NCBI GenBank assembly: GCA_963514005.1 | Contig: OY740809.1 | Span: forward strand, 20,832,001-20,896,000 | DNA length: 64,000 nt | Source: Raja brachyura | Taxonomy: Eukaryota | Reading direction: 5' to 3' | Shown here: positions 1 through 64,000 of the stretch, piece after piece | How the letters are laid out: each line of letters opens with the position of its first letter | How positions within the stretch are numbered: position 1 is the first letter of the stretch | Notes under the pieces: model-generated | What the model saw: only the letters and a program-made list of their open reading frames with translations | Database searches by the model: none | Told to the model about the DNA's origin: nothing | Translations under genes and position numbers: made by a program

Positions 1-490
1 GTTCACCAAGTTTTGTTGTATAAAACATTTTTTTAATCTGAAAATTGTTAATGATAAGGAACATTGCAATGGAGATACAGGAGCCTGCAGATACTGGAAA
101 CAGGAGCACAAAATAAACTGCTGGAGGAGATCAGTGCATTATGCAGCACCTATGGTGACAAAGGGATAATTGACATTTACTGATGGAGTCCTTGCACCTG
201 TCCAGATCTGAAATGTTGACCATGCCTTTGCCTCCACACAAACTTTGCAATCATTTGTGAGAGTTTCCAATTCTGAATTCATACTTGAGTGGGAAAGTAA
301 GTTGAAAACTTTCTTTGCTGTTGGCTGGATACAACACCATAGCTGTACTGAAACAGCTTAGTCAGGTTTGTCTTGTGCTCAAGATTCCAGTATCTGCAAG
401 CTCTTGTGTCTCCATTGCAACATTCCTCATCATTAACATTTCCTCAGATTTAAAATAGGTTTGTATCTTTACACAATGAAACTTGGATAA
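1..490. repeat. Imperfect inverted repeat (arms about 1-110 and 370-490) around a degenerate Penelope-derived core
   Basis: The reverse complement of 370-490 aligns with 1-110 (gtt.ccaagttt...aatctga..aatgttaatgat.agga...ttgcaatggaga.aca.gagc.tgcagatactggaa...gagcacaa). Confidence 0.75.
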
Positions 491-1834
491 ACATGCGGAA
501 TAAGTAACATATTACATAAATCTTTTATAATGACAAGCATTACCAATGCCAAATTAAACACCATTAACAAAACTATGGAGTCTGGTTATTGGAATAGAAT
601 TTCATATTGTGTTTTCAAGAACAGAGCCTTTACATTACAGCTAAGTCAGAGCACTTATCAATTTCTTGATGTCAAAGGAATTGGCAAGCTGGCTCTATTT
701 GTGATCATGGGATACTTTGTAAAAAGTTAGGAAGGACAATTAAGTTGGGAACATCTAGCTGAAGACAATTGGAAACTGGTTTATTGAATACATACTTTGC
801 AAGAGATGCTTGTTGGTAACCTTCCTCTGGGTAATAAATGAAACTAGTTTTGATTGACAATTTAAGTTGTTTTCCATGAACTAATTTGTGACATATTTGC
901 ATTTCCAGTAATAATTTAAATGTGAGCTATTTACAATTTTGGTGATCTTTGAACTCTTCATCCTCTCTCGTTGTGTTTTAATCTGGAAAAGTGTTTTAAA
1001 GTTAAGGTGAACACATTTCAGTTCTTCTGCCTTCTTGGCCATCCTTCCCCTTCTAATATCCACTTTTACCTGTTTAAGAAAAATCTTAGCCCCTCTGGAT
1101 TGCCTTTCTTCATTTCCCCCTGTATGTTTGGAGTACATTGAAGGATGCTTAATTAGTTTTCACTTAATTTTATTTCAATTATTCCTCTTATTTACTCATC
1201 ATGAAATTGCAGAAGTACTTTTGATCTGTTCACCTATTGATGATTCATTTCTTTCTGACTATTTCTCTCATGACCCAGGAAGAAACAAATTAATTTAATA
1301 TCATGTTCATCATCTGAAACATAAAGTTCTCATCTATAATCGTACTTAATTACAGCTGTGCAGCACATTTTCTTTAGCAGTCAATGTGACTTACCTCTGC
1401 AGTTCAATAAATTTACAGTTGAAATTCCTAGTGGAAATACTTTATCACACCTCTGCTTGGATCCATATTCTTTAGTGAAACAAATGACAAAAGATTAATC
1501 AAACTGTGTATTAAACTTGTCCACTGATAAGGGAGGGTCCCTCCAAATTGAGTCTTAAACAGTTGTTCCAAAGCAAATATAAATGTACTCTTAGATTGTA
1601 ATTGTATCTTGAGAAATGTGGCTCAAAATGTGTTGACAAATGTAAATTAGATTTCGTTATACTTTTCTCAAATGGAATGTGCAAAGTTAAGCAAGGGGTC
1701 AGGATTGATCAGTACATACCACCCACTCTTTCTCCCAGTCACCATTGCGCCCACCCTACCAATCTACCCATTGAACCTGTGGAGAATTGACTTTAATAGA
1801 TATGCCAACAATTATATTACTGTATCTCCAGGTC

Positions 1835-2015
1835 TAACAGTGGATATTTTTAAGACAGAGATAGATAGATTCTTGATTAGTGCAGGTGTCAGATGTTATG
1901 GGGAGAAGGCAGGAGAATGGGGTTAGGAGGGAGAGATAGACCAGCCGTGATTGAATGGCGGAGTTGACTTGATGGGCCGAATGGCCTAATTCTACTCCTA
2001 TCACTTATGACCTTA
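1835..2015 (+). mobile_element. CR1-type LINE 3' end
   Basis: FKTEIDRFLISAGVRCYGEKAGEWG C-terminus, then gatgggccgaatggcct...ctcct and a (tta/tga)n tail. Confidence 0.8.
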
Positions 2016-2249
2016 TGACTAACAACAACATCCCCAAAATATACATAAGGAAAATTCTGGCTTGATATTTTGGCAAATTTGGTGGTATGCATTAAGTTGA
2101 CAAATATTGAAAGTTTGGCCTGGGTAGTTGAGAACGCAGAGCTGGGCTCACTGTTGATCAGCTATGATTTTATTGAATGTTGGAGCAGGCTTGGGGCTGA
2201 GTGTCAAGCTGCTCTGAATTTGTATGCTCTTGTATGTTTTGTAGCAGTG

Positions 2250-2920
2250 TTGTAACATTTGTAAATGAACAGTTGGATGGAAAGAAAGTACTATTTCAGA
2301 CGGCATAATATGAAAAGAAATTGAGGAGGTACACTTTGGTTCAAAGAAATAGAAATGCAGAGGTTAATGAAACAATGCTCAGAGTGACCTGTGTGACCTT
2401 GTACAAGGTACAGTATGTGCAGGTTCAACCAATTAAAAGTTAAATGGTGTCCGGGCCTTTATTCTTATACACTTATCCTCTTAAAATAGAGGCACCTTGC
2501 TGTACTTCTGCATTTATGTAAATATCTGGCCTCCCTACCAAGGAAGGGATACTTGTGACAGAGGGAATGCAATGAAGGTTCACTAGACTGAATCATGTGA
2601 ATACAGGCTTGTTGTTTGAGGAGAAATTGGACACATTGGACCTGTCCCCAAATGAATGTAGAAGAATGATGGGTGAATGATTAGAAACATGCGACATTCT
2701 TATAAGGCTCGACAAGGACAATATTTTTTTCTGGCTGTGATGCCTAGAATCTAGAGTTACAGTCTCAAAATCAGAGTTTTGCCATATGAGGCAGGAGAAG
2801 AAATTTCTGCAACAAGTGAGTTATGACTGGAATTTTCTACCCAAGCAGTCTGTGGCGGCTAAGTTGCTGAATATATTAAAGATAGAGATAAATAAATTGT
2901 TGGATATTAATGAGATGTGC
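2250..2920 (+). mobile_element. Degenerate CR1 LINE ORF2 3' part
   Basis: Decayed motifs such as gagggaatgcaatgaaggttcactagactga and tggaattttctacc...ctgtgg.ggct; boundaries approximate. Confidence 0.55.
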
Positions 2921-3715
2921 AATTTGTGGGTTTAGTACTCAATAACAATATCACCAATTTTATCATTGAAGTGAATAACTGAAAGCAAGCATGCTTTATA
3001 TTAGAGTAGAAATGAGATTCATTTTAGTAAGGAAGTTGAGAATGCTTTTAAATACAAGACCTAACTTACAGCTTCTAACGAGAACAATTTAACGTAGTAC
3101 AGTTTAAATTTTTGAAGTCTCTCCATCAGTCAATTGTCAGTTAGTTTTAACAACCAAACTGGTTACAAAGCAACGCAATTATTTAACTATGAAACCAACT
3201 CTCCTATGTCTTTCAAGTAAGTTTTTTTTTCTGACATTCATTTGGTATGTCTAAGACTGCATCGGTTTTCTCAATTTGTTGGTAATCTATATTCTTGTGA
3301 CTCAGTCAGGCAGGAATATACAGCAAAAGCTTATTTCTAATGTAAGGGCAGTGTTTGAGCTGGTGGCTGACTTTAGCTGGTGGAAAGCAGAGGATTTAGT
3401 TCCCATAATCTTGGGTTGGTTCGGGAAAAATTGGTAAGACCTCTTCTTACTATTAAATATTGTCCTTGCTGTTACTGCTCGCATATGGATGATGCACAGT
3501 GAGCTTTAGAGGTAGTTGAAATTGAACCCCATGATAGGCAAAGTAATTGCCTCAACTATTTTTTCCACTTGCTGGCTGCGAAATGGCCAAACTCTGCAGA
3601 TCTATACTCGCAATGAATTGCACTTCTCAAAAGTATCAGTAATCAGAGCGATTGAAATATATCAAAACCTAATTTGTTATTCTATAATAAAGTTACTTTA
3701 TCTCCTTTATTTTAG

Positions 3716-3805
3716 GTACGGAAACATATAAATGATCTTTATGAAGATCTAAGAGAAGGACATAACTTGATCTCCCTCCTGGAAGTCCTCTCTGGGGTGA
3801 CTCTA
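3716..3805 (+). CDS. MACF1: Exon, CH1: [30 protein letters not shown]
   Basis: tttag|GTA...CTA|gtaagt, 90 nt, phase 0/0. Confidence 0.95.
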
Positions 3806-4519
3806 GTAAGTACTATTTGCATTGAGTACATGGCATATTTCTTTATATAAACTTTGATTAAATACTTCCAACAATTTTACAGCAGGAGAATGTGTTAAGT
3901 ATTACACTGAAGCATGCGATTGCCTCATATTATTATTATGGTTATTGACAGGATGCACTTGTGAAGACCATTTTTCCCTATTTAAAAAAAATGCATTTAC
4001 AATTCAACAAGAATTTATTTTTTAAATTGCTGTGAGAAGGAATTCTGTTTTTCATAACAAACATTACCTTAACTATCATGTTTCACCTCGTGTTTTCTGC
4101 TGACGGTGGGTGCTTGAAAATCATGAGATAGTTTAATGTTTTTTAGACATTCAGCCTAAAATGAGTTTGGATTGAGTAAAACATGGCAGAGAGTAGATAT
4201 AAGCCATCTGGATAATCCAATGTGTTTTCAGAACATTGCAGTCCTCTCTTGAAACACTAAACAGGATTTAATTGTTAACGCACAGTGGAGACATCTAGTG
4301 GATGAGAACCAGCACTCCTCTGATAATAATGCAGTTTAACATTTTAAGGGAAAAGAACAAAGATCGACTGAGTAAGAGTTCTAAATTGAGATGCCCAGTT
4401 TTAGAAAAAGTGGACTGGAAACAACTTCTTGTAGATAAGGAGTCTGAGGAAGGATCCTAACCCAAAACATCCACTTCCTTCCTCTCCGAGTTACTCCAGC
4501 ACTTCTTGTCTTCGGAGAT

Positions 4520-6350
4520 AAATCAGGATCAGGACATTGACACATTCTGGAAGAAGATAATGATCCAGATCAGATATGTACCCAATAAAAGACATGTAGG
4601 AACTTCCAAATCTAAATCCCCAAGGAGTCTTAAGAATATGTGAAGTAAAAAATCAAACAACAGAGAGCTCAATGCCATAATATATGAGGAGTATACAAAG
4701 TCTAGGGATGTAATTAGAAATAAATTAAGGTAGCAAAGAATTGTGCACATAAAAAATATTGGTGGGAAACAATAGAGAAATGATAGGGGAGTTATTCGGT
4801 TCTATCTTGAGATTGGGTCTCATCGATTTCTACATTTTTAAAATAAGGATAAGAAGGGATAGATCCTACTCATATATTTCTAAATAAAAAATGTAAAAAT
4901 GACCTGTGTGCAAAGGGGAAAAAAAAGTTTTTTTTTCTGAATGAACATATTGCATCAGTCTTCGTGGAGGAATGGATGATACAGATATTAACAATAGGGA
5001 GGAAGCAATGTGCGTGCATAGAAAGTACATTAAGGGGACCTGCATCTTTAAAGCTCAATTCATAACAAGACTCTGACAAAAGAAAGAGCTGATCTGAAAA
5101 GGAGCAAGGAATGGAATAATGAAGGCACTGGCTGTCATATTCCAATACACTTTACCAGAGTCATTGTGATAAAGGAGTGGAAAATAATCAAGCTAACATT
5201 TTAAAGGAGGAGCAAAGATAGATTAATATTGGGTAATTCAGCCTCTAAAGAGACACGGGTTTAATGGAGCACAATCAATGAGCACTTATTGAGGGAAGAT
5301 CTTATCTGATCCACAATTACATTTTTTGAGGATGGAATAATGAGGGTTAATAAGGGTAATTTTTTTTTTAAACAAGACATTTGATAAAGTCTTAAAGGGC
5401 AGATTGATCTGGAACATATTACAAGAGATGCAAATAACTAATAAAGTAAACAGTAAAATAATGAGCAATGTAGCGGGATTTGGAGTGCAGGTAAATGGAT
5501 CCCAGAAGATGGAAGGTAGACAAAAATGCTGGAGAAACTCAGCGGGTGAGGCAGCATCTATGGAGCGAAGGAATAGGCGACGTTTCGGGTCGAGACCCTC
5601 TCTTCAGATGATGGCAGGATAGGTAGGTTGTGATTAAGTAGACATTGGGATAATCATTGACAGAAACTAGGAATACAAGCGCTGGGATATTTTGATTGAA
5701 AGATACAGCATGGAAACAGGCTAGTTGGCTTAATGAGTCAACGCCAGCTTTCGATAATTTGTTCACTCTAGTTCGGTTATCCCACTTTCCCATGTCATGT
5801 TAGAACTGCAGTTAAGAAATGTGTTGTTATGGCCACTGCTCTCTAGAAAGATGTAATAGCACTAGAGAGACTGCAGAGGATATTTGCATGGAAGTCAGTG
5901 GGAGAATAAAAGTTTTGAAGACAGATTAATTAGACAATGCTAGTTTTCTTCAGATTTAGATTAAGAAAATTGATGGCAAAATGTTTTTTCATGTGAGACC
6001 CAGACAAAGTTAACAGCGAAGGACCTATTTCTCTCGGCAGAAGGTTGATAACTAGGGATTACTTAAACTAATTGGTGAAAAGATTAGTGAAGAAAGTAGT
6101 GGAGCCTTGAAATGTTGATGAAGACAGAAATACTTATCACATTTAAAAGGAGGTTCAGATGCAGGATCGCAACCCAGAATATCGATCATCCCTTTGCCTC
6201 TACAGATGCGGCTTCATCCACTGAGTTCTTCCAGCAGTTTAGTTTTGGTCCACTTAAAATGTCTATGGATGAACTGGGAAGTAGGACAAACCTAAATATC
6301 CAGCATGGGCCAGGCTGGGTCAAATAGTCACCTCGTGTTCCATAGAAGAT
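4520..6350 (+). mobile_element. Highly degenerate CR1 LINE ORF2, interrupted by Penelope-derived insertions (about 5512-5608 and 6155-6250)
   Basis: Remnant RT-region and 3' motifs (gacatttgataaagtc, gatgtaatagcactagagagactgcagaggatattt); boundaries approximate. Confidence 0.5.
5512..5608 (-). mobile_element. Short Penelope-derived repeat with a hammerhead-like core on the - strand
   Basis: gtagacaaaaatgctggagaaactcagcgggtgaggcagcatct...cgtttcgggtcgagaccct..cttcaga, shared with the terminus of the element at 44676-45917. Confidence 0.75.
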
Positions 6351-6960
6351 CCATGAATTAATTTAACCTATGAATTGACTATCACAGGCAGCAATAGGTC
6401 AGGAAGCAATAGAGGAGAATTGACTCATCCCAGTCGCAAATGGGAAATTCTACTGAGTCAGACAGTGACTCCAAATTCCACATTCCTCTCCAGGGGAACT
6501 ATCCTTTGTAGCATCTATCCAATCAAGCCTCAACAGGATCTTAAAATATTTCCATTCCATTCTCCTCTTCATAAACACCAGTGTCAATTTACTTCCTTGT
6601 AGGTTATCTTAGTCTTGCCTGTAATCAATTGCGTAAACTTTCTCTTGCATTTCTTCCAGAGAGATTGAAATGGAGATTGAGGAAACTTCTTCCTAAGTCC
6701 TCTTTCCTCTGACAAAGGATTTTCGACTTGAAACCTTAACTATCTTTCTTTTTTCCATAGTTACTGCCTGATCTGAGTATTTCCAGTCATTTCTGTTTTT
6801 TCAGATTTTCAGCATCTACAGCAATTAACAATTGTACATATTCAATTTTATAAATAAATTACATGCGTTGCTACAATAAAGACAGATCATTTGGATCTGT
6901 GACAGCCTTTCAAAACATCAAGATTTTCCAAAGTGCTCCCTAACCAATCAAATATTCTAT

Positions 6961-7147
6961 TATCGACACAAAAAGCTGGAGTAACTCAGCGGGACAGGCA
7001 GCATCTCTGGAGAGAAGGAATGGGTGACGTTTCTGGTCTGACCTGAAACGTCACCCATTCCTTCTCTCCAGGGATTCTGCCTGTCCCGCTGAGTTACTCC
7101 AGCTTTTTGTGTCTATGGTTTAAACCAGCATCTGCAGTTCCTTCTTA
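6961..7147. mobile_element. Hairpin-form Penelope-derived insertion with 12-bp TSD (caaatattctat)
   Basis: About 70-bp near-perfect inverted arms (6965-7032 and 7046-7113); TSD at 6949-6960 and 7148-7159. Confidence 0.85.
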
Positions 7148-7874
7148 CAAATATTCTATAATGTTGTGCTATCTCTGAGCAGAAATAGAAAATTAGAAAT
7201 TAATACGTGCTACTTACAAATCTATTGAACATACTAGTTGTTAAATGCTTCAAGATATCCCGACGTTAAAAAAAGCTCCATGTAAGTGCATTCTCCTATT
7301 CTCTTTCCAAAAGTGAAAACTGTAATCTATTTTTCATTGTCATAATATGAGGGCACTAATACTTAAATGCATCTTCATATTCCTTTTCAAGTCCAGCATA
7401 CGTATTTGATAAAATGAAAACAAGTTTTTTTTGCAGCTTCATGGATATTCTGAAATGCTCAACCTCTCTCTCGTGGTTTGTCAAGGGCAAATGGTAGAGG
7501 TTTCTTGGAAAAGTTAAAATTGTGTCTCCAATGAACGTCTGCCAGTCTTAAAGCATTCTCTTCACTGGCCATATCATAAGCATCTGTATCTGAAGCTTGT
7601 CTGTATTTACTGAGTGAGGCATTCTTCTTGTCAAGCACTGGGGACCATAAAACATTACCAATTGAAATAAATACCTGGACTATAAATTGACCCTGTATAC
7701 TTTGAATGCCTCTCGAGGACAACATTTGCTTATATATTTTATTCACTCGCAGGAATCTCTGAGGGCCTTTGAATGTTTTTTATTCATTTAATCTTTTGCT
7801 TTTATTTCACCTTTGCTTTTCCATTTCCTCCTCATTTTGCTTCTGCTATTCTCTGTTTGCTTCATGGTGATTAG

Positions 7875-7970
7875 CATAAGGAGCAGTTTGTCACGAAGAA
7901 TTTGCGCTTGGCCAGACCGCCGTCCTGCGTCTCTGAACGCTGCCAAGAGGAGGCGGATGATGTTGAGGGG
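7875..7970 (+). CDS. MACF1: Putative alternative cassette exon in CH1: HKEQFVTKNLRLARPPSCVSERCQEEADDVEG
   Basis: Long polypyrimidine tract, then ttag|CAT...GGG|gtaggt. 96 nt, phase 0/0, no stop, GC/CpG-rich relative to the intron. Same position as the plectin 3alpha/DST insert and with a similar ...LRL motif. Confidence 0.8.
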
Positions 7971-8134
7971 GTAGGTGACACAAAACACAAAAGGCATTGC
8001 AATCAATACTGTATCACTCCTAGGTAATCCATATTGTTTATTAATCCATGTTTTTTATAAATGTGAGCGTATTTTGATTACCCAGAACCTTATACAAGAT
8101 AGACTTAACAGTGGGATTTGTTCTGCAGTAAGAA

Positions 8135-8225
8135 TCTGAAGAAGGTCCCAACCCAAAACGTTACCTATCCTTATTCTCCAGAGATGCTGCCTGACCAGCT
8201 GAGATACTCCAGTACTTTGTGTCTT
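8135..8225 (+). mobile_element. Short Penelope-derived repeat (degenerate hammerhead-like core)
   Basis: tctgaagaaggtcccaacccaaaacgttacctat...gatgctgcctgacc.gctgag.tactccag. Confidence 0.7.
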
Positions 8226-11200
8226 TATTTGAATATACTTTTTAATTTTAGCTCGGTTTTGTCTCATTTCTCATGACTGATTCACCAATGCCTCATGCTG
8301 TAGCTGGAACTACTTGTAGCCGGAACCACAGGCTCCCAGTGATCATGTTTTTATTAGGAGAGTGTCCATTTTGTTCCTGAGAGGAGGTGATCTATCTCGA
8401 CACAGTCATGACTCCTCTAAATGGAGTGTAAGAGGGGGAGAAAGAGTAGCTATGCTGGAATTAGATGAAAGAGATGTGAATCCAAATTGTTGTGAAGGGA
8501 TTCTATCTTTAAAACACAGCCTCGAGGTTTAAAACATAATTAATATTTTGAATTTGGAATCTGATACTTTAACCCCATGCCTATCCTTGGTAATGTTATT
8601 ACATATAGTATTACAACAGAGCCCAGGCAATTGTTACATAATTGAAATAGCCATTGATATTTAATATTCATATTTAATATTTTAATGTGGATGTTAATTC
8701 AGAACCGAAAGCAGTTGTATGCAGCTACTGAATAGTGAGGAAATGCACAGGAATAAACCTGTCACACGTTGGTTTTGGCAAGAAATTGGTATTGATTCAG
8801 TTATACAAATATATTTATGTGGATTATCCAGTATTGATACAGTATCTTGTGGCAACAATATGCATGAAGACAGCACAACTAACTCTAGTCTTTCCTTCAT
8901 TACATTCCTTCATATATCGTTTGTTCCTTCATTTATCGTTTAGGGCATTTTGGGTTAATTATTTCCATGATTCATGTAATTGTAAATATAGTCTGGGCTA
9001 TATAACATGCACAGAGTAGATCGCAGATCATGTTATTTTTGTTTAAACATAAAATAAGGCTGTTCCAATTACTATGCAGTACATTCTTTAAACTTAAATG
9101 GAACAGTCCCAAATATTTTCCCCATTAAATTTACTCTGATTTAATTCTAATCAGTGGAAGATTTGATGACCGTTTACCACATTTTCAGCTGTGTGCTTTT
9201 GTAGTTACAATGAAGGGAACAACACGACTCGGAAAAGGTTTTTCTGTGTGCTGCCTGGGAATTTGGCACTGGTTTCAATGATGCTATTAACCCAGTGGTT
9301 GCTGAGACGTGAACTAACACTGCACATGTATTTTTTAACAAAGAACGTTCTCTTCCTAATTACTTGCTTATTAATAACCAGAGGCTGTTGTGAGGAATGA
9401 AATGGTAAGTTGGCATGAAACAAATATTGCGAGTGTTTGATGCAAGATGGATATTTTGCTGCACTCCACGTTTTGGGATATATGTTTTACATGTACATTG
9501 CCAAAGTAGTGGTTACAAGTCAGTCATAATTCAATTTATAAACTTCTTACCCTTGCATATTCATACATTTCATAATACATATTGGTTGGAAATCTGTACA
9601 TTATACAAAATAATGTGAAGATAAACTTTACCTTGCCAAACAGTGCAAGTTTTGGTTTGTCAGATTCCTGGTATGCAGTCTTCTTATCTAATTACAATAG
9701 CATTTTTAAAAACATTTGCCGTCCTTTTGATGCTCACTGATGTAAGGTACAGAAAGATATCAGTGAACTAGTGGATGGGTGCAAAAGTGACAAATGGAAT
9801 TCAGTTCTGGGGATGCGGCTAATGGGTTTGGGGAAGGCAAACAAGGTGAAGTTTTGCAGACAAATATTGTTAGACTTCCACATGTTGTATTGTAATGAGC
9901 CCTCTACATAATCCCAATAAGAAAAAAATCATAGGATGAGGACTGAGTTATGAAAGACCCGTTTTATCAAATGGAATCTCCTGGCAACTTTTTTACAATT
10001 TTTTTCTCTTTATTTTGAAAGTTATTTTCTGCTGTGATTTTTAAAAAATTTGCACTTTATTAAATGTCCCTACAAAGTCGCAATATAACCAAGTCACCTT
10101 CCCAGCGGTCAGTGTAGTGAGATCGCGGACAAAGTCTGCTGGGGAATTAGTGCAAGAAACTTTCATTCTGCCACCCCTCTGCAATAAAATAGCACAGTGC
10201 TTCGAGCCAAGCCCCCAGGGCATGTTTATCCTTCAGAGAACGAGAGATTTATGTCTGTGCACATTGCAGACATATAAGGAAATAAAAGTTTACATTCCAT
10301 TGGATAGTTTTTTTTTAATGTGTCATTTGGAATATGTATTATCCAATTGTGAGGCATTCTTAATTATGGGCATCCATTTGGCACAGAGGGTTTATAAACT
10401 ATTATCATTACTTGACTGCATATTATGTAAAACAACAAGGATTATATTTGAGATATTAACTCTAAAATGCTATTTGAAAAATAATTTACATCCAATGATT
10501 ATAATTTAATTTGAAAATTGAAGGTCTTCTTTACTACACTAAGTAATACCCTGAAAAATGAAAGTGCACAACTCAACTTTGAAGATAAGAGATATCATGT
10601 GAAAATGCAATGCTTCAGCCTTTTCAGGATTTACAGCATCCTCCACTGTATATATAGCAGGACTTGAGTTTGATTGTCGGGAAGTGTGGTTGAAGCTTTA
10701 GGTTGGAAAACCAGTGAAGCTCTAGGGTGAGAGGAAACCATGGTTGAATTGGAAGCTAGTGAAGGAATTAAATGACTGTTGGGCTCCAGGGTGACCATCT
10801 GCTGATGGCTAGATTGCAAGGCCAAATTGGGGAAAAATATGGATCGAGGAGTGCCTGTGTACCTTTTTTTCAATATAATACAGCCGCCGTGTATTCACTA
10901 TTAAGGAGCTTCATCTACCATCCAGTCCCGACACTGTCTCACGCCATTAAAATAAAACTTAGGGCAAAATTTATTGAACATATTTTGGGATGAGCAAAAG
11001 ACTGACACTATGACCTATTTTGTGATGTTGTCTTCTACACATAATGACAATTGTTACAAAACGTGTGTTAACCTGAATAATGTGAATGGGGGTCAATAAA
11101 ATTGACGGAAAGGAAGTATTCTGGCTTGTATTAATCAAAACCCAAAGCAATTTTAAAATTTGTGTTAAAGGTGCCATTAATCTTTCTCTTTTCTTTGTAG

Positions 11201-11278
11201 CCTCGTGAGAAAGGACGCATGCGATTTCACAGGTTGCAAAATGTACAGATTGCACTTGACTATTTAAAGCAACGGCAG
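11201..11278 (+). CDS. MACF1: Exon, CH1: [26 protein letters not shown]
   Basis: ctttgtag|CCT...CAG|gtatgt, 78 nt. Confidence 0.96.
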
Positions 11279-11399
11279 GTATGTAATTTTAGGTGTGCAG
11301 GCCCAGTAATTATGTAATTAGATTATCAGTCCTGAGGTACATTCAAATTCCAGCTGGAACGATATTAAACAATTTACAAATTATAAGATTTTTATTTTG

Positions 11400-11670
11400 C
11401 TGCTCACAACCCTTCTCATGTGCTGTCTGTGTGGAGTTTGAATGCTCTTCCTGTTACCGCATGGATTTCTTCTAGGTGCTCCAGTTTCCTATCACATCCC
11501 AAAGATGTGCAAGTTTGTAGGTTAATTGGCCTCCATAAATTGCCCCTGGTGTGTAAGGTGTGCATGTGTAAATGAGATAATCAAGAACTTGTGTGAATGG
11601 ATAATGAGTAGTTCACGTGGACTTGGTAAGCTAAAGGGTCTGTTTCGATGCTGCATCTCTAAACTCAACT
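11400..11670 (+). mobile_element. HE1-like V-SINE, 5' truncated
   Basis: V-domain ctgtgtggagtttg...ggtgctccagtttcct.cacatcccaaagatgtgc...ggttaattggcc, then a CR1-like tail. Confidence 0.75.
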
Positions 11671-11719
11671 AAAAAGTTTGAATCTGTTACATACCGTCCT
11701 AACTTAGACAACTCCTTGT

Positions 11720-12020
11720 TAGAATATACAGAACATAGTACAACAAAGGAACAGCCCCTTTGGCCCACCATGTTTGTAATGAACAGGTTGCCAGGTTAAA
11801 GTCATCTCCTCTGCCTGCATGTAATCCATATCTCTCAATTCCTTTCATATCCATGCCAATATCTGGAGGCCTCTTAGATTCCTTTATTGTATCTGCCTCC
11901 ACAACCACCCCTGGCAGCTTGTTCCAGCACCTAAAATTCTCTGTGTTTAAAAAAAAACTTGTCTTGCACGTCTCTAAACTTTGCCCCTCTCGTCATGAAG
12001 CTATGTCCTCTGTCTTTGAC
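11720..12020 (-). mobile_element. CR1 LINE 3' end
   Basis: - strand peptide VVEADTIKESKRPPDIGMDMKGIERYG, plus tail. Confidence 0.7.
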
Positions 12021-12599
12021 AGTAAATTATTTAATGATACATTATTGTCACATGTACCTAGGTACAGTGAAATTCTTAGTTTTTGCATACAATCCACAAA
12101 GAGTCGCCACAGTTCTGGTGACGACAAAGTTACAAAATTACTCCATGGAGTCATGTTGGTCCCTTTTTGTTCTCGGTTGCTCTCAGCGGTGTGGCCCACC
12201 TGCCTCATTCAGCTAATATTCATTCACGGTATCATTGTCACTACCACATTAGCGGTAAACAGAGCCTGGCTCATAGCTCAAACAAACCTATTTTCTATAC
12301 TGAGCACCACCAATGTTAGTTCGTCATTTTTGTCTGTTAGATTTGTCTTTGAAAACAACCCCATCAATCAACTTGGTCACCTCTTCAAAAAAAATCAAAT
12401 TGGGAAGAGAGTTTCTCACATAGAAAACCATGCTGTCTATCCCCAATCAGTCTGTGTAGATGCTGGTGGATCCAGTCTCTGAGAATCCCCTTCAAAACCT
12501 TGCCCGCCACTGATGTAAGGCTTGTAAATCTAGTTCCCAGACCTTTCTTAAATATTTCATAAATAGAGCCAAATATTAGCTACAAGTGCCAAATAACAT

Positions 12600-13310
12600 T
12601 TCTACTACAAACATGCCTAGGCAATGACCACTTCTTGCAAGAGAAGGTGTAAATGTCTATCCTTGACAGTCAATGTCATTGCTTAGCTCCCATCATCAAT
12701 ATCCACGAGGATTACATTGACCAAAATGGATCAGCTGTGTGCAAACTGTGACTGCAAGAGCAGGTCAGATGCAGTTGTGAGTGACTCGACAGCCCAAATA
12801 CTCTCCAGCATCTACAAGGCCTGAATCAGCAGTGTCATGGAATTACCTCCACTTACCTGGATGAGTCAACATTGAACTGATATCCAGGAAGCACAACATT
12901 ATCCAAAAGAAAAGCCTGCTTGAATGTTATCCAGTCAACCATCTCAGAAAAATCCATCTCCTCCTCCAACATGCAGTGGCTGAAGTGCATACCATATAAA
13001 AAATACCCAGCAGTTACTTGCCCACTCCAAAGCGTGGTTCTACACGAAGGACAAGGCTTTGGGTGCATGTAAATACCACCTGCAAGTTCACTTCCACATT
13101 CACGTCATCCTGACCTGGAATAACATTTCTTCGTTGCTCTGAGTCTAAATCCTGGAACTCATTACCCAAAGGCACTGTAAGAATAGCTTCTGCCAGGAAA
13201 TCCAATGGTTCAAGATGGTGATTCATAAAATCATCTCCAGGGCAATTAAAAATAAATAATGCGTGCTGCCCTTGTCTCCAATGTCCAGATCTCAAAAATC
13301 AAATTAATAA
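12600..13310 (+). mobile_element. Ancient CR1-group LINE 3' fragment (same family at about 32360-32760 and 44590-46670)
   Basis: Shared decayed tail ttcaag...caccatcttc..agggcaa...aataaa..g.ccttg.c...ccc.catccc in three copies. Confidence 0.5.
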
Positions 13311-13746
13311 ACTCGATCACATTATCTCATTTTGATCTACTACAGAAGTGCATCAGCCTGGAAGGTCATACCTGACCTTTGATGAGAATAGAATATTAGG
13401 CATGCGATGTTTAATAGACTGAGCTCAGTAAATGAAAACAAAATTAAATTTCCAGCAATTGAATGGAAATAAATCATTTACAATCACATGAAGTAGCCTT
13501 TATATTTAGAACAAACTCATTATATATCCATTCAAATTTCCAAAAGAACTAACGTTAATAAATTATGGATGATTTTGAAAAGACAGGCTACTTGTTTAAT
13601 GACCAACTTAACATATTTTTTCAAATAAGAAAAATCAATAATAATCTTATATAAATGTGTTTTTAGAGTCGTAAATGTATACAGCATAGAAACAAGACCG
13701 TTTCAGAGCAACTTGTCCACGACAACCAGGATGTCCCCATATGCTG

Positions 13747-14574
13747 AGGTCATCCTTCTCGGCCCCTCGGACTCAATCAAAACAATAGCAGGCAGCCTTG
13801 GAAGCCTTACCCCATTACTCAAACCTCACGTCAAAAACCTTGGCGTGATATTTGACTCGGCATTGAAATTTGACAAACAAGTCAATGCCGTGGTAAAAGT
13901 TAGCTGCTTTGGACGATAGCTAAAATAAAACAATTCCTCCAGTTTAATGATCTTAATAAGAAAAGATCATCCATTTATCTCCTCCCGCCTCGGTTACTGC
14001 AGCTCCCTTTGCATTGGCATCAGCCCGTCATCCCTGTCCCGCCTGCAACTGGTCCAAAACGCACCCGAAAAAGGGACCACATCACCCCAATTCTGGCCTC
14101 TCTCCACTGGCTCCCTGTGCGGTTCCAAATACATTTCAAGGTCCTTCTTTATGTCTACAAAGCCCTTAACGGGCTCGCCCCACCTAAATCAAAAGTCTGC
14201 TTACCCACCACACCACCTCCAGGTCCCTCAGATCGGTCAACTTGGGGTTACTGAACATCCTGCGGTCTAGGCATAAGCTCAGGGGCGACCGACCGCGCCT
14301 TTGCGGTTGCAGCTCCTAGACTGTGGAACAGCATCCCTCTTCCCATCAGAACTGCCCCCCTCCATCGACTCTTTTAAGTCGAGACTTAAAACTCATCTTT
14401 ACTCTCAAGCCTTTGTTGACGTCCTCTGAGTGAGGGCTGTATGTATGTATTTATGTATGTACTTAATTTATGAACCACTGTTGTTTAATGTTTGTACCTC
14501 CACCAATGTAAAGCACTTTGGTCAACAAGAGTTGTTTTTTAAATGTGCCAAAGAAATAAAAGTGATTTGATTTG
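13747..14574 (+). mobile_element. L2-clade LINE 3' fragment with 8-bp TSD (atatgctg)
   Basis: VKNLGVIFDSALKFDKQVNAVVK and RKRDHITPILASLHWLPVRFQIHFKVLLYVYKALNGLAP motifs; tail gtaaagcactttg...aataaa(gattt)n; TSD at 13739-13746 and 14575-14582. Confidence 0.88.
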
Positions 14575-14697
14575 ATATGCTGGTCACACTTGGCCCATAT
14601 CCCAATAATTGTTTCCTATCCCTGTACCTGACCAAATGCCTTTTGAATGTTGCATTTTACTTACTTCAACTACTACACCTGGCAGCTTGTTCCTTAT

Positions 14698-14836
14698 GTT
14701 TAAGAAGGAACTGCAGATGCTGGAAAATCAAAGCTGGACAAAAATGCTGGAGAAAGTCAGCGGGTGAGGCAGCATCTCTGGAGCGAAGGAAATAGGCAAC
14801 GTTTTGGGTCCAAACACTTCTTCAGACTGAAATCAA
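14698..14836 (-). mobile_element. Penelope-derived short insertion with 14-bp TSD (agcttgttccttat)
   Basis: TSD at 14684-14697 and 14837-14850. Confidence 0.85.
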
Positions 14837-15559
14837 AGCTTGTTCCTTATACCCACCACCCTATGAGTGGAAAATGTTGCCCCTCAGGTTCCTATTAAAC
14901 CTTTCCCCTCTTGCCTTAAATCTCTGCCTTTATGGTTCTTGATTCCCCATCCCTGGAAAAATCCCTATTTACTCCACTCATGATTTTATACACCTCTATA
15001 AGATTACCCCTCAGCCTTGCATTTTACCAGGGTTCAAGTCCTAGCCTGCCCATCATCGCTCTATATATCTCAGGACCGTGAGTCCTGGCAATATCCTCAT
15101 AAATCTTCCCTGCACTCTTTCTAGCTTTGACATCTTTCCTTTTGCAGGTTGACCAAAACTGAACACAAAACTCCAAGTGTGGCCTCACCAGCATCTTGTA
15201 CCATTGTAAGAATAATGTCCTAAATTTTATACTCATTTCCTTGACTGGTGAAGGTCAGCATGCTATAACCCACTTTCACCATCCAATCTACCTGCAATAC
15301 CACTTTCAGGGAACTACACATTTATAATCCTGTATCCTGTATCCTTCTGCTCTATAACATTCCCCAGGGCTCCATCAGCCACTGTGAAGGTCCTGCCCTG
15401 GTTTGACTTCCCAAAATACAACAAGTAGTATACTTGTGGATATATCTTGCACAATGTTTCATGATAAAATTTTACAATTAAATAATCTAATCAGGATCAT
15501 AAATTATGTAAATTAAAGTGATTTAGACTTTAGAGATACAGCACCAAAACAAAACTATC

Positions 15560-16370
15560 CAGTATCCCTCAGAATCCTCTCCTATAGTTTTCCTACCTCC
15601 GATATTAGGCTGACTGGTCTATAGTTCCCAGGTATTTCTTTGCGGCCCTTTGTAAATAGAGCCACAACATTACCCACTCTCCAGTCTTCTGGCACATCAT
15701 GATGTTACAAATATCTCAGCCAGGATTCCTAGAATTTCTGCTCTAGCTTCCCACAGTGTCCTTGGATATATCTGATCAAGCCCTGGACAATTTATCTACC
15801 TAAGTGTGGCTTAGGACGTCCAGCACCACCTCAACTGCAGCTCCGTTAATGAAGTTAATGGGTATCTCCATTAACGTAATTAAGTTTCCCAGCCTTCATG
15901 TTTTTTCTCCGCAGTAAAAGCAGGAGAAATATTCACTGGAGACAACCTTGCCTATCTCCTGCGACTCCACACATGGATGACCTCTTTGGTTTCTGAATGG
16001 CCCATTCTATCTCTAGTTACCATTATCCAGAAATGTGTTATAAAATCTCTTTAGATTCTTCTTATTCTTATCTGCCAGAGCTATTTCATGCCACCACCTT
16101 TGTGATTTCCTTCAAAAGGATACTCCTCAATCCCCTATACTCCTCCATGGATACACTTGATCTCGGCTGCCTATACCTGACCCATGCTTCCTTTTCACTA
16201 ACCAGGGCCTCAATTTCTCTCATCCTCCAGGGTTCCTTACTCCTACCTGTCGTGCCTTTCAGTCTAAAGGAAGATGCAAACCTGAACTCTAATTATGACA
16301 CTTCTAAAAGTATCCTACTAAGCGGACATATGGTTGCTTTTAAGCAACCTACTCCAATCAACTTTTGTGG
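15560..16370 (-). mobile_element. CR1 LINE ORF2 internal fragment
   Basis: Antisense motifs aggctgactggtctatagttcc and ccagtcttctggcac (NYRPVSL / VPEDW). Confidence 0.65.
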
Positions 16371-16679
16371 CTTGAGTGAAGCTGCCATATTCATTTTAAT
16401 TTGGGTCACATTTTCAATTCATGTGGCTGGATGAGTTAACAGCCAAAGGTTTAAGGTCCCGAAGCCACCTAAATGATCAGTAAACTTCTGGTTTCTGGTT
16501 CATAGACGTGTTGAGATTTGACCAGTCACAATGCTTCTTGCTTGTTCAGCAAACTATGAATTTCAAGAAAGTGACCTCAAAAATGCATTATACCTGAAAT
16601 GTAATAAGAATAAAAAGTGGCGTACATATATATGCCTCAAAAGAAAACTGATGCACAGATTATGTTTTCACTCTTGCAG

Positions 16680-16772
16680 GTGAAATTAGTGAATATTAGG
16701 AATGATGATATTACTGATGGGAATCCCAAGCTAACTCTTGGTTTAATTTGGACCATAATTCTACATTTCCAG
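16680..16772 (+). CDS. MACF1: Exon, end of CH1: [31 protein letters not shown]
   Basis: ttgcag|GTG...CAG|gtaagg, 93 nt. Confidence 0.96.
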
Positions 16773-17309
16773 GTAAGGATGTTTGACATGTTTTTTGGGG
16801 GATTATTTTGTTATAAATCTATGTACAACAACAAATGAAATACTGTAATAGTACTATAATGAACCATTAAATACATGGAAGCAATAGAGTCTAGTTCATA
16901 ATCTAGGCCAACAGCCTCAATTTGAAATATTCACCAAAACTGATTTTCAGTTCATGATATTTAATACTAAGCGATAGATAGCACTATCTGACTGTAAATA
17001 TCTGAATGTGTCACTATTGGTGATTTAGTGTCATTGAATGATGGACTGAGGTCAAGATGGATATGGGCAATATGCAAAAGTAGGTCGCTTTATGACTGAG
17101 GCAGTACAGGATAGTAAATTCATCTTGGAACCATTTTAAGTCGCACAGTTATGAACAATTTGGTTCATATTAGCCTATTGGCCATAAATTGGTGGCAAGA
17201 GCATGGAGTTTATGCTGGTTGCCTGACAATTTTCATTGTCCCAGTGGAGAAAATTACATTTTGGCGAATGCTGCATGTTAAATGTAATTGTAAGTGTTGC
17301 AATTGTAAG

Positions 17310-17990
17310 TGATTTTATTAGCCAAGTATGAAAACAAAACAAGTATGTAAATCATAGGAGGAAGTTAATTTGCCATACAGTCATACCAAAACAGCAACAA
17401 AACACGCAACCACATAAAAATTTAACATAAACATCCATCACAGTGGCTCCTTCACATTCCTCACTTTAATGGAAGGCAATAAAGTCTTTCCTCCTTTTCC
17501 TCCCGCTGTCGGGGGAGCTGGAGGAAACTCTCCCGACAGTCGGGGCGATTGAAACAATCGAGGCGATTGAAACTCCTGCAGCCGGAAATCGAAGCTCCCA
17601 CGTCAGGGCGATCAAAGCTCCCGTGATTGGGGTGATCGAAGCTCCTGCGGTTGGAGCTCCCGAAGCCCGTCCCTGGCAAAGGCACCGCCAGCTCCGAGAT
17701 GTTAAATCCGCAGGCTCCCGCGGTTGGAACTCCCAAGGTCAACCCCCAGCAAGAGGCCGCCAGCTCCACGATGCTAGGCCGCAGTACAGATGGAGATACG
17801 ATAAGGAAAAAATCAAATCTCCGTCGAGGAATATGATGAAAAAAGTTTCCCCCTCCCCCCTCCACCCCCCCACATAATATAAAACTAAAGATACACTAAA
17901 ACAACATTTAACTACAGACTAAAAAAACAACAGAAAGAAGGGGACGAGACAGATTGTTGGCGAGGCAACCGTTGCACTACGTCACCCGGT
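17310..17990 (-). mobile_element. GC-rich non-autonomous retroelement with internal ~24-bp repeats and a LINE-like 3' tail
   Basis: Repeated (g)atcgaagctccc/gcgattgaaac units at 17540-17670; the ccatcacagtgg..cacattcctcac segment also occurs reversed at about 36236-36330; family not identified. Confidence 0.5.
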
Positions 17991-18835
17991 GTTAGACAGC
18001 AGTCTGATAGCAGAGTGGCAGTAGTGGTACAAAGCGAGCTAAGGAAGAGGTCAAGTCAGTAGATGCGGGTATTGGTTGTGGATGTCCCATTATATTCAGG
18101 TGATGTAGACGAGGCAGCCTGCAATTGGTTGAAGATGTGGTTGAGGTTGATGCCAGGAAGCTTCAAAAATCTAAGATATGCATGAGGGAGACAAAAAGTA
18201 TTTGCTTGGGATGCATTGATTGTAATCCATGAATGAACCCAATCAAAGATTGCTGTTGTATGGAATGCCATTGATGATTATGCTTCAGACAGTTTCATTG
18301 CTATTTGATAGCAGAGAGTCGCAGCTCCGTGCATTTATTGTCAAAAGTCAGTGTTATCATTTAAAATGTCTTTTTAGCTATTCAATTTATCTTAAGCACA
18401 AATTTTGTTTATCAGCAGACTGTAATGGATTATGTTTAACTATTGGATCTATTATTTGTAATTTCTATGTAGGAAAATATATTTGTGCTTGTGCAATGTA
18501 ATTTTGTTCAACCTATTACGCTATGACGCTATGACTCTATGACTATTATTAGTTACTTATTATCGTGTTTGGAGGCCTGTGATGTGCTTTGCTTCAACAA
18601 CTGGTTAAAAAATTGTGCTTTTTGTCAAAGATTTATCTGGGATTCCAATATGATGGTCTCATAGTTTCTACAGAGTTCAAGTGTTGTTGAATTGTACATG
18701 ATACTAAAATAAGTGCCTGCTTCACGTGTTTCTGTATGTGTGCGTGTGTTCTGATAACACAGCCAATCTGAGGGTTATATTTCAGAATGGTCGTTGCATT
18801 TTTCAGAGCTAAAACCATTATGCTATTAACAACCA

Positions 18836-18852
18836 TTGTGTGTGTGTGTGTG
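18836..18852. repeat. (TG)n microsatellite
   Basis: Direct observation. Confidence 0.9.
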
Positions 18853-19419
18853 TTGCAAGATGGAAGTGCATCATTTGCTAGATTATCTCTTTCTATATCT
18901 GCAATATTTTCAAGTTGTGGGAGAGGGGTGGGTTGGGGGTTGCTGCAGAGGTGAAACTGGTTAAATGTTTACAAGAACAGTTTTTGAGCATTTTGGTTAT
19001 ACATAAACCTATACTTGACCAGTTTTGGTTCCAAAAATTATAACCAGTACCTCTTTTAAAATAAAAATCAAACTCTTTTTAAAATTTCATTGGATCCAAT
19101 CCAGGACTTGTTACTGTGCACGGCAAATTCTAGGATGTGCTGTTATCGACAGACGATGCAGGAATAGCTTCTTTCAAAAAGCAAAGCCTGGGATAAATTG
19201 TACTAAGAGTCAAGGGAGATTAATTGTTTCGAAACAGTATAATGGAATTCTTACTTGCAGCAGCATAACAGGTAGACAAACACAGTAGTCATAAGACAAT
19301 AAACAAAAGAAAGTTCAATACATTTTTGAAAAACGATATTAGTGCAAAACTAAATCCCAAAGTCCCTGGTGCAAGTTTGTAGTTTAGTTAGTGTTTGTAG
19401 CATTCAACAGCCTGAAGGT

Positions 19420-19706
19420 TTAGACTTTAGAGATACAGAGCAGAAATAGTCCCATCGGCCCCCCCAAGTCCACTCTGACACTAGCACTATCCTACACACT
19501 TGGGACAATTTACAATTTACAGAACCCAATAAACCAGAAATTCTGTATGTCTTTGGAATGTGGGACGAAACCGGTGCACCCAGACAATAGACAACAGACG
19601 AAACCCACACGGTCACAGGGAGAACGTACAAACGCCGTACAGTCAGCACCCATGCACAGGATCGAACCTGGGTCTCTGGTGTTGTAAGGCAGCAACTCTA
19701 CCGCTC
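19420..19706 (-). mobile_element. HE1-like V-SINE nested in a Rex1-like 3' fragment (about 19220-19900, - strand)
   Basis: tRNA-like B box ggttcgatcct on the - strand and a V-domain; host reads FRNSFFPTT on the - strand. Confidence 0.75.
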
Positions 19707-20379
19707 TGCTGGTTGTTGGGAAGAAGCTGTTCCTGAACATGCTGGTCACAGTTTTCAGACACCTATCCTTTCTTTCTGATGGCAGAGGGAAATGAGAGCG
19801 CAGCCAGGGTGGTGAGGGGACATGTTGATGCTGACTGGCTTTTTGAGGCAGTGTCTCCCATAGATGATCCCTGCGATGGTGAAGAGGTCAATATCCATGA
19901 TGGATTGGACAATGTCCACCGCCACGTGAGATGCTGTCGTACATTCATCTTCAAAACATTGGGTATTTCAAATATATAAGCTGACAATATACTTGAAATA
20001 AATTGTGAAGTCATGTTTTTTTTAAACAGTGAAGGGCAACTGAACTGCCTGATATAGTGGTTGAGGCAAAACCCCTGAACGATACACATATGACACCGTT
20101 TACACAGCTGTAGGCTGAAGTCAGGAATGTAGGGTTAGTCTGAACAGATTTTTTTTGAGAAACATGGACATGAAGCGCTCAGAGGTATATTTATATATCA
20201 TCAACCTTTAGTTGAATAAATAAATTATGAATATATTATATTATGAAAAAGGCATTCAAAAGTACGTTGAGGGTCAAAAGATAGCCAGGTACAAGTAAGG
20301 CCCATGGGGGGAACTATTCAATATATGTGTGTAGCTAGAAACTTTGGGTGAGGTCCCAAATTCATACTTTGCATTGGAA

Positions 20380-22510
20380 TTCACAAAGGAAACTGACTTT
20401 GTAATTGGAGAATTCTGTCAAGTGGTAAGTGAAAGCTGATCATCATAAATAAAGAGGAGGCATTGATGCCATTGAAGGCTTACAGGCGAATGTCCCTGAG
20501 GGTGGGATAGAATTTATCTAGGCTGCTGCAGAAGACAAGGAAAGAGATCGCTGGTGTCCTTGCTGATATTTGTATATCTTTGTTAGACTTGCGTTAGGTA
20601 CCAGAAGACTGTAAGACCGTAAATATGGTCCTCTTTTTCAAGAAAGGCTGCAGGAAATGATCTGTGAGCCTAACATCATTGATAATGAAGATACTGGGGG
20701 GAAAAAAATCAGGAGGGTGTTAATGATCACTTGGAAAGTCAGAGAGTAATCGGAGATGACCAACAAGGCTTTGTCAAGGGCAGATCTGATCTTGGAACAG
20801 GTTTTAGTGTATTGATGAGGGCAGGCAGTAGATGTGATTTAAGTAGTTTGTTAAAGCCTTTGACAAGGTCCCCCATGGGAGACTGATTCAAAGGGTTGAA
20901 GCCCATAGGATCCCTAGCAAGTTGGCAAACTGGATCCAACATTGGCTTAGCAACAGGAGACAGAGGGTGATAGTAGAGGGTTAATTTTGTGACAAGATAG
21001 CTGTGACTAATGGTCACAGTGTCAGTGCTGGGCCCCTTATTTGTAATGCACACAAATGACTTGGATATAGTTGTGAAAGGTAATTTAGCAAATGACACGG
21101 AGATTGGCAGAGTTGTTGATAGTGTGGAAGGTAGACTTAGACTGCAGAGAGTTATTAATGTTTTGGTGACATGGGCTGAAAAGAGGAGTATTGACCTAAA
21201 GCTGGGTGGCAGTGTGAACTGTGAGGAGGCTGCTATGAGAATGCAGGGTGACTTGGACAGGTTGGGGGAGTCGGCAGATGCATGGCAGATGAAGTTTAAT
21301 GCAGAGAAACGTGAGGTTATCCACTTTGGTAGCAAAAACAGGAAGGCAGATTACTATCTAAATGGCGTCAAGTTGTGAAAAGGGGAAGTACAGCGGGATC
21401 TGGGGGCCCTTATTCATCAGTCTATGACAGTAAGCATGCAGGTACAGCAGGCAGTAAAGAAAGCGAATGGCATTTATAACAAGAGGAATCGAATATAGGA
21501 ACAAAGAGGTTGTACAGAGCCCTAGTGAGTCCACACCTGGAGTATTGTGTGCAGTTTTGGTCCCCTAATTTGAGGAAGGACATTCTTGCTATTCTTGCAG
21601 TAGGTTTCTAAGGTTAATTCCCAGGATGGTGGGACTGTCATATGCTGAGAGAATGGAGCAGCTGGGCTTGTACACTCTGGAGTTTAGAAGGATGAGAGGG
21701 GATCTCATTGAAACATATAAGATTGTTAACGGCTTGGACACACTAGTGGCAGGAAACATGTTCCTGATGTTGGGGGAGTCCAGGACCAGGGGCCACAGTT
21801 TAAGAATAAGGAGTAAGCCATTTAGAACGGAGACGAGGAAACACTTTTTCTCACAAAGAGTGGTGAGTCTGTGGAATTCTCTGCCTCAGAGGGCGGTGGG
21901 GGCAGGTTCTCTGGATGCTTTCAAGAGAGCTAGATAGGACTCTTAAAAATAGCGGAGTCAGGGGATATGGGGAAAAGGCAGGAACGGGGTACTGATTGGG
22001 GATGATCAGTCATGATCACATTGAATGGCGGTGCTGGCTCGAAGAGCCAAATGGCCTACTCCTGCACCTATTGTCTATTGAGTTGGGCATTGAATGCAGG
22101 AATAGTGAAATAATGCTCCAACTTTATAAAGGTTAGAGTGCTGCATGTAGTTCAGGTCTCCATGGATTGGGAAGGATGTGATGGTGCGAGAGAGTGTGCA
22201 GAGAAAATTCTCCAATATGTTGCCTGGGATGGAGCAGTTATGAGGAGAGACTGGACATGCTGTGTCTTTTCTCTCAGTGAAGAGTTAAGGAGAGGATGGG
22301 ATTTAGGAGCAGCATGGATGGGGTAGACTGCAGGAAACTCCTGCAGCTAGACTGCTAACAACATTGAAGAAGTGTCCAGATGAACACTTGAATTACTTTT
22401 GCAAAGGGGTCTATGGACCAAGAACTGAGTAATGGGGTTAATATAAAAGGGAGTCCACTGATGGATATGGAAGTGCTGGGCCAAATGTCTTTTTTCCGTG
22501 CCACATGATT
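20380..22510 (+). mobile_element. Old CR1 LINE ORF2 fragment containing a younger CR1 copy (about 21196-22080)
   Basis: RT motifs SVLGPLF, ANDTEIG, WQMKFNAEK, RMRGDLIETYKI and SQRVVSLWNSLPQ; (ctattgt)n tail at about 22068-22080. Confidence 0.85.
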
Positions 22511-22811
22511 CTACGCAAGAGGTTCGAGGTAGTACTAAAGAACTAGCATCGGCCCCTGTTTGGTAAAAGTCTGCTTGACAATGGCAGTGTTTGACTTTGC
22601 CCTTGGGGAAAGTATTACAAGTCCAGAGGCCATAGATTGTTGTAAGTGGGCTGAATGGAAATCATCAAACCATCAATGGATGGTAAACCTATAATCATGT
22701 TTTGTTCTCATGAGACAATGGTTGTTCATGGCACCTCTCCTCGTGTCACATGGACCAGGAAAATGGGCCAGGCCTCATGAATAGACTTTAATTTAATGTT
22801 AATTTAATGTT

Positions 22812-22985
22812 AAAAAAGGAACTGCAGATGCTGGAAAATCGAGGGTACACAATATGCTGGAGAAACTCAGCGGGTGCAGCAGCATCTATGGAGCGAAGGA
22901 GATAGGTAACGTTTCGGGCCGAAACCCTTCTTCAGACTGATGCTGCTGCACCCGCTGAGTTTCTCCAGCATTTTGTGTACCCTTA
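22812..22985. mobile_element. Hairpin-form Penelope-derived insertion, TSD about aatttaatgtt
   Basis: agggtacacaa.atgctggagaaactcagcgggtgcagcagcatc and its reverse complement within 150 bp. Confidence 0.8.
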
Positions 22986-23504
22986 AATTTAATGTTGCTT
23001 ATTAAAAGTAACTGGCCCAGGGGAGAAAATCAATGAAAACATTTTACATCTGATTTTCCAAGATTGGATTATTTGACCAAGAGTCTGATCGTCTCACTCT
23101 TCTCCTTTGCTGCCCTCTCTCACTTCTGAACCATAGGGCCGAAAACCGGTGAGAATAATTGGTATTGGTTCATTATTGTCACGTTTGAAAGGTTTGCGTG
23201 CTATCTGGGCAAATCATACTGTACATAATGAATGCAAAAGAGAAAGTAAACAGAGTGCAGACTATCCTGTTACAACTTCGGAGAAAGTGCAGAATTTTAA
23301 AATTGCACAGTCCCCAATGAGGCAGATTGGAAGGTTGGAAATTGATCTTCAGCTGATGAGTCTGATAATGAGGGGGGAGGGGAAGGATCTGTTGTTGAAT
23401 CTGGTGCTTGAGTCTTTTACTTAAATACTTGTAGATAGAAGAATGAAGAAAATACTGTAGATTGTGATTTTAAAAAATCATCAATTGAGATAGATGGACA
23501 GAGT

Positions 23505-23678
23505 CTGCATGTCAGGCGGCATCTCTGGAGAACATGGACAGGCACGTTTCAGGTGGACACATATCTGACCACTTTCCTGTCTATATTCTCCAAAGATGCT
23601 GCCCCACCTGCTGAGTTACTCCAGCACTTTGTGTCCTTTTATGTATGAACCAGCATCTGCAAATCCTTGTTTCTACAG
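23505..23678. mobile_element. Degenerate hairpin-form Penelope-derived insertion
   Basis: gcatctctggagaaca / tattctccaaagatgc inverted pair; flanks gatggacagag and gatggatagag. Confidence 0.6.
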
Positions 23679-24089
23679 GATGGATAGAGATTTGTTTTTA
23701 TATTGTTACATCGCCACTGGCTAGTTACTTTCCACGAACTGCATTAGGCTGAAGTGCATTCATAACCCATTTTCCATGGGAAATAACATGAGGCGAGGCG
23801 CTGAAAACTTCCATTACCTCTTGACCTCAAAAGCCAATTACTACTTCAGTTAATATATTCATTTGAAAGCGTAGAATATATGTTTCCTGGCTCTTTGTCA
23901 AATGCATCGTTATGTAAGATGCAGAACCAAGCCCCAATCAAATATATTTTCAAGTGCAATCTGTACTCAATGTATTTTAAATTGCATCTCAGACGTGTAC
24001 TGAAACAGAAGGTTTTATGATCAACGTTGAGGTCGTTTATTTGTGAGGCTAGATTATTAATAGTCCAGCTCAAGGACTCTGAAATCTTG

Positions 24090-24300
24090 ACCAGTGAAGC
24101 AAGCGGTATTGTGGGCTCTGACTGTGGCCATCGCTGCCGGCTCTGATTTGTTCTGTACCTTTCCATACCTCCAGTTTCCTTCTCCCCCGACTCTCAGTCT
24201 GAAGAAGGGTCTCGACCCGAAGCGTCGCCTATTCCTTTTCTCCAGAGATGTCGATGACTCGCCGAGTTACTCCAGCATTTTGTACCTATCTTCGATATTA
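24090..24300 (+). mobile_element. Penelope-derived 3' fragment with a hammerhead-like core (GAAA changed to GAAG)
   Basis: cagtctgaagaagggtctcgacccgaagcgtcgcctattcc. Confidence 0.75.
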
Positions 24301-24399
24301 AACTACAGATGATGCTATTAGCATAGCTAGCGTAGTACAGGGCCTCTAATACTCGTTTATTTAAAACAATTAAGATATGCTCCAAGCTAAAATGCTAAT

Positions 24400-25620
24400 T
24401 TGAGTTGCTACGCCGCACGGTGGTATTTGACTCGAGCTGACACGGTGTATGTCTATCAACGCAGCAATGATTCTCAATGTTGTCTTTTGTATTTCTAATC
24501 GCGGCCACAGTGTAAATAAATACTCATCACGTTTTACCCGGTGGGTTTGGTGTAGTTTCATGTGCTCTGCAGAAGGCCCCCGACCTCATTTGTGACATGC
24601 CGCAGCCGGCCGCTGCTAGTGCTGAGACTGCGGTATCGCTCAGCATTGAGTTCGCAGATGAACTGGACGTGAGTGCGTTGCACACTGACTGCTCGCTGCC
24701 TGGGCGTGGTTTGTCGCAGGTTGAGAGGATTTTATGTGTTGCTGACACAATATCAGTCGGATTCTGCCACAGCCGAGCCGGGCCGAGCCACCCGTTGTGT
24801 GTCTGTCTGTTGCCCGAAGGGGAGCTTATTTGTTGCCCCAAGTGGGTAAATGGTCGGGTTATCTCGCCCTGCCGTGGACATTGGCCATCCGGTGGGTGAG
24901 ATGCCGAGTTGAAGGATACTGCTTGTTCAAGCTACTGTACCAGTGCGCTGATGGTACTTTGTGGAGGCGCGCAGTTGCCCAGAGAGCCAAGGTGATCCTC
25001 GGCACCGTGGCCACAGCCTGGGGAGAGTGGCCACCGCTATGGTGACAGACGCTGCCTGAAGATGGCCCGCCGTGCGGAGAAGGCATTGGCGTGCGGATTC
25101 TCCCCGGCAGAGGTGCAACTTTTCCCGTCTGCTCAGCTCGATTGCGGCTGTGTGTTTTAGGCTGATTCGGGCTGCCTGCAATCTGATGCCTGCACAATGG
25201 GAACCACTCTGGGATGCGTCCGAAAGCAACGAGAGGCAGCGGGAGCGGATGGGAAACAAACCCCCCTCACGCCGCGGAGGAAAATCAAATTTAAACGCTT
25301 CAGAAGAAACAGGAAAGGAGATGGGGAGAGGGGAGAGGCGGTGGGCAAGGGGGAGCAGCCCGGTAAATCAGTGCCGCTGGAAGCTGGTGAGACGCGTCTG
25401 CCCAGCGCTGTAACTGCAGGGAAATTAACACCAGGCTCCGGCTCCGGCTCCGATCCCCGCCCCACTGCCGGAGATACCACCCGCTCTCCCAGCCCGCCAC
25501 GGGAGTTGCACAAACCGGCACGTCTCAGACATTTATCACACCTTTCTTCTCCGACAGAGAAATCAATAGATCTAAATGCCGAAGCCAGTGGCGAAGGCAC
25601 GCAGCAGGTGCTATCAGCCA
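24400..25620 (+). promoter_or_regulatory. CpG-rich island; putative internal promoter and 5' UTR of the isoform-3-type first exon
   Basis: Abrupt rise in GC and CpG density in non-repetitive sequence directly upstream of and overlapping ATG 25197. Boundaries estimated by eye. Confidence 0.65.
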
Positions 25621-26291
25621 AACCAGTTGACGAACATGCGATTACATTTGCAAAGGACATATCTTTACATGATCCAATCCCAGCACCGGGGGAGCACTCT
25701 GATCCACAAGTCAACATGAAAGGAGATTTAATTTTCCCAGTCCCAGTGTCTGGAGACGAGAACCGAACTCGAGTAAGGAATAAGATAATCCCCAATACCC
25801 CTGACGTCGCTGCCTTTGATTGTAATGACACGGAAGATGGTCTCGAAAGTCCCACGTTATCCCGGGGGACGCTCAAACGGAGCCTGCAGCTTGACTGGGA
25901 GGGGAACAACGCAAGTAGAGTTGACAAGTTGGTGAAAACTGTACATGGGGAACGCGTACATGCCAAGGACGGCCAGCCAACAGTGCCCAGGGGGAATGGC
26001 GCTCTAGGAGAGGGAGCACAGTTTATGAGACAGTCTCCCATGAAGAGGGACTTCACCGTGGAGCCACAGACCTGTCCCACTCTGTTCTCCTCGGGTTATG
26101 GCAGCAATCTGGCGTCTGCCGAAATAAATGAGAGTGAATCTGGAAGAACAAGCAGCAGAGATTTCGAGTTGTCATCCTCCATACCGGATGGAGACATTCT
26201 GTCTCTTTCAGAAAATGAATTGGGATTTTCCACTGGTAATGAATGTGATGATATTAGTTTAGGCCAGATGGGGCATCTGAGCCAGGACATG
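25197..26291 (+). CDS. MACF1: Alternative first coding exon (isoform-3/a3 type), 365 aa, MGTTLGCVRKQRE...SSGYGS...SQDM, splicing to CH2
   Basis: Strong Kozak context acaATGG; donor ATG|gttagt at 26291 is phase 0, matching the 30168 acceptor. Resembles the recalled mammalian MACF1 isoform-3 start MGNSLGCVKE...PKKRVRFKRR and its SSGYGS motif. Confidence 0.88.
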
Positions 26292-28365
26292 GTTAGTGGA
26301 AGCTTCTTGATATTATGAAGAAACATAACTGATTATTTACTTATTTTCTCTTACACATTATGAATGTTCAATTGTGCATGCATTATTTTAAATAGCTGCT
26401 TCGTTCCAACACTCATAATTTGGTGCAGTTAATATTATTGGTACTGCATTCATTTCCTTGAAATTAAGTCAATTAAGAATTGATTTAATTAGTACCTGGC
26501 CCTTGATCATCTCTGTAGTTATAATTTATAATGATGTGTTTTCAGTAGGTTTTATTTGTGTGACCATGAATCATGTTGTTTACTGGAGTGCCGGCTGAAT
26601 ATAACAGGGTCATTATCCATTCCATAGCTGTTGATAGAGAAAGGTCCACTGTTTCTATTTCCTTGTGGGTCAGTGAGTGTTGGTGGGAAGGAGGATTCTG
26701 CTAACAGCTCCAATGGACCCCACTCCCATAGAATGAATTATATGTATTGCCTCTCCTCAGTTCTTTCACACAGAGCCCACATTGCGGCCACTCACACTGT
26801 AGTGTTTAGTGTGTAGTGTGAATTCAAGTTCCAGGTTCCTAACGTGTATAGGATTCTAGCTTGTATAGGATCCAAACTTGTATCGGATTGTCAAGTTTCA
26901 GGATCCTAACTTGTAACTTGTATCCTCAGGTGGGTGCTTTGGGTGCCTAATGGCAATCCTTTTGAAAAAATCTTCAATGTTCAAGGCATTGAGACCAGTG
27001 GGATTCCCCTCATATTTTTCAGCAAGTGACCGGTTATACAGATATCCACTGCAAATGTTCAAAGAAATTAAACATATTTTAGAGCTTCTTTAAAACAGAC
27101 CACTTTGACCAAGCTGTGTACATACACAACTGTCCACATGTCCCCTTCTGGCTCAGTGTTACTTTTCCTACAGATTGATTTTGCTGCTGTGAAGTACCTT
27201 GGGATATTTTGCTGTTAAAGATGCCAAGTAATCAGTTCTTCTATCAAGTACATCAAGTTCATGTGTTGATGTTTCTAATTTTGCGCACGCAACTATGTAC
27301 TTTGGTCCCATTACAGTACCATATAGCGAGATAAAGCTTAAGTGTTGATGGGATTGGGGAACAGTGTTGAAAACAATAAGTGGATCATTTTCAGATTGTC
27401 AGCAACTACTGCATAAATAATTACTAAGATGTCGCGACTTACAATTTGTACTGGCCACTTGTTCGAAGGACTGATTGTAATGTAACCAGCTATTCTGAGT
27501 GCTAGTGAGAAAGTAAGTTCTAAGGAAGGTGCAGAGACCCCAAAAGCATTTTGACTGGCAGATATGAGTCTATAACTATAGCAAAAAGAATTGAAAGTTG
27601 AGGAGGCAGCGCAGTGTTGGCCATATTGATAGGTGCGGGGTCACAAAGAAGGGCAATGATAAGGTTGATGTTACAATTATATTTTCTTGGCTGAACAATC
27701 GGTAGCTTTGGAGGCATATCCACAGGATAATAGATTGGACATTTTAGATTTGGATGGCACATGGTTCTTGGTACATAGATAGGATAGGTTTGGAGAGATG
27801 TTGGCCAAACTCAGGCAGTTGGGACTAGTGTAGCTGTGGGCAAGTTGGGCCAAAGGGACTGTTTCCACGCTGTATCACTATGACTATGGAACATATAATT
27901 ATTTGAACTCTGATGGATTTAAGTGTTGTCGTTTAGATTTAGATGTAGATTTAGGTCACATGAACCGAGATACTGAGAAAAGATTTTGTTTGTATGCTAT
28001 CCATTCAAAACAGATAATGCTATACATGGATACATGCAAGCCAACTGCAAGACAAAAGAGACCAGTGAATTATTTAGTGTTAAATGGAACAATTAAATTC
28101 TACACTTACAAGTACAACAGGTAGCACGTAGAGAAAAATATTAGAGTACAGCATTTTGTTACAAAATACTAGGTTTTCAAGAGAGTCAAGAGTGTTTAAT
28201 TGTCATATGTCCCAGATAGTACAATGAAATTCTTACTTGCTGCAGCACAACAGAATATGTGAACATAGTACACTGTAAACAATATAATAAACGAGATAGG
28301 AAAAAAAAAGTTCAGTGTGTGCATATATAGACAGACTCACAAATACACACATACATAGATATAGA

Positions 28366-28558
28366 CTCAGTGAGTGGGGCAGCATCTATGGAGCGAGGGA
28401 AATAAGCAACGGTTCGGGTCAAGACCCTTCTTCTAAAGAAGGGTCTCGACCCGAAACGTTGCCTATTTCCCTCGCTCCATAGATGCTGCCTCACCCGTTG
28501 AGTTTCTCCAGCATTTTTGTCTACCTTCAATTTTCCAGCATCTGCAGTTCCTTCTTAA
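28366..28558. mobile_element. Hairpin-form Penelope-derived insertion with 17-bp TSD (one mismatch)
   Basis: Palindrome centred at about 28432; acatacatagatataga at 28349-28365 and acatacataaatataga at 28559-28575. Confidence 0.85.
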
Positions 28559-29224
28559 ACATACATAAATATAGATATATTTCATGATCTTATGGCTAAA
28601 TTAATTGAGTATGGTTGGGTCATTTGGGTAAGTAGCACTCTTTATAGACACTTCCAAATAGAAAACGACATTTTTCAACATCTTAATTTTTTTGTTTAAA
28701 GCATTTATGACAAATTTAGGGTTTAACAGAAAATATAAATGCTGTCAAAAGTAATTCAGCATGTTGTAGGACAAGGACACAAGTATGGTTGCGATTTTAA
28801 TAAAGCTCCAACTATAAAAACGATGGCTCATTTGTGCTTGAGCCAAATTAATCAAAAACTAGCATCATAATAATAGTGGTCTATCTAATTTTAGCACCTG
28901 CCGACAAAGTATTTTATGCAACTATTCTAAATAAAGATTAAGATTACAGATCCTGAACAGACAACTGGTAAATTACCTCACAATGCATTATACTTCAAAC
29001 TTCAACAATGGAATTGCTGCTTATAGTTTGTATTTGGGATCGATTTTGCAGAATATGAATACTGTAAATCAAAATTAGCTTATTACCACAAATATTTCAC
29101 TCTACATTATTTCATTTGGTTTTCAGGATTTCTGTCCACTTTAAATCTTTTATTTTATCCTGAAACTCATCAAAGGTTCAGAGTTACTCTAATTTGTGCC
29201 TCTTGTGCAACTGACCCCTTTTCC

Positions 29225-29325
29225 CCCGACCAATCGTCTGAAGAAAGGTCTCGACCCGAAATGTCACCCTTTCCTTCTCTCCAGGGATGCTGCCTGTCCC
29301 GCTGAGTTACTCCAGCATTTTGTGT
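29225..29325 (+). mobile_element. Short Penelope-derived repeat with a hammerhead-like core
   Basis: gtctgaagaaaggtctcgacccgaaatgtcaccc...gatgctgcctgtcccgctgagttactccagcattttgtgt. Confidence 0.75.
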
Positions 29326-30167
29326 GTAATTCTATGTTTGACTGGCTAACTATGGAAATCAATTCCTGGACCACTGCTTTTCTACATTTCTAATACATTC
29401 CATGAAGCCATGAATCTTTCACCAGGATTTTGCACGCGTTTTCTGGTTAATTTTCATTTGATGATGCTGTTGTGAAGCACCATGTTTTATATTATGATAT
29501 ATAAATACTTGTCGTTCTAAGTGATGCAACTGTCCTGCGGTGCTTTAAACTAACTTCTTGATTATCTTTTAATGGTTCTGTTTGCGATGCTGCCTATCAT
29601 ATTCTCCTCTGTAAAAGTCCAATTTTATTTATATTCTCAAATATTGGACGGAATAAACACTTTTTAGGTAAAAAAAATTCCCGTTGTGCTTGGGAAAAGC
29701 ATCTTATTTTATTGGACCACAGCACTCACAATTAATTTAAACCAATTTTCAGAAATGTCCTTACTTTGGATTGCCAACTTTTGAATCCAATTTTTAAGAA
29801 ACCATCCATTATAATTGCTATGATTTGGTTTATCGCCTTAACATATAAATTAAACCAGTCCTTGCTTGTATTGTTCAGATTTGGCCATTTTGAAGATGTA
29901 AAGTTCTATGTAAAACGTGTATGATAACAATAACTTCATTTGACAATTTTGTTCCTCAAAAAGCTAGATAGGAACAACTAAGAGTGGTTGTTGGTACTTT
30001 GTGCAGATTTGATCAAAATAATGAATGCTGATTCGGATGTTGTCTTTTCGAATGTCATTAAAATGAGTATATTCTTAAGATAGTTTAACTGTGGGCAAGA
30101 CTTTTGTGTCAGCAGTATGTATTTTAAATGATTTGGGATACTTACCTTTAGAAATTTTCCTTTGCAG

Positions 30168-30334
30168 ATCTCAGAAATTTATGTGAGTGGAGAATCTGGT
30201 GACATGTCTGCTAAAGAAAAGCTGCTACTTTGGACACAGAAGTTGACTGAAGGCTATTCTGGGTTAAAGTGTTCCAATTTTACTTCCAGTTGGAGCGATG
30301 GAAAAGTATTTAATGCTATCATCCACAGATACAG
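30168..30334 (+). CDS. MACF1: Exon, CH2: [55 protein letters not shown](R)
   Basis: tttgcag|ATC...AG|gtgaat, 167 nt, phase 0/2. Confidence 0.96.
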
Positions 30335-30692
30335 GTGAATTATTACAATCGCTCTTCAAAATTAACAAGGAAGTTGTGTTAAGTACAGTATATTCGTTGG
30401 AAAAACGTGGTCAGGATTATCCCCTTGAGCTTCCTGTGCTATTCTACCAGTTATTTAAATTATAGCTGATCTGAACAACAGGACCTCAATGAAAAATGCC
30501 AGGCTTCGGTGTGTATCTTCAATAAAGTGCAAATATCACATTGCTTTCAAACTTGCTTTAGTGTTGATTTACCTCACCTGTGCTAATTTCTAATCTTTTT
30601 ATCTATTAATCTTTAAAATAATTACTACAGTTTAAAGATTTTTAAGTGTCTGGTTTTGAATGGCATTAACCTTTTAAAAAGATCTTTGATGA

Positions 30693-30740
30693 TCATGGTT
30701 GAATGGTTACAAAAGTTCATGGTTGAATGGTTACAAAAGT
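30693..30740. repeat. Exact 24-bp tandem duplication
   Basis: tcatggttgaatggttacaaaagt x2. Confidence 0.9.
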
Positions 30741-31330
30741 TAGGTGTGGTCACAGTAAATGAGTAAGATGAGTGCGAGGAGTGGGCCTGATCTACCCTAA
30801 TGGTTGGAATAGTGAGGAGGTAGTGAGCAACATTGTAGGCTATTGGAGATCCTGCAAGAAGGAAGGTTGATGAGGTGCATTAAAAAAACCCACAAAAGTG
30901 CTAGACTATCAGTGGGTCAGGTAGTATCTCTGAAGAACATGAGTAGGTGATATTTCATGTCATCATAAGATGGTGTTCTTAACACTTAAGTAACAAGTGT
31001 TTTCTGTGTAAGCATTTATTTGTTGAAGGTTTAAAGACAATTTTTAAATCTGCATGTTCTACATGTATAACATCCGGTTAGACCCTAACGGCAGTATTTA
31101 CACCAGATCTACCGCCACATTATTTCAAGAATATGATTGGACCAGAGAGATAGATTTCCAGGATACTCCAGAACAGGAAAACTAGCAATGGGGAAGGATT
31201 GGGGTTGTAAATTCAAATGTGGAGCATAAAATTAAAAGGAATATAAATAATGTCAAGAGTCACAAGTGTTTTTTTGCCATGTGTCCCAGATAGAACAATG
31301 ACATTCTTACTTGCTGCAGCATGACAGAAT

Positions 31331-31481
31331 NNNNNNNNNNNNNNNNNNNNNNNNNNNNNNNNNNNNNNNNNNNNNNNNNNNNNNNNNNNNNNNNNNNNNN
31401 NNNNNNNNNNNNNNNNNNNNNNNNNNNNNNNNNNNNNNNNNNNNNNNNNNNNNNNNNNNNNNNNNNNNNNNNNNNNNNNNN
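31331..31481. other. Assembly gap (151 N)
   Basis: N run inside a repeat also seen at about 28190-28320. Confidence 0.99.
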
Positions 31482-32181
31482 CAAAAATAATAATCATAAT
31501 AGTCTATTGAAGTTCAGAGCTTATTTAAGCTTGTAATGTTTAATAGCTTGATGGTTGTAGGGAAGAAGCAAGATGGATAGGAAGTTTGTGTTTCTCTCAG
31601 CACGGAAGTCAGGAAACTCTGTGCATGCATGTGAAGTATTTGGCTGAAAAATAGGAGCTCTAAAGAGAATGTTTCTACCTGGAAGGTTAGATGGGCTTGG
31701 AGCTCACTGTCAGAAAGGCATGTTAAGGCAGGAACACTTATCTGTGAAATGGTGTAGCCTGTAATGCTCTCATATCCGAGCTGGAAGTGGAATTAGGCTG
31801 CATATTTTTCTCCAGCCAGCAAGTTGGCTTTTGAGTCAAATGACAGCCTCTGTATCATGAATGTTTGTGATTTGAAATGTGTCAAAGCAACATAGCAAAT
31901 TATCACATTCTTTCCTACACAAATTATCACTATTACCTGGATAAAGTCTTTAAAATTTTACTCTGGGAGCATAAGAAAAAAACATTATTAGTGTACCCAC
32001 ATTACAAATGTCCTATTCCCAGGTTAAAAATGTTTTACTTTCTGCATGCAACTGAATGTTTGGATTTGCTGCATACAGTACATTGAATCTCAAAACAAAA
32101 ATACATGATTGAAAGGATTAGTATCTTTAATACAAGAAATGTGAGTGCATTGAAAGTCAATTGGATACTTGCTTTTTACAG

Positions 32182-32294
32182 ACCAGACCTCATTGACATG
32201 GAGAAAGTTTCCATTCAGAGCAATCAAGAGAATCTGGAGCAAGCCTTTGCCGTTGCTGAATCACTTGGTGTCACAAGACTGTTGGATCCAGAAG
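32182..32294 (+). CDS. MACF1: Exon, CH2: [37 protein letters not shown]
   Basis: tttacag|A...G|gtacat, 113 nt, phase 2/1. Confidence 0.95.
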
Positions 32295-32784
32295 GTACAT
32301 TTGGTTCTGATTATTGTTATGCATCAGTTTGTTCCAAGAAGCTCCAAATCAGTCAGGACTAAGCAGCCCACTTGACTGGTATCCCATCCTCCATCCTAGA
32401 CATTTATGTTCACTTGTGCCCACTTGGTGCAGTGTGTTCAATCCACAAAATGGATTACAGTTCCTTGGGTAATTCCAGCAGCGCTTCCTAACCCTTAGGA
32501 AGCCCTACTGCCAGGAGGAACAAAGACAACAGGTATATGGGACACAACTACTTGCAGATTTCCCTCCCAGATTATACACCATCCTAACTTGGAAATGCAT
32601 TGTGAATCCTGGAATACTGCCCTGGATGCATTTGTGAAACTACTTTCACCAGTGGAACTGCAGTGATTCAAGAAGGAATCTTATCACCACCTTTATAAGC
32701 TCACTTAGAATTGGACAATAAATGATATAATTGTCAGTAATTATTAACTCTCAAAAACTGTGATAGCAAAGAAGGGTGCGTCAG

Positions 32785-33007
32785 TAGACAATAGACAATA
32801 GGTGCAGGAGTAGGCCATTCGGCCCTTCAAGCCAATGTGATCATGGCTGATCATCCCCAATCAGTACCTCGTTTCTGCCTTCTCCCCATATCCCCTGACT
32901 CCGCTATCTTTAAGAGCCCTATCTAGCTCTCTCTTGAAAGTATCCAGAGAACCAGCCTCCACCGCCTTCTGAGGCAGAGAATTCCACAGACTCACAACTC
33001 TCTGTGA
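32785..33007 (-). mobile_element. Young CR1 3' end
   Basis: Reverse complement of about 21850-22080; SQRVVSLWNSLPQKAVEAGSLDTFKRELDRAL. Confidence 0.85.
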
Positions 33008-33837
33008 GTCTGTGGAATTTACCTTAAAAAAAAAGATCATGGCCATGGTGCTTTTTGTTATAGTACTTGTTTGCTTTTAGGACATGTATAAATGGACAAT
33101 AATGCGGTCTTTTATAATGACATTCACATCCTGGAAATAAGTAAAATGAGAATATGAGATAAATATGCCTTAACTAAAATATTGACAAATCTGGGACTTT
33201 TCGAACATATGACAGCTTGAATTTATGAGAAGGAAGTTATGTTTGACAGATGTATTGGATTATTTGAGGATTTATATAGTCAAGCAGATAAGGGAAACCA
33301 GTCGATAAGATGTATTTGCATTTTCTGAAGCCTTTTACCCAGATCCCAAACAAGCAACTGCTGAACAAAGTGCATGTGCAAAGTGCATGTACATGTGCAA
33401 TATGGAAAGTAATTAGGGCCTCAAGGTTCAGGCCATTGGCCTGGGAGATACCGCTGATGTTGATTGGCCTATACCTGAAATTAATTTGAAGATTTTGTGC
33501 GGAAAAAGGCTTGTATTTTTCCAATATCTCAGAAGTGTAGGCATCACTGTTGGGCGCTGGACCATAATTTTTAAGCCTTAATGCTTGAGGTCCAGATGTT
33601 CAAACACCCTTTTCCTGAAACATTTAAAGTCTGTGTTGACCTCTCAAGGCACTAATGAATTTCATCCCCAAGATGTGCCTTTGCCAAGAGGTGCCTCCCA
33701 AGATGTGGGAAGTGGCCCACCTTCTCTGGTGTTTCAACATGGACTTTTGTTGTCAGGTGACAGAATGCTGCAGCAGACACTTGGTCTTTAATTATCAAAT
33801 GTAAAGTTAATTCTCTGTTTGCTTTACTGAATAAGTT

Positions 33838-34090
33838 GACAATAGGTGCAGGAGTAGGCCATTCGGCCCTTCGAGCCAGCACCGCCATTCAATGTGATCA
33901 TGGCTGATCATCCCCAATCAGAACCCCATTCCTGCCTTTTCCCCATATCCCCTGACTCCGCTATCTATAACAGCTCTATCCAGCTCTCTCTTGAAAGCAT
34001 CCAGAGAACCTGCCTCCACCGCCCTCTGAGGCAGAGAATTCCACACACTCACAACTCTCTGTGAGAAAATGTGTTTCCTCGTCTCCGTTC
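33838..34090 (-). mobile_element. Young CR1 3' end (same subfamily)
   Basis: Reverse complement of about 21825-22072. Confidence 0.85.
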
Positions 34091-35144
34091 AATGTCTTGG
34101 AGTTCTCTCAACCAGCGATGTTTAAACCAAACTTGTGAAAATGTCAGAGTAGTTCAACTTTGATGGTAGAAAGAGGTTGCCTGGTGAACAGGAAGAGATT
34201 CTAATATGTTCTCAGAGCAATTTTGAAGAGCAACTTTCTCATTGATTTCAGGGAAACTCTGGCCCCTGAGTGCTCCAAATGGAGAAGTCTTGTTTAGGAT
34301 AATATTGACATACTCAAGACAACGCTTGAGAAGAACACAAAAGCCCTGTTCAAAAGCCCAAGCAGCAGCAGGAACATACCACCTCACAAAGTGCCCACCC
34401 GCCTGCCTGTGGCCACCCATGTCCGTGTCCATGTCCGTGGAAGTGTCAGATATTGTACCACTGACCTCATTAGTGAACTCAGAACCTACAGTAATTATGT
34501 GGAAATAATTCATCATTAATCCTGAGGGATGCCAAAAAAAGGAAATGAAGAAGGACCTGTTTCCACACTGTATCACTCAACGACTCTATAACTCTAATAG
34601 ATAAAAAAGAGTATCTCTGAAACACACAGCCCACTTCAATCAAGCTGGCCGTGATGCCTACCTATGCTAATCCCATTTGCCTGCATCAGGCTCATATTTC
34701 ACTACCTTTCTTGTCTGGTTATCCGTCCAAATGCCTTTTAAATGTTATGACAGGATCTTCCTCCTCTACCTCTTCTGGCAGCTCAATCCAAATATTCCGC
34801 ATCCTCTGTGTGAATAATTACTCTTCGTGGGTTGATTTGCTTCCTACGCAGCTTAAACTGGTGCCCTCCAAATCTAGACTCTCCTGCCATGGGAAAGAAA
34901 TTCTGACTAACTGTGACACTCATAATTTCAAAATCTCTGAGGTCACCCTCTCATCCTCCTGAGGAATAAGGGGAGGCGATGTGTGATAAATAGATAAGGA
35001 GAAATCTCTTTGTACAGTGAATGGTTCATCTCTGGAATTTCATTTGAGGGCTTTGACAGCTCAGGCATTCAAAATGAGTTTGATTATTTTTAATATATTA
35101 GAGCAATGAAAGAAAATAAGAATATGACAAACAAAAATGATGAA

Positions 35145-35350
35145 TCAGTCTGAAGAGGGGTCTCGACCCGAAACGTCGCCTATCTCCTTCGCTCCTTAGA
35201 TGCTGCTGCACCTGCTGAGTTTCTACGGCCTTTTGTGTACCCTTAACAATGATCTTGTTGAATGGGGAGTGGACAAAATTGCTGGAGAAACTCAGTGGGT
35301 GAGGTAGCATCTATGGAGCGAAGGAATAGGCGACATTTCAGGTCAAGCCC
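35145..35350. mobile_element. Two adjacent Penelope-derived repeats in opposite orientation
   Basis: + copy 35145-35243 with an intact CTGAAGA...GAAAC core; - copy about 35270-35350 flanked by cttgttgaatgg repeats. Confidence 0.75.
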
Positions 35351-35505
35351 CTTGTTGAATGGTGAAGTCTGTTCAAAGGACAAATAGCCCCCCTCATGTT
35401 AATTGTTTGTATACATGTTTTGGAAGAAGGAAGCTATTGCATGTATTTGATCTATCTTTTCTGAATAACTGGTACTGCTGAATTAACATGGACTTGTTCT
35501 TTCAG

Positions 35506-35612
35506 ATGTTGATGTCCCATCACCCGATGAGAAATCAGTGCTCACTTACGTCTCCTCTATTTATGAATCATTCCCCAAGGTCCCAGAAGGTGGTGAAGGT
35601 ATTACTGCAAAT
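35506..35612 (+). CDS. MACF1: Exon, end of CH2: [36 protein letters not shown]
   Basis: tttcag|AT...AAT|gtaagg, 107 nt, phase 1/0. Confidence 0.95.
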
Positions 35613-35799
35613 GTAAGGATTCATTCTTCCATACTTTTAATTTAACCTGGTTGCATATGTGAGGTGGAGGAATTCCAAGTGCAGGTGCTAAGTGTAACTA
35701 GTATTTTTCACATTAAATCACAAACAAATTCAGCTAATAATTTTCGTGATACAGTAAAACTACAGTTACAGTTTGTCACTTGAAAAATATGTAGATAAA

Positions 35800-36070
35800 T
35801 TTAAAGTACATAAGTTGAAGGTGAGGAGGAACAATTTAAGAGGAACCTGAGGGGTAACTTTTTTACACAAAGGGTGGTGAGTGTATGGCATGAGCTGCCA
35901 GAGGAGGTAGTTGAGGCAGGTACTATCACAGTGTTTAAGGAACATTTAGACAGGTACATGGATAGTATAGGTTTAAAGGGATATGGACTAAATGCCGACA
36001 GATGGGTCTGGTGTGGATGGGGCATGCTGATTGTTGTGGGCATGTTGGGTTGCAGGGCTTGTTTCTACGC
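35800..36070 (+). mobile_element. CR1 3' end
   Basis: VSVWHELPEEVVEAGTITVFKEHLDRYMD. Confidence 0.8.
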
Positions 36071-36436
36071 AGAATATGAACACAGTAAATCAAAGTTAAC
36101 TCAGAATGTGAGTACTTAGGTACACAGAACATGTTAAAAAAAGTTTTGTCATTGCAAATGTATTGTAGTTGAGTTTTAGTTTTTTAGCTTTAGAGACACA
36201 GCGCGCACGGTCCGCATTGACCGGAGATCCTTAAACGTGAGGAATGTGGGGAATCCGCTGTGGTGGATGTTTATATTAACTTTTATGTAGTTGTGTGTCT
36301 TGTTGCTTTTATTATTCATATGGTTTTATGGTAATTCGCATATCATTGTACCTTAATTGGTACATGTGGGAACAAAATACCTTTTAAACCTTTGAAGCTC
36401 TTTTTTTTCTCATTATTGTTGCTGTATTGATTCCAG

Positions 36437-36556
36437 GAGGTTGATTCCAAATGGGAGGAATACCAAGATAAAGTAAACTACCTCTTCCAGTGGATCAGGC
36501 AGCACATCAGGCGGATGTCCGATAAAGCTTTTCCACACAATCCTGTAGAACTTAAG
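36437..36556 (+). CDS. MACF1: Exon, plakin domain start: EVDSKWEEYQDKVNYLFQWIRQHIRRMSDKAFPHNPVELK
   Basis: ttccag|GAG...AAG|gtgatt, 120 nt. Confidence 0.95.
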
Positions 36557-38452
36557 GTGATTACTGGCATTTTATCCTGCTTTGTCCTTTACAATGAAGT
36601 AACCAAATTACATGTTCTCCTGATAAGTGAAACTCGGTGCATGTTTTCTTCCCATCCACTATTTGGACAAATGAGTTGCTGCAAGTCAAAAACGGAGTAT
36701 TATGTTGTGTACTCATTCCAGCTCTTATCCACATAATTAACTCATTTATATCTGAGATTCATTTGGTGAAGTTATACATTTGTCTGCAGACATAATAACG
36801 TTACTGAAATATTTTACTTCAAATAAATTAATTTAAATCTCCCAGAAGTCTCCGTAATTTGGAATGATAGCTGCGGTTTGCAAGATGTCTACTTGTAACA
36901 AATGTGGATACAGAAAATCATGAACCATAAGTAATATTTTGTTATAAATGGGTGAAATGGAAATATCCATTATAATGCATGTGGTTTGTCAAAGTTATTG
37001 TGAATTAATGTTGAAGGCAATGTATTAAACAACTGGAGCTGGCAGGGTGGATAAAGGATAAACAGTAAATTTGGATTTTCAGCAAAAAAAAATTATAAAA
37101 ATGAGCAGAACTACTGGGACTACTGTGGGTAATATGTTTGCAGTAGATTGAGGGTTGATTGAAGCAAACCAGGAATAAACAGGTAATTTTCAACTTGGAA
37201 GGATTTATTTAGTGCAGTTTTGGGGTAAATTACATACAGTTTGTAACAATGAATTTGATCTGCGTTTACTCCTGATATAAAGTTAGGTAAGAAAGTTGTT
37301 TGTGAAAAGGTTGTTAAAGAATGAAGAGTCAACCTTTACATTTGCCAAATGTTATCAACTGGAGCAATGAGCGTGGAAATGTTTTGATGTCAAATGTATT
37401 TTGATAGGAAGAAAATACATTTATTTTTAATGTAGAGATAATTAGAGAAAATTAGATATGTAAAATACAACAAGAAATCTACTGTCCTCTATTTCTTAAC
37501 ATCAAGCCAATTCCCTATCCTTTCAATCTTCCAACCTTCCCAACCACCCTACACTACCATGTTGCAGCTTCTCAAAGGCCTTGCTAAACTCCATGTAGAC
37601 AGCACCACCTGCACTGCCCTCAGCAATCATCTGGGTCACCTCTTTAAACAAACTCAAGCAAATTGGTGAGAACATGATTTCCCATGCACAAAGCCATGCA
37701 CTATATGCCTAATCCGTCCTTACCTTTCTGAAGTTGGATACAAAGAGTCAATGTGCAAATACATCAGTACATTAGCAAAGCAAGATCTGTTCGTCTTTAT
37801 TTTTAAGATTATGGCATGTCGGAGCAAGGCAATCTTACTGCACTTATGAAGGGAATATGGTGAATGTTTACTAGACCAAGTTGTGGATTGAAGGCCCTGA
37901 GCCTGATTACAGGAAGGTGGAGTTAAGGTCGAAGATCAGCTCTGATTGGAGCCGGGGCAAATGCTGATTATTTTAAAATATATATATAATTTGACTTTGG
38001 TTTAAATTTATTAAAAAACTGTTTTAACTGATGTCAATTGCATTGATTCTTGTTTATAGGATAGGGCATTCGATTTTTCCTAGTATATGAAATCAGGTGA
38101 CTAATGATCAAATGTACAATGCACCAAATTAACTTTTATATTGGAGATCTGACTGGTTTTCATTTCTATACCGTACACTGCCTTGAGTGTTTACATTAGA
38201 AAGGGATGAAGAAATGAAGAAGCTTGAATGCAAACTCTCCTGGAGTAAATTACAATAACAATGTTTGTGGCGGAGAGAAGACTGAAGCCTGCAGCCCAGG
38301 CAGTTGACTCTTGGCTAAAAGAAGACATGTATTTGTAGAAAAATAAAGTGAATGGATATATTAATTATTTTAAACTGGCATGTTCTCCACTAAGCATGTG
38401 CAAGCGGTTTCTTTTCACTGATTGAACGTTTCCTTTCCCTTCTCTCCCTCAG

Positions 38453-38548
38453 GCACTTTATAATGAATATGTACATTTTAAAGAAACCGAATTACCAGCA
38501 AAAGAACTAGAAAAGGCACAAATACAACATTTGTACAAATTGTTTGAG
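38453..38548 (+). CDS. MACF1: Exon: ALYNEYVHFKETELPAKELEKAQIQHLYKLFE
   Basis: ccctcag|GCA...GAG|gtaaga, 96 nt. Confidence 0.95.
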
Positions 38549-38816
38549 GTAAGACATTGAGATCCAGAAATTGATTTAAACATTAATAAAGTGTTGTCTG
38601 AATCAGGTCTGAGGATTCATTTTAGTTCAGTTTACTATTGTCATGGGTTCTGAGGTACAGTGAAAAGTTTAATTGGTGAGGCAAAAACTTTGTTTTTTAA
38701 TTTCTATATGTTTTAAGCCCTCTGAATTACCACTGAAAACTGTGCACGTATATGCATTATATGTTGTGCACTTGGTACTTGTCATTGATTGTATGAATTA
38801 ATTACACCAGGTCTAA

Positions 38817-39118
38817 AGGGCCTGTCCTACTGTACGAGGTAATTCAAGAGTTCTCCCGCGTTTCCCCTGATTCTCGGAGAATTACGGTAATAGCCGCTCG
38901 TAGGTACTCGGGGCTCTCGTGGACATTTTTCAACATGTTGAAAAATCTTCACGAGCTTACCGCGTTTCCCGAGTACCTGACGTTAGCGTTACGAGCCACT
39001 GAAAGACGTCCCGAGCTCCGACGTACCCACTACATACATTCTACGTACTTACCACGAGTTTGATTTTTTTTAAACTCGGGAGAGCTCTTGAATTACCTCG
39101 TATAGTGGGACAGGCCCT
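38817..39118. mobile_element. PIF/Harbinger-type MITE
   Basis: About 47-bp TIRs agggcctgtcc.actgtacgaggtaattcaagag..ctcccg; TAA TSD at 38814-38816 and 39119-39121. Confidence 0.88.
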
Positions 39119-39403
39119 TAACTTTTCGAGAAATCTCTTTGTGTTCATGCTCATCACACCAATGTTTGGCCAAGACATTCACAAACGTTCACTGGAGAAC
39201 AAGATTAATCAGCCACTATTTTTCTGCAATGCATCAAAATGTATAGCCCGTCATATGATTTTATTTTAGCTGCTACGATTCTATTTTAGATTTGTGTTTA
39301 TCGCCTGAATCTAGCAAGCAAGCCCTAGTCAATGTAGTAAAGGATGAAGTTCTGGATACATTTTGTTGGATATTTTTCAATAAATCTATATCTTTGCCTC
39401 TAG

Positions 39404-39531
39404 GTTTGGATAGAGTTTGGTCGATTTTTGCTTCCCCAAGGTTTCCACCCCAATGATGTAGAAGAAGAATGGGGAAAACTGATCTTTGAAATGTTAGATC
39501 GAGAGAAAGCCCTCAGACCTGCAGTAGAAAG
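39404..39531 (+). CDS. MACF1: Exon: [42 protein letters not shown](R)
   Basis: ctctag|GTT...AG|gtttgt, 128 nt, phase 0/2. Confidence 0.95.
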
Positions 39532-40740
39532 GTTTGTTTCTGTGTTATAATGAGGTTTGGTCTACAAGCAAGTGCAATAATAGATTAAAGTAACATTTTC
39601 ATACTATTCTCTGCAGAGCTGGCCATTGGCATATTTAACTTTCCATCAGTACCCGCAATTTATGAGCATTGATATTCCTTTGAGGCACGCATTAATTTGG
39701 TATTAGAAATTGTTGATGCATCTGCCACCACAAAAGGGCTGGGAGTGTATGCACTGCAGATTTTTCAACAGTGAAATATGTTGTTGCAGAAATTAATTAT
39801 TTTGATATATTTAATGTTACAAATATTCAAAACAGAAACACAATTTGTGTATTTATGAAATTCAGGACACAGCAACGACTAAATAATGGTGTGACACATC
39901 AGCAGAGCTGAGTATTATTATGACTGAACATCTTTCACTTTGAATTGTGAATCTCATCTGAAAGGGAATTTCACATAATGGCAAAATGAATTTAGAGGGA
40001 TGACTTTAGGAAACCCATTGCTTTTTTTTTAAACTTGGACCAGTTTGGCTTTGTTCGTGGGGCTTTAGGTTCTTGTATTGTGCATTTTGAACATTATGCG
40101 TATTCTTCAATAAATAAACTGACTTGAACATATGTTTGATTTGTTCATGGAGGTCAGTGTAGGATTTTTTAAATGAGGATCTCCTATTGGATTTTTTAAT
40201 GTGCAGAAAATAGTGTTTCTTGTAGTAAAATATTTTTAGTAGGTTTATTTTCTCCTATCCCTCATACTGGGAATTTTTATATTTGTATGTGACTTTATAC
40301 AAAAATTGCAATTATCATGTAGCATGTTTCATATTTAATGAGCAAGATGTCAACTGCAGTAATGTGTGTAATTAAATAGAATACAAATTATGCATTTATC
40401 TTATTACGCTAATTACACCACAAACATAAAAGAACAGCATAACACATTACAACTAAAAGTAAATACCGCTTCAGCGACCCTTTGGTGGGTTAATCTGCTG
40501 AGTAGGCCACAAGCCAGCCAGCTGACTTCAATTGTCTTTAATAATCTTAACTCATGCTTTAAAGTTGTGTTTTCATGTGACATTGTATGGATTGTTTCCT
40601 GGGGTGCCTGATGCTGCACAAGAAAGTTGTGGTCATTTGTGTCCTTGGGTTAGCGTTTGCTTTACCAGCTTCCCATCACTCTGGCACTGCTTCAATGACA
40701 TGGAAGGCTAAACCATTATCAAAGGCCAAATTGCTGTGAG

Positions 40741-40802
40741 ATGTTCAAAAAAACATCTGTATCCTTGTGTAACTCGGGGAGGAGATTGTTAGTATTTGGA
40801 AG
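40741..40802 (+). CDS. MACF1: Putative alternative first coding exon MFKKTSVSLCNSGRRLLVFG(R), giving an isoform without the actin-binding domain
   Basis: ATG at 40741 with an upstream in-frame TGA (40696-40698); strong donor GAAG|gtgagc in phase 2, matching the phase-2 acceptor at 41303. Confidence 0.7.
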
Positions 40803-41302
40803 GTGAGCTAAGGATTTATAGTTTCTTGTTTGGGAACATATTTTCCATTGGAAATATTGGAATTATACCATTGAATAAATAGCATGCAATTTTTAATTAC
40901 TCGGCAACCTGCGTTTCAGTTTGCATCAATCGTTTTTATACTCTGCGAACAATTTTGACCACAAATTTCATAAATATTACTTTTTAAACAAGTCCAATTT
41001 TTAATGCATTTTTGTGTAACAATCAAAGTTTCCCTATTTACCCAAATGTACAAAATAGGCAACGTTAAGAGGAATGGTTGCTACATTTCACAAATTTATG
41101 AATCTGTTATGTTTCATGGAGTAATTAATTTATTTTCATGTATATGATAAAATATTTGAAATTATTGCCTTAACTCTACTATATTAGAAGAAAACGGTTT
41201 GATGCAAACAAATGCATTATGCAATGAATACAAATAATTGCATTACAGAAAGCCACATTAGTAAATTGAAATTAATTTATTCTGTTTTATTTTATATTCA
41301 AG

Positions 41303-41396
41303 GCTGGAACTACTACTGCAGATTGCCAATAAAATCCAAAATGGAGCTTTAAATTGCGAAGAAAAATTAACATTAGCCAAAAATACCCTGCAGGCT
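41303..41396 (+). CDS. MACF1: Exon: LELLLQIANKIQNGALNCEEKLTLAKNTLQA
   Basis: ttcaag|G...GCT|gtaagt, 94 nt, phase 2/0. Confidence 0.96.
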
Positions 41397-41505
41397 GTAA
41401 GTAAAGATGTCAACTCCAAAGAAATCAAGCAGTTAGACTGCCCACTAAAGATGAAAAAAAACTGGATTTCTGTTGACGTCTAATAAATTGAATTTATTTT
41501 TACAG

Positions 41506-41660
41506 GATGCTACTCATTTAGAATCAGGGCAGCAGTTTCATTATGAAACTGAAGTGGTCATGTACTTAGAAGAGTGTGAACGATTAATACGACAGCTACA
41601 AATTGACGTGCAGATTCTCCGAGATGAGAAGTATTATCAGGTGGAACAGATTGTTATGAG
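41506..41660 (+). CDS. MACF1: Exon: DATHLESGQQFHYETEVVMYLEECERLIRQLQIDVQILRDEKYYQVEQIVM(R)
   Basis: ttacag|GAT...AG|gtaagt, 155 nt; preceded by a 109-nt intron. Confidence 0.95.
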
Positions 41661-42327
41661 GTAAGTGTAGATGTGTTTATCTGCACTGACACACTCATTA
41701 TTCTTGCATTAATGCAGATCCAACTATGCTTAGTTATAATATTTCAATATATGTCATAAAATTAAATAATTGTAGTTGAATTGGCAACTGGAACTTTGAA
41801 AGATACATGCCCATTCAGTACAATACAATGTGGCTTCCAATTTAAATTACCTGCTGTCGCAGTTAAATAGTAATCACGATTTGGATACTTGCACAAAACT
41901 GAAGCTTCTCGTGCAATATCAAGGCAGTTATTTCATTGCTTCGGTAACTGGTTTTGCTGCAACATAAAACCTTGATTGAGTGGATAACGAACATCTACTC
42001 CATAATGTATTACATGCTCTAAATTGTCAAAATTACATGCATGTAGTCGTTTGATAGGAGGATGTATATTTAAATTCTTAAAAACCTTCTGCAGAAAACA
42101 ATGACAAAGCCTTTTACAATGTTTTACTGAATAAATTGGTGTGATGTGGGTTTTGTGTTATTTATTGATGATTATGCATGCATGCATGCTTGGTTATTGT
42201 TGATTCAAATGTTTTGCTATCAAAACCATTTCAAAAGTGCAAGTGCTGAATTTTGTGTAAGTAGAACAGTCGTGTATTTTCTTTCCAAATATCTTGAATT
42301 CTCAGCATGCTCGCCATCTTTTCGCAG

Positions 42328-42607
42328 AATCATTAAACTGCAGGATGAACTGGTGACGTTGAGGCTCGAGTGCACCAACCTGTACAGGAAAGGACATTTT
42401 ATCTCCTCAACAGACCACTTGCAGCCTTTGAACCTGACTGCCATTGACTTAACAACTGATGTTGGTTCAAGCACTTTGCACATCTCCTCCCTCACGGGAT
42501 TTAAAAAACCCGTAACAAGGTCAGAATTGATTGCAATCTCTTCAACGCAAGATGAAGGAAGCCTGCGATTTGTCTATGAGCTTTTGGCCTGGGTGGAGGA
42601 AATGCAG
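42328..42607 (+). CDS. MACF1: Exon: IIKLQDELVTLRLECTNLYRKGHF...LRFVYELLAWVEEMQ
   Basis: ttcgcag|A...CAG|gtactg, 280 nt, phase 2/0. Confidence 0.94.
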
Positions 42608-43800
42608 GTACTGAACACTTTTCCATTTAAACAGAAGTGTTCTTTGCAATACACCTTGGAGTAAATAGCTCACTTAGCTTAGAATTAGATTCATGTTGTC
42701 AAGAGCCTCATGATCTCCAGTTCCAGGCAAGCAATGTTTTTTATCGAGTCATAGTACGTGGATACAGGCCCTTCAACCCAATTTACCCACATTGACCAAC
42801 ATGTTCCATCTACACTCATCCCTCATGCCCGCATAAAGCTCTATTTCTCATTATACTTACATTCTCTCATCTGTGTATCATTTTTTTCCTATACTACAGC
42901 TATGTCGCAACGCTCTTCGAGGATAACCTTCGATGACTTTGCCAATATACCATTTCAATTTCTTGAATGGAGGCAAATGCAGATCCCCATTGAAACTAGA
43001 TTTATGTCCCTGTATAATGTTTGATGCTGCTCTAAGATTGAAAATAAATACAATTCAGACCAAGCAGGCTAGATCTCTTCATATTTCATGGACCTTTTTA
43101 TAGTTCAGAAATGAAAACACGAGCGGAAAAGTATTGTTCTGGTTTTGTTTTCTCATTCACCGTTCCGTCTCTGTCCTTTAGAAATTGTTCAGTACGGAAC
43201 AGGCTCTTTGGGAATCCGTTTGACAGGAGCCAGCAATCACTATTCTCTTGTTGTGCAGGATTCGAATATACATCCTCCAAGATCTACAAAATATAATGCA
43301 AAAACTTATGCTTGTTTCTAAATAATCTCTCCCTATCAATAAATATGCGAACCTTGTTCCAGAACTATCTCACTTGCTGAGATAGGTTTGAGGATCATTG
43401 TGATTGGGGCATAATGTTTATGTGTGAGGGTGTGCATATGTAAGTTAATGGACATTTTTCGGATGGTGTACTTTTATGTACAAAGTTACCAGCATTATTT
43501 TTCTGCTATCATCCCAGTTAGAAATGTTCTTGTTCAATGTGCACTGTGGCTTTTATAATGGATTTCTCCTGTATTAGTGTCTTGCAACCATTTGATACAC
43601 CCAGCAATATCGGCAGTCACAGTAATTAATTCCTGCACTCAGACTCGGCTTTTATCAGTTTAATTTGTTGGTGTATATTTAAGCAAACTTCTCATGTTGG
43701 GAGATAGTCCAATCACAGGATGTATACAATCTAGAGCAGCTGAAAGTACTTCTAATGGTGGGGCGGTGCTGAGCTGATAATGTATGGTGTCCTTCTGCAG

Positions 43801-43929
43801 GTTAAACTTGATCGTGCTGAATGGGGCACGGACTTGCCCAATGTGGAGATGCAGCTGGAAACACACAGGCCAATCCATGCTGCAGTGGAAGAACTGGACT
43901 CTAGTCTTAAAGAAGCAAAAATTTATGAG
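43801..43929 (+). CDS. MACF1: Exon: VKLDRAEWGTDLPNVEMQLETHRPIHAAVEELDSSLKEAKIYE
   Basis: ctgcag|GTT...GAG|gtaact, 129 nt. Confidence 0.95.
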
Positions 43930-44675
43930 GTAACTTTTTTTTCTATTATTTTGTCTCACTATTTTGGGAAATATAATAAATAATTAAAATCTTAATCTTA
44001 GCTGTTGCTGAAATTGCCCGACGAGATAATTTTCTCAACTGCTGACCATACGACCCAGTGCAGAGCAATGTGATAAACTGTTCCTCTTGATATCTGATTG
44101 CCATCATCCCTTATCCTCAAAAATAATAAAATCCAGATGAGTGCCATGGGAATATTCCAACGCATTTCTAGGCAGTTAAAAAGTTTCATCTTTACATTCC
44201 TGAACTCTGTTGTACTTGTTATAAACTGCTTCGAATCCCATTGCTCTTTAATCCTGTGCTTGCTGATATGTACTGGTTCCTAATTTAGAAATACATATTT
44301 TAGAATTTTCATCCTTTTTAAATCTCTAAATCTAACTGTAATGCTCTTCACTACCCTGGTAATCTCTGTCCCCACAATAGTCTTCATTCTAATTCAGGCT
44401 TCTTGAATGTCCACGTTTTTAGTCACACTTCCATCGGTCGATGGGCCTTAAGGTCTGGAATTGCTGCTCTGTTTTTTTCCTCTGATGTCTCTTGCCGGTT
44501 GTCTTTTCTTATTTTAATGGACAGATACATAGTAATTTACACAGGTAATTATTTTTGTCATTGAATGATCCGACCTAACACGTCTTCATATTGAATGCAT
44601 TACCATGACTGAATCCCTACAATCAACACAGAATTCAACTGGATCAGCTACCTAAGTGATCATAACTGGGTATCT

Positions 44676-45917
44676 GTGTGGGAAAGAAATGTAGATGCTG
44701 GTTTAAATCGAAGATAGACACAAAATGCTGGAGTAACTCAGCGGGTCAGGCAGCATCTCGAGAGAAGGAATGGGTGACGTTTCGGGTCGAGACGCTTCTT
44801 CAGACTGATGTCAGGGGAGGGGGGCGGGACGAAGATAGAATGTCGTCGGAGACAGTAAGACTAGTGGGAGAACTGGGAAGGGGGAGGGGATGGAGAGAGA
44901 AAGCAATGGCTATCTGAAGTTAGAGAAGTCAATGTGGGGTGTAAACTACCCAAACGAAATATGAGATGCTGTTCCTCCAATTTGTGATGGACCTCACTCA
45001 CAGAATGGAGGAGGCCCAGTACAGAAAGGTCAGATTGGGAATGGGAGGGGGAGTTGAAGTGCTGAGCCACCAGACGATCAGATAGGTTAAGACGGACTGA
45101 GCGGAGTTGTTCAGCGAAACGATCACCGAGCCTGCGCCTGGTTTCGCCTATGTAGAAAAGTTGACACCTGGACCAGCAGATATAGTAAATGAGGTTGAAG
45201 GAGGTTCACGTGAACTGGAAGGACTGTTTGGGTTCTTGGATGGAGTCGAGGGGGGAGATAAAGGGACAGGTGTGGCATCTCTTGCGGTTGCAGGGGAAAG
45301 TACCTGGGGAGGGGGTGGTTTGGATGGGCAGGGATAAGTTGACCAGGGAGTTTCGGAGGGAACAGACTCTGCAGAAAGCAGAAAGGGGTGGAGATGGGAA
45401 GATGTGGCCAGTAGTGGGTTCCCGTTGGAGGTGGCGAAAATGTTAGAGGATTACATTCTGTATGCAACAGTTGATGGGGTGGAAGATGAGGATAAGGGGG
45501 ACTGTCCTTGTTATGAATGGGGGGGAGGGTGAGCAAGAGCGGAGGTGCGAGATATCGAAGAACCCCTAGTGAGAGCCTCATCTGTAATGGAACAGGGGAG
45601 CCCCGTTTCCTAAAGAATGAGGACATCTCCGATGCCCTGGTATGGAATACCTCATCCTGGGCGCAGATGCAGCGCAGACGGAGGAATTGGAAGTAGTGGG
45701 TATGAACATTGTCTTCTCTAACTTCAGATAGTCCTTGCTTTCTCTCTCCATTCTCTTCCCAGTTCTCCCACTAGTCTTACTATCTCTGACTATATTCTAT
45801 CTTTGCCCTGCTCCCTCCCCTGACATCAGTCTGAAGAAGGGTCTCGACCCGAAACGTCACCCATTCCTTCTCTCCAGAGATGCTGCCTGTCCCGCTGAGG
45901 TGCTCCAGCATTTTGTG
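44676..45917 (-). mobile_element. Penelope-like retroelement, 5' truncated: GIY-YIG endonuclease region plus an inverted copy of the 3' terminus; 16-bp TSD
   Basis: - strand NLIYYICWSRCQLFYIGET (GIY-YIG, about 45140-45200) and AQHFNSPSHSQSDL...EEQHLIFRLGSLHP; 45701-45917 is an inverted copy of the 3' end; TSD tcataactgggtatct at 44660-44675 and 45918-45933; frameshifted. Confidence 0.9.
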
Positions 45918-47677
45918 TCATAACTGGGTATCTTGCAGCATGTCGCCTGCAGACACTCCCAAAGCCCATCCACTATATTATATTTATATATTATATATAT
46001 AAGGTGTAAGAAAATGTCTATTTTTTTCCCTGGATGAATACAGCTCCAATGACGCTCAAGAAGTTCAACACCACCCAGGGCAAAGCAGCCTAGTTGATTG
46101 GAGACCCCATCTATCATCCTAGACATTCATTTAATGCACCACTTTTACTTCTTTGCTGCATTGAATGCCATTTACTAAGTGAACTGCAGATTCTTACACT
46201 AGCCTTTGGCAACAGTATCTCCCACTCTTTCTTCGAAGCAGCCGAGTTGATTAGAGCCCCATCCATTATCTTAGACATTAATATAGTGCAGCACTTTTGC
46301 TTCTTCACTGCATTGTGTGCCTTTTATTAAGTGAACTGCCGATACTTACACAAGGCTGTAAGTATCCCACACTTGCTACCTACCACAAAGAAGGACAAAG
46401 ACAAGGGCATGAAGTGCATGGGACACCACTTGAATGTTCCCCTCCAAGTTGCACGGCTTCCTGACTTGGAAAGTATCGCCATTGCTTTGTTGTCGTAAGA
46501 TCTCATTTCAACGATTTTCCTTCCCTAAAGAATTGTTGGTGTACCTTCACCAGAACAATTTCAACAGTTCAAGAAAATGGTTCACCATCTTCCTTAGGGC
46601 AACGAAGGATGAGCAATAAACGTTGTCCTTGCCAGAAATGCCCGCATCCCAAAGGAAGAATAAATAGAAGTTATTTGCTGTTGTGTCACTGCTTATGGAG
46701 ACATAGAGTGGAAACTTCACACCGGCCAACATGTCCCAGCTACACTAGTCCAACCTGCCTGCATTTGGCCCATATCCTTTCAAACTTGTCCTATCCATGT
46801 AGTGTCTAACTGTTCTAATGACTTTTATATCTTCGGGTCCCAGTGCTCGTCCTCACAATTGTAATTCTTATTTTCCAAGAAGTATGTGTCCTCTTTATTC
46901 TTACTATCAAAATGTAATGCTTCATACTTACCTATTTAAATAGTAATTAATTTGCAAATTACCTGACATTTTCATTCTGGAAGTTTATTAATGTTTCCTT
47001 GCCTTTAAAAAAAATGTATTCTTCACTAATCCTACCCCAACAATCTGTATTCCACAGATTTTAAAATTCTACTTCTGATTCCCATGTGCAGATCATTTTG
47101 TTAAACGATGACTAAGAGTGATCTCAATGCAAATGTTTGTGGAGCACTAATTCCAATGTTGTGTAACTCCAACCCTGTGGTCTGCAGCACAGGTGTGGAG
47201 GCAAGAGTTACAAAGGTGGAGAATGGTGAACAAACTCAAAAGTGCATGAACAGGGAGGACCAAACTTTCAGTAAATTAAGTTTTCACCGTCTTTGCAGTC
47301 AGAAGAATAAACAATGCTATTTAATTATGTGGCTCTATATAATTATAGATCAGTTGCTTTTGGCGACCTGGTCTCTTTGGGGAGCTTTATTAGAGGCTTA
47401 GGTTTTAAAAAAAGTATTTATAAGATGTCAGCATTGCTTGCAAGATTGCATTTATTGCCCAGCTTCCTCATGCTGTTCTTTGCAGTTCATCTGTAATGGT
47501 GGTACAGGTACACCTGTGTTGTTAGTTACTGACTTCCAAGATTTAAAATTAGCAAGTATGAAGGAATATAAATTCCACATCAGCTTTGATGTGGTGCAAA
47601 TGCATTTGTGTCTTGATGTGGTTTGGCACAAACCTCAACAACCTTCATTAATTAATAAATATTCCCAATCTTTACAG

Positions 47678-47755
47678 GGCCAAATCTCTTCAAACTTCAA
47701 GACCAGTTATTCAGATACGCTAAGTAAACTGGAAGTACAATACCTCAAACTACTG
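47678..47755 (+). CDS. MACF1: Exon: GQISSNFKTSYSDTLSKLEVQYLKLL
   Basis: tttacag|GGC...CTG|gtaagt, 78 nt. Confidence 0.93.
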
Positions 47756-48499
47756 GTAAGTTAATCAGTTGAAGTATCCAATTGTTTCTTTATAAATAGG
47801 TAGTGAAGTGCACAATGTTTTAAGGGCACTAAAGCAAATAACCTTTTCATTCACAAGTATTAAAAGCTATCAGTTGCGCAATCAAATCCTGTCAATAAAG
47901 ATAATTAAATTAAATCGGAGCAGAATAAAACATTTTCACTTGAATGACCTTTGGTACAAACTGTGCTCATTGTTTTGAGGCACATCTTTGTTGAAACAAA
48001 ACAGACCTGTTCTTCAATCCCTTAAGCAATATAATGCATTTATATTAGTCCCAGTTTATTTGAGTCGGTATGTCTAAAATTCTGCAGGATATCCAGCTCA
48101 GTTTCTGCACTGTCAATGCGCATTCAAAAGATCTACTTATGTAGTTTAAAAATATAATTAATTTTATCTATTTAACCAATTGTACTTCTAAATTACAGTA
48201 GATTGAGAATGGGGAATTAACCTCTGTACTTTGACAAAGACAATGCATTGACACCAATCAAAATACGTGAGGAATAATGGTTGGAAGTAATATATTTAAA
48301 ATATTTGAAAGTTAATTTCACTGTACCTTAATTGGTACAAGTGACAATAAACTGACCTTGAAATGTTGACCTTTAAACCTTGAAGTTAATATATTCCATA
48401 TGTTGCTGACAAAGAACTTTCATTTACCTTTTTAATTCATCTAATACGTGCAGTTGCATTTTATTGTGAACATTTAATTTTATATGAGCATCATTTAGT

Positions 48500-48800
48500 T
48501 GGGGAATCGAGAACCAAAGGACATAGGTTTAAAGTGATGGGGAAAAGATTTAATAGGAACCTGAGGGGTAACTTTTTCACGCAAAGGGTGGCGGGGGTAT
48601 GGAACAAGCTACCAGAAGAGGTAGTTGAGGCTGGTACTATTGCAATGTTTAAGAAACATTTAGACATGGATAGGACAGGGTTAGAGGAATATAGGCCAAA
48701 CGCAGATAGGTGGGAATAGTGTGGTTGGGACATGTTGGTCATTGTGGGCAAGTTGGGTTGAAGGGCCGGTTTCCACGCTGTCTGACACTATAACTCTGAG
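48500..48800 (+). mobile_element. CR1 3' end
   Basis: GKRFNRNLRGNFFTQRVAGVWNKLPEEVVEAG. Confidence 0.82.
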
Positions 48801-48819
48801 GCCATGCGATTTCAACTTA

Positions 48820-49160
48820 TTCTGACATGGAAGGAAGCTATTTGGTCCATCAGCTCTGCATTGGTTCGCAGCAGATCAATCCCATCAGTTTCATTCCCCC
48901 TCTGCTATTTCCCCAGCAATTTCATTCTCAAGTGTGTCCATCAACTCCCATTTGATTTTATTGCCACTTCCTATATTATTAAGAGATACTTTACAGTTGC
49001 CAGTTAACCTACCCGCACATCTTTACGAGGGGGGAGGAAGCCAGAAGAAATTTGATCAATGGAGAACATGCAGAGTCCAAAGACTTCTGCAAACGTGCAA
49101 AGTTGAGTTTTAACTGGGCCCCTGGAGCCCTGAGCAGCAGTATTAACCACAGTGCAAACA
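48820..49160 (-). mobile_element. Degenerate V-SINE
   Basis: ccagttaacctacc.gcacatcttt...ggaggaagccag..g.aa...ggagaacatgca. Confidence 0.55.
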
Positions 49161-49257
49161 ATCCCACCGACATTTCAATTTAGTTACTTGATAAAGTGGT
49201 AGAATTTGTTGGACACAAATGAAGAGCTACAACCCTTCATTTCTTCAACCCATCCTT

Positions 49258-50212
49258 GGAAGGAAGCAGAGGGAGGTGGTGGAAGGTTGCTTCTTGGACT
49301 GGAGGCCTGTGACTAGTGGTGTGCCTCAGGGTTCGGTGCTGGGCCCATTAATGGTCCCATTACTGTTTGTCATCAATGATTTGGATGCGAACATACATGA
49401 CAAGATTAGCAAGTTTGCAGATGATACAAAAGTGCGTAGTTTTGAAGATAGTGCAGATGGTTGTGAAAAATTGCAGCGGGATCTTGATCGATTGGCCAAG
49501 TGGGCTGAGCAACGGTTGATGGAATTTCATGCAGAGATATTTGAGGTGCTGCATTTTGGGAAGTCTAACATGGGCAGGACCTACACTGTAAATGGCAGGG
49601 CTCTGTATAGTGTTGTAGTGCAGAGGGATCTAGGAGTGTAGGTGCATAGTTCCTTGAAGGTGGAGTCACAGGTAGATCGGGTGGTCAAGAAGGCTTTTGG
49701 TACGTTGGCCTTCATCAACCAGAGTATTGAGTATAGAAGTTGGGAGGTCATGTTGCAGTTGTATAAGACCTAGTGAGGACGCATTTGGAGTATTGTGAAC
49801 ATTGTGAACATTTTGTTGAGTAGGCCGGACTCTATTCCTTGGAGCACAGGAGGATGAGTGGTGATCTTATAGAGGTCTAGATTGGGTAGATGCAGAGTCT
49901 CTTTCCCAGAGTAGGTGAATCGAGGACCAGAGGACATAGGTTTAAAGTGAAGGGGAAAAGATTTCATAGGAATCTGAGGGGTAACTTTTTCACACAAAGG
50001 GTGGTGGATGTATGGAACAAGCTGCCAGAGGATTGAGGCAGGGGCTATCCCAATATTTTAGAAACAGTTAGATTGGTACATGGATAGGACAGGTTTGGAG
50101 GGATATGGACCAGATGCGGGCAGGTGGGACTAATGTAGCTGTGACATGTTGGCTGGTATGGGCAAGTTGGGCCGAAGGGCCTGTTTCCATACTGTATCAC
50201 TCTATGACTCTA
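49258..50212 (+). mobile_element. CR1 LINE RT-to-3'-end fragment, ending about 47 bp before an exon
   Basis: WRPVTSGVPQGSVLGPL and ISKFADDTK; (ctatgact) tail. Confidence 0.9.
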
Positions 50213-50259
50213 ACCCTTGTTCTATGGTCAGTATGTAACCCTTTATTTTTCTTCCTCAG

Positions 50260-50421
50260 GAAACATCAAGGCTGCGTTTGAGACACTTGTTAAGTTTGCA
50301 CAGTTTTGTATCAAATGTGACAACTGAGCTTATTTGGCTAAATGAAAAGGAGGAGGAAGAATTGGCCTATGATTGGAGTGACAACAATACAAATATTTCT
50401 ACAAAGAAAGAATATTTCATC
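50260..50421 (+). CDS. MACF1: Exon: [54 protein letters not shown]
   Basis: cctcag|GAA...ATC|gtaagt, 162 nt. Confidence 0.95.
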
Positions 50422-50749
50422 GTAAGTTTTATGTTTAAAGTTAAACCCACTTCCAGCTGTCACTAGCCTGAGTGCAGGGCACCGGGGGGGGGGGGGAGAG
50501 AGGGCAGATGAAGGCGCTGCCAAGGTTTCCAAAGGAGCCAGGGTTGGACTGCAGGCCACTGCTGTAACCTGAGGGATGAGGACCATTGGCAGCCGGGGTG
50601 TGCTCAAAGGGAGAAACTGGGCATCTGCGGGGGTCGAGTGGAAAATAACTTCAAGCTGGGAAATGTCATGCATGGCAGCTGGAGATTGGAGGACGGCCGG
50701 AGTGGGTGGATGAAGGGGGAGGAGGAGCTGGAAAAGGAGGACTAAGGGA

Positions 50750-50935
50750 GGCAGACACCAAATGCTGGAGCAACTAAGCGGGGACAGGCAGCATTTCTGG
50801 AGAAAAAGAATTGGGCGACGTTTCATGTCAAAACACTTCTTCAGACTTTTTTTCTCTTGAGCTGCTGCCTGACCTGCTGAGTTACTCCAGCATTTTGTGT
50901 CTATCTTTGATATAAATCAGCATCTGCAGTTCCAT
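50750..50935. mobile_element. Hairpin-form Penelope-derived insertion
   Basis: agacaccaaatgctggagcaact / agttactccagcattttgtgtct inverted pair. Confidence 0.7.
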
Positions 50936-52259
50936 CCTGCGCTCTAAGGGAGGCAGTTAGGAGATGGGATCAGGATGAAGGAGGATGAGATGGCGCAGAC
51001 GGGGAAAAAGGAGCAGATAAAATAATTTTCTCTGCACACATCCATAGGCATCCACATGTGTACATGAGAACAGAGACCGTTTGTTTGATCTCCTTGCCAT
51101 AAGATCAAGATCTTCCTCTGCTGAGTCCCTCTGGTAGTGTGGGAGCTGAACACTAACCCCACAATAAAATAGAGGGCATGTAGGTGTCTTCTGTTTCTCA
51201 GTACTTAAAGCATGTCATCCTTGACCCTGTGAGAGAGCCTCAGAAGAAGACAGCTTCTTCAAGGACCTCTCTTTTCACTTTCTCAGCCCACTGTTTGCTT
51301 ATCTGTCTGCTCTCATTTCCCGGCAACGATATGAATGAAACGAAGAATGTCGTGAACTGGGAATGAACTATTCATCATGTCTTTTTTTTATTGTAACATT
51401 TTTCTAATGTGGTTGGCTTGACAACTGTTTCCCAGCTGCAGAGCAGCTTTGGGGAAAATGTACATCTCCCGACCATCCCTGCTCGTTGATTGCCCGAGTG
51501 GTCACTGGATCTTTCCTGAAATTTTGCTTGCAAATTCTGGGCTTTCAATACAACATCGTTGCACTGAACAGCACCACAAAACAGCTGTTATGTTTGTCCC
51601 AATGTTGGCATTCAGGCCTTTAGCTGCTCCGTCCCTGTGCATTGTGATTCCTTCCCTGAACTTTTTCAACTCTTTGGCAGTATTCCTTTACTGCCTCTTT
51701 GTCTGGGTGTTTGGTTATCTAGCCTGGTTCCTCCTTCTGTGTTTTGGTGTTAAGCTTGTCTAATAACAGTGTATTCAAACCTTTCATTTTGCTTGAAAAA
51801 AGAGCTAGTTAAAACATGATTTATTTTTGTGGAGTGTTGAATTACAATAATTAAATGGCATCTCTCCACTGAGAACTATGAGAACATTCTTTGCTCCACT
51901 GGTGTTGAGGTAACCATGGACACTAAGCAAGCCTAATAACAATCTTAGTGTGGTTTTGGAACAGAAAAAATCAACAATGTGCTCCAATTCTCAGGCAGCA
52001 CCAGGAGAAATGTAGAAAATGCACAAAACTGGTAACTCGCCTCTATCAGTCTAACAGGATATGAACTGGGAAGATCACTGCGAAATGGGTTGCCCACTGG
52101 ACCACATCCGGTGTAAGGCGCAGGGAATGGTGGAGCACCATGGATCTATAAGATTGTGTGCTTATTCTACCACTGTTTGGGATATATTCTTCTGGTCACT
52201 CCACGAGTAACAAAATAAATGACCTCCCCTTTACATCAAATCAAAATCCACCATGTTCT

Positions 52260-52655
52260 CATCTTGATCGATTGGCCAGGTGGGCTGAGGAATGGTTGAT
52301 AGAATTTAATGCGGAGAAATGCGCGGTGTTGCATTTAGGGATGTCTAACAAAGGCAGGACCTGCACAGTGAATGATAGGCCTCTGGGGAGTGTTGTCCAG
52401 CAGGGATCTAGGAGTGCAGGTGCATGGTTCCTTGAAGGTCGAGTTGCAGGTTAATAAGGTGGTCACATTTGGCACATTGGCCTTCATCAGTCAGAGTATT
52501 GAGTATAGAAGTTATGAGGTCATGTTGCAGTTGTATAAGATTTTGGTGAGACCGCATTTAGAGTATTATGTTCAGTTCTGGGCACCATGTTATAGGAAAG
52601 ATATTTTCAAGCTTGAAAGGGTTCAGAGAAGATTTACAAGGATGCTGCCAGGTCT
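52260..52655 (+). mobile_element. CR1 LINE fragment
   Basis: LDRLARWAEEWLIEFNAEKC; LYKILVRPHLEYYVQFWAP. Confidence 0.85.
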
Positions 52656-53647
52656 ATGGGGGGTGTGAGGGAAAGGGAGAGGTTGAATATGTTTCTCCTC
52701 ACCACAGATCTGGGACAAGATTTAGTTTCCTCACAAATCAACATCAGAAGCCAAACTCTTTGGACTGCACTCAAGTTCACGTTTATTGGCTTGACCATTG
52801 TTTAAAACAATTATTTGATGTCTTAATCAAGATCAGGCTAGTTAAGTCATCAACTGGATGCAAGAGAGCTCAGCACAAAAATCTGGATTAATCAGAAGTG
52901 AACATTACATAAAAATAAAAGCATGCATGGTACTCTTGTTCTGAGAAAGTTAGTCATGAAGAAATTGCAACAAGGAAGATCGATAAACTGTTACCACATG
53001 CCCAATTCACATGTAATAAGTAGCAACTGTCAACAAACGCTGACTAAAACTGAAGTACATGAACATACCAAGCGACCCACTGCAAATGTTAAGCCAATGT
53101 TTTTGAGTCAGTTGGGTCATCTTTGTTGTTTTGGACAAAATCTTACCCTGCATCAATATTTTCACATTGTTAATAGCATTGCTTGCAAGGCCATCAGTAA
53201 TGTGCAATTTCCATTGGCTCTGTACACATGAAAGTATCTGTGTCTTCATTGGGATATTCCTGTAAGAGGATTATGTGAATTACATTGAATTTATCAAGAG
53301 TAAATGAAAAATTCAAGAGTAAATGAAAAAAATGATATGAAATACGTTAACCTGGCTCACTCCTGTGGAGTAAAAGAGCTGCTTGAGGGAATGAATGGCA
53401 TGTTTGCAATCACACAAATACAGGTTAATCTAACTTTTAATAACAGAGATTTATTCACCAATGAAATATTACCTCTGTTCAAATCCCAAAGCCTTCCTAA
53501 TTATTTTAAGGCATTTTTAAATTGTGCTGTATTGGAAAGACTGTAGTTGAACTGCAATTTAAAAATCAGATCATGTTTGGGGCGGTTACACATTTTTATG
53601 TCTCTTGTTTTTGGAGGAGAGCACAATTAATCAGTGGGATTAGTCAT

Positions 53648-54321
53648 NNNNNNNNNNNNNNNNNNNNNNNNNNNNNNNNNNNNNNNNNNNNNNNNNNNNN
53701 NNNNNNNNNNNNNNNNNNNNNNNNNNNNNNNNNNNNNNNNNNNNNNNNNNNNNNNNNNNNNNNNNNNNNNNNNNNNNNNNNNNNNNNNNNNNNNNNNNNN
53801 NNNNNNNNNNNNNNNNNNNNNNNNNNNNNNNNNNNNNNNNNNNNNNNNNNNNNNNNNNNNNNNNNNNNNNNNNNNNNNNNNNNNNNNNNNNNNNNNNNNN
53901 NNNNNNNNNNNNNNNNNNNNNNNNNNNNNNNNNNNNNNNNNNNNNNNNNNNNNNNNNNNNNNNNNNNNNNNNNNNNNNNNNNNNNNNNNNNNNNNNNNNN
54001 NNNNNNNNNNNNNNNNNNNNNNNNNNNNNNNNNNNNNNNNNNNNNNNNNNNNNNNNNNNNNNNNNNNNNNNNNNNNNNNNNNNNNNNNNNNNNNNNNNNN
54101 NNNNNNNNNNNNNNNNNNNNNNNNNNNNNNNNNNNNNNNNNNNNNNNNNNNNNNNNNNNNNNNNNNNNNNNNNNNNNNNNNNNNNNNNNNNNNNNNNNNN
54201 NNNNNNNNNNNNNNNNNNNNNNNNNNNNNNNNNNNNNNNNNNNNNNNNNNNNNNNNNNNNNNNNNNNNNNNNNNNNNNNNNNNNNNNNNNNNNNNNNNNN
54301 NNNNNNNNNNNNNNNNNNNNN
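53648..54321. other. Assembly gap (674 N)
   Basis: N run; the flanking exons are contiguous in the protein, so no constitutive exon appears to be lost. Confidence 0.99.
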
Positions 54322-54529
54322 NTCTCTCTGTTTCAATGCACCTAAATGACTAATCCCACTGATAAATTTAATTTGATTATTGGAGCACAGAGTTCAGCAA
54401 AATCATTAATTCTCTCTTGTAAACAAATAACTAACAGTGACAGTAACTTTTACATAATTGAAATTGTGGCTTAATGCAAACTGCAGCAGTGTTTTATGGG
54501 ATAAAATGATACGTGCCTGGCAAAATTAT

Positions 54530-54865
54530 TATTTATTTTTTTTAAAAATATCTTTATTTATTAGAGGTACCGCAAGTTACATCAGTGTACATCCCTTATA
54601 TTGCATTACAGTCATTGTACCCCTTAATTTTTTTTAAGGCTTTAAAAAAGAGAGAAAAGAGAGAGAAATAACAGCAAAGAGAGTAGAAGAGTGAAAAAGA
54701 GATGTGAAAGTGCAAAAGCGTGACGGAGGGAAAGGAAACCCTTGAGGAGTTAGAGACCGGAGATTAAGAGATAGAGGAAAAAAAGAAAAAGGGAAAGTAA
54801 GAGAAGGAAAGAAGAAAAGCCAGTTACTTTATTATAAACATCTCGCAAAAGGAATCTACCAACTC
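54530..54865 (-). mobile_element. Possible poly(A)-tailed retroelement 3' UTR fragment
   Basis: T-run and tttatt at the left end, purine-rich body, possible gcaaaatta TSD; family unknown. Confidence 0.35.
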
Positions 54866-55121
54866 TGCAAAATTAATTCTAATAGTACAGGGTTACAACC
54901 TGGATAGTTAATGGAAAAATCACTTGAACTTGTTCTTTACAGTTGTTGAGTTTCATTATAAATTCCAAGATAGATTTCTAATCTTTGCAATGGGCAATTG
55001 CAGCGTTTTCTCGTCCCTCAGTCATTTATATTCTGTCCCCATTCGGCTTGATAATTAATATGGCCATTGAAGCAATGGACTGAAGGTTGGTTAAAAATAA
55101 ATCTTCCCCTGTATCCTGTAG

Positions 55122-55226
55122 GACCTAAAGAAAGAACTGGAGCAGAAGCAAATGTTTATTAAGTCCCACCAGGAGACAGGAGAACAGCTTTCGCTGGAGA
55201 GCCATCCCGCCAGGCAGACGGTGGAG
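55122..55226 (+). CDS. MACF1: Exon: DLKKELEQKQMFIKSHQETGEQLSLESHPARQTVE
   Basis: ctgtag|GAC...GAG|gtaatt, 105 nt. Confidence 0.94.
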
Positions 55227-55896
55227 GTAATTTGTCCAACTCATCTGTGAAGTTTTGACAATCATTATTGAATTTTAATTTCATGGCTGAATTAAATTGG
55301 TTGATTTCTTGATTGTTTAATTAATTGTTTAATTGTTGCAGTTAAATAATAAGATGATTCTGCTGGTTTAAGTTTAGATTTGCAATTCATGGCAATTGTT
55401 CCAATGATTTGCAGCATTACCTCTTGTTTTCTGGAGCAGCAGTTAAAACCCCAGCCTCAAGTTGTGCTCCCTGACTGTTCATTGAGTGTCTAGATTTTAA
55501 AGTCTCTATCAGGGCATGTTAGATGCTGGCAGGATTACCTCTGCTTGCTGAAATATAACATATGTTAATTATCAGATAATCATTTTAATTCCCGAACAAT
55601 TGACCATGATCTTGCCAACCATATAACATTGTAGGGGATGGAGAGGCATCTTACTAATAATTGTGGTGCCTTCAGGGTTCGGCATTCTATCATTCAGTGA
55701 TATCAGTCAGTGAAATTCGAGGTAGATGACATTTTCTGTGTATTTCTAATAATGGATACAATCAATCTTGTAGATAAACACCAAGATTGATGGGCTTGGC
55801 ACCATGCTCAGCACAGACATAGTGGGCCGAAGGGCCTGTTCGTGTTCTATACTGTTCTATGTATCTTTGCTTAATGTACCCATGTCAGTTTAGTAA

Positions 55897-56224
55897 AGGG
55901 CCTGTCCCACTGTATGAGGTCATTCAAGAGTTCTCCCGAGTTCTCCCCTGATTCGAGCTCGTGTAATGTACGTAGCAGGTACGTAGGAGCTTGTGGATGC
56001 CCCGCTGAGGCTCGTACGAGTAACGGTAGGTACTCGGGAAATCCGGTAAACTCGTGACATTTTTTCAACACCCTGAAAAATGTCCACGAGTAAAAAAAAT
56101 ACTCGTGATGAAAAGAAATTGTTATTTTTTACTCGTACGAGCCCCTACGTACCCGCTACGTACATTACACGAGCTCGAATCAGGAGAGAACTCTTGAATT
56201 ACCTCGTACAGTGGGACAGGCCCT
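55897..56224. mobile_element. PIF/Harbinger-type MITE (same TIR family as 38817-39118)
   Basis: TIR agggcctgtcccactgta.gaggt.attcaagagttctc; TAA TSD at 55894-55896 and 56225-56227. Confidence 0.88.
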
Positions 56225-56829
56225 TAATACAATTAAATCTGTTCATTACAACTAAGAATATTGTTGTTTAATGCAGGGACAGAGTTCTATTAACTGCAAG
56301 AGACTTTACAGAGAATGGGAAAATAATATTGGGGTAAAGACTAGATGGTGGAGGTGGCCTGAGGGGTGACTGGCCGACTCCACCTCCTGTTTCATAAGTT
56401 GGTGTGTTTGTTGCGTAACATTTCAAAGCTGATATCCAACAATGCTGCCCCAATTAAATATGTCAAAGGTATACTGACTGTTTTGAGTTGTGGGGGAATG
56501 ATTTAGATATAGGAGCTGGGGAATAATGAAGCAAGCAGATCAATACCCTTGTGTATTTTTGTCAAAATCTTCCAACATTCAGTCCGCCCCTATTTGACAA
56601 TATTCCAGAATATAGTTGTTAACTATTTTGTGGTGATGTTGCATCCAATCAGCAAGTCCAATAGGGAGGAATTCATCACAGATGATACGGACGTTCTTGT
56701 CCAAAATTATTATTTTTGTAATTAAAAAAATTGAGGCTGCTCTCTAATGTGACATAGTTTCAATCAAAAGCTCAATATAAGGAACATTAAGGTGTGCAAC
56801 TTCTTATTAAGCTGCCATTTACTTTCAAG

Positions 56830-56925
56830 GCATACAGTGCAGCACTTCAGACACAGTGGCACTGGATCAAACAGCTGTGCTGTTGTGTGGAGCAACATGT
56901 GAAAGATAACACTACCTACTTCCAG
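56830..56925 (+). CDS. MACF1: Exon: AYSAALQTQWHWIKQLCCCVEQHVKDNTTYFQ
   Basis: ttcaag|GCA...CAG|gtaaaa, 96 nt. Confidence 0.95.
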
Positions 56926-57604
56926 GTAAAATATATTGCTTTTATTTGCAGCAAACATGCTAACTATAAATGTAATATCAAGGAACTGCAGATGCTGGTT
57001 TACCAAAGAAAGACACAAAGTGTGATAAAGGTTGAACACCGGTTTTCTGCGACCCTCTGTTCTAGAGCCTTTCTGGATTATTTATTTCTCCGTACTAACA
57101 GAGGTCGCGTAATAATGAAAGGATAATACAACCCTGGGTCTGCTAATGACCACTCCCATGTCTCTAAAGCACCATGAAGTTCCATAAACTGAAATAAAAC
57201 AAATATAAAAAGTAAACTGAATGGAATGACCCACCGACCCATCCCATGCTCCCTGGCCATTTAGAGCTCAGGCTTCCAACCGCACTCCTGACCTGCAAAG
57301 TGCACCAGAGAGCCCATCTTCATCTTGTGACACGGCTGTTGTTCCGGCTGACATTGTAGCCCCCGGTGACAGAACTTTCTTCGGGCCGCCGCCACTGACA
57401 GAACGCGATCGGTCACCATGGGGCTCCCTCCCTTCTCACCTGCTGCTGCCTCTTGCTGCCGGCTGTGACTTTGTCCGCTCCCCGCTCGACCGTCACCACC
57501 CCCTCCTCCTGATACTGTCCAGTAGAGGTTTGGAGGAATAGTTTCTTTTTCAGCTATTTCTGATTATTAAGAAGCGAGCTATTTGTATTCATCTTGTCTT
57601 GCAG

Positions 57605-57730
57605 TTTCTAAGTGATGTTAAAGAAGCAGAACAATATTTACGAAACCTGCAGGAGACAATAAGGAGAAAATACAAGTGTGATCGGACCAGTAGTCTGTCA
57701 AAACTGGAGGATCTACTTCAAGATTCAATG
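57605..57730 (+). CDS. MACF1: Exon: [42 protein letters not shown]
   Basis: ttgcag|TTT...ATG|gtatgg, 126 nt. Confidence 0.95.
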
Positions 57731-57819
57731 GTATGGAGAGTTTTGTGCCTGTTGAAAATGTGTATGAATCCAGCATTAATAATTGTCTCATTGAGATATA
57801 TAGAAATGGCAGCTTCTTA

Positions 57820-58050
57820 AGTTCATAAATTCATGTTCTAGGAGCAGAATAAGGCCATTCAGCCCATCAAGCCTACTCTGCCAGTCAATCATGGCTTATC
57901 TATCTTTTCCTCTCAATCCCATTCTGCCTTTGCGCCATAACCCCTGAGCCTCACTAATCAAGAATCTGTCATTATCCGCCTTGGTCCATTGACTTGGTCT
58001 CCACAGCCGTCTGTGGCAATGAATTCCACAGATTCACCACCCTCTGACTA
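57820..58050 (-). mobile_element. CR1 3' end
   Basis: ggccattcagcccatc...ggcaatgaattccacagattcaccaccctctgacta. Confidence 0.75.
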
Positions 58051-58689
58051 AATCTTCATGGATGATTGCCTGTTATTTCAAAATCCTTTCCAGAAAGACC
58101 CTGAATTAAGCAGATAAATTAATCTTCTACCAAGTATTACACTAATGATATCAGGGTCATCATAGTGATTTACAGCTTGTGAGCTGTCCTGTTTTAGTTC
58201 AATCGTTGCAAAGAAAGTGGGGAAACTCTGAGATGAAAGAATGTTAGGACATTTTTTATGAAAGCTGAAGGCATACATATTTAAACGTCATTACAGTGGA
58301 GCAGGGTTAATTGAATTAGAGATGTAAATAGTTGTTCTGAAGTTTCTTCAGGTGAAGCAGTTATTGAAGTAGTGCCAAAGATATTGGGTATAAGAAAATG
58401 GAATTCATTCATCTTAGAAAGTAAGTAGGTCATTTTCAGCTCACGTGATAGATCTGCATATGAAAAGTTAATTCTAGAACACCCAAATGTGTACTAACCA
58501 GCTTGGTCCAAGAATATATATTTTTTAAGTGGTTTTGCCAGTGAGGCTAAAATGTTTCTTGCTCTGCTCCAGATTACACTATAAATCAATGATCTAATGG
58601 AACTGTTCATACCTGATCAAGCAGTGCCTTATGGAGGGAAACTGCACAGTTTATTTGTTTAACTGTTTACTGAACCTCATTGTAATATA

Positions 58690-58888
58690 CAGCTAGTCCT
58701 CGACCTACGATGGAGTTACGTCCCGATAAACCCATCGTAAACCTAAAATATCGCAAGTCAAAAACGCATTTAATACATTGCGATCACATGACCTGACGTG
58801 ACGTGTGGCTCGCTACCCTTGTTGAGCGTTTGCCGATCATAAAGTCGAAATATCACAAGTTGAAGCATCATAAATCGGGGAGCACCTA
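58690..58888. mobile_element. Tc1/mariner pogo/Tigger-type MITE resembling MER47/Tigger5
   Basis: TA|cagctagtcctcgacctacgatggagttacgtcccgataaacccatcgtaa...gcatttaatac; 3' end atcataaagtcgaaa...catcataaatcggggagcacct. Confidence 0.75.
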
Positions 58889-59256
58889 AATAGATTCCTA
58901 AAACTTTGTCAACTTGTACTGAATTCAAACATGTTATTATAGGAAGAGAATAACCATTTCCGGATCCATCAGTCTTAATTTTGATTTTCACAAACTGTTG
59001 TTTGGAGATTCTTAGTAATTACATTCTGAGCTAACGATATAAAGTGCTAAATTTCTCCTTCATTTGAAATTTATCAAAATTTTTCTTTTATGTCATTATT
59101 TTTAGATCAAATAATTTTTGGTCTTGCTAAAGAATCTGAATTAGTACAATACATTTTATCCATTTTATTTCATCTAGAACAGCACAAAAGTTTTGCATAT
59201 GTCAATTAATGTAATATCAGTTTATGTTCATTTCAAGTTTTAAAAGTTATGAGGTT

Positions 59257-59575
59257 GCGGCACAGTGGTGCAGCTGCTAGAGCTGCTGCCTCAAAGGGCC
59301 AGAAACCCTGGTGCGATCCGGACCTCGGGTGCAGTCTGAGTGAAATTTGCATGTTCTCTCAGCATTTCCTCCTGGTACTCCACTTTCCTCGCACATTCCC
59401 AAAATGTGTGGGGTGGTTGGTTAATTGGCCTCTATAAATTGCCCCTAGTGTATCGGGAGTGCATGTGAAAGTGGGATAACATTGAAATGATGTGAACGGG
59501 TGATCGATGGTCAGCATGGTCTTGGTGTGCATAATGGCCTGGTTTCATCTTCTGTCTCTAAAGCAACAAAAAGTC
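59257..59575 (+). mobile_element. HE1-like tRNA-derived V-SINE, near full length
   Basis: A box tggtgcagctgctag, B box ggtgcgatcc, V-domain, CR1-like tail. Confidence 0.8.
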
Positions 59576-59984
59576 TAAAGCTTAGCCACAAAACTCCTTC
59601 CATTTTTTTCTGTTACATTACACTTTGGTTGCATTGTCTAAGCATGTCCCCTAGAGGGCCAAACATAAGCAAAGCAAAATCTGGTCTGCAAAATTGAAAC
59701 TCAGCTCCTAAGTTATTCTAATCGGCGAAAATATATTTATTTAATTGCAGCTGGTCTTTGAAGACTTCTTAGTTTAGTTTCATTTTTTAATGAAATTACC
59801 TTTTTGTAGTTTTAAATATCTAAATTGAAAGCTATATTTAATCTGGATTATTAAAGTTGCTTTTTGGTTATGGTTTGTTCATTTCATGTGCAGGTCCTCC
59901 CGCTCGTCAGTTCTAATTTGTTTCCATGGTATTGTTTTCTCTTTCAATACCGAGGGGTTTGAATGTAGTTTTTTCCCTTTGCAG

Positions 59985-60137
59985 GATGAAAAGGAACAAC
60001 TGATAAAGTACAAGAGTTGCGTAGCGGGTCTCGTCGGAAGAGCAAAAACAATTGTCCAGTTGAAACCACGAAATCCTGATAATGTTCTAAAAGGGACGAT
60101 CCCAATCAGAGCGATCTGCGACTACAGGCAAATCGAG
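59985..60137 (+). CDS. MACF1: Exon, start of SH3: [51 protein letters not shown]
   Basis: ttgcag|GAT...GAG|gtatga, 153 nt. Confidence 0.96.
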
Positions 60138-61186
60138 GTATGACCTCTTTATCGGCACACAGTGAAATATTTAAAAGATGAGAAAATACTGAAGTGCTTT
60201 CAGCAATGAGTCTAATTCGGTATTAAAATATGATAAATACAATCTCCATATTTAGCCTTGGGTGGCTTGTACCTAACATTGGCACTGACATCTTGTTCGT
60301 ATAATATAAAATTTCAACTCTGTAGTGTTTTATTAAGTGAGAAATTTAATAAATGTTGCAAACAATGTTTTTATCCCTATTCCCTCACTTCCCCCTGCCC
60401 TGTCTCTGTTATTTCTCATGGGAGCCGCTTGGCACCATGCAGCATCCATCAACGGGGAAGGTTACAGGGTCTGGGCCGCTGTCTTCACTCCATTACCTCG
60501 GTCAATGTCACTCCGGGATTGGCCAAAAGGAGGTACGTTTTTATTGGGGTCATCCAACCATGCCAATTTTTCCCTTCATCAGAGATGGCGCATTGTGCAA
60601 TGCACCTCGCTTTAAAAAAAAAATGTATATGCAATACAACTTGGAAATATCACTCCCAAGCAATTGTGCTTTAATAATTGTCACTATTCAAAACCATGAC
60701 CATTTGGTTGAGGAGTGGACTTTCAAGAATTGAAAAAGAATCTTATTAATCACAAATGTACAGTAAACTAAATTTTGTGACAAACTATATCCGCTATTTT
60801 TATTTTGTCACAACTTCTTATCCTCATTCAACGAAAAATTGACTAACTGTAGTCCAAGTTTCTGGAATTCTACAATTAGTGGATCATCATTTGTCTTGAT
60901 GATTTATTTTGGTTCATTGGGTCAGCACCATAAAGCACTGGATCCCTTGCAGCACTTCACATTCATTGTTGATGCACAATTTCTTTTCAGTGGCCATGGA
61001 CCAAAACCTAATATCCAAAAGCATAAGGAAATTAAAATGTAGATGCTTCATTTTCTATTTAAGTAAATGTGTCCCCTGCAAGTTTGGTTGTGCTTCTGTT
61101 AAGAAATGTTCTGTTTTATGATAAAATGGAATGAAGTATTGGTAATGATTAATGTGCTCGAGTTATAACTTTGTAATTATTGACAG

Positions 61187-61341
61187 ATCACTGTTTGTAA
61201 GAATGATGAGTGTGTTCTGGAGGATAACTCACACAGAACGAAATGGAAGGTTATTAGTCCCACTGGTAACGAGGCCATGGTTCCATCGGTCTGCTTCACA
61301 ATCCCTGCGCCCAACCAGGAGGCCATTGACACTAGCAACAG
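61187..61341 (+). CDS. MACF1: Exon, SH3: [51 protein letters not shown](R)
   Basis: tgacag|ATC...AG|gtaata, 155 nt. Confidence 0.96.
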
Positions 61342-61449
61342 GTAATAAACGATATAAAGCATTTTGTTCCTGTTATAGATGGTAATCTTGTCGCAGAATA
61401 CTATCAACTGATTGATTACATTTGAAAACACTGGGAATTTCATGGAACA

Positions 61450-61975
61450 TTCAGCGTAGCACATCACAAGAATTGGCCCTTTGGCCCACAATGCTTATGC
61501 CGAACATGATGCCAAGCTAAACCGGTCTCATTGCCTGCACATGATCCATGCCCCTCTATTCCTTGCACTTGCATGTGGCTGTCTAAAAGTCTCTTAAATA
61601 CCATTATTGTACCTGCCTCCACCACCTCCATCCATGGCAATACGCCCCCACCTCTCTGTGTAAAAAAAAAGCTTGCCTCGCATATCTCCATTAAACTTTT
61701 CCCCTCTTACCTGATAGCTATGCCCTCTAGTGTTGGACATTTCCACTCTCGGTGGAAACAGGTTCTGACTTTTATGCTATCCATACCTCTCCTTATTCTA
61801 TATACCCATCAGGTCTCCCCTCAACCTCCGATGTTCTAGAGGAAACAATCCAAGTTTACCCAACCTCTCCTTGGAGCTGAAACCCACCAATCCAGGCAGC
61901 ATTTTGGTAAACCACCTCTGCACCCTCTCCAAAGACACCACTCCCTTCCTGGAACGGGCAACCTGAATATGATTC
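61450..61975 (-). mobile_element. CR1 3' fragment filling most of the intron
   Basis: LERVQRWFTKMLPGL...RRLRGDL; VVEAGTIMVFKRLLDSHM. Confidence 0.85.
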
Positions 61976-62031
61976 CCTGCTATTTTGTAAAATGGATGAT
62001 ATTTTCTGAGATCTTTAATCATGTGTTTCAG

Positions 62032-62158
62032 AATTGAACAGATATATCAGAATGTTATGGCTTTGTGGCACCAACTGCACCTTAATATGAAAAGTGTTGT
62101 GGCTTGGAATTACCTAGTGAAAGATATTGAAACTATTCACACTTGGAACAAAGACACT
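62032..62158 (+). CDS. MACF1: Exon: IEQIYQNVMALWHQLHLNMKSVVAWNYLVKDIETIHTWNKDT
   Basis: tttcag|A...ACT|gtacgt, 127 nt. Confidence 0.95.
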
Positions 62159-62597
62159 GTACGTATCCACTATTTTTTCTTACATATTGCAGTCAGACCC
62201 TATCAAAAAAGTATAAATCTGTCATCCTACCCTGTAATTTGCCATTCATTCCTGGTTATATTTCTACAAGATAGACCCTTTTGGTTTGCAGAAGTTGTTC
62301 TTGTAAAATGTATCACATGTAGCCTTGTGTAAATGATGGTTAACATTTCCAGATTCGGTTTAAATAACCTCTTTAATATGATCAACGTTTTACATGAGAA
62401 TATTTTAACTATGAAATGCAAATTGTATATTAACTTCCTTAGAATATATTTTGTTTTATTGGGTACCAATGTTTCCGTAAAACCTCCTTACAGATCAGTG
62501 CAGGATGCTAACTTCTCCAAGTTTGCTTGGAGAATGAAGGCCACTTATGACAGTTGTATATCAAGTTTTCACAATCTCAATACAATTGGCATTTCAG

Positions 62598-62781
62598 ATT
62601 AAAACACTCGAAGCAACCGAGCAGCAGCAACTGATGAAAAACCTCCAGGTGCATTATGAGGATTTCCTTGAAGACAGCCAGGAGTCGCAAGTGTTTTCCA
62701 TTGCGGACAGACTGCGGTTAGAGGAAGAGGTGGATGGTTGTAAGGAGCATTACGAGCAGCTATTGGCCACCATGGAAACAG
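62598..62781 (+). CDS. MACF1: Exon: IKTLEATEQQQLMKNLQVHYEDFLEDSQESQVFSIADRLRLEEEVDGCKEHYEQLLATMET
   Basis: tttcag|ATT...G|gtcagt, 184 nt, phase 0/1. Confidence 0.95.
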
Positions 62782-63149
62782 GTCAGTTGAAAAACCCTCG
62801 CGATATCACATCGTATGCCCTTCGATTAGTGTCATCAGCGTAATTATTTTCTATAATAACACCGTTGTTGACATAGCATTCAAAGTTTCTTTCAAAAGCA
62901 ACCTGTGGATTTAGATTTCCACTTCTTTAAATATCCGCCCATTCATCCCAACAACAAAACATCAGCCACCGCAGAAAAATAACACGATCCATTGAATGTA
63001 ACTTTTTTTCTAGCAACGGCAGTGTAGGACATAAATTATTGACTTTAATTCATGAAAAACTGGAGTCATAGATGAAAGGATAGGGCAGAGCTTGTACACT
63101 CTCACTTCCTACCATGTGAAAGTGGGTAGCATGTGTGGCAACAATGCAT

Positions 63150-63900
63150 CACCTCTGCACCAGCTCATTTCATTTGAAAGGGAGAACAACAACACACCTA
63201 CACAAGCCCTCTCCTCCTGATGACCCTATGTTCTCAGTCCCTGATACCAACATCAGAGTATACTTCAAGCAGCTGAATCGATGCAAAGTACCCAGCCCAG
63301 GCAGCATCCCTGGCTAAGTGCTGAGGTCTGTGCGCACCAACTGGCTGGAGCATTCAATTACCTCTTCAACCCCTCACTTCTATGGTCTGAGGTTCCCAAC
63401 TGCTTCAAAAGGGCACCTATTGTACTGGGTTCCCAAGAAGATCACGGTTACTATCATCAGTTAGCACTTGCACCCTCCGTAATGAGGTCTTTCAAGAAGT
63501 TGGTTGTGACGCGAATCAGCTCCTGCCTCAGAAATGACCCAAATCTACACCAATTTGGGTATCGGTGATAGGTCAACAGCAGATGCTATTTCTCTAGTTC
63601 TCCACTCTGCTCTGGACCATCTGGCTAACAGAAACACTTGCGTCAGCTTGCTGTCCATCAGCTACAGCTCAGCATTTGACACAGTCACCCTCTCTAAACT
63701 TATCAGGATCCAGTTTCTGGGCCTCTGTACCTCCCTTTCGCAACTGGAATTCTCTTTGGCAGACCTCGGTCAATGTAGATTGCAAACCACAGCTCCTCAT
63801 CACTGACCAACAAAATGGGGGTACCTCAGGGCTATGTGCTTAGCCCCCACTCCATACTCTTTACACGCATAACTGCAAGCACAGCTCCAATGCCATGCTG
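63150..63900 (+). mobile_element. Rex1/Babar-clade LINE RT fragment (frameshifted)
   Basis: CAHQLAGAF..LFNPSL...VPNCFKRAPIV, HQFGYR, RSTADAISLVLHSALDHL and YSSAFDTV. Confidence 0.8.
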
Positions 63901-64000
63901 ACCCCGAATCACTGAAATTCATATCGAAATAATAGAGCCTCCTATATTTAACATATTTAGTAATGTGCAAAGAATAACCTACCTCTGTGTAATAACCAAT

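What the first reader, a model, noticed from the sequence alone, without database searches (positions are those of the whole stretch)
7875..7970. Hidden 96-nt cassette exon in the MACF1 CH1 domain, homologous to plectin exon 3alpha and the DST insert
Not in the ORF track. It has clean splice sites and preserves the frame between SGVTL and PREKG. The first 12 residues, HKEQFVTKNLRL, parallel the recalled plectin-3alpha/DST PRERD..KTLRL insert. The Cys/acidic extension resembles the longer DST form. After LRL the sequence is gccaga rather than GT, so only the long 32-aa form looks available. This would imply that the actin-affinity-tuning exon predates the PLEC/DST/MACF1 duplications and survives in this lineage's MACF1 (inference).
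Basis: partly seen in the sequence, partly recalled or inferred. Interest (0 to 1): 0.75.

Follow-up and report, generated by a model that had tools for sequence, protein, structure and literature searches.

The report
Optional exon in MACF1 actin-binding domain
A 96-base stretch inside the gene for the cytoskeletal linker MACF1 is likely an optional exon, has counterparts at the same spot in public MACF1 records of mammals, birds, lizards and bony fish and in the sister genes dystonin and plectin, and likely retunes how the protein grips actin filaments.

Summary
The exon is there: AG/GT-bounded, 96 nt, frame-preserving, between two MACF1 CH1 exons. Contigs of two RNA-like runs hold a 155-nt piece whose length and offsets match exactly what inclusion between exons 3716-3805 and 11201-11278 predicts. 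The joint rows themselves were cut from view. Homology holds: plectin 3alpha-type and DST 12-residue profiles each rank its first 12 codons 1 of 225 candidates in the host intron. It is not a relic of this lineage: 43 of 218 homologue records carry an insert here (24 MACF1, 11 DST, 8 plectin). Its tail is closer to amniote MACF1 than to DST. The Val codon that likely gives other species an internal donor is Ala (GCC) here. New lead: the plectin/DST 12-mer resembles the start of the next exon (5-6 of 12 identical), suggesting a partial tandem duplication. Actin tuning is inferred, not shown; the papers read credit exon 2alpha, not 3alpha, with stronger actin binding. New member of a known kind; interest 0.35.

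The parts
7875..7970 (+). 96-nt cassette exon, 32 residues (P0001), phase 0/0; basic 12-residue core (net +2) and acidic 20-residue tail (net -4)
   Evidence: contig pieces in X1 and X3 against prediction
7764..7874 (+). acceptor with 109-nt AG-free, 77% pyrimidine tract holding five TGCT motifs
   Evidence: TGCT count p 0.054 against dinucleotide shuffles, so a regulatory role is not shown
7971..7976 (+). GT donor of the long form, comparatively weak
7911..7916 (+). site after LRL: GC here (Ala codon); Val, hence GT, in the extended DST, amniote MACF1 and plectin records; likely a lost internal donor
3716..3805 (+). upstream MACF1 CH1 exon (equivalent of plectin exon 3)
11201..11278 (+). downstream MACF1 CH1 exon (equivalent of plectin exon 4); its first 12 codons are the best window match to the plectin/DST 12-mer profile

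Best explanation
Window 7875-7970 is likely an optionally spliced MACF1 exon, the long form of a CH1 insert that MACF1, dystonin and plectin records share at one position, and its inclusion likely retunes (probably weakens) F-actin binding. Shown: the sequence, the position, the counterparts in all three paralogues, and contig pieces that fit inclusion. Inferred: splicing (about 0.93), common descent with plectin 3alpha and the DST insert (about 0.9), and function (about 0.55). Inclusion would add 32 residues to the loop that follows the LLEVLSG helix of CH1, about five residues ahead of the stretch equivalent to utrophin's actin-contact site ABD2'. That places an acidic tail beside a basic actin-facing loop while likely leaving the fold intact. 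A weak donor and a long pyrimidine tract would make inclusion regulated, likely neural by analogy with plectin. The short 12-residue form seen in DST, plectin and (10 residues) pig MACF1 is likely lost here because the internal GT is GC.
For: Anatomy. RNA-like runs X1 and X3 each hold a 155-nt contig with record 30-124 on 7875-7969 and 0 differences, and an upstream contig whose record 2-93 lies on 3714-3805. With k=31, inclusion predicts 155 nt, cassette start at record 30, and an upstream contig ending 1 nt past 3805; no other GT/GC donor tested gives 155. In the ten bins 8298-10907, depth is zero in 9 (X1) and 10 (X3) but 9-21 in all ten for X7. The skipped form exists in P0027, which differs from seven window exons at one residue. 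Inserts in 43 of 218 records; shuffle z 2.6-7.7 against 21 inserts; rank 1 of 225 with plectin-only and DST-only 12-mer profiles. Plectin 3alpha is 12 residues between exons 3 and 4; MACF1 shares plectin's ABD exon boundaries (PMC4914211). Utrophin ABD2' is residues 84-94 (PMC7360965).
Against: DST-only, teleost-only and pooled HMM profiles rank the exon 30, 300, 10 and 8 of 2844. The PRERD start of plectin and DST is absent here. No paper read tests 3alpha alone on actin; the 2alpha+3alpha pair was linked to microtubule binding. The mapping onto ABD2' rests on a dystrophin match plus a recalled numbering offset. The fold prediction failed.
Confidence: 0.6

Rival explanations
1. The exon is real and ancestral, but its main effect is on another property: microtubule or partner binding, or the closed/open balance of CH1-CH2, not the actin contact itself.
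For: Plectin ABD with 2alpha+3alpha co-sedimented with microtubules at 36.5% without and 52.0% with exon 1c, above fragments lacking the pair (PMC7891324). The MACF1 ABD is closed and opened by phosphorylation (PMC5476826).
Against: The long form is net acidic (-1 to -8 in five records, -2 here), a poor fit for binding acidic tubulin tails (own knowledge). The insert lies next to an actin-contact stretch.
Confidence: 0.25
2. Exons arose independently in the same intron of MACF1 and of DST/plectin and converged on a loop-compatible sequence.
For: MACF1 inserts lack the PRERD start, and teleost MACF1 inserts lack even LRL; identity of the window core to plectin is only 3-6 of 12.
Against: Same position and phase; same RL-then-Val boundary in amniote MACF1, DST and a plectin read-through record; short and long forms in both MACF1 and DST; mammalian MACF1 and DST share a five-residue stretch ending in LRL; rank 1 of 225.
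Confidence: 0.08
3. The stretch is an unspliced intronic look-alike or a decayed exon, and the contigs come from DNA.
For: Weak donor; runs flagged 'probably DNA'; joints not displayed.
Against: Exact 155/30/1 geometry in two samples, empty introns in those runs, open frame, and orthologues in other species.
Confidence: 0.04

Closest known systems
Orthologous MACF1 CH1 insert in public gene models (e.g. gecko KAL8220344.1 = P0113, camel KAB1269109.1 = P0108, pangolin XP_036877168.1 = P0114, flycatcher KAJ7399745.1 = P0089, pig P0102/P0103)
   Same: Same gene, same junction, 31-36 residues, LRL core, Pro-Ser/Ala-(Trp)-Cys middle in sauropsids, acidic tail; up to 17 of 32 identical (P0113).
   Different: Window has Ala instead of Val after LRL, so likely no internal donor; shorter acidic run; pig records use a 10-residue short form. 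These are gene predictions or annotations, some running into introns (P0108, P0114).
Plectin exon 3alpha (12 residues, between exons 3 and 4)
   Same: Same position and phase; 12-residue core ending RL, 3-6 of 12 identical to 8 plectin records.
   Different: Plectin's exon stops after RL and starts PRERD; the window exon runs on 20 residues and starts differently. Plectin's neural restriction and its pairing with 2alpha are untested here; no 2alpha-like exon pattern was found in 1-3715.
Dystonin (DST/BPAG1) 12- and 33-35-residue CH1 insert (P0187; P0104 = camel Dystonin)
   Same: Same position; 5 of 12 identical core; long form with Cys and acidic tail; shuffle z 3.7-5.3.
   Different: DST keeps PRERD and both donors; its insert is far more conserved from fish to mammals than MACF1's.

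Membership tests
MACF1 gene (vs DST, PLEC) | ABD and first spectrin repeat closest to MACF1 | tested here: met
   P0027 (one residue off the window's seven exons) scores 542.6 bits on 4z6g vs 415 on plectin; about 83% identity to MACF1 by my count of the match line vs 67-73% to full-length DST-type and plectin records; outside the DST group in a weakly resolved CH1 tree
MACF1 CH1 long cassette (orthologue set) | In-frame insert at the CH1 exon 3/4 junction with LRL core and acidic tail | tested here: met
   (amniote profile rank 1 of 2844, E 0.022)
MACF1 CH1 long cassette (orthologue set) | Optional: both included and skipped transcripts | tested here: met
   inclusion inferred from contig geometry; skipped form in P0027 and P0028; junction reads not seen directly
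Plectin exon 3alpha | Lies between the exon 3 and exon 4 equivalents, phase 0 | tested here: met
Plectin exon 3alpha | 12-residue core similar to 3alpha | tested here: met
   rank 1 of 225 in the intron, 2 of 4217 in the window
Plectin exon 3alpha | Exon of 36 nt ending after RL, starting PRERD | tested here: not met
   96 nt, GC after LRL, different start; hence filed as a paralogue, not a member
Plectin exon 3alpha | Neural-restricted inclusion | not testable with these tools
   run tissues are not on record
Plectin exon 3alpha | Changes cytoskeletal binding of the ABD | not testable with these tools
   needs co-sedimentation; fold model unusable
Neural microexon class | 30 nt or shorter (definition as in PMC13067610) | tested here: not met
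   96 nt; the pig short form (10 codons) would meet it
Neural microexon class | UGC-rich extended pyrimidine tract upstream (motif recalled) | tested here: inconclusive
   5 TGCT vs 0-2 at 13 other acceptors, but p 0.054 against dinucleotide shuffles; TGC alone p 0.73

The most novel reading that the evidence does not exclude
The whole 3alpha class began once, before PLEC, DST and MACF1 split, as a partial tandem copy of the first 12 codons of the next exon, the lead-in to the actin-contact loop. The MACF1/DST ancestor then added an acidic tail behind an internal donor. That gives a three-state switch at the CH1 actin interface (skip, basic 12-mer, acidic 31-36-mer) that the papers searched do not describe for MACF1 or DST, and this lineage has lost the middle state by a GT-to-GC change.
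Probability: 0.35. Interest if true: 0.6.

Novelty: new member of a known kind. Interest (0 to 1): 0.35.

Why it matters
MACF1 couples microtubules to actin, and its ABD is known to be regulated (PMC5476826). The passages I retrieved from three reviews list isoforms by first exons and domains and name no CH1 cassette. Public gene models across bony vertebrates nonetheless carry one, and this window adds a divergent lineage with RNA-like support. If the exon tunes actin binding, mammalian MACF1 and dystonin have an overlooked splice switch that is simple to test in vitro. The exon itself is expected once the orthologues are seen, which keeps the score moderate.

Tried and rejected
No genome is held for the window, so its own DST and PLEC could not be examined. 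The exon peptide alone found nothing among 1.84 billion representatives (0 hits) or, with its intronic read-through, among proteins of 89-2000 residues; a short query and the length ceiling make both blanks uninformative. The look-up of sequencing runs listed no holder on record as RNA. AlphaFold2 on a bird insert-bearing CH1 (P0084, 30-row alignment) gave mean pLDDT 42.5 and was not used or searched. The CH1 tree had 1 of 21 inner branches starred and an unsettled bootstrap, so it is only consistent with the MACF1 call. Contig depths were not used as inclusion levels. A short 36-nt form (predicted contig 95 nt) is not among the rows shown, but the tables are truncated, so it is not excluded. 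The tandem-copy idea weakens when positions 1-3 and 12 are left out: the inner eight residues of plectin/DST score in the top 1.6-12% of 2775 plakin 12-mers, the window's at 43%, and DNA identity in the window is 14 of 36. Four invertebrate records (amphioxus, mosquito, two spiders) lack an insert; single records cannot show absence. The Macf1 microexon of PMC13067610 was not mapped to this exon; from recall its primers lie near the C-terminus. Paper searches for this exon in MACF1/DST returned no description in the listings or passages seen. Earlier scan findings: none. ESM Atlas gave no usable hit for the 25197 ORF.

Full report
Observation. Window 7875-7970 is 96 nt between AG and GTAGGT and translates to 32 residues without a stop (P0001). 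It lies between exons 3716-3805 and 11201-11278, both joints phase 0. Those two exons match chain positions 22-51 and 52-77 of human MACF1 structure 4z6g, so they abut in the solved isoform. After LRL the DNA reads GCCAGA. The acceptor has a 109-nt AG-free zone, one of 2 of 485 gaps that long in 3806-11200. It also has the most pyrimidine-rich 108-nt stretch of that region (77%, vs 44-67% at 13 other acceptors). The donor is canonical but weak: 3.0 on a matrix from 21 window exons, below all leave-one-out values, rank 60 of 362; the acceptor ranks 30 of 482 (several acceptors in that matrix were mis-picked, so treat it as rough).

Which gene. An unnamed assembly protein, P0027, matches seven window exons with one real difference. 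It scores 542.6 bits on MACF1 4z6g and 415 on the best plectin. It is about 83% identical to MACF1 by my count of the match line, against 67-73% for full-length DST-type and plectin records (DST assignment of unnamed records is mine, by residues). Its first exon resembles that of pig MACF1. A CH1 tree of 32 rows places it with MACF1+DST (92/99) and outside the DST group (80/96), but is poorly resolved.

Is it spliced? Four runs guessed to be RNA hold 0.23 of the sampled words of 7780-8060; the exon alone accounts for 0.26 of its 31-mers. I laid three of them (X1, X2, X3; one study, three samples) and one full-coverage run (X7) on 3600-11400. X1 and X3 each show a 155-nt contig with record 30-124 on 7875-7969 and no differences, and an upstream contig with record 2-93 on 3714-3805. 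Taking k=31 (from the tool text and recall), inclusion predicts a branch of exactly 155 nt with the cassette starting at record 30, and an upstream contig ending 1 nt past 3805. Of 13 GT/GC donors tested only 7970 gives 155, and base 7970 equals base 11200, which explains the piece ending one short. Across ten bins from 8298 to 10907, depth is zero in 9 (X1) and 10 (X3) but 9-21 in all ten for X7. The skipped form is present in P0027 and P0028. I put real optional splicing at about 0.93.

Relatives. Two searches listed the best 120 of 248 and the best 120 of 307 hits, 218 distinct records. Of these 87 have no insert, 87 fall outside the pattern (mostly intron read-through or other mis-prediction) and 44 matched an insert pattern; I dropped one (P0050, intron read-through) by eye, leaving 43: 24 MACF1-type, 11 DST, 8 plectin (paralogue assignment by flanking residues). 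MACF1 inserts occur in pig (10 residues), camel, pangolin, birds, lizards and teleosts (31-36 residues, some records cut by eye). DST has 12- and 33-35-residue forms. Plectin has 12-residue forms from camel to conger, plus one 16-residue record, likely read-through. The length and place match plectin exon 3alpha as described (12 residues, between exons 3 and 4), and MACF1 shares plectin's ABD exon boundaries (PMC4914211). Against 21 inserts the window peptide gives shuffle z of 2.6-7.7, best with two geckos (15 and 17 identities), 3.7-5.3 with DST. An HMM of 9 amniote MACF1 inserts ranks it 1 of 2844 six-frame pieces (E 0.022); DST-only ranks it 30, teleost-only 300, all-MACF1 10, all 8. Position-fixed 12-residue profiles from 8 plectin or 2 distinct DST sequences rank it 1 of 225 AG-preceded open 36-mers in the host intron and 2 of 4217 in the window. 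So the exon is a general MACF1 feature with paralogues in DST and plectin, not a relic of one lineage. Presence in all three genes in both fish and amniote records points to an origin before their split (inference; no cyclostome sequence seen).

Two donors. Every extended record of DST (10), amniote MACF1 (10) and plectin (1) has Val right after the core. All Val codons begin GT, so an internal donor is available there, and short forms end exactly there (P0102, P0187, P0210). The window has GCC; even read as GT the site scores 1.6. Only the long form is supported; a 95-nt short-form contig is not among the rows shown but is not excluded.

A lead on origin. The only window sequence that beats the exon on the plectin/DST profile is the start of the next exon, 11201. 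All 10 plectin/DST 12-mers share 5-6 of 12 residues with it, and no other 12-mer among 2775 from three plakins scores as high. This suggests a partial tandem duplication. The rival is convergence: PRE after the helix and Leu before Pro could be selected to keep the loop intact. Without those four positions the signal is modest (top 1.6-12%), and MACF1 has largely lost it (window 3 of 12, DNA 14 of 36).

Mechanism. The insert follows the LLEVLSG helix. The next exon aligns from dystrophin position 63. With a recalled offset to utrophin, its residues 6-16 correspond to ABD2' (utrophin 84-94), which contacts the actin D-loop and the neighbouring subunit (PMC7360965). The insert has a basic core (+2) and an acidic tail (-4); long forms elsewhere are net -1 to -8 and short forms +1 to +2. 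I infer that inclusion retunes, probably weakens, F-actin binding (about 0.55). The literature does not settle it: 2alpha is credited with stronger actin binding (PMC8464768), and the 2alpha+3alpha pair with better microtubule co-sedimentation (PMC7891324; PMC8391331). No passage tests 3alpha alone. The fold model failed (pLDDT 42.5).

Literature seen. Passages only, by term search: PMC8391331, PMC7891324, PMC3695321, PMC8464768, PMC13067610, PMC11219738, PMC5476826, PMC13055992, PMC7360965, PMC11058685, PMC11989829, PMC4914211, PMC4171495, PMC3352950. None was read whole and no supplements were opened; splicing-atlas tables may list the event. Fuchs et al. 1999 was seen only as cited. Eight searches aimed at this exon gave no description of a MACF1 or DST CH1 cassette; the library lacks most subscription journals.

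Verdict. This is the orthologue of an insert already present in public MACF1 gene models and a paralogue, not a member, of plectin 3alpha, since the 36-nt length test fails. New member of a known kind; interest 0.35, or 0.6 if the duplication origin and three-state switch hold (probability about 0.35).

Noticed in passing
window 11201-11236 against plectin/DST records P0171-P0210, P0187: The plectin 3alpha-type and DST 12-residue inserts share 5-6 of 12 residues with the start of the following constitutive exon, hinting at a partial tandem duplication.
   Followed up: partly
window 25197-26291 (+): A 365-codon open stretch starting Met-Gly with a Cys at position 7, with a phase-0 GT at 26291 that fits the CH2 exon acceptor at 30168; likely the alternative first exon of a CH1-less MACF1a3-type isoform. 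No ESM Atlas hit.
   Followed up: partly
P0102/P0103 (pig), P0108 (camel), P0114 (pangolin): Mammalian MACF1 records carry a 10-codon form, of microexon size, and longer readings through the Val codon; whether mammals use the long form is open.
   Followed up: no
P0043, P0060, P0065, P0066, P0069, P0077, P0109, P0116, P0117: Teleost MACF1 inserts have lost the LRL-Val boundary but keep length and acidic tail; several begin His-Lys like the window exon.
   Followed up: no
window 6962-7116 and 4474-4511, 5523-5601, 8137-8236: Copies of a high-copy interspersed repeat in the host introns, including a near-perfect 77-nt inverted pair 1 nt apart about 760 nt upstream of the cassette and further inverted pairs spanning it; an effect on splicing is untested.
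   Followed up: no
window 7780-8060 in runs X5-X10: Runs of two other organism labels hold all 22 sampled words, while X7 differs from the window by about 0.7-2% over long pieces; weak hint of constraint on the exon and its tract.
   Followed up: partly

What the first reader, a model, noticed from the sequence alone, without database searches (positions are those of the whole stretch)
40741..40802. Third N-terminus: short first exon at the BPAG1e-equivalent position, giving MACF1 without an actin-binding domain
Too short for the ORF track. The ATG, upstream in-frame stop and a consensus phase-2 donor exactly fit the next exon, giving MFKKTSVSLCNSGRRLLVFG-R-LELLLQIANK (seen). In the paralog DST, the epithelial isoform BPAG1e begins with a private exon that joins the homologous RLEMLQQIAN exon (established). 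I also recall a mammalian MACF1 entry starting MFKKS...RLELLLQ, which I cannot verify. This suggests an ancient, little-studied 'e-type' MACF1 promoter shared with DST.
Basis: partly seen in the sequence, partly recalled or inferred. Interest (0 to 1): 0.75.

Follow-up and report, generated by a model that had tools for sequence, protein, structure and literature searches.

The report
Possible BP230-type first exon in MACF1
An intron of a skate-like fish's MACF1 cytoskeletal-linker gene holds a start codon, a short reading frame and a splice site at the same spot where the sister gene dystonin starts its skin form, so it would likely give a MACF1 without its actin-binding head, but no transcript was seen and the mammal-, bird- and bony-fish-type introns sampled are too short to hold it.

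Summary
The gene is MACF1 of a skate-like fish. The paralog DST in this genome has a BP230/BPAG1e-type first exon in the same intron and phase. The candidate is the only ATG-frame with an AG|GTRAG donor in 58.8 kb of window introns (chance about 1-2%), although a window-trained donor matrix calls it ordinary. Its peptide weakly resembles the DST one (p about 0.005-0.14). Against: 210 of 210 cartilaginous-fish MACF1 models holding that exon use the canonical junction; 3 of 6 RNA-like runs join across the intron, none shows the new junction; in 34 bony-vertebrate-type read-through ORFs the intron is only about 71-144 nt, so the recalled mammalian entry and a vertebrate-wide promoter are not supported. 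Verdict: plausible but unproven ancestral e-type exon (about 0.45 functional, 0.35 chance).

The parts
40741..40802 (+). Candidate coding part of an alternative first exon: ATG, 20 codons, 2 bases (phase 2)
   Evidence: Sequence; chance tests; weak likeness to the DST e-type peptide. No RNA support.
40803..40808 (+). Donor GTGAGC of the putative 500-nt intron 40803-41302
   Evidence: Only AG|GTRAG site in intron 39532-41302
40696..40698 (+). In-frame TGA upstream of the ATG; rules out a longer coding exon in this frame
40451..40810 (+). Single-copy stretch of raised G+C (0.425 against 0.32 and 0.268 on either side); possible 5' UTR or promoter; six ATGs lie 41-187 nt upstream of 40741
   Evidence: single match in the genome for 40600-40900 and for the whole intron; no Rfam match
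40425..40431 (+). TATA-like CATAAAA, the only hit of a small promoter-motif regex in 40201-40741; function untested
39402..39531 (+). Upstream constitutive MACF1 exon, end of spectrin repeat 1, phase-2 donor
   Evidence: RNA-like contigs; PDB 4Z6G (CH1-CH2-SR1) ends in this exon's peptide
41303..41396 (+). Constitutive exon that starts spectrin repeat 2 (shared acceptor)
   Evidence: Pfam PF21020 starts at the junction Arg in human MACF1 fragment P0307
41506..41660 (+). Next constitutive exon (rest of SR2)

Best explanation
The 62-nt stretch is likely the coding end of a BP230/BPAG1e-type alternative first exon of MACF1 that would splice in phase 2 onto the SR2 exon and so give an isoform with a 20-residue tail in place of the actin-binding domain and spectrin repeat 1. 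Shown: the sequence anatomy, the paralogous position in DST, the domain boundary. Inferred: an internal promoter in about 40.4-40.7 kb; descent from an e-type start that the DST/MACF1 ancestor already had; retention in this lineage and loss, with collapse of the intron to about 100 nt, in the bony vertebrates sampled; low or tissue-restricted use (probably epithelial), which would explain its absence from gene models. The protein would keep SR2-SR9, SH3, rod and, with the usual 3' end, the EF-hand/GAR microtubule-binding tail, so it would act as a microtubule- or junction-linked plakin that escapes the Src/FAK-gated actin binding of full-length MACF1. It is unlikely to bind integrin beta4 as BP230 does, because it lacks most of the docking residues.
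For: Phase-matched ATG frame and consensus donor, the only one of its strength in 58,774 nt of window introns in any phase, in the one intron predicted beforehand by the DST analogy. DST of the same genome (G000:C5, minus strand) has a 158-nt ATG exon, phase 2, CAG|GTAAGT, in the homologous 7.9-kb intron; read against the residues named in bioRxiv 10.1101/402123 it keeps G37, T39, N42, S43, S46, so it is the BP230 tail. The MACF1 peptide aligns to it collinearly: local BLOSUM62 score reached by 28-52 of 3000 shuffles, 9-13 of 1529 intronic 20-mers and 1-2 of 434 Met-starting ones. Single-copy, G+C-raised setting. The intron sits on the SR1/SR2 boundary, where BP230 also starts.
Against: 0 of 210 cartilaginous-fish MACF1 models (20 species) that hold the SR2 exon use another upstream exon; seven species' isoform sets were nearly complete (hand count: Rhinoraja 11 of 11, Heptranchias 16 of 16, Pristiophorus 11 of 11, Narcine 15 of 15, Pristis 19 of 20, Mustelus 20 of 21, Stegostoma 18 of 19). 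RNA-like contigs of 3 of 6 runs join 39531 to 41303 directly. The window-trained donor matrix makes the site ordinary. Global alignment weakens the peptide likeness (22-422 of 3000 shuffles) and there is no DNA likeness (204 of 500). In a close relative's DNA run (X19) the contig over 40689-40840 differs at 4 of 152 bases against 22 of 1427 and 10 of 1806 in the flanking contigs, so no sign of extra constraint; the positions were cut from the output. Six upstream ATGs, one in strong context at 40700.
Confidence: 0.45

Rival explanations
1. Chance: a cryptic donor with an upstream ATG in ordinary intronic DNA, picked out because the reader looked in this intron.
For: No model and no RNA junction; chance of 9-20% at the median real-donor score and 29-62% with the window-trained matrix; no extra constraint in the relative X19; no DNA likeness to the DST exon.
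Against: Two roughly independent features each at about 1-2% (donor with frame and phase; peptide likeness) coincide in the intron predicted by the paralog.
Confidence: 0.35
2. Relic: a true descendant of the ancestral e-type exon that is no longer, or hardly, used and is now drifting, the same loss that went to completion in bony vertebrates.
For: Likeness to the DST tail with loss of most beta4-docking residues; absence from models and RNA; differences clustered over the exon in X19; shrunken intron in bony vertebrates.
Against: An intact ATG, open frame and consensus donor would not last long without selection (inference); only one relative's contig hints at drift.
Confidence: 0.14
3. The donor is real but belongs to an internal poison cassette exon (acceptor at 40654 or 40669) that would send MACF1 mRNA to nonsense-mediated decay; the ATG is incidental.
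For: AG sites with 12-13 pyrimidines in the preceding 20 nt lie at 40654 and 40669, within the range of the window's real acceptors (11-18); inclusion of 40669-40802 gives an early stop. Decay would explain the missing transcripts and models.
Against: Those acceptors are at the weak end; the rival does not explain the phase fit or the peptide likeness.
Confidence: 0.06

Closest known systems
BP230/BPAG1e, the epithelial isoform of DST, and its private first exon
   Same: Private ATG exon in the intron between SR1 and SR2, phase 2, joined to the SR2 exon; product lacks ABD and SR1 (bioRxiv 10.1101/402123, first part and passages read).
   Different: Other gene (MACF1); tail of 20 against 52-55 residues; lacks N42, S43, I45, S46, F47 equivalents of the beta4-binding motif; no CpG-rich setting (4 CG in 360 nt against 25 in 568 nt for DST); expression and 3' end unknown.
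Mouse MACF1c (Goryunov et al. 2010, known to me only through reviews: PMC4914211, PMC3352950, PMC8012552, PMC5623738, PMC5979291, passages read)
   Same: MACF1 isoform without the actin-binding domain.
   Different: The passages read give no first exon for MACF1c, and PMC3352950 calls its structure predicted. It cannot come from a private coding exon in this intron if, as in the mammal-type ORFs, the intron is about 74-88 nt.
Human MACF1-4 (Gong et al. 2001, through PMC4914211, passages read)
   Same: ABD-less MACF1 from an alternative start.
   Different: Described as starting with plectin repeats, not a short tail on SR2.
Periplakin, envoplakin, desmoplakin type of plakin N-terminus
   Same: The SR2 exon's peptide matches Pfam PF23160, periplakin's first spectrin repeat, below its cut-off; that these plakins start with a short head before this repeat is recalled.
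   Different: Separate genes without an upstream ABD; no alternative promoter involved.

Membership tests
BPAG1e-type (e-type) first exon of a spectraplakin | Lies in the intron between the SR1 and SR2 exons | tested here: met
   same intron as the DST exon
BPAG1e-type (e-type) first exon of a spectraplakin | Own ATG, upstream in-frame stop, donor in the phase of the SR2 exon | tested here: met
BPAG1e-type (e-type) first exon of a spectraplakin | Transcribed from its own promoter and spliced to the SR2 exon | tested here: inconclusive
   0 of 6 RNA-like contig runs of relatives cover it, 3 of 6 join across it; contigs drop rare forms; no run of known tissue; no CAGE tool
BPAG1e-type (e-type) first exon of a spectraplakin | Sequence homology to the BP230 N-tail | tested here: inconclusive
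   p about 0.005-0.017 local, 0.005-0.14 global, depending on gap costs and null
BPAG1e-type (e-type) first exon of a spectraplakin | Integrin beta4-binding motif (BP230 residues 26-55) | tested here: not met
   By eye against residues named: only G37 and two hydrophobic residues have counterparts; the tail ends before 42-47
BPAG1e-type (e-type) first exon of a spectraplakin | Epithelial expression and a short rod-PRD C-terminus | not testable with these tools
   No tissue-labelled RNA or long reads available
Mouse MACF1c | Same first exon conserved in mammals | tested here: not met
   Mammal-type read-through ORFs give an intron of about 74-88 nt; 0 of 420 proteins begin MF[KR]. The MACF1c paper itself was not seen.
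MACF1 gene (host) | Exons closest to MACF1, not DST or PLEC | tested here: met
   SR2 exon 100% identical to shark MACF1 XP_078423163.1; most window exons 91-100% identical to Amblyraja models; DST is a separate locus

The most novel reading that the evidence does not exclude
Cartilaginous fishes keep a working BP230-like internal promoter in MACF1 that predates the DST/MACF1 duplication and was deleted in bony vertebrates; this unannotated isoform would be a living trace of how ABD-less epithelial plakins arose from a spectraplakin gene.
Probability: 0.35. Interest if true: 0.55.

Novelty: new variant of a known kind. Interest (0 to 1): 0.36.

Why it matters
Voelzmann et al. (bioRxiv 10.1101/122010, passages read) state that isoforms lacking the whole ABD seem restricted to epidermal DST, and the origin of mouse MACF1c is not given in the reviews read. 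A real e-type exon in skate MACF1 would date that start site to before the two genes split, show a lineage-specific loss in bony vertebrates, and give a cheap RT-PCR target. It would be an isoform-evolution result within a known mechanism (alternative first exons), not a new kind of system, and it would not bear directly on human MACF1 disease because the sampled mammal-type intron cannot hold the exon.

Tried and rejected
No RNA holder on record was listed for 40480-41670; 14 RNA-guess runs held at most 0.15 of the words, about what the two constitutive exons give; this blank is no evidence. 6 of those 14 were laid; none covers 40741-40802; lack of cover in contigs proves nothing. Protein search with the 52-aa exon among 92-2000-aa proteins: nothing. 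Metagenome scan for vertebrate DNA around the SR2 exon: no locus. Rfam over 39500-41400: no match. PDB search with the candidate and with the DST tail: no hit for either, so no structural control. A plectin locus was not found in two own-genome searches, so a third paralog could not be compared. Repeat origin of the element: not supported, single match (that search skips common words). Five database models without a CH domain that start at or just before the SR2 exon (P0301, P0331 without Met; P0318, P0335, P0348 with intron-like read-through) were rejected as evidence: none has a separate first exon like the candidate. Four of 38 rows (P0306, P0307, P0320, P0321) were dropped as false regex matches in spliced proteins. 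Literature searches found no description of a MACF1 first exon at this position; the library lacks most subscription papers, and Goryunov 2010 and the supplement of bioRxiv 10.1101/402123 (36-species BP230 tail alignment) were not seen and may bear on this. Earlier scan notes held nothing on this locus.

Full report
Setting. The window lies at G000:C31:20832001-20896000 of a 2.7-Gb genome and covers the N-terminal half of MACF1: the 31-residue exon at 41304-41396 is 100% identical to shark MACF1 XP_078423163.1, and most window exons are 91-100% identical to Amblyraja radiata models, so the animal is a skate-like cartilaginous fish (inference).

Observation. Every stated feature is there: ATG 40741, in-frame TGA 40696-98, 20 codons plus two bases, donor AAG|GTGAGC, and a phase-2 fit to the acceptor at 41302/41303. 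The intron that holds it runs 39532-41302; contigs from 3 of 4 RNA-like runs of relatives join across it. It lies on a domain boundary: the MACF1 structure 4Z6G, which holds CH1, CH2 and SR1 (PMC5476826, passages read), ends in the upstream exon's peptide, and Pfam PF21020 starts at the junction arginine. An isoform starting here would lack the actin-binding domain and SR1.

Is it more than chance? Two donor models disagree. With a general vertebrate table (recalled numbers) the donor beats 22 of 24 donors of the window's exons, it is the only such ATG-frame-donor in 58,774 nt of window introns in any phase, and Markov-sampled introns match it in 21-39 of 3000 trials (32-63 of 3000 for the literal AG|GTRAG); relaxing to the median real donor gives 258-612 of 3000. 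With a matrix trained on the window's 24 donors it scores below all of them and chance is 572-1232 of 2000; that matrix is thin (no C at +6 among 24, and some donors were picked from approximate exon ends). I weigh the first more, and take a few percent as a fair figure. The element is single-copy, has raised G+C (0.425 against 0.32 and 0.27) and a TATA-like CATAAAA at 40425, but also six upstream ATGs within 187 nt.

The paralog. DST was found at G000:C5. Its homologous intron (7896 nt) holds a 158-nt ATG exon at C5:100156046-100155889, phase 2, donor CAG|GTAAGT, in a CpG-rich patch. Manso et al. (bioRxiv 10.1101/402123; first part and passages read) state that BP230 has a 55-residue isoform-specific tail, lacks SR1, and name the beta4-docking residues; the skate DST exon keeps G37, T39, N42, S43 and S46, with conservative changes at 40 and 41 (my reading by eye). 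The MACF1 peptide aligns to the DST tail in collinear blocks: in three local settings 28-52 of 3000 shuffles, 9-13 of 1529 intronic 20-mers and 1-2 of 434 Met-starting 20-mers score as high; in four global settings 22-422 of 3000, 13-153 of 1529 and 2-46 of 434. There is no DNA-level likeness (204 of 500). This is a hint of common descent, not proof, and the MACF1 tail lacks most of the beta4 motif.

Other vertebrates. The recalled mammalian entry was not found: 0 of 420 fetched proteins begin MF[KR]. More telling, many unnamed hits are genomic ORFs that read from the upstream exon through the intron into the SR2 exon. After dropping 4 false regex matches from 38 rows, 34 give an intron of about 71-144 nt (14 exact, 78-144 nt; 20 approximate). 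Their exon sequences match named mammal, bird and teleost records (assignment by likeness, except the named Serinus and Stegastes models). Such an intron cannot hold a promoter, a 62-nt exon and a second intron. The method sees only short stop-free introns, so it does not speak for every bony vertebrate, but it does rule out a shared e-type MACF1 exon in those sampled. The known ABD-less mouse isoform MACF1c (PMC4914211, PMC3352950, PMC8012552, PMC5623738, PMC5979291, PMC12918444; passages read) therefore likely starts in another way; its primary paper was not seen. PMC8500715, PMC8670236, PMC4171495 and PMC10290092 (passages) added nothing on the start site.

Cartilaginous fishes. Of 218 fetched records, 210 (20 species) hold the SR2 exon and all 210 have the canonical upstream exon; 8 lack the region. 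Seven species' isoform sets were complete or one short (hand count), but 26 of 41, 21 of 36 and 32 of 47 members of the Amblyraja, Mobula and Chiloscyllium clusters were not listed, so an e-type model there is not excluded. Skate models show at least four other N-termini, so this would not be the third. Six of 14 RNA-guess runs were laid: 3 join across the intron, none covers the candidate; contigs drop rare forms and tissues are unknown. Two close relatives' DNA covers the site; in X19 the contig over 40689-40840 has 4 differences in 152 nt against 32 in 3233 nt of its flanking contigs, and the break pattern looks like a cluster of heterozygous sites (inference); positions were cut from the output, so whether ATG or GT is hit is unknown. 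At about 1% divergence these runs have little power.

Mechanism and verdict. Most likely reading (0.45): a BP230-type alternative first exon, inherited from the DST/MACF1 ancestor, kept here and lost in the bony vertebrates sampled, used at a low level or in few tissues, giving a MACF1 that starts at SR2 without actin binding. Rivals: chance cryptic donor (0.35), decaying relic of that exon (0.14), poison cassette using a weak acceptor at 40654 or 40669 (0.06). It works like the BPAG1e start by position and phase; membership is unproven because expression is untested and the beta4 motif is not met. The searches named found it nowhere in print, and the scan's own notes had nothing on it. It is a new variant of a known kind if real; interest 0.36, and 0.55 if confirmed.

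Noticed in passing
G000:C5:100156046-100155889 (minus strand; L004): BP230/BPAG1e-type first exon of DST in this skate-like fish, 52 codons, phase 2, CpG-rich; keeps part of the integrin beta4-binding motif but has changes at the P38, I45 and F47 positions.
   Followed up: partly
window 25197-26309: Large alternative first exon (MACF1a3 type, CH2-only isoform) starting MG..LGC, 85% identical to the Amblyraja model; a lipidation motif is recalled for the DST counterpart, not tested.
   Followed up: no
window about 7860-7970: Optional exon inside CH1, present in some Amblyraja models (P0177, P0185) and absent in others (P0187); could tune actin binding.
   Followed up: no
P0023 (unnamed, teleost-type): ORF with intron-like flanks on both sides but no intron between the SR1-end and SR2-start exons: possible loss of this very intron in a fish, or a partly spliced RNA.
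   Followed up: no
P0287, P0288 (Narcine bancroftii RefSeq X9, X8): ABD-less MACF1 models that start further downstream, near the SH3 region of the plakin domain, with their own N-terminal peptide.
   Followed up: no
   Followed up: partly
window 39288-39292 and about 38800-39120: Both relatives' DNA runs have 169 other letters at 39288-39292; a very high-copy repeat lies at about 38800-39120.
   Followed up: no
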